Positions 1-64,000 of a stretch of 64,000 bases of DNA are shown piece by piece. The stretch lies in NCBI GenBank assembly GCA_028534125.1, contig CM052816.1, positions 71,984,001 through 72,048,000 of the forward strand, read 5' to 3'. The translations under genes were made by a program, and so were the position numbers. The DNA comes from Lama glama (taxonomy: Eukaryota). The number at the start of each line of letters is the position of its first letter. The first letter of the stretch is position 1. The notes beneath the pieces were generated by a model, which had not been told where the DNA came from, ran no database searches, and worked only from the letters and a program-made list of their open reading frames with translations.

Positions 1-177
1 CGAAACAGTAAGATGGAAGCAGCCTGGATCTTTCTGTCACCACATGGCCAAAAGGTGTCTCGAAGGTCACCTGATCCACACTGGCATCTTGTGAGTGAGA
101 AGTGATCCTTGTGTAAAACCACTGAGTTTCAGGATGGATATGATACCATAGCAGAGCCTGTCCTAACCTGACATACT
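1..177 (+). mobile_element. 3' part of an ERVL-MaLR solo LTR (MLT1J/K-like)
   Basis: Contains 'gtgagtgagaagtgatccttgtgtaaaaccactgagtttcagg...catagcagagcc...ctgacatac', typical of an MLT1 LTR 3' end. Truncated by the window edge. Confidence 0.6.
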
Positions 178-827
178 TACTTTCTTCTCTTTTTATTGGC
201 TAAATTTGACAAGTAACATTGTGCAAATGTAAGGTGTATGTATATCGCAATATGGTTCCCAACTTACCTTCTGTTTTCAACTTCCTTCTCTACAAACTCA
301 TGTTTTTATTGATAAAGTCTAAGGAGTCACCTCTTCCAAGAGGTATTTGCATTTCAATAAGACATTCAAAAGATGCAAAATACCATGAAGCCTTAAAAAA
401 GAAAAAAAATTGTTTCTAATAGAAAAAATTTGAGCACTAAGACAGAAACCAAGAGAAACTCATTTATGGAAAGACAGCTTCTGAGAATTTCTCTAGCTGA
501 ATCATTTACTCCAGTAGTATTGAGGCTGTCTTTTTAAAAGTCATATTCGTTCTCTATGTTTCTATAGTTGCTTTCTCCTAGTCAGTAAAGTGCTATTTTA
601 GCAGGGAACAATACAAGAAGAAAGAATATCTTTTTTTTGTTTAACCATTTTTGACAGTTGTAATTCTATCAAAAAGGATTATAAAGTGATTTATTCTAAC
701 AGGTGCATGCAGCAAATAACTTGGCTTCTTAAAATAGTTCATATTGAAATCGTTTAGATAATAGGCGTTGTGTGAGTTCACTATTGTGCTGAGACTCCTT
801 TTGTGCTTCTATGACACATAAGTTCTT

Positions 828-1596
828 TTTTTCCCATTTTTAAAAGTTGAAGTATAGTCAGTTTAAAATGTTGTGCCAATTTTGGGTGTACAGCATAATA
901 TTTCAGTCATGCAGATACATACATATATTCGTTTTCATATTTTTTTATTATAGGTTACAATAAGATGTTGAATATCAGTTCCCTGTGCATTACAGTGTAA
1001 AATTGTTGTTTGTCTATTTTATATGTAGTAGTTAGTAATCTGCAAATTTCAAACTCCCAGTTTATCTCTTCCCACTCCCTTTTCCCCTGGTAACCATGTT
1101 TGTTTTCTATGCCTGTGAGTCTGTCTGTGTTTTGTAGGATGAGTTCATTTGTGTCTTTTCTTTAAGTTTCCACATATGAGTGATATCATATTGTACTTTT
1201 CGTCCTCTTTCTGGCTTACTTCACTTAGAATGATGATCTCCAGTTCCATCCATGCTGGTGCAGATGGCATTATTTTATTCTTTTTTCAAGTCTGACTAGT
1301 ATTCCATTGTATAAATATACCACAACTTCTTTATTTAGTCCTCTGTTGATGGAAATTTAGGTTGTTTCCATGTCTTGGCTATTGTAAATAGTGCTGCTAT
1401 GAACATTGGGGTGTGTGCACCTTTTTGAATTAGAGTTCCCTCTAGATATATGCCTAGGAATGGGGTTGCTGGAGCATATGATAAGTCTATTTTTAGTTTT
1501 TTGAGGAATCTCCATATTGTTTTCCATAATGGCTGCACCAAACTACATTCCTATCAACAATATATGAGGGTACCCTTTTCTCCACACCCTCTCCAT
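828..1596 (-). mobile_element. 5'-truncated LINE-1 (ORF2 C-terminus plus 3'UTR), relatively young artiodactyl/camelid-type
   Basis: ORF 1335..1541(-) [21 protein letters not shown]...PMFIAALFTIAKTWKQPK is the L1 ORF2p C-terminus. The T-rich tail lies on the left. Probable TSD is tgaca(ca/ag)taagttctt at 812-827 and 1597-1612. Confidence 0.92.
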
Positions 1597-1749
1597 TGAC
1601 AAGTAAGTTCTTACAAACAAAATTTCAGACAGCAGATCACAGTTTTTGAGTTGTTTTCTCCATAGCTCCATCCACTTCAACTGCATCCACAAATTTCTGT
1701 CAAAACTTTATTTTGCCATTGGGGACTGTAAGAAATATTGACTCTGAAA

Positions 1750-1980
1750 ATGTGGCAATTTGGGAAGAGCATGGGTTTTGGCATCAGATCGTGGCTGAAA
1801 TATCATTCTGTCATTTGCTAGCCATATAAGTTTCATGAAGTCAATTTAAAGAGTTGCAATTTTCTTGTATGTTAAAATAAGGGAGAAAAAATTAGCCCAT
1901 AAGGCTTGTTAGATTTGTGTGTAGATACTACTTGTAAAGCCACTAGCACAGTGCCTGATAGATAATGGAAATTCAATGTA
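1750..1980 (+). mobile_element. MIR SINE (degenerate)
   Basis: 'gaagagcatgggttttggcatcaga...tgtaaagccactagcacagtgcctgatagataat' matches MIR head and tail motifs. Confidence 0.6.
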
Positions 1981-1999
1981 CAAGAATCCATTTGAGGAT

Positions 2000-3110
2000 T
2001 ATTTTCTATTGATATATAATTAATGTTAAAAATGCACAGATTTTAAGATGTGATAATCTATACATCCATGAAACAATCAGCCAAAACAAGACTTAGAGCA
2101 TTTCTATCACACCAGGATATTCCTTCAAGCCTCTTTGCAGTCAATCTCATCCTACTACCTCCATCTCCCTCTTGCTACTAAGGCAACCACTTTCTGATCT
2201 TTCTCATCATATATTTACTTAATTTTGGACTTCATATTAGTTGAATCACAGACTATGTACTCTTCTGTACCTGGAATCCTTTGCTTAATTTAATGCTTTT
2301 TGAAATGTAGTCATATTGTTGCATGCAGTGGACAGTCCTTTTTCATTGCTGTATAATATTCCATTGTATGACTATATGACTTTTTTTTTTTAATCTTCTC
2401 ACATGTTAACGGACATTTGAGTTTTTGTGGACTTATGTTTTCATTTCTCTTTAGTGACTACCTAGAAGTAAAACTTCTGGGTCATAGGGTAGATGCATAT
2501 TTAACTTTAAAATAAATTATCAAACAGCACTCTAAAATGGTTGGACCATTTTATACTCTTACTAGCAAAGTATGAGAGTTTCAGCTACCCTACAGCCTAG
2601 TCAATATTTAGTATTATCAGTCTTTTTGATTGCAGCCATTCCGATGGATGTGAAATGGTATCTCAGGGCGATGTTAGTTTGCATTTCCTTGATAAGTGAT
2701 AATAGTAGACACCTTCTCCTGTGCTTATTGGCCTATTGTATATTTCACTTTGTGAAGTATGTATATTGCTATCTTCTTACTGAATTGTTCATATTTTGTT
2801 GTTGATGTCATGTATTCCAGATACAAGTATTGCAAAAAATCTGTGATTTGTATATTTTCTTCATAGTGACTTTTGATGAGCACATTTAGTTTTGATGAAA
2901 TCTAGCATATCTTTTTTTTCTTCCATAGTTATTGCTTTTAGTGTTCTGTTCAAGAAATTACCTACCCAAAATTTTCCTCTACATGCATTGTGGTGCTGTG
3001 GTCCATCTTCAATTAACTTCTGGGTGTGGAGTAAGACAAAGATCAAGTTGTTTTTCTTTTTCCATACAAATAAGGATGATAATGGTTTAATTCTGGGTTA
3101 CAAAGTTAGG
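2000..3110 (-). mobile_element. Ancient L1M (L1MC/ME-like) 3' fragment
   Basis: Antisense L1 motifs such as 'aggcaaccacttttctgatct', 'ataatattccattgtatgac' and 'gatgtgaaatggtatctc...tttgcatttccttgat'. Confidence 0.75.
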
Positions 3111-5139
3111 TCATTTTTTTGTGTTTCAATCCCAGATACAACAAGGCACACCACATTGTCTTCAGAGTCCCTGAGGTAATGCTGGAAGATTTTAACAATT
3201 TTTGAACCAAGTTTAATTGTATGAGTAAAATCTCTTCTCAGAAATATTACAAAATAACCACATTTAAGCAAAATTGTCAAGTTACTGATGATTTCCATGG
3301 AATTGCATCAACTCCCTGTTTCTCTATTTTCTGTCTCCAACCTTTAGAGCCTTCCTCTCCGACAAGCACCAGGGCACTCTTGCCCTGTGTGGTCAGCTGT
3401 GTGGATTACATCTCCACAGGCAGGTCCTTATTTCAGATGTTTCACACAGTGTGTCCCTTTCTCTCCTGGCTCTTCTCTGTAGTAGATGACAGTAGATCTA
3501 TCTGATAACTAACAAAAGCAAATGTGTTGCTGTTTATTAACCCACTTACCTCGCTTATCTCCAGCTAAACCAAACACTCAGAATGGGAATTTAATGGTAG
3601 AAATTTCACACACTGTCTAAGTTGATGGGAAGATAAATTTGGGGTCAGTCAGCTTTGTGATAGTCCCCCAAACCCTCTTTTTTGGGGGGTTACCCATTAT
3701 TTGAGTTTGCCTCCACCTGGTGGTGGTGTTCTAACATAGAATAACCTCTACTTTCATCTATACATTCACTAAAAAAGTACTTACTCCAGATTTGATCAGA
3801 AAGATACTAGTTTGATTATGTATTAGATCATTACAGTCACTTCTGTAAAGTCCACAGCCTTACAAAATGAAATAGCTGTTGCTTTGGCTGAGTCTGTAAA
3901 GTTTAAAGTGAATGCAAAGACTGCTAATTATCTCCTGATTGCTTCTTATGTGATGAATGTGAATACATAGAAAGTCAGTCTGGATAATTTTGTACCTGTG
4001 CCAAAGAGGAATTTCTGAGGTTAGTGAACTTCAAAAAGTTTGTGTGATGGGATGACCTTCTGTGAAATGTTCTCATTTAGTGTCTATATAATGTTGATTC
4101 ACCACATTATTCATAATCCTACACAAATTTGGTGCTGCTCAAAGTCACTAAAATCAACAATGCCAATGTTAATATCTTAGTATTTAATATACTCCTTGCT
4201 AAATTTCCAATTTCATCTTTCATTTTAGTTCACCAACGATTTTATAATTTAGTGACTTTTTTTTTTTTGCTGAGAACATTTTCTTCATAAGCCTACACTT
4301 TTCAAATTCTTTCTTTTCATGTACCTTTCCTATTGCATTTTTATTACTCAAAAGACTAATCAGGCAACCATTTCTTATCAACAGCCTCTTTTCCCATTAT
4401 GGAAGATTTGAATGAATGCATCCATTGGTTTCTTTCTGAGGGAAGACACTTTCCCTTGGACATTGCCTCCTGCAGCATTCGGAGGAAATTTTTTATAAAT
4501 CAAATTCTACCACTAATTCCCTGTCCAGACCTCTTTGGAACTATGTTTGCATTAAGGGAAGAACAGGAACAAGAAGAGCAGCCTCAACATTTTCAGTCAT
4601 TTGGATAAAACCCATTCTAACCTTTAAAGTAGCGAGGGTTCCTCTTTGGCAGTTGTCACATGTCCTTTCCTTGCCTGGTATTCTGATAGTGTTCTGCCTG
4701 TAGGTCTACTCCACCCCTTTGAGTATCCAGCTGCTCTGGAATTTTACCACGTTCTTGCTACCAAGAAGGAAAATGACCTGATAAATTGATCTATATTCTA
4801 ATTGGATTTGGGTCTTTATTATTACTCTTCAAATCAAGATGTTTACCTATTTCAAACTCCCTCTCACTTTAAAGGTGATCCATCAGAGTAGCGACTTCTA
4901 AACTCGGAGTCTCACAGTGAGCTTTTAGTCACAGGGAACTCTATGGGAAAGATATGTAAAAATGAGGTGGAGTGGGGTGAAGATTTTTTTTGTCAAGCAA
5001 ATCTAAAATCGCATAGACTACTCCACCTACACAAAGCTAGAAGCACCTAATGTCTATCAAAATGAACTGAGTTTGCATCTCACTCTACTACTAGCACATT
5101 AATAAGTAATGCAGCTGATCATGTTAATACTGCCGATGA

Positions 5140-5520
5140 TGATGATGGAAGCTTAGAGTTATTAACCACTTACTTTCTGTCACACACTGTTCTGAGTGCT
5201 TTTAAAATATTCTTTCTTTTACCTTCACAACAGATATATGAATTAGATTAATATAATTATCCCATTTTTTTAAAAAATAAAGAAACTGAGGCACAGGATA
5301 GTTAAGTAAGTTGTCTAAGGTCACGGTAATAACGAACATATTTTGTTGTCATTGTCCACTTTCTGCAGGCACTGATGTTAGTACTTCCCAAGTGTCATGT
5401 CTTTTGCTCTCACAAACCCCATCAGGGAAGCCTTAGAGAGATTAAATCATTTGTCCAGCATCACATGTAAGTAGAAAAGACTGAAACCAGACAACTGCTC
5501 AGTCTGGTACCGAAGTTTGT
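5140..5520 (-). mobile_element. MIR fragments
   Basis: MIR core 'agaaactgaggcacaggatagttaagtaagttgtctaaggtcac' plus a second partial copy. Confidence 0.6.
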
Positions 5521-6943
5521 CTTCCTAATTACTATGCTGTTTCACAATAACGTATAAAATGATTGCAGATGATTTTGCTGCTATAGGAACAGGAAACAGC
5601 AGTTTCGTCTTGAGCTCACAGAGGAATATGTTATGGGGCTGATGTATGAAGCACAGTCTTTCCTTCCATTTCTCAACGCGAATAGGCTTTGTGGAACCCA
5701 TTGCAATATGTTCCCCAGACGTCAGCTGCCCCAGTGAGTGGTTTGCTTTGGGGTAAGACAGCGATAATATAAGAACAGAGGAGCTAGAGAGGAGAAGGAC
5801 CAGAGTCGAGGAAAATGGTGCCTCCATGGCCACAGCTCTGTCCAGCTGCCTGACCTTTGAACTTCCCCAGCCTAACCAAAGACACGCTAGGACAAGGCAG
5901 AATGAAATTCAGCTAGGGTTACGGCTGAGAACTTAGCCAGGTGAGGTCAATAAAAACAGTCTCTCGAAGAATTGGACAGTAAGGAAACTTATCCATCAAA
6001 GCTGGAGCCTGTTACACGTTATGGAACATTTTCTCTCATAATTACATCTATTTTTTCCCACTTTTTCAAAACGCAAGCCTCTGACTTTGTAACAAAAAGT
6101 CGCAATATTATCTTTCCTCCATGTTTTAGGGTACAATTATTTCCAGATTTTCTACTCAATAAACCTGTTAAAAGAAACCTCATTTTTCATTATGTTCATG
6201 TATTCTGATTTTGACACATTTAACATTTTCTTACCTGAGGTGATACATTATTGCAAAGAACTCTGTCAGGTTTTTGTTTTCTTTCTTTGCTTGTTTGGGG
6301 TAGGAGCAAATTACTTTTATTCCTTTGAGCAACCTTTCTAGAAATTATGGCATCTGTTTGTTTGTTTGTTTTTTAATTCTTATTTTTAGAGTCACATAGT
6401 GACTTCTTCTATGTTGGCCTCTGTTCATCCAAGCCATGCACAGTGGAGCAGTTATTTGATGGCTCTTTTGGTTGAATCTCTTTAACTTGAAATATATAAA
6501 ACATGAAGCAAACGTTCTCATGTGTTAAAAACTGAAGCGTTGGAAAATTACTAACACGGAAAGCACATTTCATCTTGACAATTTACCTATGTGTCATTGT
6601 CTTTGTGGCTTAAAGAAGGGAAGTAGGTAACAGTCAGGAAGGGGTCAGATTTGATCAGAAGAATTTCCTTCACTCACTATTCTAACACCTTTCAGCTTCT
6701 GATTTCCCACCTGTAAAATTCAGACAATCATGCCTACATTGCAGATGGGCTGCATTAGAGATGTGGCTAATGTAGGTAACGTGTCACATTGTTGATGCTT
6801 TATAATTGTATTTAACAATGTAGTAATACTACAAATTCTTTGTTTTGTATACTCATCCATGGCTGCCCCATTGCTACATTAAAAATTTTGTTTTAGAAGG
6901 GAACCCAAACTCTAGGCGAGACTTTTAAAGTTATACTTTCTTA

Positions 6944-7451
6944 CAGTCGTCCTCCCTTATCTGCAGAGGAGATGCTCTAAGACCCCCAGTAGATGCCTGA
7001 AACCACAGATATTTCAAATCCTAAATACAATGTGTTCTTTCCTATATATACATACCTATGAGAAAGTTTAATTTATAAATCAGGCACAGTAAGGGAATAT
7101 CCAGATTACCAGCATCACTATTCTCGTGTTTTGGGACCAATAATAAGTAAAATTAGGCTTCCTTGAATGCAGGCACTGCGGTACCGCGACAGTGGATCTG
7201 TTAACTGAGATGGCAGGTAAGTGACTAATAGGGGAGAAATGTCCCTGGACAAAGGGACAGTACTCATGTTCTGGGCACGACAGAGCAGGAGGGCACCAGA
7301 TTTCAGCACTCCACCCAGAACAGTTGGCAATTTAAAACTTATGAATTATTTATTTCTGGAATGTTCCGTGTAATATTTTCAGACCATGGTTGACCATGGG
7401 TAACTGAACCCACAGAAAGCAAAGCCACAGATGTGGGGCCGGGGACTACTG
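6944..7451 (+). mobile_element. MER44B-like TcMar-Tigger non-autonomous DNA transposon
   Basis: TIRs CAGTCGTCCTCCCTTATC... and ...GGGGACTACTG, preceded by TA. Internal 'aaagtttaatttataaatcaggcacagtaag' and 'caatttaaaacttatgaattatttatttctggaat' match MER44 as I recall it. Confidence 0.85.
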
Positions 7452-7468
7452 TTTTGGGGACTAGACCA

Positions 7469-7896
7469 TGTGTTCATTTCCTAAGACTACCATAACAAAA
7501 CACAAACTGTGTGCCTTCCAACAACAGAAATGTATTGTGGTCTATTGGAGAATATAGTGTTTCTCAGTTCTGGAGGCTGGAAGTCTGAGATCAAGGTGTC
7601 AGCAGAGCTGTGTTTCCTCTGAAACCTGTAGGGGAGACTACTTCCGTGCCTCTTCCCAGCCTCTGGTGGGTACCAGCCACCTTTGGTGCTCCTTGGCTTG
7701 CGACGGCAACACTTTCGTCTCTGCCTCTGAGGTCACATGGCTTTCTCCCCTGGGTTAAGGGCCGATCCTACTCCAGTATGACCTTATCTTAAATAATTAC
7801 ATCTGCAACAACCTTATTTCCAAGTAAGTTCACTTTTGAGGTACTGGAGGTTATGACTCACCATATCTTTTGAGGAAATACAATTCAACCCTTAAT
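7469..7896 (-). mobile_element. MLT1 (B/C-like) MaLR solo LTR
   Basis: 'cagttctggaggctggaagtctgagatcaaggtgtcagcag' through 'acaattcaacccttaata'. Confidence 0.85.
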
Positions 7897-8489
7897 AGAC
7901 AGTAATAAACCTATTATATAGAATATTTAAGTTTTATGATACCTGACTCTTACTTTAAGAATGCTTCTTCACAAAGAGTAAGGAGTCATAATAATGTCCC
8001 TTTGTCCAATTCCTTTTGGGAAAACTTTCCTCCCCTAAGGGGCTTTTTCCCCCCAAAGTTCTAATTCCAACTTAAATCAAAATCACTTTACGACTTTGCA
8101 CTCTGTTGCCACTTCCTTCCTAATACAATGGCCTCTTGCTACTTGATTTTCTTATGAGGTGTATAGAATCACTTGACCCTTTCTGAGCACAATCAGTTCA
8201 TCACAATCAGTGCTATTTCTCTGAGCTCATAACACAACTGTAAAAATCATGCTCACTGGTCAGGTGAGCCTCTTTGGTATGAAGTCTCTTTAATAACTGT
8301 CTTCCATTTTCCACATCCCAATCAAACTGTGACCTCTTTGAGATGCTACTTTTTATTTTTTTTAAGTAACAGTTATAATATGAATTGTGTGAGATGCTAT
8401 AATCAAAATTATGTAATAAGTTCAAAAACATACTTTTCAAATATTACTTACAGCTATTTTTGTAGTAATATTTAACATTTTCATTTCAT

Positions 8490-9810
8490 TTCCATCTCCA
8501 GCTATCTTCCTTTTTCTCCTTCCCTTTACAACAAAACTCCTTGGAGAGTTGTCTATACTTAATATCTGCAACTTCTCATGCCCTCCTCTCTTTTGAACCC
8601 ACCTTGGGTTTACTCCCATCCAATGACCTTATCCCATCTCATGGCCTTAAATATCTACATGCTAGTGATGCTCAGCTACTTCATGAGCCTGAGTCGTTCA
8701 CCATCTAGTCTGACATCTTCACTCAAATGTCCAAAGGCATCTCAAATTTAACACATGCAAAACTGAATTACTGAATTTAACACCACTCTTAGGCGTGGGA
8801 CTGGGGAGGGGACACTGTCTCTGCTGTAATTTTCCCTATTTTAGTTAAATAGAAAGTCTTGCTCTAACACAATCAGCTCCAAACCTTGGGGTGGTTCTTG
8901 GCCCCTAGATTTCTCACCCACTCCATATAAAGATTGTCTGACTATCTTGTTGGCTCCAACTGCAACATATACTCAGATGTTGACCACTTCACCAGCATCA
9001 TAGCCAAACTCAGTCATTGGGACAGCCTCTCATCTAGTCTCCCTACTTTTCTCCTTGCACATGAAAGTATAGTTTAAAGACAACCAAGTGATCCTATTGA
9101 GACATAAGTCAAGCTGTGTCATCTTGCTGCTCAAAAAATTCCTGTGACTTTCCACTCCTCTTAGTGTAAAAGCCCAAATTCTTACAATGACCTATAAGGC
9201 CATATAAAATCAATTACAAAGGTAATTGTTTCCTCATTGCCCCTCTAATCTCATCTAGTCACTCCATCTTGTCCTCTGCACAACATCCACATTGATCTTC
9301 TCACTATTTCTGAAACACTTCAGATACAATCCTACCTCAGGGCCTTTGCATTTTCTACTGCTTTTGCCTAGGCTTCTGTTTGTCAAGATATCAGCTATTT
9401 CCCAGGTATAGTTCTGCCTGCTTGCTTCAGGTGCTTACTAAAATGTGATGATCTTGGTTAATTTTACCCTGGCACCCTATCTAAAAATTTGCACACACTC
9501 TCCAACATTTCAGACCTCCAACTTTCCTTTATACTTCCTCTCAGCAATGACCACTGTGACATACTATGTATTTTATTTATTTACCTTACATATGTCTGTC
9601 TTTATCAGCTAGAATATAAGCTCCAAGAGAACAAGGAATGTTTTTAGTTCATTACTGTATCCCAGTTTCAAAAAGAATGGCTGGGACATAATAGTGTTAA
9701 AAAATTGTTTTGAATGATCTGTTTTATTAACCAATATATCCCCAGAATTTAGAATAGAACCTGACACATAGTAGATGTTCAATAAGCATTTTTGAATGAA
9801 TAAATAAATG
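8490..9810 (+). mobile_element. L2 LINE 3' region
   Basis: L2 motifs 'ggcatctcaaatttaacacatgcaaaactgaa' and 'cctcagggcctttgca', ending in 'ttcaataagcatttttgaatgaataaataaatg'. Confidence 0.8.
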
Positions 9811-11568
9811 TCCTATAATACCTATTGCATCATCTCATACTTGGTAATAATTTGATAAATATTTCTTGAATTATTAAAGGTTTTCAAAAATAATTTTTGA
9901 TTTTATTTAATTAAATGATAATTATTTCCTTAAAAATTATCTGAATATTTAAAAAATTATTCTAGGTGGTTTTCCTCTCTATTATTTTGATTTGTCTCCA
10001 GATTTAAAATGATGGTATTTCTTTTTTCTAATGAACACGTACCTTTAGAATTTAATTATCAAGAAAATTATTATAAAAACTAGAAGTTGTATTAAAATCA
10101 CTTAGAGGTAGCAAAGTTGTTATGTGACACTAAAAGAAGGAAAAGCTACTTTAGCTAAAAAAAAATTGGTGGTTTTAGGACCACCATCTAAAACAAAATA
10201 AATGAGAGTTCTATCCAAATAATGTCTTGAAATAACATCTTGATCTCTTTAGCAACATTCGCTTCATCATTTCTAGACTTTTATTCAGTATGATGGTATT
10301 TCAGACCCAAATATACTGCAGCTGATTTAAAGGCATATAATGACAAAAACTAAGATTAAATTAATAAAATAAGTAATCATGTGTTTTCTTCCTTAATTAA
10401 AAATCCTATTTATATAGAGTAGTGAGTGCCTCAGGACACTCATATTCCATTTTATTGTACTTCTTGTTATAGGAATCATAAAAAGTGAAATAAGCAATAA
10501 ATGGATTTGTCGCACCCTATACAAAACATGAATGCACAATTTATCCCACTGCTGAAATGCCTATTCTGGAAATATACTGCTCTAAGCACTCTACTAAAAT
10601 AAATTTATTTGCAGATGATATGTAGATAAAATACACGTAACTGTGATTAATAGTTGCTACTGAATGTCTATCTTGAGAATTTAGTGCCATTACTGATTTT
10701 TATTTAATCTCAGTGTTTTACTGATCTCATTTTACAAATCTTTTTCACAGGAAAAGGAGGAAAAGAACAAAAGCATTCTATAGTCTAGTCAGAGAGCTAT
10801 CTGTTTTAGTGTGTTTTATATGCAAAATTGTAAACAGCGATGACCTAGAAAAGGGGCAAATGCATTCTAAAACGTGAAGCGAAGCATGTGCAAAAGAAGC
10901 CAGATGAGTGTCTTAAGTCACAGGCATTTTTTTCAATTACAGTGTTAATACCAGGTCATTGTTTAAAAACCCAAAAGAACAATACAGAATTATAAATAGA
11001 AAAAATTAAAAATTTCCTCAATCCCTGCAACCATCCCCATCTCTGCCATTCAACTTCCTTCTCTAGAGTTAACTACTGTATACAGTTTCTGTATACCCTC
11101 CTAGAACATATATATATATAATATACCCTTTTACAACCTTCTAGAAATTTTTCTATATATATATAGTTTATATATTTCTTAATAAATGATTTTGTGCTAT
11201 TTTATATGAAAGCTAGTCCCAAGCAATTCTTAAGCCAAAAGAAGAAAATATTTGGACAGTTCTCAGAAGCCACGTCTGTCAAATAATTAAGCAACTTATA
11301 TGTTATATCCATCACTTTTAAAAGAAGGCTACAGTAAATTAGGAGCAATCTTAATACCAGAATTAAATTGTCAAAAAAATAACTTTTTAACATAAACAAA
11401 ATTTATCAGAATCTACATGCTGTAGAATTACACAGAATAAATTAATGCCACAAGAATCCATTCTAAGTGCTTATTACTTTAATATCCACAGAGGGCATCG
11501 CTTGGCAATGCACCTATGGAACACACTGGGAACTCCCATTGCCCTAACAGTATGGGGACATCATGAGT

Positions 11569-11665
11569 GAAAAAAAGACACATGTCACTTGCCAAGTGAA
11601 GTATTCACATAATAATCCACATTATGTGAATACTTCACTTGGCAAGTGACATGTGTCTTTTTTTC
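11569..11665. repeat. Perfect 45-bp inverted repeat with 7-nt spacer
   Basis: 11569-11613 GAAAAAAAGACACATGTCACTTGCCAAGTGAAGTATTCACATAAT is the exact reverse complement of 11621-11665. The spacer is AATCCAC. Confidence 0.97.
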
Positions 11666-13169
11666 TTGGATACATGTATGATGGAATAAACAAAAAGAAT
11701 GTTAAAGTAGTTGGTATGGATTTTCAGAATCAGACTTGTTTTACAGACTGATAATTTGACTTAATAAGTAAGAGGATAAAGGTGACCATCCCCAATTGTT
11801 AATTTTATTCAGTAGTGATAGCCTCATTCCTCTATGTCCTCTAATGCTACCTGCCCCATGTATGACATTATCTTTTAATTTTAAAAAATGGCACATAGCA
11901 GTAGGGGTGGGGCTTCCCACTTTAAGGTTACATGTAGAAACTCCCTCACTAATTATGTTCTAACATCAGAGACCGTGTGAAAATAAATTCTACTTTCTTT
12001 GGATAGTACCTCACTCACCTTGTTTGGAGACCGCTTTTCATGGTAACCACAAGGTTTTCCTTGCATGATCAATGATCTGTGCATCGTTGAATGGTCACTG
12101 AACCATCTACAGTGAGATTCCCACTGGGCTTCCTGCTTGACGTGGTAGCAGTTGGGCAGTCTCCCAGAGTTGACTGGGGCCCTTTGCATTTCTTCATTGA
12201 TCCTTCCTCTATGATATAAAGTTCAGACTTTTGGCACTCAAAATATGTAGGTTCATTTATTTCAAAGCTATAGGTTCTGATGTACTTTTCACGAGTTTAT
12301 TTTGAGACTCACAGTGAGCAATTCCTCAGCAGTTTTACAATATCAACCATGCCCTGAGGGCAGGGCATATAGAAAAATCTTGGCTGATTCCTGAATGGTC
12401 ATAGGAAGTCCGGGAGGAAAGTAGAAGCTTGGGAAGTAAAGATTGAAGTTATCCCATTGGAACAGAGAAAGTATGATGGCTAAGGCTGACTTCACATATA
12501 AAGTTTGTTAATCAATGAACAATAACTGCCATAACTTTCTTACAATTATTGTGTGGCATGGAGACAGCCTGAATTTAAGGATGGTGATGATGATGGAATT
12601 TGGGTTCTAGCTCTTATGTCTACCAGAAAAAAAAAATTGACTTCTTAGGACAAGAATTTAACTTTAAAAGAAGAATTTAATAATACTATAGGAAATAGAA
12701 ATTCTCCTCCAGTTTCTCCTCCCATTCGTCCTCCACAGTATTTTTCTTCATCTGCTCATCCATTAGATTTCTGAGCCCCTGGTGAGTAGTAGTCCTCTTC
12801 TAGAGCCTGAATAATTATCACAGATGCTTAGACAGTGTTCTCAGAAGACAGGGGCTGCTATTAAAGGTACTGCCTTTTTAATTGAATAGCCCAGATCATA
12901 GAACAGCTACAACAATGAACACAAATCTCTGCCTGAGCTCCTGTATTTGCTTATTGAACAAACTTCCTTTGGAGTTCTTTGTAATTCAAATGTAAGCCAG
13001 GATCCTAAAGGAAGAAGTAAAAGAAAAAGACAAGTTCTAACGGCTCAGAAGACTACATATGCTGTTAAATAAAAATGTTGTCGTCACACCAAGTAATGAA
13101 AGCACAGCGGTAATGAATGACAGTAGTTCACTCCTTCTCTGGATCTTTCCCTTGATATTTAAATCCTTC

Positions 13170-14190
13170 CTATTTTTAAGCAAACAAGCAAAACAATTTT
13201 TTTTTTAAATCTCATTGATCTCTTTTCTCCTTAAGCTAGAGTGCTCCTTTTTCACAGACTTTCCCAGGTGCTGTCTGTATTACAATGTTTCTGTTTCCTC
13301 CCCACCCTTATTACTCTCACCGGAACAGCTCTTTGTAAGAGCTCCAGAATTCAACTGACATCTTCGGACCTCATATTAGTTGGCTTCTCAGTATTTATTT
13401 ATACTGTGAACCATGCCTTCCTTTTCAAAATTCTCTTTTCAAAATATTCTTCTTTTGGCTTCCTTGACACACTGTTTTCTTCCTGTATCTCTGGTTACTG
13501 AAAGTCTTCTTTGCAATATTATCCTGCAGAAGCTAAGTGTTGAAGAATCTGATACCTTAGCTTGTTTCATACACACCTGTGGCTTCATTACCTTCCACAG
13601 GTCTGGGAGTCTGTCTCCGCATAGACCTACATTTTTAGCTTCGAATCAGCACATGCAGACACCTCCATGTGATTGTCGAAGGCTCTTCCTAAGTATTCCT
13701 CAAATTCGCTCACTGTTGGCCTCCACCGCTAACACTCAGCTATGTGCTGCCCTCTTCTCTCCCCAGGACTACGACACTGCAGTCCTAACCGGTTTCCACA
13801 TTCACAGTTGCTCTCTCTAAGCCCAGCCTCCAAATTGCAGCTTGAATAATCTTTCCAAAAAAGCAAACCTGATGGCATCAGTCATCCTCCCTGCTTCTCC
13901 AATCCTGCAACACATATTAACAACCCTTTCCAAGGTCTCAGGGCTCTTAACAAAAAGCCCAAACGTTTCCAGGGCCTGGTTACCTCTCCAAGCTCGTCTC
14001 AATCCATTCTCTTTCTGAATAGCTACACCCTGCCAATGGCACCCTCTCAGTTCCTCGAATGCTCAATCTTTCTTTCCACCACCAGGCATTTGAGCAGGCT
14101 GCATCCTCTGTCGGCAATCTTCTCCCGTCCTACCATTCCCTTGGCAAACTCTGATTTCTTTATAGGCTACTTCTTCATGGAAGCATTTGA
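13170..14190 (+). mobile_element. Degenerate L2 fragments
   Basis: L2-like 'ttcttttggcttccttgacac...ttctgtatctctggttac' and 'taatctttccaaaaaagcaaacctgatggcatca'. Confidence 0.6.
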
Positions 14191-14445
14191 CCTCTGCTGT
14201 GTAACAAATTATCATGAACCTAGAGGTTTAAAACAACACAAACTTATTATCTCATGGTTCCCATGGGTCAGGAATCTTAGCTTAGGTTAGCTGAATCCTT
14301 TGCATAGGGTTTCTCCAGACTAAAATCAAGGTGTTGATATGTACAGATGCAAGATCCTATTCCAAGACTGTGTGTGTTACTGGCAGAATTAAAATTAATT
14401 TCCTTGTCGTTGTGAGGCTGAGCTGTGCTTTTTCTTGCTGACTAT
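14190..14445 (-). mobile_element. MLT1 (F/G-like) LTR fragment
   Basis: 'ctgctgtgtaacaaattatcatgaacctagaggtttaaaacaacacaaacttattatctcatggttcc'. Confidence 0.7.
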
Positions 14446-14822
14446 CATCAATAAGTGAATGGATGAGCACATCATGGTCTGTCTATACAGTTGAATGCAA
14501 TTTAGCAATAAAAGCAGTGAACTATCAGTACACACAATAGTATGAGCGAAACTCAAACTAACCATTCTCAGAGGAAAAGAGCCAGACAAATAAAGAATAC
14601 ATGCAACATAATTTTATTTATATAGACATCTAGAAAACGTAGTTTATCATGGCAGAAAGCAGATTCATGGCTTGGGGATGGAGTGGGTAGAAATGGGAAG
14701 GAGAGTTACAGATGAACAAGAGGAAACGTTCGTAGTATTGATGGGTTCTTGATGAAACTATAAGCTTTAAATATGTGCAGTTTATTATGTGTCAGTGATT
14801 CCTCAATAAAGCTATAAAAAAG
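14445..14822 (+). mobile_element. L1ME/MC-like 3' end
   Basis: 'catcaataagtgaatggatgagc...aaagagccagacaaataaagaatacatgc...tttaaatatgtgcagtttattatgtgtcagtgattcctcaataaagct'. Confidence 0.75.
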
Positions 14823-17157
14823 AACCATCATCATCACCACCATCTGCAGATGTCTTTTATGCCTTAAATCACTTTTTGCTTTTTCTCACTTGATCTTGGT
14901 CAGGAAGCTAAGTCTTCTCAAATGTCTTTTGAGACATGGTCTTGGGGGTACTCAAGGTTACCAGATGAACAACCTTCATATGAAATCCCAATCAGAGCAC
15001 TAGCAAGTATGAACCTGAGGACAATGGGGAGAATGGATGAACATGTTTGAAACACGTCTGATAAATTTTCATCCTTAACAAAGAGATCTTTTCATATAGA
15101 GCTATCAATCAAATGACACTGTGAACCAAAAACAGTACGCTACAAAGCCTTGCTGAATGTAGCAATGAAATCAATTTCCAAAATTTATTTATTGACCAAT
15201 AAATCAGTTCACACTAAGCTCAGAGCTTTCCAAGTATATACTCAAGAAATGAATTTTAATTGAAATCAAAGTTATTATGTTTTCTGAAACCACTGAGAAG
15301 AGCAGAACTAGAAATGTTAAAATGTTACCACAATACTGAACTTGAACTTGAGATTATTTGGCTCAAGTGGTTCAACTTCCTGTCCCTAACCTTGCTCCCC
15401 TTGTCACGGGTGAAACAATGCCCGTGGTTTGTGGGCATCTCAGTGGAGTTCCCATTGGGTGATATCTAGGTAGAGAAAAATGAATATAATTCCCCAATGT
15501 GCACGAAATAATTCCCTAATAGCTACAACTGATTAAATCTGAGTTAAAGCCATACTGGGTTTCCAATAACCACAATTAGTAGAGTGTAGTTTCACCTCCC
15601 AAATCTGAAGAAAAATACCTGTGTTGAAAAAACTCTAGTTACTGTCAACCACGTAAATGAAAGTACTTGAATACCACAGCATGTACACAATTAGCTAATA
15701 AACTTCAACTTAATAATTATCTGAAATTAGGAGGGCATAGAAGAAAGGAACGTGCTACATACCAACCTCACGTTTTCCCCTGAGAGCATTGCTCTCCAGT
15801 GGTGACAGTCACAACATGTTGGGAAAATGTTATTGGACCTTGTAGAGTTAACAACGTAGTATAGCTTTCAGCCGAGAGGTGAGCTTTAAAGCAGAGCCAT
15901 AAGAATATTGTGGTAATTGTGCTCAACACCAGGGAAAAGAAGTAAAACAGCGAGATGTTGAAAATAATATGTTTTAATGGAAAGAAACATAAAACAAACT
16001 TCACAATGGTGCCCTTTTAATGTGTTCACAATAGCTGTTAATGTTGAAAAGGTAAGTGGACTGTTTATAGCATATTCAGAGTTGAAGGTAAATGTTAAGA
16101 AGGGCTGTTTGGGGCTAATAGAAAGTATGGTACTAAATCTAAAGCAGAGGCTGCTTAAAATCTTGCCATTTTCCAAATTTAGTCTATGACCTAGAAAACT
16201 TTAACAGCTCGAAGCCTGTGAGCAGCCTTAACCAGATCAAGGAATCAGCCACACATTTGGACTTTACAATCAGGATAATGCATTTTGCACAAGTTAAAGA
16301 TATCAAAAGTTGGAAACAAAGAATTATTAAAACATAGAATGAACTGAATCATAAAAATCATAGAAGTTTAAAGCTGGGAAGACCTTTACAGGTAATATAA
16401 TACAACTCTCTTTTCATACAAATACAGGCAACCAGGCTCAGGGGATTACACACCATGCTCAAAAGCACGCAGCAGAAAACCTTTACAATCGTGACTTTCT
16501 ACAAATGATTTAAATGCCTGGAACACAGGAGACCATAAATAAATATTTGCTGAATGAATATATAAATAAGGGCTTTAGCCTTTTATGAAACATTTAATTA
16601 TGCATAGCCATATAGCTGACAAGTAATGTCAGTCGGCATATTTTTTGAATGCATAATACCACTTAATTATTAATTTCATAGCACAGTGTTTGTAACCATT
16701 ATGACCAAGATTAGGGTCTCTGAGTCTGAGAGCAGCCACCTATGACCTGTAAGATCACCAAGGGAAATATGCCCTGAGGATAAGGGGTTCTTTGGATCCC
16801 AGCTCCGTGGTAGTCTCCCTGTGCAGCCTGCTGGACCATGCCCGAGTCTCGAGCATCTTTCTGTCCTTAGTGGCCTGTCGTACGCCCTCTATTCTGGGTC
16901 TTCATCTTGCTTCCCACCAGGGAAATGAGAGAAACCAGAGCAGGATTCACAAAGCAGGGGCTACGACAAGAGCATGTCAGACAGGCAATGAAAATACAAG
17001 GAGAAAAATGTGGAAACGTTCCAGAGCGCATAGGACTGATAACTATTTGTGAGTAAATTGGTAAGTCTGGTTTTTCTAAAAAGTGGTAAGTCAGAACAAC
17101 ACTGATATGATACTTTAAAGTTCTGAACACACTGTTGACGTGGCCTAGAAAACATGA

Positions 17158-17538
17158 TGTGTTAGTTTGCTAGGGTTACTGCCGATGGGTGACTTAGCAG
17201 AAATTTATTGTCTCACAGCTCTGGAGGCTGGAAGTCGGAACTCAAGGTGTCGGTTTTTTCTGAGGTTTGTGTTTCAGGCCTCTCTCCAGCCTTAGATGAC
17301 CATCTTCTCCTTTTGTCTCTTTATATCGTCTTCTCTCTGTGTCTATCCCTGTGACCAAATTTCCCCATTTTATTTAAGGGCATCGGTCATTTGCATTAAG
17401 GGCCCGTACGAAAAGGCCCACACATTTTAATTTGATTACATCTACAATGACCCTGTCTCAAAATGAGGTCATATTTGTGGTCCTAGGGGTTTAGACTCCA
17501 ACATATCATTTTTCAGGGACATGATTCAACCCATAACA
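17158..17538 (-). mobile_element. MLT1 (A/B-like) solo LTR
   Basis: Runs TGTGTTAGTTTGCTAGGG...GATTCAACCCATAACA. The 5-bp TSD is catga/catgg. Confidence 0.85.
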
Positions 17539-18029
17539 CATGGATTACACAAAAAGTAAGAGTTAGTTTCTCACTTTGTTCATTTGAAAGGTATAAATGA
17601 AATTTTTAAGTAGTCGTAACACCTTTATTTTTGGAACTAGATATTACATTGAGTTACTGGTTTGAGTAGGAAGGTTGTGCCTCCTGAAAACTTGCTCATC
17701 TCTAACTTGCCATTGACTTTGTGTCTGTACTCAGGACAGTGGCTTTATCTGGTCCATGAAAAATCAGTCTTCAGATAGACAATGGCAAGAAAGTCTTGTG
17801 TTAATTTTCTGCTTCACAAGACCATGGATTTACATAATGGCTAAGAAGCATCTTCTATTGTTAACATTTTCATTAAAGAGTAAATAACACAATTTTTTTT
17901 TGAAATGGTGAGAATCTTGCTCAGCAAAAAAAAAAAAAAAAAAGATTTCCAACATTTTAAAGAGTGACCAGAAATTGGAGAAAGTTGTAGCACATTTATT
18001 TGCTAAAATATTTGTGAAGAATTATAAAC

Positions 18030-18300
18030 AGGATAGCACAGTGGCTAAGAGATGGCTTTGGAATCTGATGTATCCAGGTTAAAAAAATCTGTCATTTGCT
18101 AATTATCAGACCTTGAACAATTATCCAGCCTCGCTATTCCTGGTTTTACCAGTCATTATATTTATATTATTATGTATTTTTATTGATAATATTAACATCA
18201 TATGTATACTGTGAGAATTAAACTAGAAAATGTACATAAAATGCTTGTAATAAACAACAACAAACTCAGATTAAGCCCTTGATATATGATAGCTCTTATT
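18030..18300 (+). mobile_element. MIR SINE
   Basis: 'tagcacagtggctaagagatggctttggaatctga...gtgagaattaaactagaaaatgtacataaaatgctt'. Confidence 0.65.
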
Positions 18301-18395
18301 ATTAAATAAAGGATGAGAGCTGGAAAACTAAATTACTATATAAATATAAGCCCAACATTATATTATTAATAAAGAACTATAATATAAAACTTTAA

Positions 18396-18570
18396 AATTT
18401 TTTTATATTTTATTGAAGTATAGTTAGTTTATAATGTGTCAGTTTCTGGTGCACAGCATGTTTCAGTCACACATGTACATACATATATTCGTTTTCATAT
18501 TCTTTTTCATTATAGGTTACTACAAGATATTGACTATAGCTCCCTGTGCTATGCAGTAGAAACTTGTTTA
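18396..18570 (-). mobile_element. Very short L1 3'UTR insertion, same family as 828-1596
   Basis: Closely similar to 845-1010 ('ttgaagtatagt...catacatatattcgttttcatatt...tataggttac...tccctgtgc'). Confidence 0.85.
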
Positions 18571-20199
18571 TAGATTCAAAACTTATGGTGTTACTCAAAA
18601 GGAAAACAGTTTGGAACTTTCATTTAGCATTTCCTTCTGAATTACAGTAACTTTTTCAAGCAACACATGCATCCTTTTTACTTGGATTATCAATTTGAAG
18701 CCAGTCACTGTATGAACTTTTAAAGCAAAACTTCTTTGTATTCTTTGTTTTTATTGGTCATTTTCTGTCATAAGCATAGTAATTATAAAATCATATATTG
18801 CTGGGAATTTATCTTAAAGATAATTTTGTCCAACCCTTTCAATTTACTGATGAGAAAACTGATTTGCAGAGAAGTTAAGTGGTTTTCTTAACATTACATA
18901 TTAAGTTCATAACCAGCCCAGGCTTTTTGATTCCCAGTCCAAGAGCCATTGAAGGGCAGTAACTCTTCAAAATAATACCAACATGTATTATACGGAGCCA
19001 CATAGTATATAGTGTTGAACTCCAATTTTATTATTGTTTACTTAATTCTACCAAAGAAGAGGATTTCATTGCATTTACCTATTGAAAATTAAGTACAACA
19101 CTATCACCTGGTATCATTTAATGTGTTCCCATATAGCAAGAGCTTATAGATCCCTACCTTTTTGGTACATAAACAAATATAAATAATCCTATCCAGTTAA
19201 AATTTAAAATTAAACCATCTTTTATTAATCTACCCTTGATTTATTAAACTCTCCTTTATTTGTTTAAAAAGTAAAGATATTTCTAAACTGACAGTATAAC
19301 ATAATGAAATTAAATTGACGGTACAGCCCTAGGCTGAATTTACAGGATTGATCAACATGACAAGCTCACTAAAAGGTAAGAGACAAGACAAGGCTGGTTT
19401 TTAAGATAATCGGATCTGTCCACATCAACTCCTCTTGGAGATAGCAAACCCACAATGCTTTGCATTATTTGTTTGTTTTTTCACTGATAAAGAGATTAAA
19501 AAGAAACTGATGTAATTTCTATCGACAAGATTTCTAATAACTATCACATCTCTGCTTTCCCAAGGGTTTAAGAATAACAGAAGAACTAAATGAAAATTTA
19601 AGTAGCGGTGCCAGTTTTGAGAAGAACTTGTCTGTCTTTTTTGCAGAGAAGGGCGTAGGTGAGAACAGTCTGGTTCTTGTCAAAGACATGCTCCTGAGGA
19701 TAGGTGAAGTGTGAGCACTCCAGATACTCTTCCCAGAGCTGGAGGAATTGCAGAGAGCAGATTTTAACAACGGGAGAAGTCAGCGGACACTAATATTAGG
19801 AACAGGAGAGAGTCTGAGAAAGGACTTTAATGGAGAGACAGTGTAAGTTTATGCCAAAGGCGCCCTGGGGTCATGTCACAGCATTAACTATGGGCTTACC
19901 ATTGTGGAATGGGTATGTAGGCAACTGTGGTAGGGGAAGCAAACAAACAAACAGAATCTCTAAGTCTAACTGAGGAAAACATCTTGTATTTGTAAAACAA
20001 GGGCTTGAATTGGATCATAGCATCACTAACCTATTTTGTCTGTTTGTTTCCTTATGTTTAGAGTTTGCCATTTGTCATATTTTATCTGTAGATGTGTCCA
20101 CAGTGAGTGGGAAGCCTCAGCCTAGTTTACAAAACAATAGAAATGGAAGTTGGTTCTAGTTGTATGCATTTTACCTTTAAAGAAAATATAGCCAAATGC

Positions 20200-21228
20200 A
20201 TATTGGTCTTTAAATTTAAGACCTTCCTAGGTAACTTTCTCATACTTTGGTCTGGTTGCCCAGAAGGCCTGCTGGAGCTGTCCTTCTGAGACACTATTCC
20301 ATGTTTCTTGGGCATGCTTTTCTCTCATTATGGTTTATTTTCTTATTTTATTGGAGAAAATCTTCTAATATCTACCCATGAGAAAGGGTCTTAAAATTTA
20401 TTTCTTTAATTTTATACCTGACTGATAATTTAGCTGAGTTTAGAATCTTAGTTTGGAATTCATTGCATTGTCTTGCAAAATTCTAATTTTTTTTTTTTGC
20501 CCCATTATATTCTAGCTTCTAGAGTTGCTGCTGCAAAGTCAGTTACCATTTTGATTCTTTATCCTTTCTAAGGGGCATTTTTTTTTTAAGATTTTAACAT
20601 TTTGTTAAAACTCCCAAATGTCATCATACCATGAGTTGGTGTGGATCTGTTCGCACTTATGATCCCGGGCTCATTCAAACTGAAGCTTCATGCCTTTCAA
20701 ATAAGAAGTATTTATCATCATCATTAGCATCACTATTAAATTTTCCTTATTCTTTTCTATTTTGGAACTCCTATTATTTGGGTGTTGAGTATCTCATAGT
20801 GATTTATCTTGTATTGATCAAATTTTATTTTCAATCTCTGTTTTTGGTTTTACTTTTTGAAATTTACCTTCAACGTTATATTCATTTTGTTTATAACAGG
20901 TATCATAATTTTATTTTTCAAAAGTTCTTTTTTACTGTTAGTTGCTTATTTTTCATAGTCCTCTATTATTCAGTAGATAAAATACTTTCTCTTGTCTCCA
21001 AGGAAACTGGTCAGAGTTCTGATGTTTCCTTATATTCCCATCATTACTTCTGTTTCCTTCAAATTCTTCTTCCTCGCTGTGGTTGTTTCATCTCTGTCTT
21101 TCAAGGAGGGGCTTTCCTAAAATTAATGAAACGCTAATTTGCAATCTTTTGTGCTTCGGAAAACTTTACAACTGGTAGACTTCGCCATACAGGGATTGGG
21201 TAGGATTCTTCCAAATAATCAGTAGCAT

Positions 21229-21269
<41 letters not shown>

Positions 21270-21500
21270 TTCCCCCTCTTTTATATTATTTGTTTTCTGC
21301 CAACAAGAATCTCCAGTCCTCTGACTGGAATGTGCCTAGTGCACAGTATTCTTGAGACTGAATGGTACAAAGCTACTGAAGTTTTATTTCAGTTCACAGA
21401 ATTTCAGTTAATTCTCCTCTTTTCAGGATGGTGCCTCTTCCTTTCAATGTCTCAGGTTCCCCTGGTCCTGAGCATCCCTAGTTCCATTCTTCTGCAGAAT
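20200..21500 (-). mobile_element. Ancient, highly diverged L1M fragment
   Basis: T-rich antisense-L1 texture, e.g. 'tgataatttagctgagtttagaatcttagtttgga' and 'ttctagcttctagagttgctgctgcaaagtc'. Confidence 0.55.
21233..21266. repeat. (TG)17 microsatellite
   Basis: Direct inspection. Confidence 0.95.
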
Positions 21501-24500
21501 CCCAAGAATCCTGCTAAAGGATGTTGTTTTGTTTTGTTTTGTTTTTCCTTTTGTAGCAAACGGACCTGCAGAGATTTAACTGACATAAAAAACACAGGAT
21601 TGTCACTAGAGTAGTTGGTTGTAACACGTGACAAAACTGACATTCTGTGTGGTTGGACCGATGCCTGGCTAGGTGGCAGGCGTGGGAGCCTCACTGAGCT
21701 CAAAGCAAACTGCGCAGCGATGCCTCCGCGTGCCGCTGCGCACCTCCCTCTGCCTTCAGCCGCACGTGCAGCAACACGTTGCTCAGCTTTTTCCTGAGTC
21801 TGTGATGGGGGCAGGCTGGCTTCTCTTTGTCATCTCCTTGCACCGTATGTTTTCCTTCACTACCTGCGTGGGTTTAATACAACTGATACGGCTTAATATA
21901 GAATGTGGGTCTTTAGCAAGACAGGAGCCTAAGATCAAGATTTGAAATGATGGAATGAGGAGAGAGAGAGCATTACATGGAGAGAAATAGCACGACTAGA
22001 GTCGAGCAGCCAACAAGAATAGGGGTTCTATGTACGTGCGGAATGTAGGAGGCAGATTCCACAGGACAACCAAAATGATGAAAAAGAGGAGTTCCTTTGA
22101 GGGACAGTGGTTCAGTGGGAGCCAGTTAATGGGGGCCTTGAAAGCTGAGCTGCAGAATTTAAAATAGGTTCAAAGGGCAGGAGGGAGCCATTAATGTCTC
22201 TGATTTGGGGTGAACGTTTCATGTGACTGGATAAAGAGACAGGAAGGAAGGTGTCTTTTCCATAAACCAGTGGAGGAGTGGGGAGGGCTACAGTGGAACT
22301 GGGAAATCCCAAATGAACTGGATAAGAAAGGTGAGACGATGATACTAGGAGACGTTCTTAGGAACTCCAGATCCCAGTTGTGACAGGCCAGCTATCACCC
22401 TGTTCTTGTAATGTCCCTTAAAAATGAAGAGTAATATTGATGGATTCAAGGTTTGCCTTTATGATTCTGGAATATATGCATGAAAAGTAAAGTGTTATTT
22501 AATTTTTCAGATATAACTCTTAACAAGCATCTAGGGACAATCTAAAAGATGGACAGAAAATTACACACTTATAATAGATTTATAAACACTCATGCCATAG
22601 GCCACCAGAAGAGAGACTGCCTCATGGATTCAGAGGAGAAACTTTTATAACTTAGGGTCATCTTTCCATATGCAAAAGGAGTTCCCAAATGCATCCTATG
22701 TGCCTGACATAGAAGTGATACTGAAATAATTCATTAAAGAAGTTAAGTCTGGGATGGCCAAGTTCATTTTTAAAATGCTATCGGATGTAAGAGATTGATT
22801 ACTAGGATAGTTTGAGACATATAGCTTGACGTAGTTTCAGTTATTTTTCAGTAATGTTTATTTGATTATGAATAAAATTAAATTGATAATACTTACAGAC
22901 TTATACCAGTTTTACAACAACGAAACAGATTTGAGGTTAGGCGTATTCAACTACAAAACAAACTGAACAATTATAGAGAAGAATTTTTCTTGTGTTTTGT
23001 GCATTTGGAGAAGTTCAGCCAAAAGTTCAGGGATAAAGACGTGTGCTTCTTAAATACATTTTTGCTCTGGTCAAACAAATGCTTTTCTCCTGAAATTAGA
23101 TGGCCGTTGAGACAGACACGGTGTAACCACCAAGTTATCATTTGGTGGGAACGTTCAGATCAACAACTCCATCCCCAGGGCCCATAACCGTCAGTTATTT
23201 ATGGACCTGAGTGCAGGTGCTCAGTATTTTCTCATCTGAAGGCAGCTACCTCAGCAATTTAGTGTCTCTGGCCCCCACAGCAGGACATTGATTAGTCTGA
23301 GCCTGAAAAATAAAATGCTGCCTACGGAATAATCAGTTCTGTTTTTTATTGGTAGCTGCTGCTCTCCTGGCTTCGTGTGGAGAAGAAAGTCATCTCACAG
23401 GCTGTACTTCCTGCTTGAGCCAGGTCATGCTCTCTTCCCTGCCCCCAGAAAGAACTAGAAAGAGTCCAGGGTAGACCCTGCGGCCTCCAGGGCAGTCTTT
23501 ACTGACCTCAGCTGCAGTGTCACCAGGAGTTTCATAGACGGGAGGACGCTGGGGGTAAGCCACGATGCCAGCCAGTTCTGAGAGGACGCGTTGGGTAGAG
23601 AAGTCAGGTATCAATATGGCCCCAACTTCCTCTCCAGCCAAACTCTCCTTTGTTACATTAAAATGCTTCCAGTTCACTTTTTTGCATCACCCTCAAAACT
23701 TTTCTACCTGGGACTTACAAAAAAAAAGATCAATATAATCATTATATTTTTTAAAGTTTATCATGGGTGTCACTTTTTAGATGAAAATTCAAAATTATTA
23801 TCAGGGGCTAAAAAGACCCACATGATTCAACTGCTGACCTCCCCCTGGGGCAACCTCACCCTCCATCACTCCCCAGGTTGGTCTGTCTGCTCTGGCCCGA
23901 CAACAGAGGCTGCTGCTCTCTCACTGTAAGATGCCCCCACCCCAGTTTCCACCTGGCTAATTCTGACTCATTTTCATATGTCAGTCCATGCCATTTCCCA
24001 GGAGGATGTTTTTACTGCCAAGATTCTGCTAATATATCCTCTGGTACACTCTGTATTTTTCTTCTGTGGCGTTTATCAAAATTGTTGTGATACAGTGATT
24101 TGGTATATATTTCTTTGTTTACTGTTTATCTCTCCTACCTGATGTAAGCCCCATAAAAGCAGGAACAATATCTGCTCTGTCACACTGTACCCCCAAAGCT
24201 CAGCACAGTGCTTCTTACATAATCAAAGCTCACAAAGTATTTGGTGAGGGTAGGGTGCCCCCAAATCCTTACATCAACTACCAGTTCCCCCCAGATAGCA
24301 ATGTTGTTAACATCCAAACATCTTCAGCCTAAGAACTAAGCTCCCTGGACCTTATTCCCAATGGCTATTACAAAAATAAGAAAATCTAGACTGGACACCA
24401 TTTATTGGCATTCTTCCAGCGTGCAGAATTTATATGAGAAATTAAAGCAGCATTATTTTGTAATCATTTCACTGGGAAGTTGAGCCGTTGCTTTTTGTAT

Positions 24501-24644
24501 TGTTTCATTTTTCTTTTGGCAAACACCCGGATGTGAGAACATCCCCATTTTTGGCAGATTTTTCTGTGCGATATATAATTATGAAGTTTGTCAGGTCAGC
24601 TCAGCAAACTCTGTGTTCAGCCAGAATGACAGGAACTGATTCTA

Positions 24645-25060
24645 ACTATATTCTGGTTGTTTATAACCACATAACAAACCACCCAAAACTTAGTGGCTTA
24701 AAGCAATGATCATTCATTTTGGTAAAAAAAATCTGCAATCTTGGAAGTGCTGTCTGTGGACCACTCACCTTTCATCCTCACAGCATGAGCTGGGGCGGCC
24801 TGACCAGCGTTGGCGGCTCCACCTCTGTGATGGCTCATTTGCATGGAGGCAGTTTCAGCTGGGAGCTGCGCTTTGGCTTTCGGCCAGGGGCCTGCAGTTC
24901 TCTCCTTGGGCCTCTCCGTGGGACTGCCTGGGCTTCTTCACATAAGGGGGCTCAACCTCAGGTGTGAATGCGGGAGACAGAAAGTGGAAGCTGTCGATCT
25001 CTTACAGCATCGGCCTGGGAAGTGGCACAGTGTTACTTCTGCTGTGTTCTGTTGTTCGGG
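24645..25060 (-). mobile_element. MLT1H/I-like LTR, interrupted by a younger MLT1
   Basis: 'cataacaaaccacccaaaacttagtggcttaaagcaatgatc...gaagtggcacagtgttacttctgctgtgttctgttg'. It continues after 25394. Confidence 0.7.
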
Positions 25061-25394
25061 TGCTGAAGGCTGAATGTCTGTGTCTCCCAACACTACATGT
25101 TGAAACTTGATCCCCAGTGTGATGGTATTTGGGCCTTTGGAGATGATTAGGTCATAAAGGCAGAGCCTTTACGAGTGAGATTAATGCCCTTCTAAAAGAG
25201 ACTCCGGAGAGCTCTCTTGCTCTTTCTGCCATGTGAGCACACAGCCAAAAGATGGCAGCCTGTGAACCAGAAGAGGCTTTTACCAGACTTGGTCTTGAAC
25301 TCTCCCGTATCCAAAACTGTGAGAAATAAAATTCTGTTGTTTAAGCCCCCAGCCTATAGCATTTTTGCTATAGCAGCCCAAGGAAACTAAGACA
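25061..25394 (+). mobile_element. MLT1A-like solo LTR nested in an older MLT1
   Basis: Runs TGCTGAAGGCTGAATGTCTGTGTCTCC...aaaactgtgagaaataaattctgttgtttaagcc...AACTAAGACA. Degenerate TSD tcggg/tcaag. Confidence 0.85.
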
Positions 25395-28300
25395 TCAAGG
25401 CAGCCGCAGCAGCCCCTGGATGCAGACAACCTGATGCAGCCCTGTCCTTGGCTCTGGAAGGAAGCCACTGAGTAATCCACACCTGTGTTGGTCTCTTAGG
25501 CATTTAAAGAAACAGCAGAAACACAACCATTACTTGCTGCTGGTATTGCTTTTACCTTATTTCCCACTTTCTTTACTTGTTTAGGGCTTTGAAAAGTCTT
25601 TTGAAGTAGCTGTGAAAAGAGTGTTGTCAACAATTTGGAAATAGTTCATGACTCTATTCAGTTCATCACTTCATCACCTCCAGGTCTCACTTTAAAAATT
25701 ATCAATTAAGACAAACTTATTCTATATTTTTACTCTACCCAAACTTTTGTCCCAAATAATATGTATTTCAGCTAGGCTTTAAGGAAAGGGGTCCAAAAAA
25801 CTTACTTAAATGTGAGGATTTACAAAGTTTGTAGCAGGACTAAAGTCCTGCCTTTGAAAGTCAGCTGTGACAGCATTTCAGTATCAGAAGCAGGACGCAA
25901 AGGACGAGTCATTTCTGTTGAGATAAAACAAGGCTACTGAGTCTCCATGAGGCTGTAGGGAGGCTTCTTAAATCATTGTAATAGCCTGAGATAGAGCAGT
26001 AGTGGTTACCCTTTCACCCTCATCACAAGATAGTGACCAGACATAAAATTCATCTCCAAGTCTGCTATGAGAGACAGCATTCACTCCCAGTTGAGTTTGA
26101 ATGGTGCTGGAAGAAGAGGAGTCACTCAAGGACCACCACCAAGGAAGCAGTCCTGATATCATACTTCTGGCCCCGTGAGGACAATCAGAGCTTGGAAGGG
26201 ATGGTGAAGAGAGGAGAGAGAAGTAGGGCAGTTGGCATGCCGTGTTCATTCTGCCTGCTTCTGCTCTGATTCTCTGGTCAAAGTTCCAGGTAAATCAAAG
26301 TGCTCTAGACTTGGAGTCATAAAACCTGGCTTTGCTGCCACTGGCCAGCTTCAACTTTTGGGAAAGAACTTAACCTTTCTGCCTATCAGGCGCTTCCTCG
26401 GTAAAATGGGCATAATATCTATCTCAGACGTTAGTTGTAAGGATTAAATGACCTAATGTGTAAAGAAGGCTTATTCAGGGAGCAGCAGCACAGGAAAACG
26501 TAAACCTTTTATCTCTAATCGTCACTGCAACCCTTTGAGGATGGGCTCACTTTGGAGATAAAGTAACTGATGCTTAGAACTAGCAAGTGCAGCATCTCAG
26601 ATTCAAACCCACATCTCCCGGACGCCTACATCCATGTCCTCAACCAATGTATAATATTGTCTCCTTGACATTTGATACATTGATTAGAAACCCTCATTCT
26701 TCTCCCAAAGGAAGAATATTTATTCCCCATGATTCTCAGCATTCAACATAATCTCCTTCATGGTAAAAATTAAATCACATTTATGAGTATCCCACCATAT
26801 ACATTTGCCTAATATGCTGTGACATTCTCAGTTTTCCTTTCTTCCCCTTCTCTTTTTTTCTCTGTCTACCTCTCTTTCCTCACCCACTACTTTTATGCAC
26901 TGAGCTCTTAAACTGTCATTGTATCTATGAATTTCTGCAGAATACAGGGACATTGTGGCTCCAGCAAAGAAAGTAATCCCAAAATATGGAAGAACTCTCA
27001 TCCTACAGTAGGGATGGCGATTTTACAGTTCGTTTTCAAGCCACATCCATACATCCAGGATGGTGCTTTAACTCACACAAAAAATTGTGTCTTGGAAAAG
27101 TCCTCTAGTTTTTAGAAGATGGAGATATTCCCCAATACTCTTTGTCTCCTTCGAAGTTCTCCTAAGGCTAGTCCCAAAGTATCCTTCAATTTAATGTAAG
27201 ATAACCTTTTATACTACTCCTGATTCACTTTGTTTCTCCAGTGGAAATCTTTTGTTCTGCATCCTTGGGTCTCCATTTTTTTTGACTCCCCTAACAAGCT
27301 AAGATTTATGATCGCATAACCTTGCATAGCCTATGGAAGATGGAGGTGCGTTTGTCATCCTCTCTCTCGGTGCTCCTACCCCCCTTTGGTTTCTCAGGCC
27401 TCCATGGGGGCACTTTCACCACTGGTAAGAACGTCAGGAAGGTCTCCATTCAAGGGGCTCCTGGAACACTTCAGCAAACACAAATCAGATTTTCAACAAC
27501 AGCTGAATTACGTCTTTCCAATGCTCAGTCACTGACATATACCAGACGCAAGTTTATAATAGCTTTTGAGTCCCATACCTCATAGAGGAAAGATTCATTT
27601 CAGCACACTATGTCTTTTTTGAAATCCGTGGTAAAAAACCTACTGTTTTGAAATCCTATCTTAAGAAAATTGCCCATTTGCACTTCAGCTTACAAGAAAG
27701 ATTGTTAACAAATGTTGATTTATAATAAAATACATACAGACAATAAATTTTAAGTATAATAAATGACTTAGCTACCAGAAAATATTTTTTGTGAACGCTT
27801 TTCAAGAGGGAAGAGAACAAATATAAGATATGTATAACTTCACAGAAATATAAGTTTCAGACGGGGAAACCCCACATCTTGTCCAGATGCCTCGCTTTAC
27901 AAATGAGCAAATGAGATCCTGAGAAGGTAACTGATGTGGCCAAAGCTACCTAGCCACTGAGTGACACTTCTTATCCAAGTGTGCAAGTCCGTCTGGGGTG
28001 AAAAACAACCACCATGCTTTACTCTTTGATTACGATTTGCAAAGTGATTACTCTGGAAACACAGCCCTTGCTCGTATGATTGCAAGTTTCCTTACACCTA
28101 ACCAATCCTGGGTACCAAAGGGGTCACTTCAATGCTGTTTATCCAAAGTTCAGTGGCTCACTACTCTCCTCAGATCATGCTTGCAAATCTTACACTGTTG
28201 GAGCTTGAGGTCTCCAGGTGTTATTCATAAGTTCATCCACCAGCACCATTTTCCTTTTGTCAACTGCTGGCTGACCCTCGGAGCCAATTCCAGGGGTCCT

Positions 28301-30704
28301 TGCCCCGCCATTGTTCTCTGTGCCCTCCATGAGAACACTGGTGTCTATGCCAAGGATGGTTCCACGTCAAGTGTGAGAATGACATTCTCCTCTCTGAGTC
28401 ACCTCAAGGGTCTGGTATATCCATCACTCTTCTGTGTTCCTTTCACATGGCAGACTATACTGCTGTGTCTATAACAATGGTTTATATGATTCAGTCCTAT
28501 GGCTATCCCGGAATTTCAATTTCAAGAAAGAAAATCAGAGTGACCTATTTTGAGTAGAATGCCCACTCCAGGTCCAATCGGCCATAGCTGCGATTATATA
28601 ATACAAGTGTGTCTGCAGGGCATCCGCCTCTAGGGAATAGGAGTAAATCTCAAAGAAGGGGAAAAGGCCAGTGGGAACAGATGTCCAGTGGGTTCACTAT
28701 AAGACCCCTTGTTTGAATCAGATCCGATGACGCCCACCCCAGTTCTCTTCCTCCTTTTCTATACCAATACTTTCCACTGTGTGAGTCAAAAAATATGAGT
28801 GCATATATGTGTAACACCTATATTACCAACTTATCAGACATTCTTGAATACTTCTGAGTCCCAGAAGTGAGCTGACCTTGGGCTCAAGCTTACAAAAATT
28901 AGCCTCTCAATATTTAAGATAATAGCTAAATAGTTCACCCAGAAAATCGCATCCAATATAGTCACTCAGATATAGGACTAACTGGCTGACTCAGCTCTCC
29001 TGCTTATCAGAGAAAATAGCCACCACTAACACAGATTGCGTGGAAGATAGTGAAAATTATCCTATTGCCACAGAGTGCCCCACTCTACAAAATCTAGCCT
29101 GAGATTCTTAGTCTTTGAACCATACATTTGAGCCACAGCTTCTCCTCGAATCCAAATACTTCAAAGATCCAAGGATAATTTTTAAACACCAGAATGTAAT
29201 TACCCACAAATTAATTCTCTGGTTTGTTTACTGGGAGAACGTAATAACTTGTTTTCACAGTGCCCGAGAAGAGGAAATCTTTTCTTTTCTCTCAAAATTC
29301 AGACCTCCGTGATAACTGCATATTTCACTTGTTTATTTGAGGCAGACCATTTCCAGTCTCCGCAGCCCAGACGGTGTGCACGGGGCCTTGAAGTTTCAGA
29401 ACAGCGTTTTTGCCGGGGGTGCTGGGCTCTGGCTTTCAGCGTAGATGATGCAGGCCAGGTCGCCTCTCCAGGAGGAGAACAATTTGGAGAGAAATTCATC
29501 TCATTTATTGTAAACCATGAAAATGCAATTATGTAATTTGCAATTAAAATGAGACTCTCGGTCTTTAAATTTAAATAGCTGAATCACTTAGCTTGGGGCT
29601 TACATACTGCCTTATATATTTTTTATTTCCTGTGATTATGTCTCCTCTTCCCAGTGATGGCAGAGACCACGCATTAAACTTTTCCAATCTTGCACAGCTA
29701 TTTTTGTGGCACCTTATACAGAGTAACAGCTAGTGCCTATTGACTTAATCTGGGCACAAAGCTCTTACATTTTAATTGCATTTTTTAGATTAAATTGAGT
29801 CTCCCAACCGAACACGGAAGGGCATAAACACAATGCCATTTACCGTTCTTTATTTTGTGGGAGTCTATTTCGAATTTTGAAAGATCTTGATAAAATGCTA
29901 AGCCTCCAGCTTTCTACTAAATTTCAAATATTTTTAAGAAGACAAAATTATACCAGGCCCCACATGAAAGGTGCAGTCAGCAATCTTCAGCTCTGTCACC
30001 AGCTTCACCTGAATCTGTCCCTTCCTCTGAAGCAATTTTCCCTTATCAGAACAATCTTCTAAGAGGATAAGTGGAATCTCCAGCTGAGAGATACTGATCA
30101 GGATTCTTCTGGTACGTTCTAGTAGGGTAAACACTTGGTAGAGACTGTGTCACTGAGAGTCATCTGCTCGGGAACATCCTCTTCTTGGGCCTTTAACCAT
30201 CAGAGAGCACCCTGGACCAGGCCACGGCCTAAGGAGCCGGAAGGAAGAACAAGTGCCTTCCCCCTGCTACATCCTTTACGTTCTTGGATATTACTGAGGA
30301 TGCATCTACCTACTCAACTTCTTCCTTTTTTTTTTTTTTCTGAGCAGGAGAATGAGAACGAGGGAAGAGTTCAGAGCTCTTCTGCTAAGCAGCGGTGGGA
30401 AGGATGAGAGGGCCATGGCTACCAGGGTATATTTTGCACTGAATGTACCCCTGATACTTGAGGTGGATGTCAGTACAGATAATTGCTCATTATTTGGGTC
30501 ATCCTCCAGCCTAGGCCACTTAACAGAGACCTCTGAAATTTCCTGTGTCTTTTTATCCACTGCTAATGCTTCCCCAAGATAACTATTTCTTTGTCCTTTC
30601 CATATTATAGAATACTTTAAAAACATGTTTGTCAAGAAATCTTCCATTCAAGCACCAGTAAGCTTCGCATCTTTTTGATGTATGTTCATTAATTAAAATA
30701 ATTG

Positions 30705-31270
30705 AAAGAAATATGGAAACAAACTAGGTGCCAGTCGACAAATGAATGGATTTTTTTAATGTGGTATTTGTACGCAATGAAATATTAATTAGCTATGGAA
30801 AAGAAGAAATTCCCCCATTTGCAACCACACAGATGAACCTAAAGGCTGTCATGCTAAGTGAAATAAGCCAGACACAGAAAGGCAAATTCTGCATAATGTC
30901 CCTAGGATGTAGAATCTAAAAAAGATGAACTCAGAGAAACAGAGTAGAATGGTGGTTTCCGGGCCTGGGGGTTAGGGAAATGGGAAGATACTGGTCAAAG
31001 GGTACAAACTGTTAGATATAAGATTAATTAGTTCTGGGGAATCTAACGTACAGCATCGTGACTGTAGTTAATAATCCTGAATTTTGTACTTGACATTTGC
31101 TGAGAGTAGATCTTAAGTGCTCTCATCACACACACACTCGAAGGTAACTATATGAAAGGCTGGATGTTTTAATTAGCTTGATTGTGGTCATCATTTCACA
31201 ATGTATATATATATCAAAACATCATGCTGTATGCCTTAAATACACACAATTTTTACTTGTCAGTTAGTGT
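30705..31270 (+). mobile_element. L1MA/L1MB-like 3' end
   Basis: 'atgctaagtgaaataagccagacacagaaaggcaaattctgc...gagagtagatcttaagtgctctcatcac...ttagcttgattgtggtcatcatttcacaatgtatat'. Confidence 0.85.
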
Positions 31271-32059
31271 TTACTCTAGAGCTTTACCCTTAATATTTAG
31301 GAAATAAACATTTAAGTACTTATAAAATGTTAAATTAATAATGATATACACACACATGCTTTACTAAGACTAAGAAAAATTAAAACTAATAAAACACCTT
31401 GAATACACAGAATTCAAATGCACGCTCTCTCAAAAGCCCCCTCTTACCGTCACAGTGCACCATTGCACAAGTTTCCCATCATGAGCCAAATAAAGTTTTT
31501 TCTAGGATTTTGGACCATTTTTAATAGAGCAGAAAGTTAGAGATAAGATTTATTTTCAGAAAACTGAAATATTGCTTTGCAGCAAGCAGACACCCTGAGA
31601 AATCTTGCTCCTATGTCTTTCACATGAACATCATTGCTGGGACTTCTGTAAATAGAAATGCCAGCATAGAATTTTTAGCACAAAGAAAGTAGTTACTCAA
31701 GAAATCACTTATGTATAGTAATGACTCAAATCTTTTAAGAAGTATTAAAACAGCCATGTTCTTAGCAGGAAAAAGAAACAATGATTCAAGAAAAGTAATC
31801 TGAAATCTTTTTTTATACTTGCAAAGTTAGGGAATTTAGAGTTATTCAGGGGAAAGGGGGACCCTGCTTCCTTGTTTGTTTCTTTAAATTTGTCTTCAGC
31901 TTGTAGACTGTGGAAACATTTTAAATTCCATTCTACAGATGGTGCCAGGGCCAAGGGCAAGGCAACCAGACTGCATGGAGCAGCCAGCAGAGCAGGACAG
32001 ATCAAGCAGACCACCCTCACATCCCAGCCGACACGTCTGGTAGAGTGGAGGGCATCCTC

Positions 32060-32950
32060 CCATTCACTCACGCATTCATTCATTCACTTCTTCCCAGTCA
32101 TCACTGAGCGCCCACGGAAACCAGAGACACTGCTAGGTCCTAGGTATACACTGAAAAGTACCGAGACCACCACCTACCCTAGTAGAGCCCGGAGTGTAGC
32201 GAGGCCAGCCAGCAATATAGAAGTAAATTATCAACTGTATTTAAAAACCGTAATCAGTTCTGACCATGAGAAAGATTCTACTTAGGAGATTAGGCAGAGG
32301 GATTTAACTTTGGGGAGTGCAGCCAGAGAAAGTTTTGCTGAGAAAGTTAGAGTTAAGCTGTTACCAGGAAACTGAAGGAGTCGGTCACATGGGTGGTGGC
32401 GGCTGGGAGCGCTGCAGGCAGAGGGAGGCAAGAAAGCCCTGAGTTGGAGAAGAGCTTGGTGTCTGTGAAACTGAAGGAAGCCAGCGTGTTGGGGCAGGGA
32501 GTCTGAGGGCCTGACGCCGAGACGAGCTCAGAGAGGCAGAGGAGAGACGGATGATATAGGATTTAAGTCATGCAAGGAGCTTTGATTTTTTTTTTTCATA
32601 AAGTGAAATGATACTGAAGGATTTAAGCAAGAGGGAATCATGATTCCATTTATACTTTCAAAGGTAATTGAGGCTGTTTTGCTGAGAACAGAAAGAGGGC
32701 AAGGGTGGATGCAGGAAGACCTGTTGAAAGCTGTGCCACCATCAAGGTCTGTAGGAGGCAGGGAGGTGGTCTGGGCAAGGGGGTGCCAGTGAGGCCGGAG
32801 AGAGATGGATGGATGTGAGCTGTGCATGGAAGGGAGAAGCAACAAGACTCAGTGACAGAGTCACAGTGGCGGGTAACAGAGAGAAAGGACTAAAGGATGC
32901 CACTTAGGTCTCTGATTTTATGGTGACACCATTTTTGCCCAGGTGGGGTG
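32060..32950 (-). mobile_element. L2 LINE fragment
   Basis: Starts 'cattcactcacgcattcattcattc' (reverse complement of the L2 tail), followed by antisense L2 motifs. Confidence 0.7.
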
Positions 32951-33207
32951 GACTCTGTCAGGAATGGGCGGGAGATTTTGAGGGGAGCGCAAACAGCGCT
33001 ATGTTTTTTTAATACTTAAATAGTCCTTATAAAAAACTGACTAAACAGAAAACGGCCAAAATGTATGCAAAATTCCTCTCTCTCTTTTTCTCTCATTCAC
33101 TTTCTTTATTTCATACACAATTACCTGTGAAAAACTACAGATTTAAAATAATTTAAAACCCGTTCTTCAGTTGGTAGCAGATACCAAATGCAGCCCATAA
33201 TCCCCAG

Positions 33208-33780
33208 CATAAAGGTTTGCAAACTTTCTCAGCTCCTGGTGCCCCAGTGTAATTTTTTTTCATGGCAACAACAAGGCCAAAAGAATGATCTAATAATTTT
33301 AAAGTACTTTAGTCCAAACAAATTAACAAATATTTTTGTTCCAGCAACTTAGTAGCCATTTAAATGCACACACACATACACACACATAAACTGGGAGAAA
33401 ATCTTGGTTTTATTTCCATCCTTAAATGACCACAGTTACATCCTACTGGATTGGATGCATGTGCCTCTTGGGCACTGCACTGCTTCTCAAATCTTGAGTC
33501 AGATTGGACATTGCAACCTCTATTTCCTCTTTTACACTGATTTCTGCATGCTATGTGCTTTTTACCACTACAGCTTCAGAAAACTCAGCTTCTCAGATAA
33601 GACATCATTAAGAGGAACGTAGTACAATTTAACGTTGAAACTGTGAATGTCCTTAAGTTAGTAAGTTGCCTCTGTTTGACAGACATGAAGTCTTCCTTTA
33701 AAACCTGAAATATCCTGCTGTGACCCTGTGAGTTCCCGGTGGGTACCCAGAGCCCTTCAGCAAATAGTCTGAGAAAGGTG
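33208..33780 (+). mobile_element. MER119-like hAT-Charlie DNA transposon
   Basis: 'ggccaaaagaatgatctaa...caacttagtagccattt...gggcactgcactgcttctcaaatcttgagtcagattggaca...ttgaaactgtgaa...cctgtgagttcc' follows the MER119 consensus as I recall it. Confidence 0.75.
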
Positions 33781-34315
33781 GCTTTCATGAGTGGCAAGAA
33801 ATTTTATGTAAACCTTAACCTGTATTCTCAGATCAGACCATATTCAGGGCAGGCATTAGCAACATCCAGATTTTCCCACAGATTATTCTAAAATAGCCAT
33901 GTAAATAAATGCATTATTTAATCAGTATTCTTTGAGTTTTATGTAAATAAAATTTTCTCAAAACTGACTTTTACCCATATGTCTGCTGAAACTTAAAAAA
34001 AAAGTGAACCAATCTATTTGGAAGCTTTCTAAAACACTGCTCAGAAGTGTTTCTGAAATACTTTCTAAATACTTCTCTAAAATACTTCCTGAAATATCCC
34101 TCTGCTTTCTTAAAGAGAGGCTACCAGATATAAATTAAGCTAGTCTGACTCAGTGTTACCAACGCAGACACCTGCCACCTTTGTCCTGCCTGTCATTTCT
34201 CTTCCTATCCTTTCTCCCTGGAACTGCCCCTCCCCTTCAGTCACAGGGAGAAGACCTGCAGGCTATGCGGCCTCCTCTTTAGAGTCAGAGTCTGTTCACC
34301 AACACAATGTGCTAT

Positions 34316-34450
34316 AGGAGGAGGGGATAGCCCCGTGGTAGAGCTCTGCTCAGCGTGCATGTGGTCCTGGGTTCAATCCCCAGTACCTCCATTAAAAAAT
34401 AAGTAAATAAGAATAAATAAACGTAATTACCTCCCCTCCCTACCCCAAAA
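34316..34450 (+). mobile_element. Camelid Vic-1-like tRNA-derived SINE
   Basis: A-box/B-box-like 'GGGGATAGCCCCGTGGTAGAGC...GTCCTGGGTTCAATCCCCAGTACCTCC', then an A-rich stretch and the 'TAATTACCTCCCC' tail. Confidence 0.8.
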
Positions 34451-35200
34451 GTGTTATGGCCTGAAAAGGCACATAATTGAGCTTACTGAAGAATAAAGTA
34501 GTACATTAGAACCAATGAGGCCACCACAAGGGCTGAAATAATAAAGCACTAGTTATAAAGCAGAGGATTTATGATAGCTGTGTCAAGTTAGAGACAATTT
34601 TCTCATAGTTTGGAGTGTATTCTGAAGATGTGATATCACCAGTATGTGAACTATGGAGAAACAAGGCCTTTCCTGATATTTAAAATATGATGTTAAGTCG
34701 ATGGGTTGGGGGGTTGGGGGGCAGAAGTGAAGAATCCACTGGCACTCACCCATTCGTACCACTCCATTTCATTGTTCATTTGTTTTTGCTTCCAAATGTC
34801 ATTTGAAGAAAGGGTTCAAGAAGCTCCCACCTCCCAAATGTCAACCACTGCCGAAAAACGATGTCAACGTAGAATCATGTATTCAGTGATACACAGTGGA
34901 TTCCAAAAGCCAAACTAATGGCAAGAGGCCACGTTGCATAGTTTTGTGCCTCCAAGAAGGCAAACATTCACAACATGTAGTCGTGCTTTGGGTGGCCTTG
35001 CACGTATTATGTAGCTGGTGCATGTGGAAAAGGCATCGTAACGCTGACCATTTCCACAGTAACGTGGCTTTCTGACAGATCAGTTGACAACACTGCCTTC
35101 ATTGGATGCCTAAGGGTGGTTAACTTAGAGCAAGAACATCAACCATGCTCTTGAACTTAGTGTCACAATGAGTTGTTACTACTGTGTTTTAAAATCTACC

Positions 35201-35554
35201 CATGACGGTTAATTTTATATGTCAACTTGGCTAGGCGAAGGTACATGGTTGTTTGGCCAAACACTACTTTAGGTGTTGCTGTGAATATATTTGGATCTGA
35301 TTAACATTTAAATCAATAGATTTTGAGTAAGGAGGGTTACCCTCCATAATGTGAATGGGCCTCATCCAACCAACTGAAGGCCTTAAGAGCGAAGACTGGT
35401 CTCTTGGAAGAGAAAGTAATCCTGCCTTTGGATGCAGTACCACAACACCAACTCTTCCCTGGGTCACCAGCCTGCCAGCCTACCTTGCAGATTTTGGACT
35501 GGCCAGCCCCCACAATTAGATGAGCCAATTCCTTAAGATAGGTCGATGATAGAT

Positions 35555-35599
<45 letters not shown>

Positions 35600-35686
35600 T
35601 AGATAGACAGATAGATAGAGAGGTAGATAACTATAAAGACATATTTCCTATCAGTTCTGTCTCTCTGGAGGGCCCTAACTAATACA
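35201..35686 (+). mobile_element. MLT2 (B/D-like) ERVL solo LTR
   Basis: Runs 'tgacggttaattttatatgtcaacttggctagg...cacaattagatgagccaattcctta...ctctggagggccctaactaataca'. TSD ctacc/ccacc. Confidence 0.88.
35555..35598. repeat. (GATA)11 microsatellite within the MLT2 LTR, with imperfect flanking units
   Basis: Direct inspection. Confidence 0.95.
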
Positions 35687-36097
35687 CCACCAAATTGCTG
35701 ATAGCTGCTTCCAATCTAGCTTCTCCCTCTGGTTAAGTGTGGATCTTTCTTTCCAAACATAGAAGCTAGATGACAAGTCTTTTAAACTTGACCTTTAGCA
35801 GTCCTTGCTCTTGGGTTAACTTCATTGCAAAATAGCACAGTATTTATTTAAAGTAAATCAAAACAAATCAAAACAGTAACATGGCACCTACAGTGCCCTC
35901 TAGGATACATAAGGATATTAATACATCCTAAGGCAAAGAGAAAAACTCTTCCAATTTCCAATAATAATGCCACTCATCACATCTCAGATATGATGAGAAA
36001 GCTAATGGGCATTTTCACGATTATGTGGGTAGAAAACCAGATCATGCCAGGACAGATCTATTGTGGCTACCCAAGGAGGGTTCTACGAAAACACAGG

Positions 36098-36502
36098 TAT
36101 TCGGGGCTAAACTGTGTTCCCACAAAATTCATATATTGAAGCCACACACCCCCTTTTTTTAAAATGAGACTGAGTTTGGAGACAGGGCCTTTAAAGAGGT
36201 GATCAAGTTAAAAGGAGGACGTTAGAATGGGCCCTAATACAATATGACTGGTATCCTTATAAGAAGAGAAATTTGGACACAGAGAAGCATTAGGGATACA
36301 TGTACCCAGAGGCAAGGCCATGCATGACCACTGTGAAAAGCTGCTATCTGCAAGCCAAGGAGAGAGACCGCAAAAGAAACCAAACCTGCCAATGTCTTGA
36401 TCTCAGACTTCTAGTCTCTAGAAGAGTAAGGAAGTAGATTTCTGTTGTTGAAGCCGCCCGGTCTGGGGTATTTCGTTACTGCAGCCCGAGCAAACTAATA
36501 CA
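36098..36502 (+). mobile_element. MLT1B/C-like solo LTR
   Basis: 'gggctaaactgtgttcccacaaaattcatatattgaagcc...tgactggtatccttataagaagagaaatttggacacaga...gcaaactaataca'. Confidence 0.88.
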
Positions 36503-39500
36503 ATAAAATCAAAAGTCCTATTTAAAGCTTTACTGCTATAGAACAAGAACTACTCTCCCCCCCCCTTTTTTCCCACAAAGAGTTATGATGTTTTTCTGAT
36601 AGAGTCCTGACAATCTTTGCAGATGGTAGAATACTGAGTCAGCTAAATCTGGCCTTTTCATTCCTTCATGACATTTCTTTAGAATAATAAGGAAGAAGAG
36701 CAGTGTGGAAAGAAGTGGATAGTATCCAGTTCCAGAATGTCTTGAGGTCACTCACAGAAATGTTGTACACCAATAACAACAGGTTGACCAAAAGGGAGAT
36801 GGGGTTTATGTGGCTGAGGAGGAAGGGGGGAGAGAGAAAATAACAGTAAGAAATTAAGCTAAAGGTGGAACAGAGAAGCAATACCTCATAACTATTCTAA
36901 ATCTAGATGTCAATAAGCATTTGAAAACCTTGAAGTCATTCTGCTTGGTTTTGTGTCAGACCAGCAGCAGGGGCCATATTTTTTTCTCCCAAATACAACC
37001 ATCAGCTTTGCTATAGATCTTCAAACCATGCAAGTAAATGGTCGAGTGAAGCTCATTTAATCATGTAAGAGTTTATGCTGAAATTTACTTCAGGCAGAAA
37101 AGTTAGAAGTACAAGGATCTGTCAAATTTTCCAGGGACTTATAATAAATTCTTAGAGTGTGAAACCACCTCTCTCTGTTGTTTGTAGATAACGACTGTTC
37201 AAAGCGGTCTGCGTATTTGAGAAATAAAGTGAATGGAAAATTTCTCTAAGTAGGGCATATTTCTGATGACTAAGATTAGTACATTATGTCTGCTCCAGAC
37301 TGAGTCAATAATGGATCGTTCCCAGATAAGCACATAAAAATGGGTTATATGTAGCTTAGAGCTGAAGTTGCAGACATTAATTTGCTAATTTACTTCAGTA
37401 CAGAACTGGTCCAAAGAAACCAAAAAAAACCTCCCAAAAGACCCCCGAAATAACTAAGTAGGAGAGCATGACTTTCATCAAGGCAATCACAGTAAGGTCA
37501 TTAATAATTGCACAAAATGAGTAACTCATTCATAGTTCCTGTGGAGCAGTAAACGATGTAGTACCTGAATTGCATAATGTCGTTTATCTTTCAAGTTTTT
37601 TTTTTTTTCATGATCCAAGTAAAGAATTGAGTACTCATTACGTGAGAAGAAAATCAAAACTAGAGAATGTCATAAATTTATAGGGAGCTACACTGGAAAA
37701 CACATCTTGAAAGTGACACAGCTCTAACTGATGAGAAAAATCTCTTACGTTGATAGCAAACAGTTTTTCATTAAAGATTTTAAGCCTTGTGATTTCATTT
37801 TTAACAAAAGTGCCACTGTTTTTTTTTAAAGGTCTCAGAGAAGTTTGAATAGCAATTTCCAAAATCCAGAGAAATTGAAGTCAAACACTATTTTATGTGG
37901 AATTGAAATGAGCACATTTTGCCTCCTTCCTAGGAGAACTTAAGACAGTAGGGCCGTGTTTTAAACAATAAACATTTGAGAATGATAGAGCTTTTCAAAG
38001 TACAGGTAAAACTGTAAGATGGAAGTGAAAAATCACAACCTTCCTCTCGTGAAAATGGTAATTATCATTTACTTGAAACTCTCTGACTTACAATGCGTAA
38101 GAGGCCAATGATAGCAAAAGGCTGCAGAGGGTGGAGGATAGGGGGAGGTGAATTCTTGGGGTGGAAGGTGTTCCAGAGATGAAACCAGAAATGCTCTCTC
38201 TTCCCAAGAGACGTGTTCCTTCAGGAAATATTTTGTATTGTAAACATATTCCTAAGCCAATCCTAGTATTGGCATAGTTGGTTAACACGGAAGAAATTCA
38301 TTGTCTGGAAGTAAAACCAAGAACTCAGGTGATGAGTCAAAATCCTCGCATCAAAGTATTTTGTCTCCTCTATTGTGCCTTTTGTTAGTAAACTCACACA
38401 GGTTGGTTCACATCTTTAGGCTCCAACATTTAAGTTGTCAATGCCAGAAAGTCTCTTGTCTAAATATTTACTAAGCTGAGGAGAAGAAAACAGAACATAC
38501 AAGAAAGATTTCTTGAAGTTGAAAAAAAAAATCACTTCATTGAAATATTTTATTGCTCTGATTCATCTATAAAAAGTCCTCCACTTCAATAGTTATTTAC
38601 ATCTTGCAATTCTTCTCCTTTTTTTTTTTCCCTTACCTCAATGGCAAGGCAAATATTCCATAAACTCTGGTGGAGTAAAGAAACTCCTCTGACAGGTTCC
38701 TGGATTTTCTACTCAATCATGTTCTATCAGATCAAGGTAAAAGTGCTTCTCTGAAGTTTGGGGCCCCATGACAGAAAGTGTAACCAAGTATTGGTTGGAG
38801 GGTTGTGTTCATATGTCCAAGCCACAAGGATTGTCAGTAGAACATAGGAAAATTCTCTCCACCACATTTTCACTTAGAATCTGCATACAGTTTCCATCTC
38901 AAATTCATTTGAGATAATCTCCTCAACTCATAAGGTTGAGAACAAAACCTAAAATTATTATTGTCTTTGTTGAAGCAGACATATTTTCCAAATAGGATCC
39001 CTGCTTTTCTGTCAAGTAGAGCTGGAAGGTCCTTCAGAAATCATCTAGTCCAGTGGTTTCCAAGCTTTTTAGTGTAAACTCCCTTTTATCAAATGGAAAT
39101 CTTATCCCAAATTCTGATCTATACGATGATCTGGAAGTGATGTTGTCATGGTTGAAACAGAAAGAAATCTACCTGCCCCGGTCTCTCATTTCCAACTGGA
39201 AACATCATCACATCTTCAGGATCTAAAGCCCTGGAGAATGAATGTGCTTTGAAAGCAACTGATCTCCTCTTTCATTTTACAGACAAAGGAGTGTTAATCT
39301 GCTCCCCTGGTGAGAGGAGCACGGCCCACATCTACTGAACACACCCATTACACACCTGTGCTCTTATTACATGATCTCTTCTTATTTTTTCCTTTTTCTC
39401 CTGGTTTCTTGTTTCCCCACAGCAAAACTGAGTTGGTTACCTCTGTGGGTCTGTTCCACACACAACGAAGAGAGTTGGGGTTTGTGGACAAAATAGAAAA

Positions 39501-39589
39501 ATGTAAAATGTATACCATAAATAAGATTTAGCCACCCACAAGTCAATTATAGAAAGAGGAGATTAAACAAGGGTGGAAGAAATTCAGAA

Positions 39590-39750
39590 CAGCAATTCTC
39601 AGACGTTTGGTTTCACTTCAACATGTTCAAAGTTGTTAAGGACCCCAAAAACCTTTAGTTCACTTGGGTAAAACACCTCTTTGTTGTTTACTGTAATAAT
39701 AAATAAAACTGAGAAACAAGAGATAAATATCATTTCAAGTAAATAAACAC
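39590..39750 (+). mobile_element. hAT-Charlie terminal fragment
   Basis: 'cagcaattctcagacgtttggtttc...gttaaggaccccaaaaacctttagttcacttgggt...aaataaaactgagaaac' resembles a Charlie-family 5' end. Confidence 0.5.
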
Positions 39751-40011
39751 AAGCGAGGCAAAGAGAGAAAGCTTACTGCCACCACTCTACCTGCAAAATG
39801 TGAAAGAAGGTCATTATTACATGAAGGAAAAGCCAGCAGAAAGATGTCATCGTTTCGGCTCATCTTAGTTCCGTAGAACAGGCAGCGTTTCCATAATTCC
39901 AACATGGAATACCTGTGAGCAAATGCAACAGTGCAAGAAATCTATTTTGCTTAGGGAGAAAATTAACTCTTTAAGGGCTTTTGTTATTTGTTATAATCTG
40001 TGATTATTTTT

Positions 40012-40905
40012 GGTTCTAGGTTCTTTCACTGTAAATCTCTTTGCTGTAGACATTTTTTCTGCAAACATTTTCATTGCATAACTAATTGCCATAAGGCAGT
40101 TTTATACTGTAAAAGATAAAATAGCTGTTTGACAGTTTGGATTCCTTTCTTGATTGTCACAGTACTCCTGTTTTTATATTGCTTAAATCTTAGCCCTCAT
40201 AATGGCCTATGCAGTGACGAGTAGACATGGTGGTCTTAAAATAGTGGGTAACCACCACGTATATAAATTTGATAGGAAACACGCTGATAAAACTTATAGG
40301 AAGTATGAAATAAGAGAATGTAAAGCCAGATTGCACACCTTACAAGAAAATAATAACATCAGTTTGCAAATCCTTTGGTGGATTTGAAGGCTCAGAGTTG
40401 AACACACATTTCCCGTAGGACTTTGAAATGCCCATCAACAGACGTATGATAATGTGCCAAGAACAGACAACAGGGTAGAGGTCTTCACAAAGCTGAGTTC
40501 CAAATGTGCATCCTAGCGTTTCAAAATGGGTACCTCTCTTAATGAAAGAAGAACTTTAAACAAAAAAGAAAAAGTGTGGCGCTGAACAAGGAGACGCATC
40601 AGCAAGCAAAAAAAGAAAAGTGTAAAATACTATGAATGAACAAAAAGACTTGGAAGACAAGTGCTTAGGTACAGGCCACGAAATAAAATCAGCTATTTGC
40701 ATAGTATTGCCATGAATCTACACACACTTGAAATATATGCAAATATTTCGCATTTTGCCATAAAGTCTTAAACGTTGTTATTCACTTTTCATGTTCCAAT
40801 ATGTTCTTTTTAAGGTTCCATTTTAATTTTTGTTGTTGTTGTTATTTTATCCTTTACAGCAAATATATCTACAGTAAAGATGCTTATGGCGAAAATCCTG
40901 GACCC
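40012..40905 (+). mobile_element. Internally deleted Mutator-like (MULE/MuDR) DNA transposon fossil with FLYWCH and transposase C-terminal remnants
   Basis: Imperfect ~53-bp TIRs: left GGTTCTAGGTTCTTTCACTGTAAATCTCTTTGCTGTAGACATTTTTTCTGCAAA, reverse complement of right GGGTCCAGGATTTTCGCCATAAGCATCTTTACTGTAGATATATTTGCTGTAAA. Translation gives SRHGGLKIVGNHHVYKFDRKHADKTYRKYEIRECKARLHT, then FPVGL*NAHQQTYDNVPRTDNRVE, HPSVSKWVPLLMKEE and YLHSIAMNL. Confidence 0.82.
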
Positions 40906-43900
40906 AGTTCTTTTTAACGTGCTCCATGCCAAGCATGTTAAATTCAATAGTCATCTTCAGAGTGACTTAGGACTCTGTCCACTGTAGATGCTGACTGTGA
41001 AACCTTCTTCTATTCTTTTCCCTTTCAAAAATGGGTTGCATGCTGAGCTCATCCACTTGCCACCATTCTCTTAATGTTTCCTTTGTGTGCTCACCGCCTC
41101 AAACTCTCAAAGCCATACAAAGACATGTGCCCACACAACAACCAAGTGAGGTCTCTGCAGGGGCGCAAGTTATGAACAGCTCAGCTCGGGAATGCTGGGC
41201 GCACACACACACACACTCATCCAAACCAGGCTTAGTCTCAGGAAGTTTTTGCTTTGTGAAAAGAACGCTTTCCCCAGTTTCACTCTGTTCAGGAGAACAA
41301 CCATAATGCGTTTTAAAATAGGAATGTAGCCATAGATTTTTCTAAGCTAATGGCTAAGAAAATGATAAATATAAAGAATGACACTGTATTAGATATTCAT
41401 GCAACCCTAGGTGAGAAAAAAATCAATCTTATGAAACCATAACCATTTTTCAACTTTTCCTTCTCAATGCACTGCAAATAATACATTTTCAACATACGAC
41501 AAATAATACCTTGTTAGGGGAAATAAAAAGAAGAGAAGAAAGAAAGAAAAGTAGGAGTAGGAGAAGCTGCAGAGATAAAACCTTTTAAAAATGTCATCAT
41601 TTCTCTTGCTTGCATCCCCTCTCTTTGCAAGACCCAATCAGCCAATAAAAATGTGAATGCTTTTAAAACTGAAAGAAGGTTATAAGAGAAGTAAGCTCTA
41701 TGATTACTTTGAAGCTTCCAGTTTCCAATATTTCTTTTTACGATTTGAATGTTCCTATGATGGATACACTAACATTTGCAGAATCTGATAGAGCTACCAG
41801 CAGTGAAATAACACATGAGCACGCAAACAGAATGTCCCCAGAAGAGGCAAGTGTCAGGTGCATAGTGACATACACCAGGATACTGCTGGCATTTAAGGAT
41901 TAGTGTAATATGGAAAATAGTGAGGCAAGCAGGGGGAAAAAACAGGTTAGGTAAATGTGTCCTGGAGAAATGCTAGTCTGGAAAATTTACATTACTCTTT
42001 TCATTTTTCTAAACTAAAAATACATAGTGTAGTTTGACTAGAAAAATACGTGTGCAGATTTTTAATAAGAGGCACTGGTCTGCCATGTAAATGACCCATC
42101 AGGGAACAGAGAAGAAAGGTGCAGCTCTAGAGTTAAAATGACCTCAGCGGAGGCTGACACAGCACGGAGGTGAGAATTTGCTCTGTTCTCTCATTGGTGC
42201 CTGCTGAGTGCTCCCGGAGGACTCGCCCCCTCCCGGTTAGTGCCTGGAGCAATGGCACCTCAGTGGTCTTGGGGTTGGGGGGGGGCTGTGGAAGCAACTG
42301 AGAAAATGTGAGTATAAACACATTAAATAGGACCAGAGGGGAGCAAAGCGCTTGTGCTGTAATTCCAAGCTGAGTTGTCCTGGCTGTGTGGCCTTGGGTA
42401 AGTCTGTGAGCCTCTCATTTTATCTGTGATGATAATAATACAGCCCAGAGCACCAAGATCAGGCACAGGACTGAGGAGATGCAATCTCCTGACTCCCCTT
42501 CCTTCTCTAAGGGCTACGTGGTACTCTCTGATCACCAGTTCAGTGACATGTCAGTTTGCACCCCAATATTCACAAGTTATATAGAATTTTATTACCAACC
42601 CTAACCAACACTTAGAACAAATAAAAAGATCTGCTGGAAAAATATAAAACTAATATACAGTCCCCACGTTTAGGATTCTCTCTAGCACATTTTCACAGGC
42701 TACTAGAAAAGTTTGAGTAGTTTAGTCGTTTTTGAGAGAAAATTGATCAATATTCTCTACCCAGAGCCATGGAGGGCATGACTAGGACCTATTATCAGGC
42801 TAATTTCTCTTTACTTTCTGTTCTGTTTTCTTTTATTCACTGTTTTTCCCTCTTCTGGCTCCAGAGGACTTTTTGTGTGTGTGCTGGGTGGGGGAAGAAT
42901 CGAACAATTTTATCGAGGAGCTTCCGGGGAGAGTCGAAGGGCTGGGAGGACAATTAGATTAGTCCGGCCAGGATCTCTCTAGCTTCACACTTGCTGAAAA
43001 AGCCAGAGGGCTTTTCTCTTGTCTTTGCCAGAGTTTTTAACAGCACCCAGCCCCTGAGGGGGTGTGGGTGTGTGTGTGCGCGCGCGCGTTTGTTTGGGCC
43101 AGCACCTGTGTTCTCTTTCATTTTTCACGTATTGCTTATACAGTTTCTTTTCTTTTCTTTTTTTATCATCTTGTAACTATGTGAGTTTCTGTTCTCAGCT
43201 TGCAAATAACTCTCAGGCTCCTGCTCCTACTGTGAAGCATGAAGCTCACTTGCCCTGGAGTCACACACACAGTCATAGATCTGCCTCAATCTGCACCCAA
43301 ACCCCTCCTTGGGAGAATGGAATGCTTCTGGGGTTTTCTTCCCAAGTAATTCTTGGCATGGTCGAAGGCTCTAGCTGTCCCTAAAGAAATTCTGGGTCTG
43401 GGCTTCCTGGCAAAGGGCCTCCGTGAAAAGCATGCCCCCAAGGAAACAAACCTGTTCTGCGGGAACTGCCTGGTCCCACTGGTTTTAAACGTCCCTCTCA
43501 CAGCTCAGAGAAGCAGCAGTGGGGCTGCTCTGGGAGAGTAGGAGACACTCTATCTCATACTCTCCTCTATCTGGGCATTGCTTATAAAAATTTATAAAAT
43601 GCTGTAACATTTGAGTTATTTTTAATCTACTTTTGGGCTGCGTAGCAATAAAAAACACAAGCAGTGATGAGGTGACGATCAATAATACAATTTTATGGCT
43701 GTATAACTAGCCGACGGGAGCTTTACTGTAAAGTCACTATGTCAGTCCAGGGACCCAGCAGCAAAATGCACCCAGCAAGCTCCTGCTTTTAGATTAATCC
43801 TCTTCCTTAATTAATCAAAATGTGATTTGGTGATATCTCATAAATATGCAACAGTACATAGGACCGAGGGGAAAAAAACACCTGAAGCTACTACTGCTAT

Positions 43901-45414
43901 AATTTGTATTTATTCCCTAAGATGGTGAGCATCCTGTTTCTCATCTTGTTTTTTTTTTTCACTTAGTTTACCCGCAAAATATCTTCCATATTTCTATGCA
44001 GTCTTTATAATTGTCATGTTTAGCAGTAATGCAACTGCTGTTCTCACCTCAGCAGCGGGATTCTTCTTTTTTTTTAACTTCATTTCTGAGTTACCCTAAT
44101 TAATATAGCATTAGGAGTTCTCTCTCGGCTGCATTAAACAGAGAAGAATTATTATTCTATTCGGTCTATGGCTTTGATTTAGACTTAGAAGCTCAGACCG
44201 AAAAACAAAACCAGACCAGAAGAAAACAACAAAGACCAGAAACTGACACATTGTGACTGACTATACTTTAATTTTAAAAGATACAAAAAAAAAGTAAACA
44301 AACATACACATGCCAATGGAACAATGGCAGAGAGCACTAAAGGACGTGTTTTTAGCAGTGTGCCCTCTACCACAGAACCCCATCCTGGTGTCTCAAGGTG
44401 GCAGCACCGTGTACTCTGGCCCCTTGGTGCCCTGGGAGATGATTACAGAGTCCCCTGGCCTCCAAAACAAGGGCAAGAAATGACCTTGACTGGGGCCAAA
44501 AGCACCTAACAAAGACTAATATTTCTGAGGGAAGCATTTGTGAAGGAGCCATGATACACTTGTTTGTCTTTCCAGCCTTACCTAACTTTGAGTCAAGATG
44601 CTTGAGGTGTTAACCTCATTAGTGTTTCAGCTGAGCTAATTTCTCTTGCTGACCTTGCAATGCTGTGTTAAATGATAGAAGGCCTGGTCAGATGGTTCCA
44701 CCAACATCCTCTGACAGTCCAGTCCAGGAATCCTTCACCACCCACACAGGCTTTTCAGCCTGGCCATTTTCCCAGGCATGACAATGCAGACAGAGTTCCC
44801 CTCCCATCACCCTCCACACAAACACGGTGAGTGCAGACACACCGTGAGGAAGGACTGGCACTGCTCATCCATGGAGAAAATAAATGATACAGTCTGTTGT
44901 TTTTGTAGCAAGATTCTGTACTGAAATTGAGAATATTTGGAAATATTTCCAAGTCTTCAACACAGTCAAAAATTCTTCCCCTAAAAACATAGTTTGAAGA
45001 ATTTCTCCTCTAAGTTTATAGAAAAATATTAATTTGAGGTGGATAAAAGCATGAAAAGTAAAAGAACATGATGTCATTTAAAAAAACTCTAAAAGAAATT
45101 GTGTACAAATATTTATCTGATATTTGGATGGAGAAAGACTGTTTATGTTTTATGTAAGGGAAAACCATCAATGGATTTAAGTCCATAAAGATTCAAACAT
45201 CTACATTTCAACATTACAGGTAAAATTAAAAGTCCATCAAAAAGCTGGTAAAATACTTGCAACCAAATGACATTGCTAATAACCTCAAACTATAAATAGG
45301 TAATGAAATAAAAGTAGCAATGTTAATTGAATAGTTGAATATGTAAAGATCATAAATAGAAAATTAATGCAATAGTAAAACCAAAAAGCTCACCAAAAAT
45401 GAGAAATAAATCTA

Positions 45415-46160
45415 CTTCTATTTTCCAGAAGATGGAGTAGATACATTTTCCCTATTCCTCAACTAAGTACAACTGAAAACCCTAAACATTCTATGTGAAA
45501 AAGGTGTAAGAAGTCTAGGAAAGGCGGGCAGGAGAAGGCAAACTCGCTAGAGAAGTGAGGATCCAAGGGACAAAATAATTATGAGTTATCTGGGGGGTTT
45601 TGATTTGTTTTGTTTTGTTTTTTCCCCTGATATATTTCAGACTTGGAGCTGAAGAAGCCAGCAACCCAGAAATGTCAACAGACACAGAAAAATGAAGCCC
45701 TAACAAGAGCCAAAGGACCAGGAAAGGGACAGCCTAGCAAAAAAAGGGTTTTTAGACAATAATGATTCTAGTTTATCTAAGCATCACAGAAAACACACAC
45801 ACACACATAACCAAAAAACCAAAAAATGACTGACTCCACCCCGCCCACACCAGCAGAGGCCTAGTGGAGACTCTAGACTTCCGTTGCCATCCGGCAGTCA
45901 CGACGTGTCCCTTCCACTCCCCGCTGGGGCGGTGTCGGAGGATCCCTAGTAGTCGGGGCTTCCATCACTGGCCCCGGGAACGAGGACAACGTCCCTCTGT
46001 GGACTTGGTTGTAAGGAGCAGTTACAAGGCACTCTTACCTCTGCCAGCCAGCGGGGCACTGGTGGAGGTCAGAATTCCCACTCCTTCCGACAGCAAGCAG
46101 AGGTCCACTTGCGCAGGGGTCTGCAGAGGCTGAGCGGGGAACCTGGCAGTAATGAGATGG
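45415..46160 (+). mobile_element. Ancient L1M 5'-end (5'UTR) fragment
   Basis: 'acttctattttccagaagatggagtagatacattttccctattcctcaactaagtacaactgaaaaccctaaacatt' resembles L1MC/MD 5' ends, followed by the GC-richer repeat region. Confidence 0.55.
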
Positions 46161-46817
46161 CAGTCCGTTTTCATCACATCCCCAGGGACCAAGGACCTAA
46201 GGAGATTTAAACCATAGAAGTAGCCTCAATGATAAATCACTTACATTAACCCCTTATGCTGCCTTAACTTGTTCAAAAAATTTTTTCCTTATTGGGAGTT
46301 AAGATGGGACTTGGTGAGTAAGCTAGAATAAAAAGGCAACCATTTAAGAAGGTGAAAATGTGATGATTTAAATTCCTTGTTAGGTATCCTGGTGGGGTTG
46401 ATACAGGATGGCCTGGGCAGCTGAAGTGGAGCCAGTGAGGGAAGCCCAGTGACAGAGCGGCAGGGAGGCCCAAGAACTTGCTAATGCAGACGTGCAAGTC
46501 CTTGGTGTCGCAGTGCCGCACCTGCCACGATGGAAGTGTGGAGAATGAGGGGACAGCTGAGCTCCATGTGTGAGCAGAAGCATGTATGACACGGAGCCCA
46601 GCGCATGTCAGGATGCAGGAGGTGAAGGTGGCCTGCTCGCGTGAGCAGTCCACAGAAATCTGAGTGAGGCTTTGGACAGAGGTGTTGACCTAGGCATCTA
46701 AGCCAATCATATCTAAAGTTCAAGGAGTCAGGAGGCAGTGAAATGTTTGTAAAAGTCCTTTCAAAGCAGGTGGGACCCCAGAATCTCTGTGTTTCATATA
46801 TTCATCATGATTTGCTC

Positions 46818-46956
46818 TTTTTGTCTGTTTTGCGGGGGATAATTAGGTTTGTTTATTTATGTATTTTAATTTCATTTTTTTAACAGAGGTACTAAGGAAT
46901 TGAACCAGTACACGCTAAGCACACACTCTCCTGCTGAGCTATGCCCTTCCCCCCAC
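46818..46956 (-). mobile_element. Camelid Vic-1-like SINE (second copy)
   Basis: Reverse complement reads GGGGAAGGGCATAGCTCAGCAGGAGAGTGTGTGCTTAGCGTG...GGTTCAATTCCTTAGTACCTCTG...AAACCTAATTATCCCCC. TSD catgatttgct at 46806-46816 and 46957-46967. Confidence 0.8.
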
Positions 46957-48984
46957 CATGATTTGCTTTTACTGCTCCCTTTGCACGAGTTAAATGGCTC
47001 AGATGTTGCTTCAGCAACTGAGGTACAAGTATTAGGATATTTTGCAAAGGTTCCAGATTAACCTGGTTGTAAAACCACAGCTTCCTGATTCCCTGCGGTT
47101 TCTTTACCGATTTCTACATAATTCTGTTCTGTACGTGACAGTTGTCGTGGAGTTTTAGGCAGTTGGCACATTGCAGCCATCTGGCAGGCGGTGAAGAGCA
47201 CACCTCTGACATTATAAGATGACGCCTCAGTGGTTAAAAACAAAACAGAAGGCGCCTGATGTTTATTGTCACGGAGCAGCTCCGACCCCGAGGGGCTCAG
47301 CTAATCAGTATCCACAACGGCACCTCAGACTGAAGCATCCTCTGTCCCTGAAAATCGTTTCTAACTCCATGAAACATTTCAGCAGCAGTTGCTTCTTGTA
47401 ACAGAAACAGACAGACAAAAGAAGGTAGAAATTAAGTAATCATAGACTGCTGGCCTGGCTTCAGCTTTGGAATGGTCGCCATGGGGAGCACATTTGTGTG
47501 GGTGTTTATGTAATTGCCTTGCTTGCACTTTTTCATTGATGCTGCAGGATAAATCTGGACTCCTGTTTGGACATGAGGCCCTTGTAGTCTAGAGCTGATC
47601 ATCTTTTAATTCAATTTCCACAGTTCTCAGACAGTAATCTTATGTCCAACCCATGAAACAATATTAAGTTGATCTCTGAACACTCTTGCTTTTCTCTTTC
47701 TCATCTCCTTGTGTTTCCTGATTCTTAGAAAGCATGTTCCCTACTGTCAACCTGAGCATTTCTCCTCCAAAATTCAATTTCCCTAAACTCTCCAACACAC
47801 CAAGAACTTCTCTTTCTTTTGTATTACTATAGTGCAGATCCATTTTATCACCCCTAATGTATATATTATAATCGTCCATATATTTGTTTGTCCTCCCTCA
47901 TTAATTCATTGGTTCATTTAACATATATGAGCAATAAATATGTGTGAGGCTTGTTCAACACTTGGGGGAATACTGCATTTTTATTAGTCGAGGTCTGAAA
48001 TAGAAAGCAGCTTGAGTGTTCACAACAGAGGGGATTCAGTGCAGGGTATTGGCTACTCAGGTGATTGAGGAGATGTGAATCCGAACAGTCCAGCAGTCAG
48101 TCCTGCCAGCTAGCCTGTCCTGCAGGAGCTAGCTGGAGCCATGCAGGAGAAATGGCTTCTGCTGGAGAGGCCACTGGAGGAGCAAAGGGAGGGAGAAATA
48201 GCCTGACTTCTCCCTTCTCCCTTCTCCTGTTCTCCAGTCTCCTCTTAGTGCTTATCCAAGTCCAGCTGGAAGGCAGCCCCTGCAGGAGCAGGAGAAATGT
48301 CCGAGGCGCAGCTCCCCTGCAGCGTGGAGGAGTGGAAGAGTGCAGAGCAGATCTCAAGGCCAGAATGCTCAGGCCTGGCACAGAAGTGAACAAAAACAAA
48401 ACCTTCCCCAGCCTCAGGAATAGATGAGTATTTCATTGCGTTTCAAGCCCATTCCAAGGCTTTGGACCTCATAAATCTGGCACCATTCCAAGGCTTTATA
48501 GTCCTGAGGATTATCAAGGTCATTTATTCCAGGAGATGTGAATTGTTGCGACAATTTCTGAATTTTGTTCTGATGTATTTTCAGAATATAGCCTGTCCCA
48601 ACAGCTCTCCTTGGAGATGCCGCACTCAGCATTCTGTGAGAGGAGTGTTATTTAGCGTCCGCAGCCCGGGCAGGTGATAGGGTGCTGGACCTGACCTCAC
48701 GTGCTTCTGGAGCAGAGATTTCCCAGATTCTGCTGAACTTGTTGGCAACACTCTCGATCTAAGTCTTGTGCGTAGCATTTGTGTGAGCAGCTGTTCTTCT
48801 CGTTTTCTATAAAGATCCTCTCACCGATGAAGGTCTTTTTCTGGGCCATTATAAATGCCAGAGTTAGTTCAAAGAGCATAGGTTTCATAAACACCGTGTA
48901 CAAAGCGATTTAGTTCAGCAAACATTTTGGCATGTTGATCCTGTACTTGGAACTGGGCTGATCAGGGGGTGAAGGAGACAAAAT

Positions 48985-49185
48985 CACAGGGTGGTTAAGA
49001 GCCTGAGCTTGAGCTGGGTGACCTTGGTTCCACCCTTCACTGAAAGACAACCTTGGACAAATCCCTATGCCTTTCTGCTTTAGTGTTCTCCTATATGTAA
49101 AATGGGGATAATAATGCTGTCAGCCTCAAAGGTTATTGTAAGTATGAAGTGAAGTAAGAAGAGTGCCTTGCATGTTGTGTCAATA
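48985..49185 (+). mobile_element. MIR SINE
   Basis: 'gggtggttaagagcctgagc...ccttggacaaatccctatgcctttctgctttagtgttctcctatatgtaaaatggggataataatg'. Confidence 0.7.
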
Positions 49186-52100
49186 ACATCACCAAAGGCA
49201 TCAACATCACTCTTATTAAAACTTTCCTACAGGGCCACGGACTGAGGCATCTTCCCCTTTGTATGCACTTAGTGCCTAGCAGAGAACCTACAGCACAGTA
49301 GCTACTTAGCTTTTTAAAGAGAGTAAAATGCAGTGAAATGCTTCAAGTTGCTTACTATATCCCATTAGAACAAGCCCTAATTTCAGCCCTGACTCATGGG
49401 CAAAACCTGTTCTATATACAGCATCTCAGCCTCCAGGGCATCTCCTGCCTCTCTCACTCTCTGGTACCCTCGGTTTGCCTTTCAGGATAACTGGAGTCAG
49501 AGGGGAGAATGGAGAAGATAAAGGAGAAAACAGAGACGAGAAAGGGAAATTCAAAGTGAATGGATAGTAGCAAAAGCAAGACGCAAATCAAGGCCACAAA
49601 AGGGAATAAAATTAACAGAAACCTATGCTCTTCTCAAGCTTGCACACCCCGTGTTTCCTCTCTCATGGGGGCCCTCGGGTAGGCCCCCTTGCTTAGTAGA
49701 GGGCCTGCCCCTTCCTTCCTCCAGGCACTCAAATCTAACCATCCTTGCTGGTCCAAGGATGTGTTCCTCTGGGGCCCGTAGGAGTATTTTCAACACAGAA
49801 CAAATTCCCTGAGAAGCTTGAGTAGCATTCTTACAGACCCAAATGTGAACTTGCCCTTTTCATTTATTAATTCATCCTGTAGTGGGCAACTGGCTCATTC
49901 ACTGGGGTATATCGAGTGTCTTCTCTGTAGCATGCTCTGGACTAAGCACACGAGACAGAGGAGTAACTTCAGGGCCTTAGCCTCAGAAGACACAAAGAGA
50001 CCTCAATGTAAATGATAATGATGCTAGTGAGATAACTTTAAACAAAAGTATACATGGGTGCCTGCCTTCCTCAAACCCCAACTTTCTCCTTCTCTTCTCT
50101 GAATGTTCAATTAACTGGTCAAGTCAATTTGTCTATTCAATAATTTTTATTGTGTACTTGCTATATGCTGAACTTTGCAGAAATTCGAAGTATAAATAAT
50201 ATTTTCTTTCTCCCTGAGCCCTTACAAAATATTAGGGAGATTAAAAAAAAAAAAAAACCTTGGGAAGTACCTCTTAACAATTCACAGTACAGTCTGCAAA
50301 GAGATCATGGAGGAGGTGGAGCTCAGCTTGAGCCTACAGATAAGGGATTGGTGATCGGTACCTGGAAGTCAAAGGAAGAGAAACTTGTAAGCAAAAGGAG
50401 AAATTTGGGGCCCTCGGGAGAGTGGACCGACTCCTGGTGAGTTGAAGGGACATGAGGGGAAAAAAGTAATGGCTGAATTTGGGGTGTTGGCAGGAGGAGA
50501 TAGTGGGAGATAAGGTTGGATTGATGGGAGGTCCAATTATGCAGGGCTTAGAAATCCCACAAAAAAAAAAAGTCTAATTAATTAGAGTATCCAGTGCATA
50601 CTCTACCCAGGGCCCCATTCTGCACTTTCTGGGAAAAACAAAGGGCTAAGGAATGAATTACAGGCTTTCTTTGGCAGACTGAACACACTAGCTAGTTCCG
50701 TTGTGACGAGAAGTTGGTACCTTGTAGCCTGGACTGCGTATTTGACTCCTTGCCTCGGCCGTCTTCATCACATGCCAATCGCTGTGGCTGCCGTTAAACC
50801 GTTTCACTTTGATCTCCCTGTGACTGTGAGGTCTATTGGTCGTTGCATAGAAAATCATGGTTACCTGGATTCCTCAACTGTGCTCACGTTGCTGCTTTTT
50901 GTCTGCACATCCTAAGATGATGACAGCTTGTCAACAATGTCACAACCCAGCATGGGCCAAACTTTCACCTTCTCTCCTTCCAGATTGACGTCTTTGAAAA
51001 TAGGTCAACACAGACGACTTGGAGGATGGTTGTGGAGGTGGGGAGTGGGTAAAGTGAAGTTTCTGTCATGCTGAATAAAATGCTTATTTACATGGATAAA
51101 TAATAGGAAAAACAGACGAATAGACGTGTATTTTTGACTTGAATAGCTAGACGACTTGACAGAAGTAATAGCAGCCGAGGGTAGAGGAAAACCAAGTAAG
51201 TTACTAAGCATTTAAAACAAAGTTGAATTTTCTTTATAAAAAGTAGCATGAGAAATAAGCGTGGGACAGAGTCAGGGTGAATGTGAGCCCTTCAGCTGGA
51301 GGGCTGAATAGTGCATTTCTCTCCGTGGTTCAGAGGGCTCCCGTGCCTTCCCACCTTCCCTGTTGTTTTTGAGCTGGACTCCTTTACTCTGTTGGCTCCA
51401 TAAGGAATGAGAGGCCACCCGCCCACCTTCTCACCCCACGTCACTTAAAAACAAAACAAAACAATACAAAATACATGGCTAATCTTTCCAGGTTTTCTGA
51501 GGGCTTTTCCAGTTGTGTAAAGGGACTTTAGCTTATTAAAAATCCTTTCCTCACCTCCCCCCCCTTTTTTTTTCTGGCCACAGATAAAGAAGTAGTCCTG
51601 TGGATACTGGAAGGAATGAAGTAGCTTCCTCTAATATGTCAAAGGAAATTTCTGTCCCTGTAAGTCTGCTGGGAATTTCATACTGAGGTGGAAACAGGAA
51701 GTTTATGGCTACTAAGGATGCAGAGGGGGACCAGTAGAGATGAGGCTACACAGCCCTAAGGGAAAGAGAGGCTTCAGGGTTTATGCTCCACTCTTCAGTT
51801 CCTTTCTGAAGTCAACAACCACACCAATCCTGACCAGGCCTGGCCAGGCTGTGACATGAGCCAGGAGATGTCTTTGGTGCACTCAGGACCTCCCCTGCTG
51901 GGGCCTTTCCCCCTCCCCTTCTTTCCCCAGCCACCCCACTGGCTGCCGGCCCTCCTTGCTCTATGGTCCCTCATCAGCCCCCTCCTGCCATCTCCACTGT
52001 GCTGCTGAAATCCTCACTCTACTATTGGACCTGAGAAACAGGTTGTAAGAAAAATGTATCAAGGTAGCTGTATTTTCAAAACCAATTCGGGAACACAGCA

Positions 52101-55100
52101 AACAACCGAGTTGAGGTTCAGTTATTTTTCTTATTTCCAGAGGGGATTTCTAGGTCCTGTTTGCAAACAGCCACCATTTTGTTATAGTGAATTTGCAAAA
52201 CAAGGTTTCAATATATTATTTATGCTCAGTTTGTAGTTTAGTACCATTGTGGTAGAAGACCAGTCACTGAAGGGAGTGTCCATAGCATACAATAACACTG
52301 TTTTTGACAGCAATATTTTCACATTATATCTCTCAATATGTTCATTCAAAAATATTTGCTGCCAACTTATTCAGGGTGGTGGAGGATAACAAAAATAAAT
52401 ATAAAAAGTATTTTAGTTGGAGGAGAGTCCATTCTAATGGAAGAAATGAGGCAAGCCTGGTGCTGTTACCTACAGCAGAATGTGATGGAATCCACAAGAA
52501 ATACTCGAGTTAATGGCTATGAAACTGCATGGAAGAAGGAGACTGCATCTGGCAATAGGCTTCGGAGAAGAGACAGGATTTCCTTTGAGATTTTTAAGAA
52601 AAGAGGATTAAGGCTAACTGATCTGACAGTGGGAATGGGTAGAATGATTTGAATCAAAGAGGAACAGTGGGAAGAAAGACATAAAATTAACAAATGTCCA
52701 AGGTTTAGTGGATTCAGGCATTAATGGGGAACCTGGTTTGACTGAAAATAAAAGTCATGTGAAGTGATTTTGTGTTATGTAAATAAAGACAGAAATGGTT
52801 TAGTTTTTTTCACAGGGGGCCTGAATGCTCTGCGAGGATGTGTGGTCCATATGGTAATGAGAACCCATAGGCTTTCTGAGTAGATAGCACTCTGACAAAG
52901 AGGTTTTCAAGGCTCGCTGAGAGGTTTCCTTCCATGTACCCATTATTACATCATGCAGCATCTTGGATTGTAACTGTCTCTATATGGACTCTCTTAAAGA
53001 TTGTAAACTCTTTTAAGGCAGGAACCACTTGTTCAGAGTGAAAGATGAGCATCTGAAGAACACCTGATACAGAGTCTGGTACATATCATAGGCTAAAACG
53101 AAAAAAAGTGTTTTGAAGAGATAAATGAAAATATTAGGGCTCCCACTTTATTGTAGCAGTGCAGGGGAGCAGAGATATTTTGGATGGAGACAGGACGATT
53201 TTTGGAGACTTAGTGGATGTCATGGGGATGAGAGATGGTTTTCAACCTGGTGAGTTTGGGAATGAAGATGCCTAGAACAGAAATGAGGTGCTCAGTGAGC
53301 CCTCAGCACTGCTATTTTGATGAGAAATGTGCTGGTGCCCTCTTCCTAGTACTCATCCTTGGAACTACGCACGCTGAAATAGCATTCCCAATCCCTGTAA
53401 ACAGGTGTTAATCCGACATTACAGAACAGTCAATATGTTTATGAGTTAATATTTGCTTACTCGTATTTTAGAAACTCTCATATACTACAAAGTGAATCAT
53501 GCATTTGTTGGAGGCCCTTTGAATGTCTATATGCAGCTTAGTATCTTGCCTTTTGTCTAACATGTGAACAGTCCCTTTCACTCTCAACAAATTGTGGAAA
53601 CTCCCATAAGTAGAATGGAAAGAAAATGGTGGCTCTCTTATTCATTAAATTATTATATTACATATGGTAATAATTGTTGCATTATTTATGGTAATAAATG
53701 ATGACTCTTCCCTGTTACTTTCCCCACAGCACCCTGGTTGGGTAGCAGAAGTGGAGAAAGGATGAAAGAAGTGAAGAGAGACCGCAGTCACCTTCAGCCC
53801 AAAGCGGCTGGACTCACTCTTTGTTTTGTCACTTTTTTCAGTAATACTAATAATAATTTAAATATTATTTAATTGCAAGGTTTTAAAAAATTAAACACTT
53901 AATGTTTAACAGGTTAAATTTATGAAGTTAAGCATTACATTAACAAAGAAAGATTATTGGTGGTGTAGGTAATGTTCAGGAATGCAATTTTTTATACAAA
54001 AAGCCCAAGTAATGGTGGTAACTATAAATCAGTCCTCCAAAACTACAAAGTACTGCAGGAATTTGGAGCAAGAAGACATCACTTATGGCTGGGTGATCTA
54101 AAAAGTATTCATGTACTTGAGGGTACGCAAGATTGGCCTTGAATTATGGATAGATTTGCAAAAGGCAGAAAACTCAAGGAAAAAGATTCCAAATAATAAA
54201 TTGCAGAAAGCTATACTGTTCCACGGCTGCTGCATATAAGAACTAGAAAATTGGCTATGCTGTAAGCTTACACCTATTAAGAAATATGCATCCCAGAAGT
54301 TAACCAGGAAACACATAAAGAATCGAAATGGTCCCAATTACAAAGGTGCAAAAATTAAGTTAGATGTCACAGATAACTGTGTGTAATATAATTCAGGTTC
54401 ACTGCAATTTATACCATGTTAGAAGAATGCAATTCCTTTGGAAAGAACCTTATTTCCTCACTGACTTATAATTATAGATATGCTTAATTCCATCACTAAT
54501 TTAGTTTTATTGGTGATGAGTATTAGCACTTTAGCTTAAAGTATCTCTCTTTCTTGTATGTCAAGTAGTTAATGACCTGTAAATGAACTCTTAAATATGC
54601 TAAGGAAGCTCATTATTTAAGGTAATTATTTAGTAAAGCAATGATCCTTTGGTTATGCAAATTAGTGACATTAAATTATAAATACGTAAGTATCCAGTTT
54701 TATGTTTCATTTCAGGCCCTCAAAATGACCTTCTAATCCAGGTACTGCTTGCTCCAAAGTCAAGATGAGTAGCGCGAAGATGAAAATACATAATTCAAGG
54801 GGGACAGAATAGAAATCCATGGATTTCTCCATTTCCTGCAGGTGATGGAGCTGGAGCCCACGATGATGATGACGATGATGTTAGCCTTGCTTGTTATATT
54901 CCCCCTGCTGGGTAGTTGTTTAGCTTTATGAATCTATGAATGCCAATTATAAGATTTTTTTGGCTTGAACATCACTATTTGAAGACCACCTTCATCGGAC
55001 AGACATTTGTAATTTACTTTTCGTCTGAGCATACTAAGTGCCAAACACTTACTAGGTGATGGAAATAATCTGTGCCTGGTGGCACGGAAGAGGGTGATGG

Positions 55101-55876
55101 GAGAAAGCAGCAGACAGGTCAATCCACCTTCTCACTGTGCGCGAGATAATGTAGGTAAGTGACGGTCAAACACGCTGAGAAGATGTAGAAGAACCATCTG
55201 GTCCAGACTGGGAGTACAAGAGTTTGAAAGAAGTGAAAACTGACTGAGGGCCAAGAGTGAAAGTTGGAGGTGGGGAGTGGAGCCGTCTTAGGCAGAGAGA
55301 AAAAGCAAGTGAGAGGAGGTGAGTCGCACAGGCTGCCCTCTGACTGCAAATGACCCAGTGTGGTTCCAACGCTGAGTGTAACGATCACAGAGGTGGTGGT
55401 GAAAAATGAGGCTGGAGAAGAAAGAGGGAAGCAAGAAGTTTTTATTTTATGGAGTGATAAATTGGGAGACAATGATTTTAAGTAAGGGGTTTCTAAAATC
55501 ACATTTGCATTTTAGAAAGATCACATTAGCTTCAGCGTGATGAAAGGTGGGGGGTCAAGCCAGTGGTGATATTAAAAATATCTAGTAGTCTATTTAGTAG
55601 GGACCAAAGTGTAGAAGGGTCTTCTGTGTCCAGAGTTAACCCTTTAGTTGCTGCATCTGGGCATGTGGGACTCAAGGCAGTGTCTCTTTACTAACACAGA
55701 CCTAACTTCCAGAATCCTGACAGTCATAAGGCTGTACCCATACATGCTAGCTGAATGTCTGCTCTGGGGAGAGGGCTCTGGTATTCAATAGTCAAGGAGA
55801 ATCACTGGAATATAATGATATAAACCACATAAAAGTTAACAGAAGAAGTTACAGGAGAGATCAAGAAAATTGTGCA

Positions 55877-56232
55877 GTCAGAGAAAGAAAAATACCATAT
55901 GATATCGCTTATATGTGGAATCTAAAAACGGGGACACAAATGGACTTATCTACAAAACAGAAACAGACTCACAGGCATAGAAAACAAACTTACGGTTACC
56001 AGAGGGTGAAGGAGGTGGGAAGGGATAAATTGGGAATTCAAAAATTGCACCTCTTGGGGAGTGATGGAAATGTTAGCTATCTTGATTGTGGTGGTGGTTT
56101 CATGGGGTATACATCTATCAAAAGTCATCAACTTGTACACCTGAAATATGTGTAGTTTACCATACAGGAATCATACAATAAAGGTGCCAAAGTAAATAAA
56201 TAAACACATCCTATAACAAATTAAAAAAAAAA
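55877..56232 (+). mobile_element. Chimeric L1-derived retroposed insertion (young L1 3'UTR segment fused to an ancient L1M-type 3' end), inserted in an L2
   Basis: 55877-56049 matches the reverse complement of ~1040-1215. 56050-56200 resembles an older L1M tail. Poly(A) at 56223-56232. TSD aagaaaattg(aa)tgca at 55863-55876 and 56233-56248. Confidence 0.7.
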
Positions 56233-56677
56233 AAGAAAATTGAATGCACTCAAGACACTCAAAAAAGAGGAATTGAAATGACCTGACTATAGATTGGTGG
56301 GGACTGAGTGGCAGGGAGGGAATGGGGGTGACTTGTCTCCTGGCTTGAGTGAACAGGTGGATGGTGGGGTTCACTGGTTCTTGGAGAGGAGTGCAAGAGG
56401 AGAATCGAATGGTGGGGGTGGGAACACTGGTTAGAGTTATTTGAGGTATCCTAGGAGCACCAAGGAACAGATGCTTGTTTGCCAGTATTTGATCACATGA
56501 ATTTGAAGCTCAGGGGAGAGACAGGGACAAGAGCTGCAGGTTTAGGAGTCTAACAGACTCCACAGTGGGAGATGGAGTCATCACAGTGGACAGTGCCTTC
56601 CAAGCAGGGTGTGAAGGGTAAAGTGCTACCATCCTAGGCGATGAGTTTTCAGTGTTCCCCAGGCTACAGTGCATTGG

Positions 56678-56680
<3 letters not shown>

Positions 56681-56718
<38 letters not shown>
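56681..56718. repeat. (CA)19 microsatellite
   Basis: Direct inspection. Confidence 0.95.
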
Positions 56719-56719
<1 letters not shown>

Positions 56720-59388
56720 CTTGACAATCTGATAGATCTGGGAAATGGTAAGTCACATCAAAACAGACACAAGACTTGCTGAACTACTACAACCATCCTC
56801 TTACAGATCTCAGTATTTAGCAGGCCTAGTTCTACAGGATGGTGAGGTGTGTACACAAACATGTCCCCTTGTGGTCCAGAGCACCCCGCTCCATATTTCC
56901 CCTTCATGTGGCTAAATATGTGCTTTTAGGCTTCTTGGTGTAGAGAGAGCATTGCCAGACCATAGTCTTCAGTTGGTCCCCTCTTTCCAGAATCCTAAAA
57001 GGAATAAGGGAGTTGGAATTGATCCCCAATACAGTCCAGGGGAAAATCATTCTCAATTTGTATTAAGTTATTCTCAACATATAAATTGCATCTCTCATTT
57101 CCTAATTTATTGCTTTTTCCTAGATCCTGTCTCTTCCATCCATTCTTTTTCTCCGTTCCTCCTCTCCAGGCCTTTGTACTTGTCAGAATTGCTAAAACTG
57201 ACTTCTAACGTTTCTTGCTTTCTACCTCTCACTGAAATCCTTCTGATACAGCTGCCAGCATGCTTCCAAAACTCCACTTTCCTGATGTCACTCACCCAAG
57301 GGCTGACAATGATTTTTCCATTGCCAACTACATCAACGGCAGACTTCTTTCCTTCCAGATTCTCAATGGTATTTAGACTCCCTGATACAGTGTATCAAGG
57401 CAACTGGACCTGACTCTTCACTGACTCTTCCCATTAGTCTGCTGTAATTCTCACATCTGCTCTCCATCCAGCTGGGATGCCAGTAATAAACACGGTTAAT
57501 TAGGAAGAGCGCAAAGATGAGCTTCAGGAACCCTGACCTCAGTTTGGAGCCGAGTGATCCCTTTGGCAAGGTGTTTACTTCTCATCTATAAGACATAAAA
57601 ATATCTCCTACCACATTTCACAGAGCTATTTTGATGGGAAAATGAGACAATCTGTGTGAAAATGCTTTCTAGATTATTAAGTACTACATAAAGCAAATCC
57701 TGTCGAATCAAAAATTTCTCTTCTCTGAAATTCAAGAATACATGGTTTTTAAACTATATATTTGGCACCTTTGAAATTTTTAGTCTTCTTTGATACAAGT
57801 CACTACTATTTGAAAAAATGAAAAAGAGGGACCTAAAAGATGAGAACAGAAATAGAGGCCAAATAGCAAACTCTCATGGATTCTCAACTCTGGCTTTCAA
57901 AAACACAAAACAAAACAAAACAAACACCAGCCTGTGTAATTTCTAAGTTAACTTCAAACGTAGAACTACAAACTACTCTTTTCAGCTATATTCCTATGAG
58001 GAGAAATGTCATTCCCTGTCAGAGGGAATGACAGCTCCAGGCATTGGTAAGATTGCGCCATGAAGTCAAAAAGATGAAATCATCAAAATTTTGGCTGAGG
58101 AATCAAAAACTATAAACTCAAAGCAGTAACTGCTTTCTAACATTTATATTACCTACAAAGCAAAGCAAAAGCAGATGTACAAGCCAATCACTGTAACTTT
58201 GTCGCAAAAAGATTATGACAAGTGGTGAATAAATGGAAATTAGTAACACATTGCTCATTCACACTAATTTAAGGATTAAGCGTCTTTTTAACAAAGGATT
58301 AAATAATCAAAATGTCCTTTGGATTGCAGTTTTTATTTCAGTGAATGTGAAAGTATTTATGAGTTTTTGGAGGTTCACTCAAGATTCTTGCATCTGTACA
58401 CCTACTTTCCTTCCTGTACCAATTGTCCTTCCATCTTTGTTTTAAAGACCTTTGTCCGCAGGTTGGGGACAGTCTGTTAAGCATCTTGCTAATGCCCATG
58501 GTCCTCCATGGTCTTTCTCCCATCGCTCTGATGTAGGTGACCTGTTCCTTCCCTGAGTGGTGCTTACACGACTGGTCTTTTCCATTCAGCATCATTGGCC
58601 TTGTGCTGCTCATGAACTATTTCAAATGTGTGTGTTTTCCTTTCCCAAGTGGACTGAAGGCTCCTGAGGCCAACACAAAATCTAATACTCCGTTATCCCT
58701 TATACTGACTGTCAAGATGCATACTAGACTTTAACAAGTATTTCTAGAGTAAAATCTAGAGTGAAAACAAGTCTAAAAAATACAAGTTTGTTATCTATGG
58801 TTTTCAGCTATAAATTTAACATGAGTAAAATGCTATTTTATTTATTATGATGATATACACTTAGCTCCTCATAAATATTTACCATTCATGTGTTGAGAGA
58901 ACCGTACTTAGTTATAGACTACTGTCTTACTCAGTTAATGAAAGGTATTTTATAAAAAGGTGTGCTTTAAAAATCATTTTCCAATTACTAATCAAGTCAG
59001 AAATGCTTCAAAAATTCAGAACAGTTCACTTGAAATGCTCCATTTGGCTTACGTGTTTTATAAACAGAGCATACTTACAAAATGTACAAAAATCTTGTGC
59101 TTGAATCCTGTATTTCTTGACAGACCCTGAAATTCAAATGGTACTCACATGACCAATTAAGTTGATGGCAACTACTTGGGGAATACTGGCAAGAAGAATT
59201 ATTTTCTTTTATTCCCTCTTATTTTAAAAGTATTTTTCAGTGAATAGGGCAACCTCATGCTTTAGAGTTTGCTGAAAACTTCAAATATCTAGTCCCCAGA
59301 AGCAAGATTTATCACAAGGAGCATCTAAGGCCTAAGCGAGTTTTCAAAATAGTGCCCACATATACCAGACTTGGTGAACAAATTCAGA

Positions 59389-59394
59389 TTTATT
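59389..59394 (-). terminator. PARP8: Distal polyadenylation signal AATAAA
   Basis: Minus strand reads ...TGTAAATGTTTACTTTC-AATAAA-TCTGAATTTGTTCACCA/AGTCTGGTATATGTGG, with UGUA upstream and GU-rich sequence downstream. Confidence 0.65.
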
Positions 59395-62300
59395 GAAAGT
59401 AAACATTTACATTGGCTACAATGTTATAACTATTACAAAGCTGGATAAAAGAGGCTTAAGTAGCAATAGAAAGCAAGTGCAATAAAAAGTGAATAGAGAA
59501 AATATTTGGCCTTAGTGATCTTTTGGCAGTATTTACATTATGTACAGATCGTTAAATATTTATAATAACTCGAAGGCACTGAAGGCTAAATAGCAAGTTG
59601 CAATACTATTTTGTGCACAAAAGTCAAGAAATGTAATGTAAAGAAGGCTGTATCATTAAAGGAACACAGGCATATCCTGATGTTTACATAAAGGAGTGGC
59701 TGCATTTTTTAAAATTCAACTGATACATTAAATACTGGGCAGATTGAAGAAATTATTTTTAGACCATTAAATTATGTTGACTATGTAAATAAGCACTATT
59801 TTTTACTGACTTGCTGGTAAATGTGTAATGTAATCTATTCTTCAACACAGCTTTTTCACACTCATGGATATGTTTTGTCTAAAAACTACTTGAAATTCTT
59901 TTGAACTACAAAAACTTACCCTAATATATCATAGTGTATACAAAATTACCAAGAAAAATGTACTGGGTAATAATATACATCAAATGTATATATAATCGGA
60001 CAAAAATTTAGCTGACATTCAATGCCAGAATACTTGAGTATTCAATCTGCCATTCTGGCTTAGCAGTTGGGCATCTCAGTTCTTTAATTGCTTACATTGG
60101 GCAAATTCTCTGTGACTTTAAGTGAACGGACATAAAATTGGCCCATGTGGAAAACCAATCCTAAAAGAGAATGAATTAATTTCAAATTTTGCAACTTGAA
60201 GCCCCTTCACAAAACCCATTGGGTGATAATTATGTTACTCATCACTGGTGACTGGAATATTCATATTACTGCATTGTCCAGAGGTAACTAACAATATAGA
60301 TCCAGCATGGTTCTGACTGAATTATTTGATGACTTCCATTTGTAAAATTTTGTTTGTTCCTTATACTGGAAACCCAATTTATCTTAACAAACAGATGATC
60401 ATTTGTCTTGAGGTAGTGTAATAATGAAGAATTCAGCAGGACAACAGAATAACATCGTAATATTTTAAAAATGTGCTTCAAGCGCCACCATGAAATCCAC
60501 ATATTTGGATGGTAGACAGTCCAAGGTTGAAGGGCCCTTCATGACATATTAAATCACCACCTGATGAAGTCATCCAGACTTCAACAAGGATGATGAAGTT
60601 TTCCTTTGAACTTTCTGAAACCCCATGCCCTAAGGCAAGTTATGGTATTACGGTATAAAGTACTGCTTAAAATTCCTTCAGTGATATTAAAGATTCATAG
60701 ACTTTACATATTAAGTTTCCTTTCTTTTAGGGGAAAGGGGAGAATAATTGAGGGATTTCTTTTCTAAACTCTTAAATTTTTCAATGAGAAACATTTGGAG
60801 CATTAACAATAGTTTGGCTTAGTTTCTTACATTACACAGGATTTGATAGTAAATTTAAGGATGTCGCATTCATATTTAAAATTTAAATTTGAAGACCACC
60901 TTCAAATCCAACATTTGTCTGAGATCTACTGAGCAACAAAATAAAAATCTTTTCAACATAATGCAATCTAAGGCACCAGAAGTACCTTACATAATGTATT
61001 CCATAGCACTAGGTTGTATGTATTCTACTGAATACTTTTTTCTCTTCTTGAATGCTCAACCATTTTCTTCTCTTATTAAGTATATGGACAATGAAAGAGG
61101 ACAAATTATTCATAGTGAAATGTTTACAAGATCAGTAATGCAGGGGAAGAGTAGAACTAACAAATTAAGGTCCTTCTTCCCCTACTTCAAGAATGAAAAT
61201 AAATGACTGTCTTTGCTCAACGGGTTAATATTAAGTAGTAATGGATACACAATTAATAGAATTATGACAAAGCATTAGTGAACAGACGTGAAATGATGAT
61301 ATAAATGCAGTACAATATCACACGTTTAGAATCATCAGGTTAAGTCAAATGATATCATCTTAACAGGGTTGACTGAATCAAGGCATGATCATATTTAAAC
61401 TTATACATTTTAAGGACCTGCTTGGATTTTGAAAGGTTGACTTTTCATTTACTAAAGGTGGGTACTGAAATCAGATTCTTTAGAAATAAAGATAAGCATC
61501 AGTATGCTATAATATTCTCAATATCAACAGGCCAGTTAAAAGATTGGCTTTACTTACAATATTGGCTTACAAAGGCTTTGACACAATTTTTCAAAACAAA
61601 CTAAAATCTGTCATTCTGCACTGCAAGAACATTCAGTTAACTACCATGAGAAGACATCTAATTATCATAAAAGATGTCCGTTATCTATAGTATTTAATGG
61701 GCACTAAAACTATCAACGACTTTCCTTTCTCTGATAGATGAATCTATTTTTATTCTTAAGTTGGCAGTAGAAATTTGCACTGTGGAGTTTTGTCTCCCCT
61801 AAACAGTCTCCCTTGAGTCCTCCAAGCTACCCTTCCGGTTAAGATTCTAATACTATATACCTCCTTACAGATCACTCAACTGTTAAGTAAACTGAGTGGA
61901 TTAGATCAGTGATTTTTAAATTATGCTTGGAGGCACTAGAGAGAGTTTTTGGAGGTGCTTCAGTGGTTCTAGTGGCCAAACAGGTTGGGTTCCAAAATTT
62001 CAGTTTCTAAATTCTGCTATTACATCCTCATATTTATGTCATATATAAATGAATGACCCCAAAATTAACTTGAAAAAGTAATTTTGTTGCTTAAAACTGT
62101 TTTAAAAACACAGTCAAAGGGATCTGGCAGATTTGGGGAGCCTTGGCAGAAAGAAACAAGTAGTCTTCTTGTCCCATGTAAAGTCTTCAAATACCTGGTC
62201 ACAGAAACTAAATAAGATACTGTATCTTGGCCCTACCACACCTATATTATCCTTCAGTCTGGCCTTGAATTCAGAGGCACAAGTCAAAACAGATCAATGT

Positions 62301-63607
62301 TATAAGTGGATCCTTTCACAATGATTAATATCTCAACCACTTCAAGTCTATGTTTGGAGAAATAAGTGGCATATCAATTATTTACAATATAAGAAAACAA
62401 ACGATTAGTAAATACTTCCTAAATAGCAACCCTTAACAATGTGTATGACCTTTGTTCTCACCTTTTACACCAAAGGAAATAAACACAAGAATTTATAACA
62501 TTATACTTGCAAATGAATATACATTTTAATTTTTTTCTGTCTGAATAAATTAGAATCAGATATGAGCCTTGATTCAGGGTCTGAAGAGTGGCAGACTTGC
62601 TAATTAAACTGCTCTCATGAATGGCCTTATTTCAAAACATCATGTAGGAAAATCAACACTGTCACTTAAAACTTACAATGACTAAGAACTTTAGGACCTA
62701 AAGAAACAGAATGGTTTTGATGAGCACATGACTCTTGAAAGGAAAATGCAGAGAGCTGGTGTTACTGTTCTCTGTAAACTTATTTGTGTTCTTTTAATAT
62801 AAAAGAAACTTCAAAGTTTGTCTTCTTTCTCAATATGAAAAAAATAAGCATAAATATTAGATGAAAAAATATAAAAATGCTGGTGTGGTATAAATAAATG
62901 TAAAAAATGTTCATTATAGGAAATAAAAAAAATATATATATACTGTATGTTTAAATTCTGAAGCCTTTCTTTTCAACATATGATCATTCGAATACAGATT
63001 TAGTCCACCAGGGGTGTCTATGATCCCCAAGTCATAACATTATAACGAACTGAATTTTAACCAAAGGGGAAAATTATTTAAACAAATAGAACACTTGCTT
63101 GCAAATATTTTCAGTGAATGAATGGTGGTGAATTTGGCTCATATCTTGGTTTACGTCCAGATTTCCTGCTTACTGAATATTATTTTCTTTTCATTGAATG
63201 AGAAAAGAGTTGTGGAGCTGTGCCATCTCTGTTGTTAAAATACATATATGTGTATGTACACACATATATGCATAACCACACATTCTGATGCATGAATCTA
63301 TAGATATGTATATTACATACTTTTGGGCAAAGCACTGCATCTAAAACCTAGTTGTTTTTGTATAAAGAAAAATAACAGAAGAGGAAACATCCCTCCCCAA
63401 AACATTTGAACGTTCATACTGCTAATTATACAGCACATGAGAATGTGCAAACATTATACTTATTGCAAAGGATCTTACAGATTTAGATGCCAATATAAAA
63501 TGTTCTCAATTCTATTTTGGTGCCCTAAAATGTAGGTATATAATACCAAATTTCCAATTAAAGAGTTTAATATAAAAATATCAGCACAAAACTGTTTTTT
63601 CAATCTG

Positions 63608-63659
63608 TTTATTGTGTGAGCAACCCAAACTTCAGTTTAAGTGCTGTTGTAATTTTATT
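63608..63659 (-). terminator. PARP8: Candidate proximal polyadenylation signals (AATAAA at 63654-63659 and 63608-63613)
   Basis: Two canonical hexamers 210-260 nt after the stop, with U/GU-rich 'CAGTTTTGTGCTG' downstream. Confidence 0.45.
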
Positions 63660-63869
63660 ACTAGATTCCATAACCCTACAATTGATAAATTTTGTACCAT
63701 TTTAGGTATTTAATGAGATACTTAGAAATACTAAGAAAAAAATCAGTATTCAAAGGGTTAATTTTGTTTATAATAACAATAAATTATTTTTATCATCTTC
63801 TTCAGTTCAAAATCCAGCTTTGAACCCGAGGAAGGCTTTCAAATCACGTTAATTTTAAATGGTGGTCCT

Positions 63870-63972
63870 TTAACCAGTAGCAGTTTGATTACCAATTACT
63901 CGAAGGATCTCTTTGTGAATGCCTCCTTCTTGTGTGTTAATATTTGCGTCTCCCACTTGGCCATCCTCATAG
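63870..63972 (-). CDS. PARP8: Last coding exon of protein mono-ADP-ribosyltransferase PARP8 (ARTD16)
   Basis: Polypyrimidine tract and AG acceptor (TTTTGTGTTTTAG, AG at 63974-63973). Phase-2 exon C|TAT GAG GAT... encodes YEDGQVGDANINTQEGGIHKEILRVIGNQTATG*, which I recognise as the PARP8 C-terminus. The paralog PARP6 ends ...NTQDPKIQKEIMRVIGTQVYTN. The exon is too short to appear in the ORF track. Confidence 0.93.
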
Positions 63973-64000
63973 CTAAAACACAAAACATAGAAACATAAAA

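Follow-up and report, generated by a model that had tools for sequence, protein, structure and literature searches.

A fixed, non-autonomous Mutator fossil of very probable Phantom/Muta type in a llama chromosome

Introduction

The Phantom subclass of Mutator transposons (Marquez and Pritham 2010), as its features are given in the pertinent passages of PMC3169594 and PMC6446971, occurs in animal hosts and combines an N-terminal FLYWCH finger and a MULE domain with internal tandem units in the termini. For Muta1 of Aedes aegypti, an active element of 3,198 bp with 145-bp repeats and nine units, the available part of the published account (PMC5499845) describes a FLYWCH+DDE transposase whose binding sites are a terminal motif of 10 bp and subterminal repeats of 12 bp lying 3 to 4 bp apart and which cuts with formation of hairpins on the flanks, produces 8- to 9-bp duplications, and also moves a natural non-autonomous element, Muta1NA1, with three and seven repeats. 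In arthropod MULEs more generally, the catalytic residues are spaced 60 to 76 (D-D) and 120 to 135 (D-E), according to the accessible text of PMC13359780.

In 2019, doubt was voiced in the literature as to whether vertebrates contain MULEs. Their presence in mammals is nevertheless not new, given the 437 MULE-MuDR protein fossils, 374 of them already annotated, that Frith 2022 counts in human in the part of the paper available (PMC9004415). The human MuDR entries visible in the Repbase 2017 account are RICKSHA, RICKSHA_0, and Ricksha_a only (PMC5753468), and the accessible text of Dupeyron 2019 counts three placental MULE entries, cited to Ricksha reports (PMC6446971). Ricksha itself, in the section of PMC1431705 devoted to it, has terminal inverted repeats of 79 bp together with a captured ERVL/MLT2B piece. 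Finally, a horse MULE (Phantom, 2010) was, by Dupeyron's brief account, published with a FLYWCH alignment and had no detectable transposase (PMC6446971); the word "Equus" is absent from three supplements of that paper.

Here, we describe positions 40012 to 40905 of a 64,000-nucleotide stretch of Lama glama DNA (contig CM052816.1; "the window"). Very probably, this 894-bp segment (plus strand) is a dead copy, now fixed, from a non-autonomous subfamily of a Mutator DNA transposon of Phantom/Muta type. It retains the two termini and, of a 467-aa transposase, the beginning with the FLYWCH finger and the C-terminal quarter; both catalytic aspartates are absent. By its FLYWCH finger, its MULE kin, and its repeat-built ends, it appears to belong with the Phantom/Muta type. 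It differs from Phantom in being without the MULE domain, which its intact relatives do have, and its likeness to that subclass is one of features. Going by the published description of Muta1, the two share the FLYWCH+DDE layout, a unit period of 15 to 16 bp, and a terminal motif starting GGGTC; in the available text of PMC5499845, the Muta1 motif reads GGGTCTACCC, and the right end of our element reads GGGTCCAGG, with the first five bases alike. The unequal unit numbers of our element (about six on the left, three on the right) likewise recall those of Muta1NA1. Muta1, however, is active and much longer, with its 145-bp repeats, whereas 40012-40905 is a dead fossil.

Results

Extent, copy number, and setting of the element

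A preliminary description, made from the sequence alone, had read the segment as a MULE fossil with a FLYWCH domain, and this reading was borne out: both of its ends are colinear with intact FLYWCH+MULE proteins, and it is multi-copy. Contigs from whole-genome runs were aligned to the element at 80% likeness, a floor that hides most copies. Even so, 76 contigs from run X1 (the possible source of the window) and 82 from run X8 (another organism label) fell on the element, 72/76 and 78/82 of which, respectively, were less than 95% alike and hence speak for dispersed copies. Depth was raised in 40006-40923 only, with bins 39700-40005 and 40924-41200 represented by the single locus contig in both runs. 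The limits of the element follow from this paralogous-contig depth together with the matching termini. At the peak (40669-40719), contig depth, which is not to be equated with copy number, reached about 31-fold in X1 and about 27-fold in X8, and at position 40680, 21 contigs in each of the two runs differ from the window copy.

Runs X1 and X8 each contained the complete locus, with 0 and 3 differences, respectively, in 1,501, and organism F contained a piece inside the element that was 98.7% alike, with no F contig across an element edge. Since the whole locus is present in the former two and an inner piece in the latter, the insertion is older than these species. The region 39000-42000 was recovered under five organism labels at 0.86 to 1.00 of sampled words and under a sixth at 0.16 to 0.21; runs with a small share were left out of the evidence.

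The window has a vertebrate-type composition (GC, 0.39; CpG observed/expected, 0.25). A Pfam search with the 150 most GC-rich of its 552 frames of at least 45 aa gave no match, and neither did an Rfam scan of the window. The locus of 40012-40905 may be intergenic or intronic; of the two RNA-type contig runs, X19 was without any contig more than 95% alike, and X15 is possibly DNA. Nothing in these data points to a present-day function of the element.

Several other repeats share the window. L1 3'-end fragments, around 80% alike within the window, lie at 847-1208, 18398-18568, 44235-44289, and 55880-56300, in a pattern that we take to be cetartiodactyl and possibly camelid. Two old, related repeat pieces (7551-7895 and 17202-17536; 72 to 84% alike) are presumably MaLR-type LTR remnants. 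A perfect palindrome was found at 11569-11665 (45-bp arms, 7-base loop; z of -17.9 relative to shuffles); free of mismatches in an otherwise decayed landscape, it reflects either an inverted duplication of recent date or an artefact of the assembly.

Repeat-built termini and a candidate target-site duplication

The element had been credited with imperfect terminal inverted repeats of about 53 bp. The inverted repeat as such is genuine: 40012-40065 pairs with 40853-40905 over 39 identities (39/53), with 14 mismatches and 1 gap, at a score of 54, whereas 3,985 end pairs drawn at random from the window reached 50.5 at most (0/3,985 as high). Without gaps, the pairing (35/54) was the joint best among 1.68e8 window pairs lying 200 to 3,000 nt apart. 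Where the preliminary description fell short is in the nature of the arms, which are more than a plain 53-bp pair. An inner 17-mer pair (40107-40123 and 40843-40859; 94% identity) indicates that the left end extends to about 40123 and that the right end begins at about 40843. Moreover, both ends show a 15-bp period, with a lag-15 identity of 0.47 on the left and 0.56 on the right, values reached by 36/5,000 and 27/5,000 shuffles, respectively; the left-end value is reached by 0.14% of equal-length stretches of the window. Tandem Repeats Finder did not report these decayed units. Taken together, each end consists of a short terminal motif, a run of 15-bp units (about six on the left, three on the right), and the 17-mer. 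The left terminus (40012-40123, plus strand) thus holds a 9- to 10-bp terminal motif, the decayed subterminal units (40021-40110), and the 17-mer, and the right terminus (40843-40905, minus strand) holds the inner 17-mer, three units, and the terminal motif.

These ends bear on whether the element might be a Ricksha subfamily and, hence, belong to the MULE invasion already known from eutherians. In the sources available to us, Ricksha is the MuDR family catalogued for placental mammals; as with our element, its repeats are old, non-autonomous, and of the Mutator class. However, its 79-bp inverted repeats, as given in the section cited above (PMC1431705), contrast with unequal arms of about 112 and 63 bp and a paired core of 53 bp, a comparison of length only, in which decay may blur the ends. 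No ERVL/MLT2B piece is found in 40012-40905. The termini and the C-terminal peptide of Ricksha also seem to differ from those of our element. Overall, we consider membership in Ricksha very unlikely.

Flanking the element, the 9-mers at 40003-40011 and 40906-40914 (neither assigned a strand) match at 6/9 positions, or at 7/9 in the best alignment with a one-base shift. In these AT-rich flanks, a 6/9 match is expected by chance in 1.5% of cases at a fixed register, and several registers were tried. A decayed 9-bp target-site duplication is therefore only suggested, and the two 9-mers are weak candidates for its left and right copies and not a clean pair.

A FLYWCH start and a C-terminal quarter of a transposase

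Inward of the left terminus, a 5' leader (40124-40201, plus strand) matches the upstream parts of two homologous ORFs, P0023 (E of 6e-5) and P0015, and is followed by the ATG at 40202. From there, the plus strand encodes transposase residues 1 to 62, i.e., the FLYWCH zinc finger (40202-40380), including the peptide KTYRKYEIRECKARLHT (40289-40339). Both the ATG and the peptide occupy the place and frame that had been assigned to them. Residues 1 to 59 of the intact relative P0027, a 467-aa FLYWCH+MULE transposase from the prawn Macrobrachium, align to this start with 26/58 identities. The finger is damaged: its Trp and first Cys are replaced, the codons being, as described before, AGG at 40298 and TAT at 40304; there is a frameshift near 40358-40361; and the final H-x-H was removed by a deletion. 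The suggested HMMER check with the Pfam FLYWCH model (PF04500) gave an E of 6.6e-5 on 40202-40384, with 23.4 bits versus a cut-off of 23.6, that is, 0.2 bit below it; scores above the cut-off were obtained for P0027 and for two homologous ORFs, P0005 and P0007. The ESM Atlas places the finger with FLYWCH clusters at 0.93 to 0.94. A FLYWCH profile run on PDB sequences gave two chance matches only (E of 0.13 and 0.16).

The second retained part (40388-40732, plus strand) corresponds to transposase residues 354 to 467 and is interrupted by stops and by frameshifts near 40487 and 40627. Its alignment to residues 354 to 466 of P0027 (48/110 identical) scored 183, compared with 25 to 31 for 12 random window segments. 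The peptides singled out in the preliminary description, FPVGL*NAHQQTYDNVPRTDNRVE (40409-40480), HPSVSKWVPLLMKEE (40509-40553), and YLHSIAMNL (40694-40720), were all recovered as placed there. A conserved Trp codon has become a stop (40424-40426), and the catalytic Glu, whose retention had been claimed, is indeed still encoded (40478-40480). In most paralogous contigs, a Phe codon and a stop occupy 40727-40732, which indicates that the frame of the family ended as that of P0027 does. A T-rich 3' trailer (40733-40842, plus strand), recognised by its sequence and lying within the zone of raised depth, leads to the right terminus.

Since FLYWCH is the sole Pfam match and, according to the accessible text of PMC10027918, is also carried by host genes, one could imagine that no transposon is involved and that a fragment of some host FLYWCH gene (a retrocopy) sits between chance inverted repeats. 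The 3' part, however, is colinear with a transposase C terminus, the inverted repeat outscores every control pair, the homology of other loci ends at the termini, and the closest proteins are FLYWCH+MULE proteins, not host genes. On the basis of the depth edges, the C-terminal colinearity, and the inverted-repeat score, we rejected the retrocopy, which has hardly any probability left.

The transposon fossil, then, is 44 to 45% identical to P0027 in both retained parts, with no match between them. At the deletion joint (40380-40388, plus strand), about 290 codons (about 870 bp) are absent relative to P0027. P0027 has D190, D252, a CxxH at 273-276, W366, and E384, as assigned by analogy with Muta1 D214, D283, W401, and E419 (available part of PMC5499845) and with the spacings excerpted from PMC13359780. 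The D190/D252/E384 spacing fits the arthropod MULE ranges, and W366 and E384 lie 18 apart, as do W401 and E419. Asp190, Asp252, the CxxH, and the whole Pfam MULE region (residues 188 to 280) are thus missing from our element, in agreement with the earlier proposal that the central DD region had been lost and that the element is a non-autonomous derivative. The Pfam MULE model matched none of five element pieces (5/5 without match), as the region that it describes falls within the deletion; because that domain is exactly the lost part, reading the missing match as evidence against a MULE would mislead.

Structural comparison agrees with the transposase reading and adds little to it. The predicted structure of P0027 is weak (mean pLDDT, 56.8), and the best PDB match of this model was the ISCth4 transposase (E of 1.4e-4; TM, 0.24), presumably of IS256 type.

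Relatives

A phmmer search against 1.84 billion representatives returned 18 proteins: besides 1 repeat artefact, these were 4 fingers that look intact and, from ENA/Logan contigs, 13 short frames in a decayed state. The artefact, P0002, was the top match, a repetitive bacterial protein that we dropped. A profile built from homologous fingers led to eight long proteins among 3,779 candidates, seven of which combine FLYWCH and MULE; in the intact relatives, the MULE domain (PF10551) is above cut-off. The five long proteins with an organism name are all crustacean (Macrobrachium rosenbergii, Palaemon carinicauda, and Lepeophtheirus salmonis), and the Atlas neighbours of P0027 are mostly Arthropoda; none of the named proteins among these eight, or among six from another search, is from a whipworm. 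The ORFs XP_066969100.1 (M. rosenbergii), XP_068250292.1 and others (P. carinicauda), and XP_040575190.1 and XP_040571875.1 (L. salmonis) have the same start and the same C-terminal end as our element; compared as proteins, they are 38 to 45% identical to it in the two retained parts, with frames of 466 to 470 aa that, unlike that of the element, are intact. Among the sequences sampled, crustaceans thus appear to be the nearest intact kin, which does not make them the donor.

Two of the relatives, P0029 and P0031 (L. salmonis), are single intact FLYWCH+MULE frames that differ from the others in the first catalytic motif and in the region before the Glu; they are possibly domesticated or decaying.

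Other collections yielded little. No relative emerged from a phmmer search with a 104-aa read-through against longer proteins (0/12 candidates), from IMG/VR as a close relative (0/61 and 0/86 pattern matches), from JGI metagenomes searched with the alignment of decayed copies (0/91), or from a scan of GTDB loci (0/36). The JGI search with the alignment of intact proteins gave 4/144, with a DNA match to the element in L001 only, a metagenome locus that is 53% identical to P0027 and has 15-bp units at its 3' end. L002 (2501-3620) is a decayed full-length FLYWCH-MULE relative with many stops (31% to P0027 over residues 29 to 389) on a 49-kb low-CpG metagenome contig (observed/expected, 0.39); having no DNA match, it falls outside the family of the window element. 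L003 (1301-1666) and L004 (2501-2698), on high-CpG metagenome contigs, are near-identical decayed starts of FLYWCH transposons with repeat-built 5' ends and are more distant relatives.

A common deletion joint and spread in trans

The joint of 40012-40905 recurs in 4/13 decayed ORFs, namely, P0003, P0009, and P0011 (by alignment) and P0014 (by eye). Two others (P0004 and P0008) have another joint, five end or diverge earlier, and the remaining two, P0005 and P0007, continue like the undeleted protein, with P0007 completing the Pfam FLYWCH model. Contigs add two further forms: after 40380, one X15 contig departs from the window sequence and goes on with what reads like the undeleted form (the missing end of the finger), and another form jumps from 40132 to about 40330. 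Because one joint is common to independent loci, the deleted form must have been copied after it had lost catalysis and, hence, by a helper, which argues strongly for cut-and-paste spread in trans.

A full-length parent, for whose existence the one loose contig end and two short ORFs (P0005 and P0007) speak, would have measured about 1.77 kb; no complete mammalian copy was recovered. By analogy with the biochemistry of Muta1, its transposase would have attached to the terminal motif as well as to the subterminal units of 15 bp, excised the element with hairpins left on the flanks, and pasted it in with an 8- to 10-bp duplication; one deletion product that retained the ends might then have been copied in trans in the same manner.

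A similar central deletion was seen in P0012, a prawn-type element from an ENA contig in which FLYWCH is fused, with the frame preserved, to the stretch immediately preceding the conserved Trp. On the invertebrate side, a deletion of this kind had an independent origin.

Age and origin

In a FLYWCH tree (62 columns, 27 rows; P0023, P0024, and P0026 replaced their cluster mates P0011, P0014, and P0019), the window copy and the 13 decayed ORFs, which we infer to be mammalian, form one star-shaped group with a support of 98/98. Its terminal branches measure 0.15 to 0.48 and its stem 0.27, with 0.22 for a copepod pair. The star shape suggests a single burst tens of millions of years ago that would have been followed by neutral decay. 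Read as neutral decay, the branch lengths would correspond, very roughly, to 10 to 20% nucleotide change or some 50 to 90 million years, with an assumed rate of 2e-9 per site per year.

The founder probably reached the mammalian lineage by horizontal transfer from an invertebrate one. We favour such an entry because the copy, despite its decay, is still 44 to 45% identical to the prawn protein and because the available part of PMC9004415 reports no pre-amniote MULE fossils in human. The sister of the window-copy group among invertebrate elements was resolved in neither of two trees, and no donor is named.

That neither tree joins the group to a given invertebrate host is also compatible with vertical inheritance, i.e., a MULE lineage of long standing in vertebrates that persisted as far as the early mammals, without recent horizontal entry. 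Such a lineage might be hinted at by the decayed L002 on its low-CpG contig; our searches saw mainly called ORFs and would have missed decayed copies in other vertebrates, and Dupeyron 2019, in its accessible text, advises caution (PMC6446971). On the other hand, intact prawn and copepod proteins are themselves only 59% identical, a value against which the 44 to 45% of a decayed copy is high, and the star-shaped group suggests a single founder. We therefore regard vertical inheritance as rather unlikely and horizontal entry as the better account.

Discussion

Quite possibly, although we would stop short of calling it probable, this type of element has already been described, either as the horse Phantom of Marquez and Pritham 2010 or in Dfam, Repbase, or RepeatMasker under another name. 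A FLYWCH alignment without a detectable transposase, as recorded for the horse MULE in the brief account of PMC6446971, is what the deletion form reported here would give; most of the human fossils tallied in the accessible text of PMC9004415 were already annotated; and dozens of detectable copies should be within reach of de novo repeat finders. Against this, the parts of the Repbase 2017 and Dupeyron accounts cited above have only the Ricksha entries for human and three entries for placentals, and the main texts of the Osmanski 2022 preprint, Paulat 2023, Zhang 2020, and a camelid repeat survey do not mention MULE, MuDR, or Mutator (nor does that of Platt 2018 mention MULEs). Our literature search, which extended neither to subscription papers nor to Repbase Reports or Dfam entries, returned no description of the family of 40012-40905, and supplements may list it.

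We tentatively consider, as a reading with about the same standing as prior description, that 40012-40905 records a Mutator invasion of placental mammals that is missing from the catalogues and independent of Ricksha, in which an arthropod-type FLYWCH-MULE element entered horizontally about 50 to 90 million years ago, did not extend beyond part of the placental tree, and multiplied as several deletion subfamilies. No new mechanism or function is implied. Novelty might lie in the addition of one more family, in the range of its hosts, and in a transfer from invertebrate to mammal; horizontal transfer into mammals is a rare class of event (PMC7070016). If this reading is correct, restriction to part of the placental tree would have caused the family to be missed by human-centred libraries. 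Searches for MULE fossils, in turn, fail here because the commonest surviving form among those observed has lost the diagnostic domain. An old family of fixed insertions such as this one would, finally, supply presence/absence markers for placental phylogeny.
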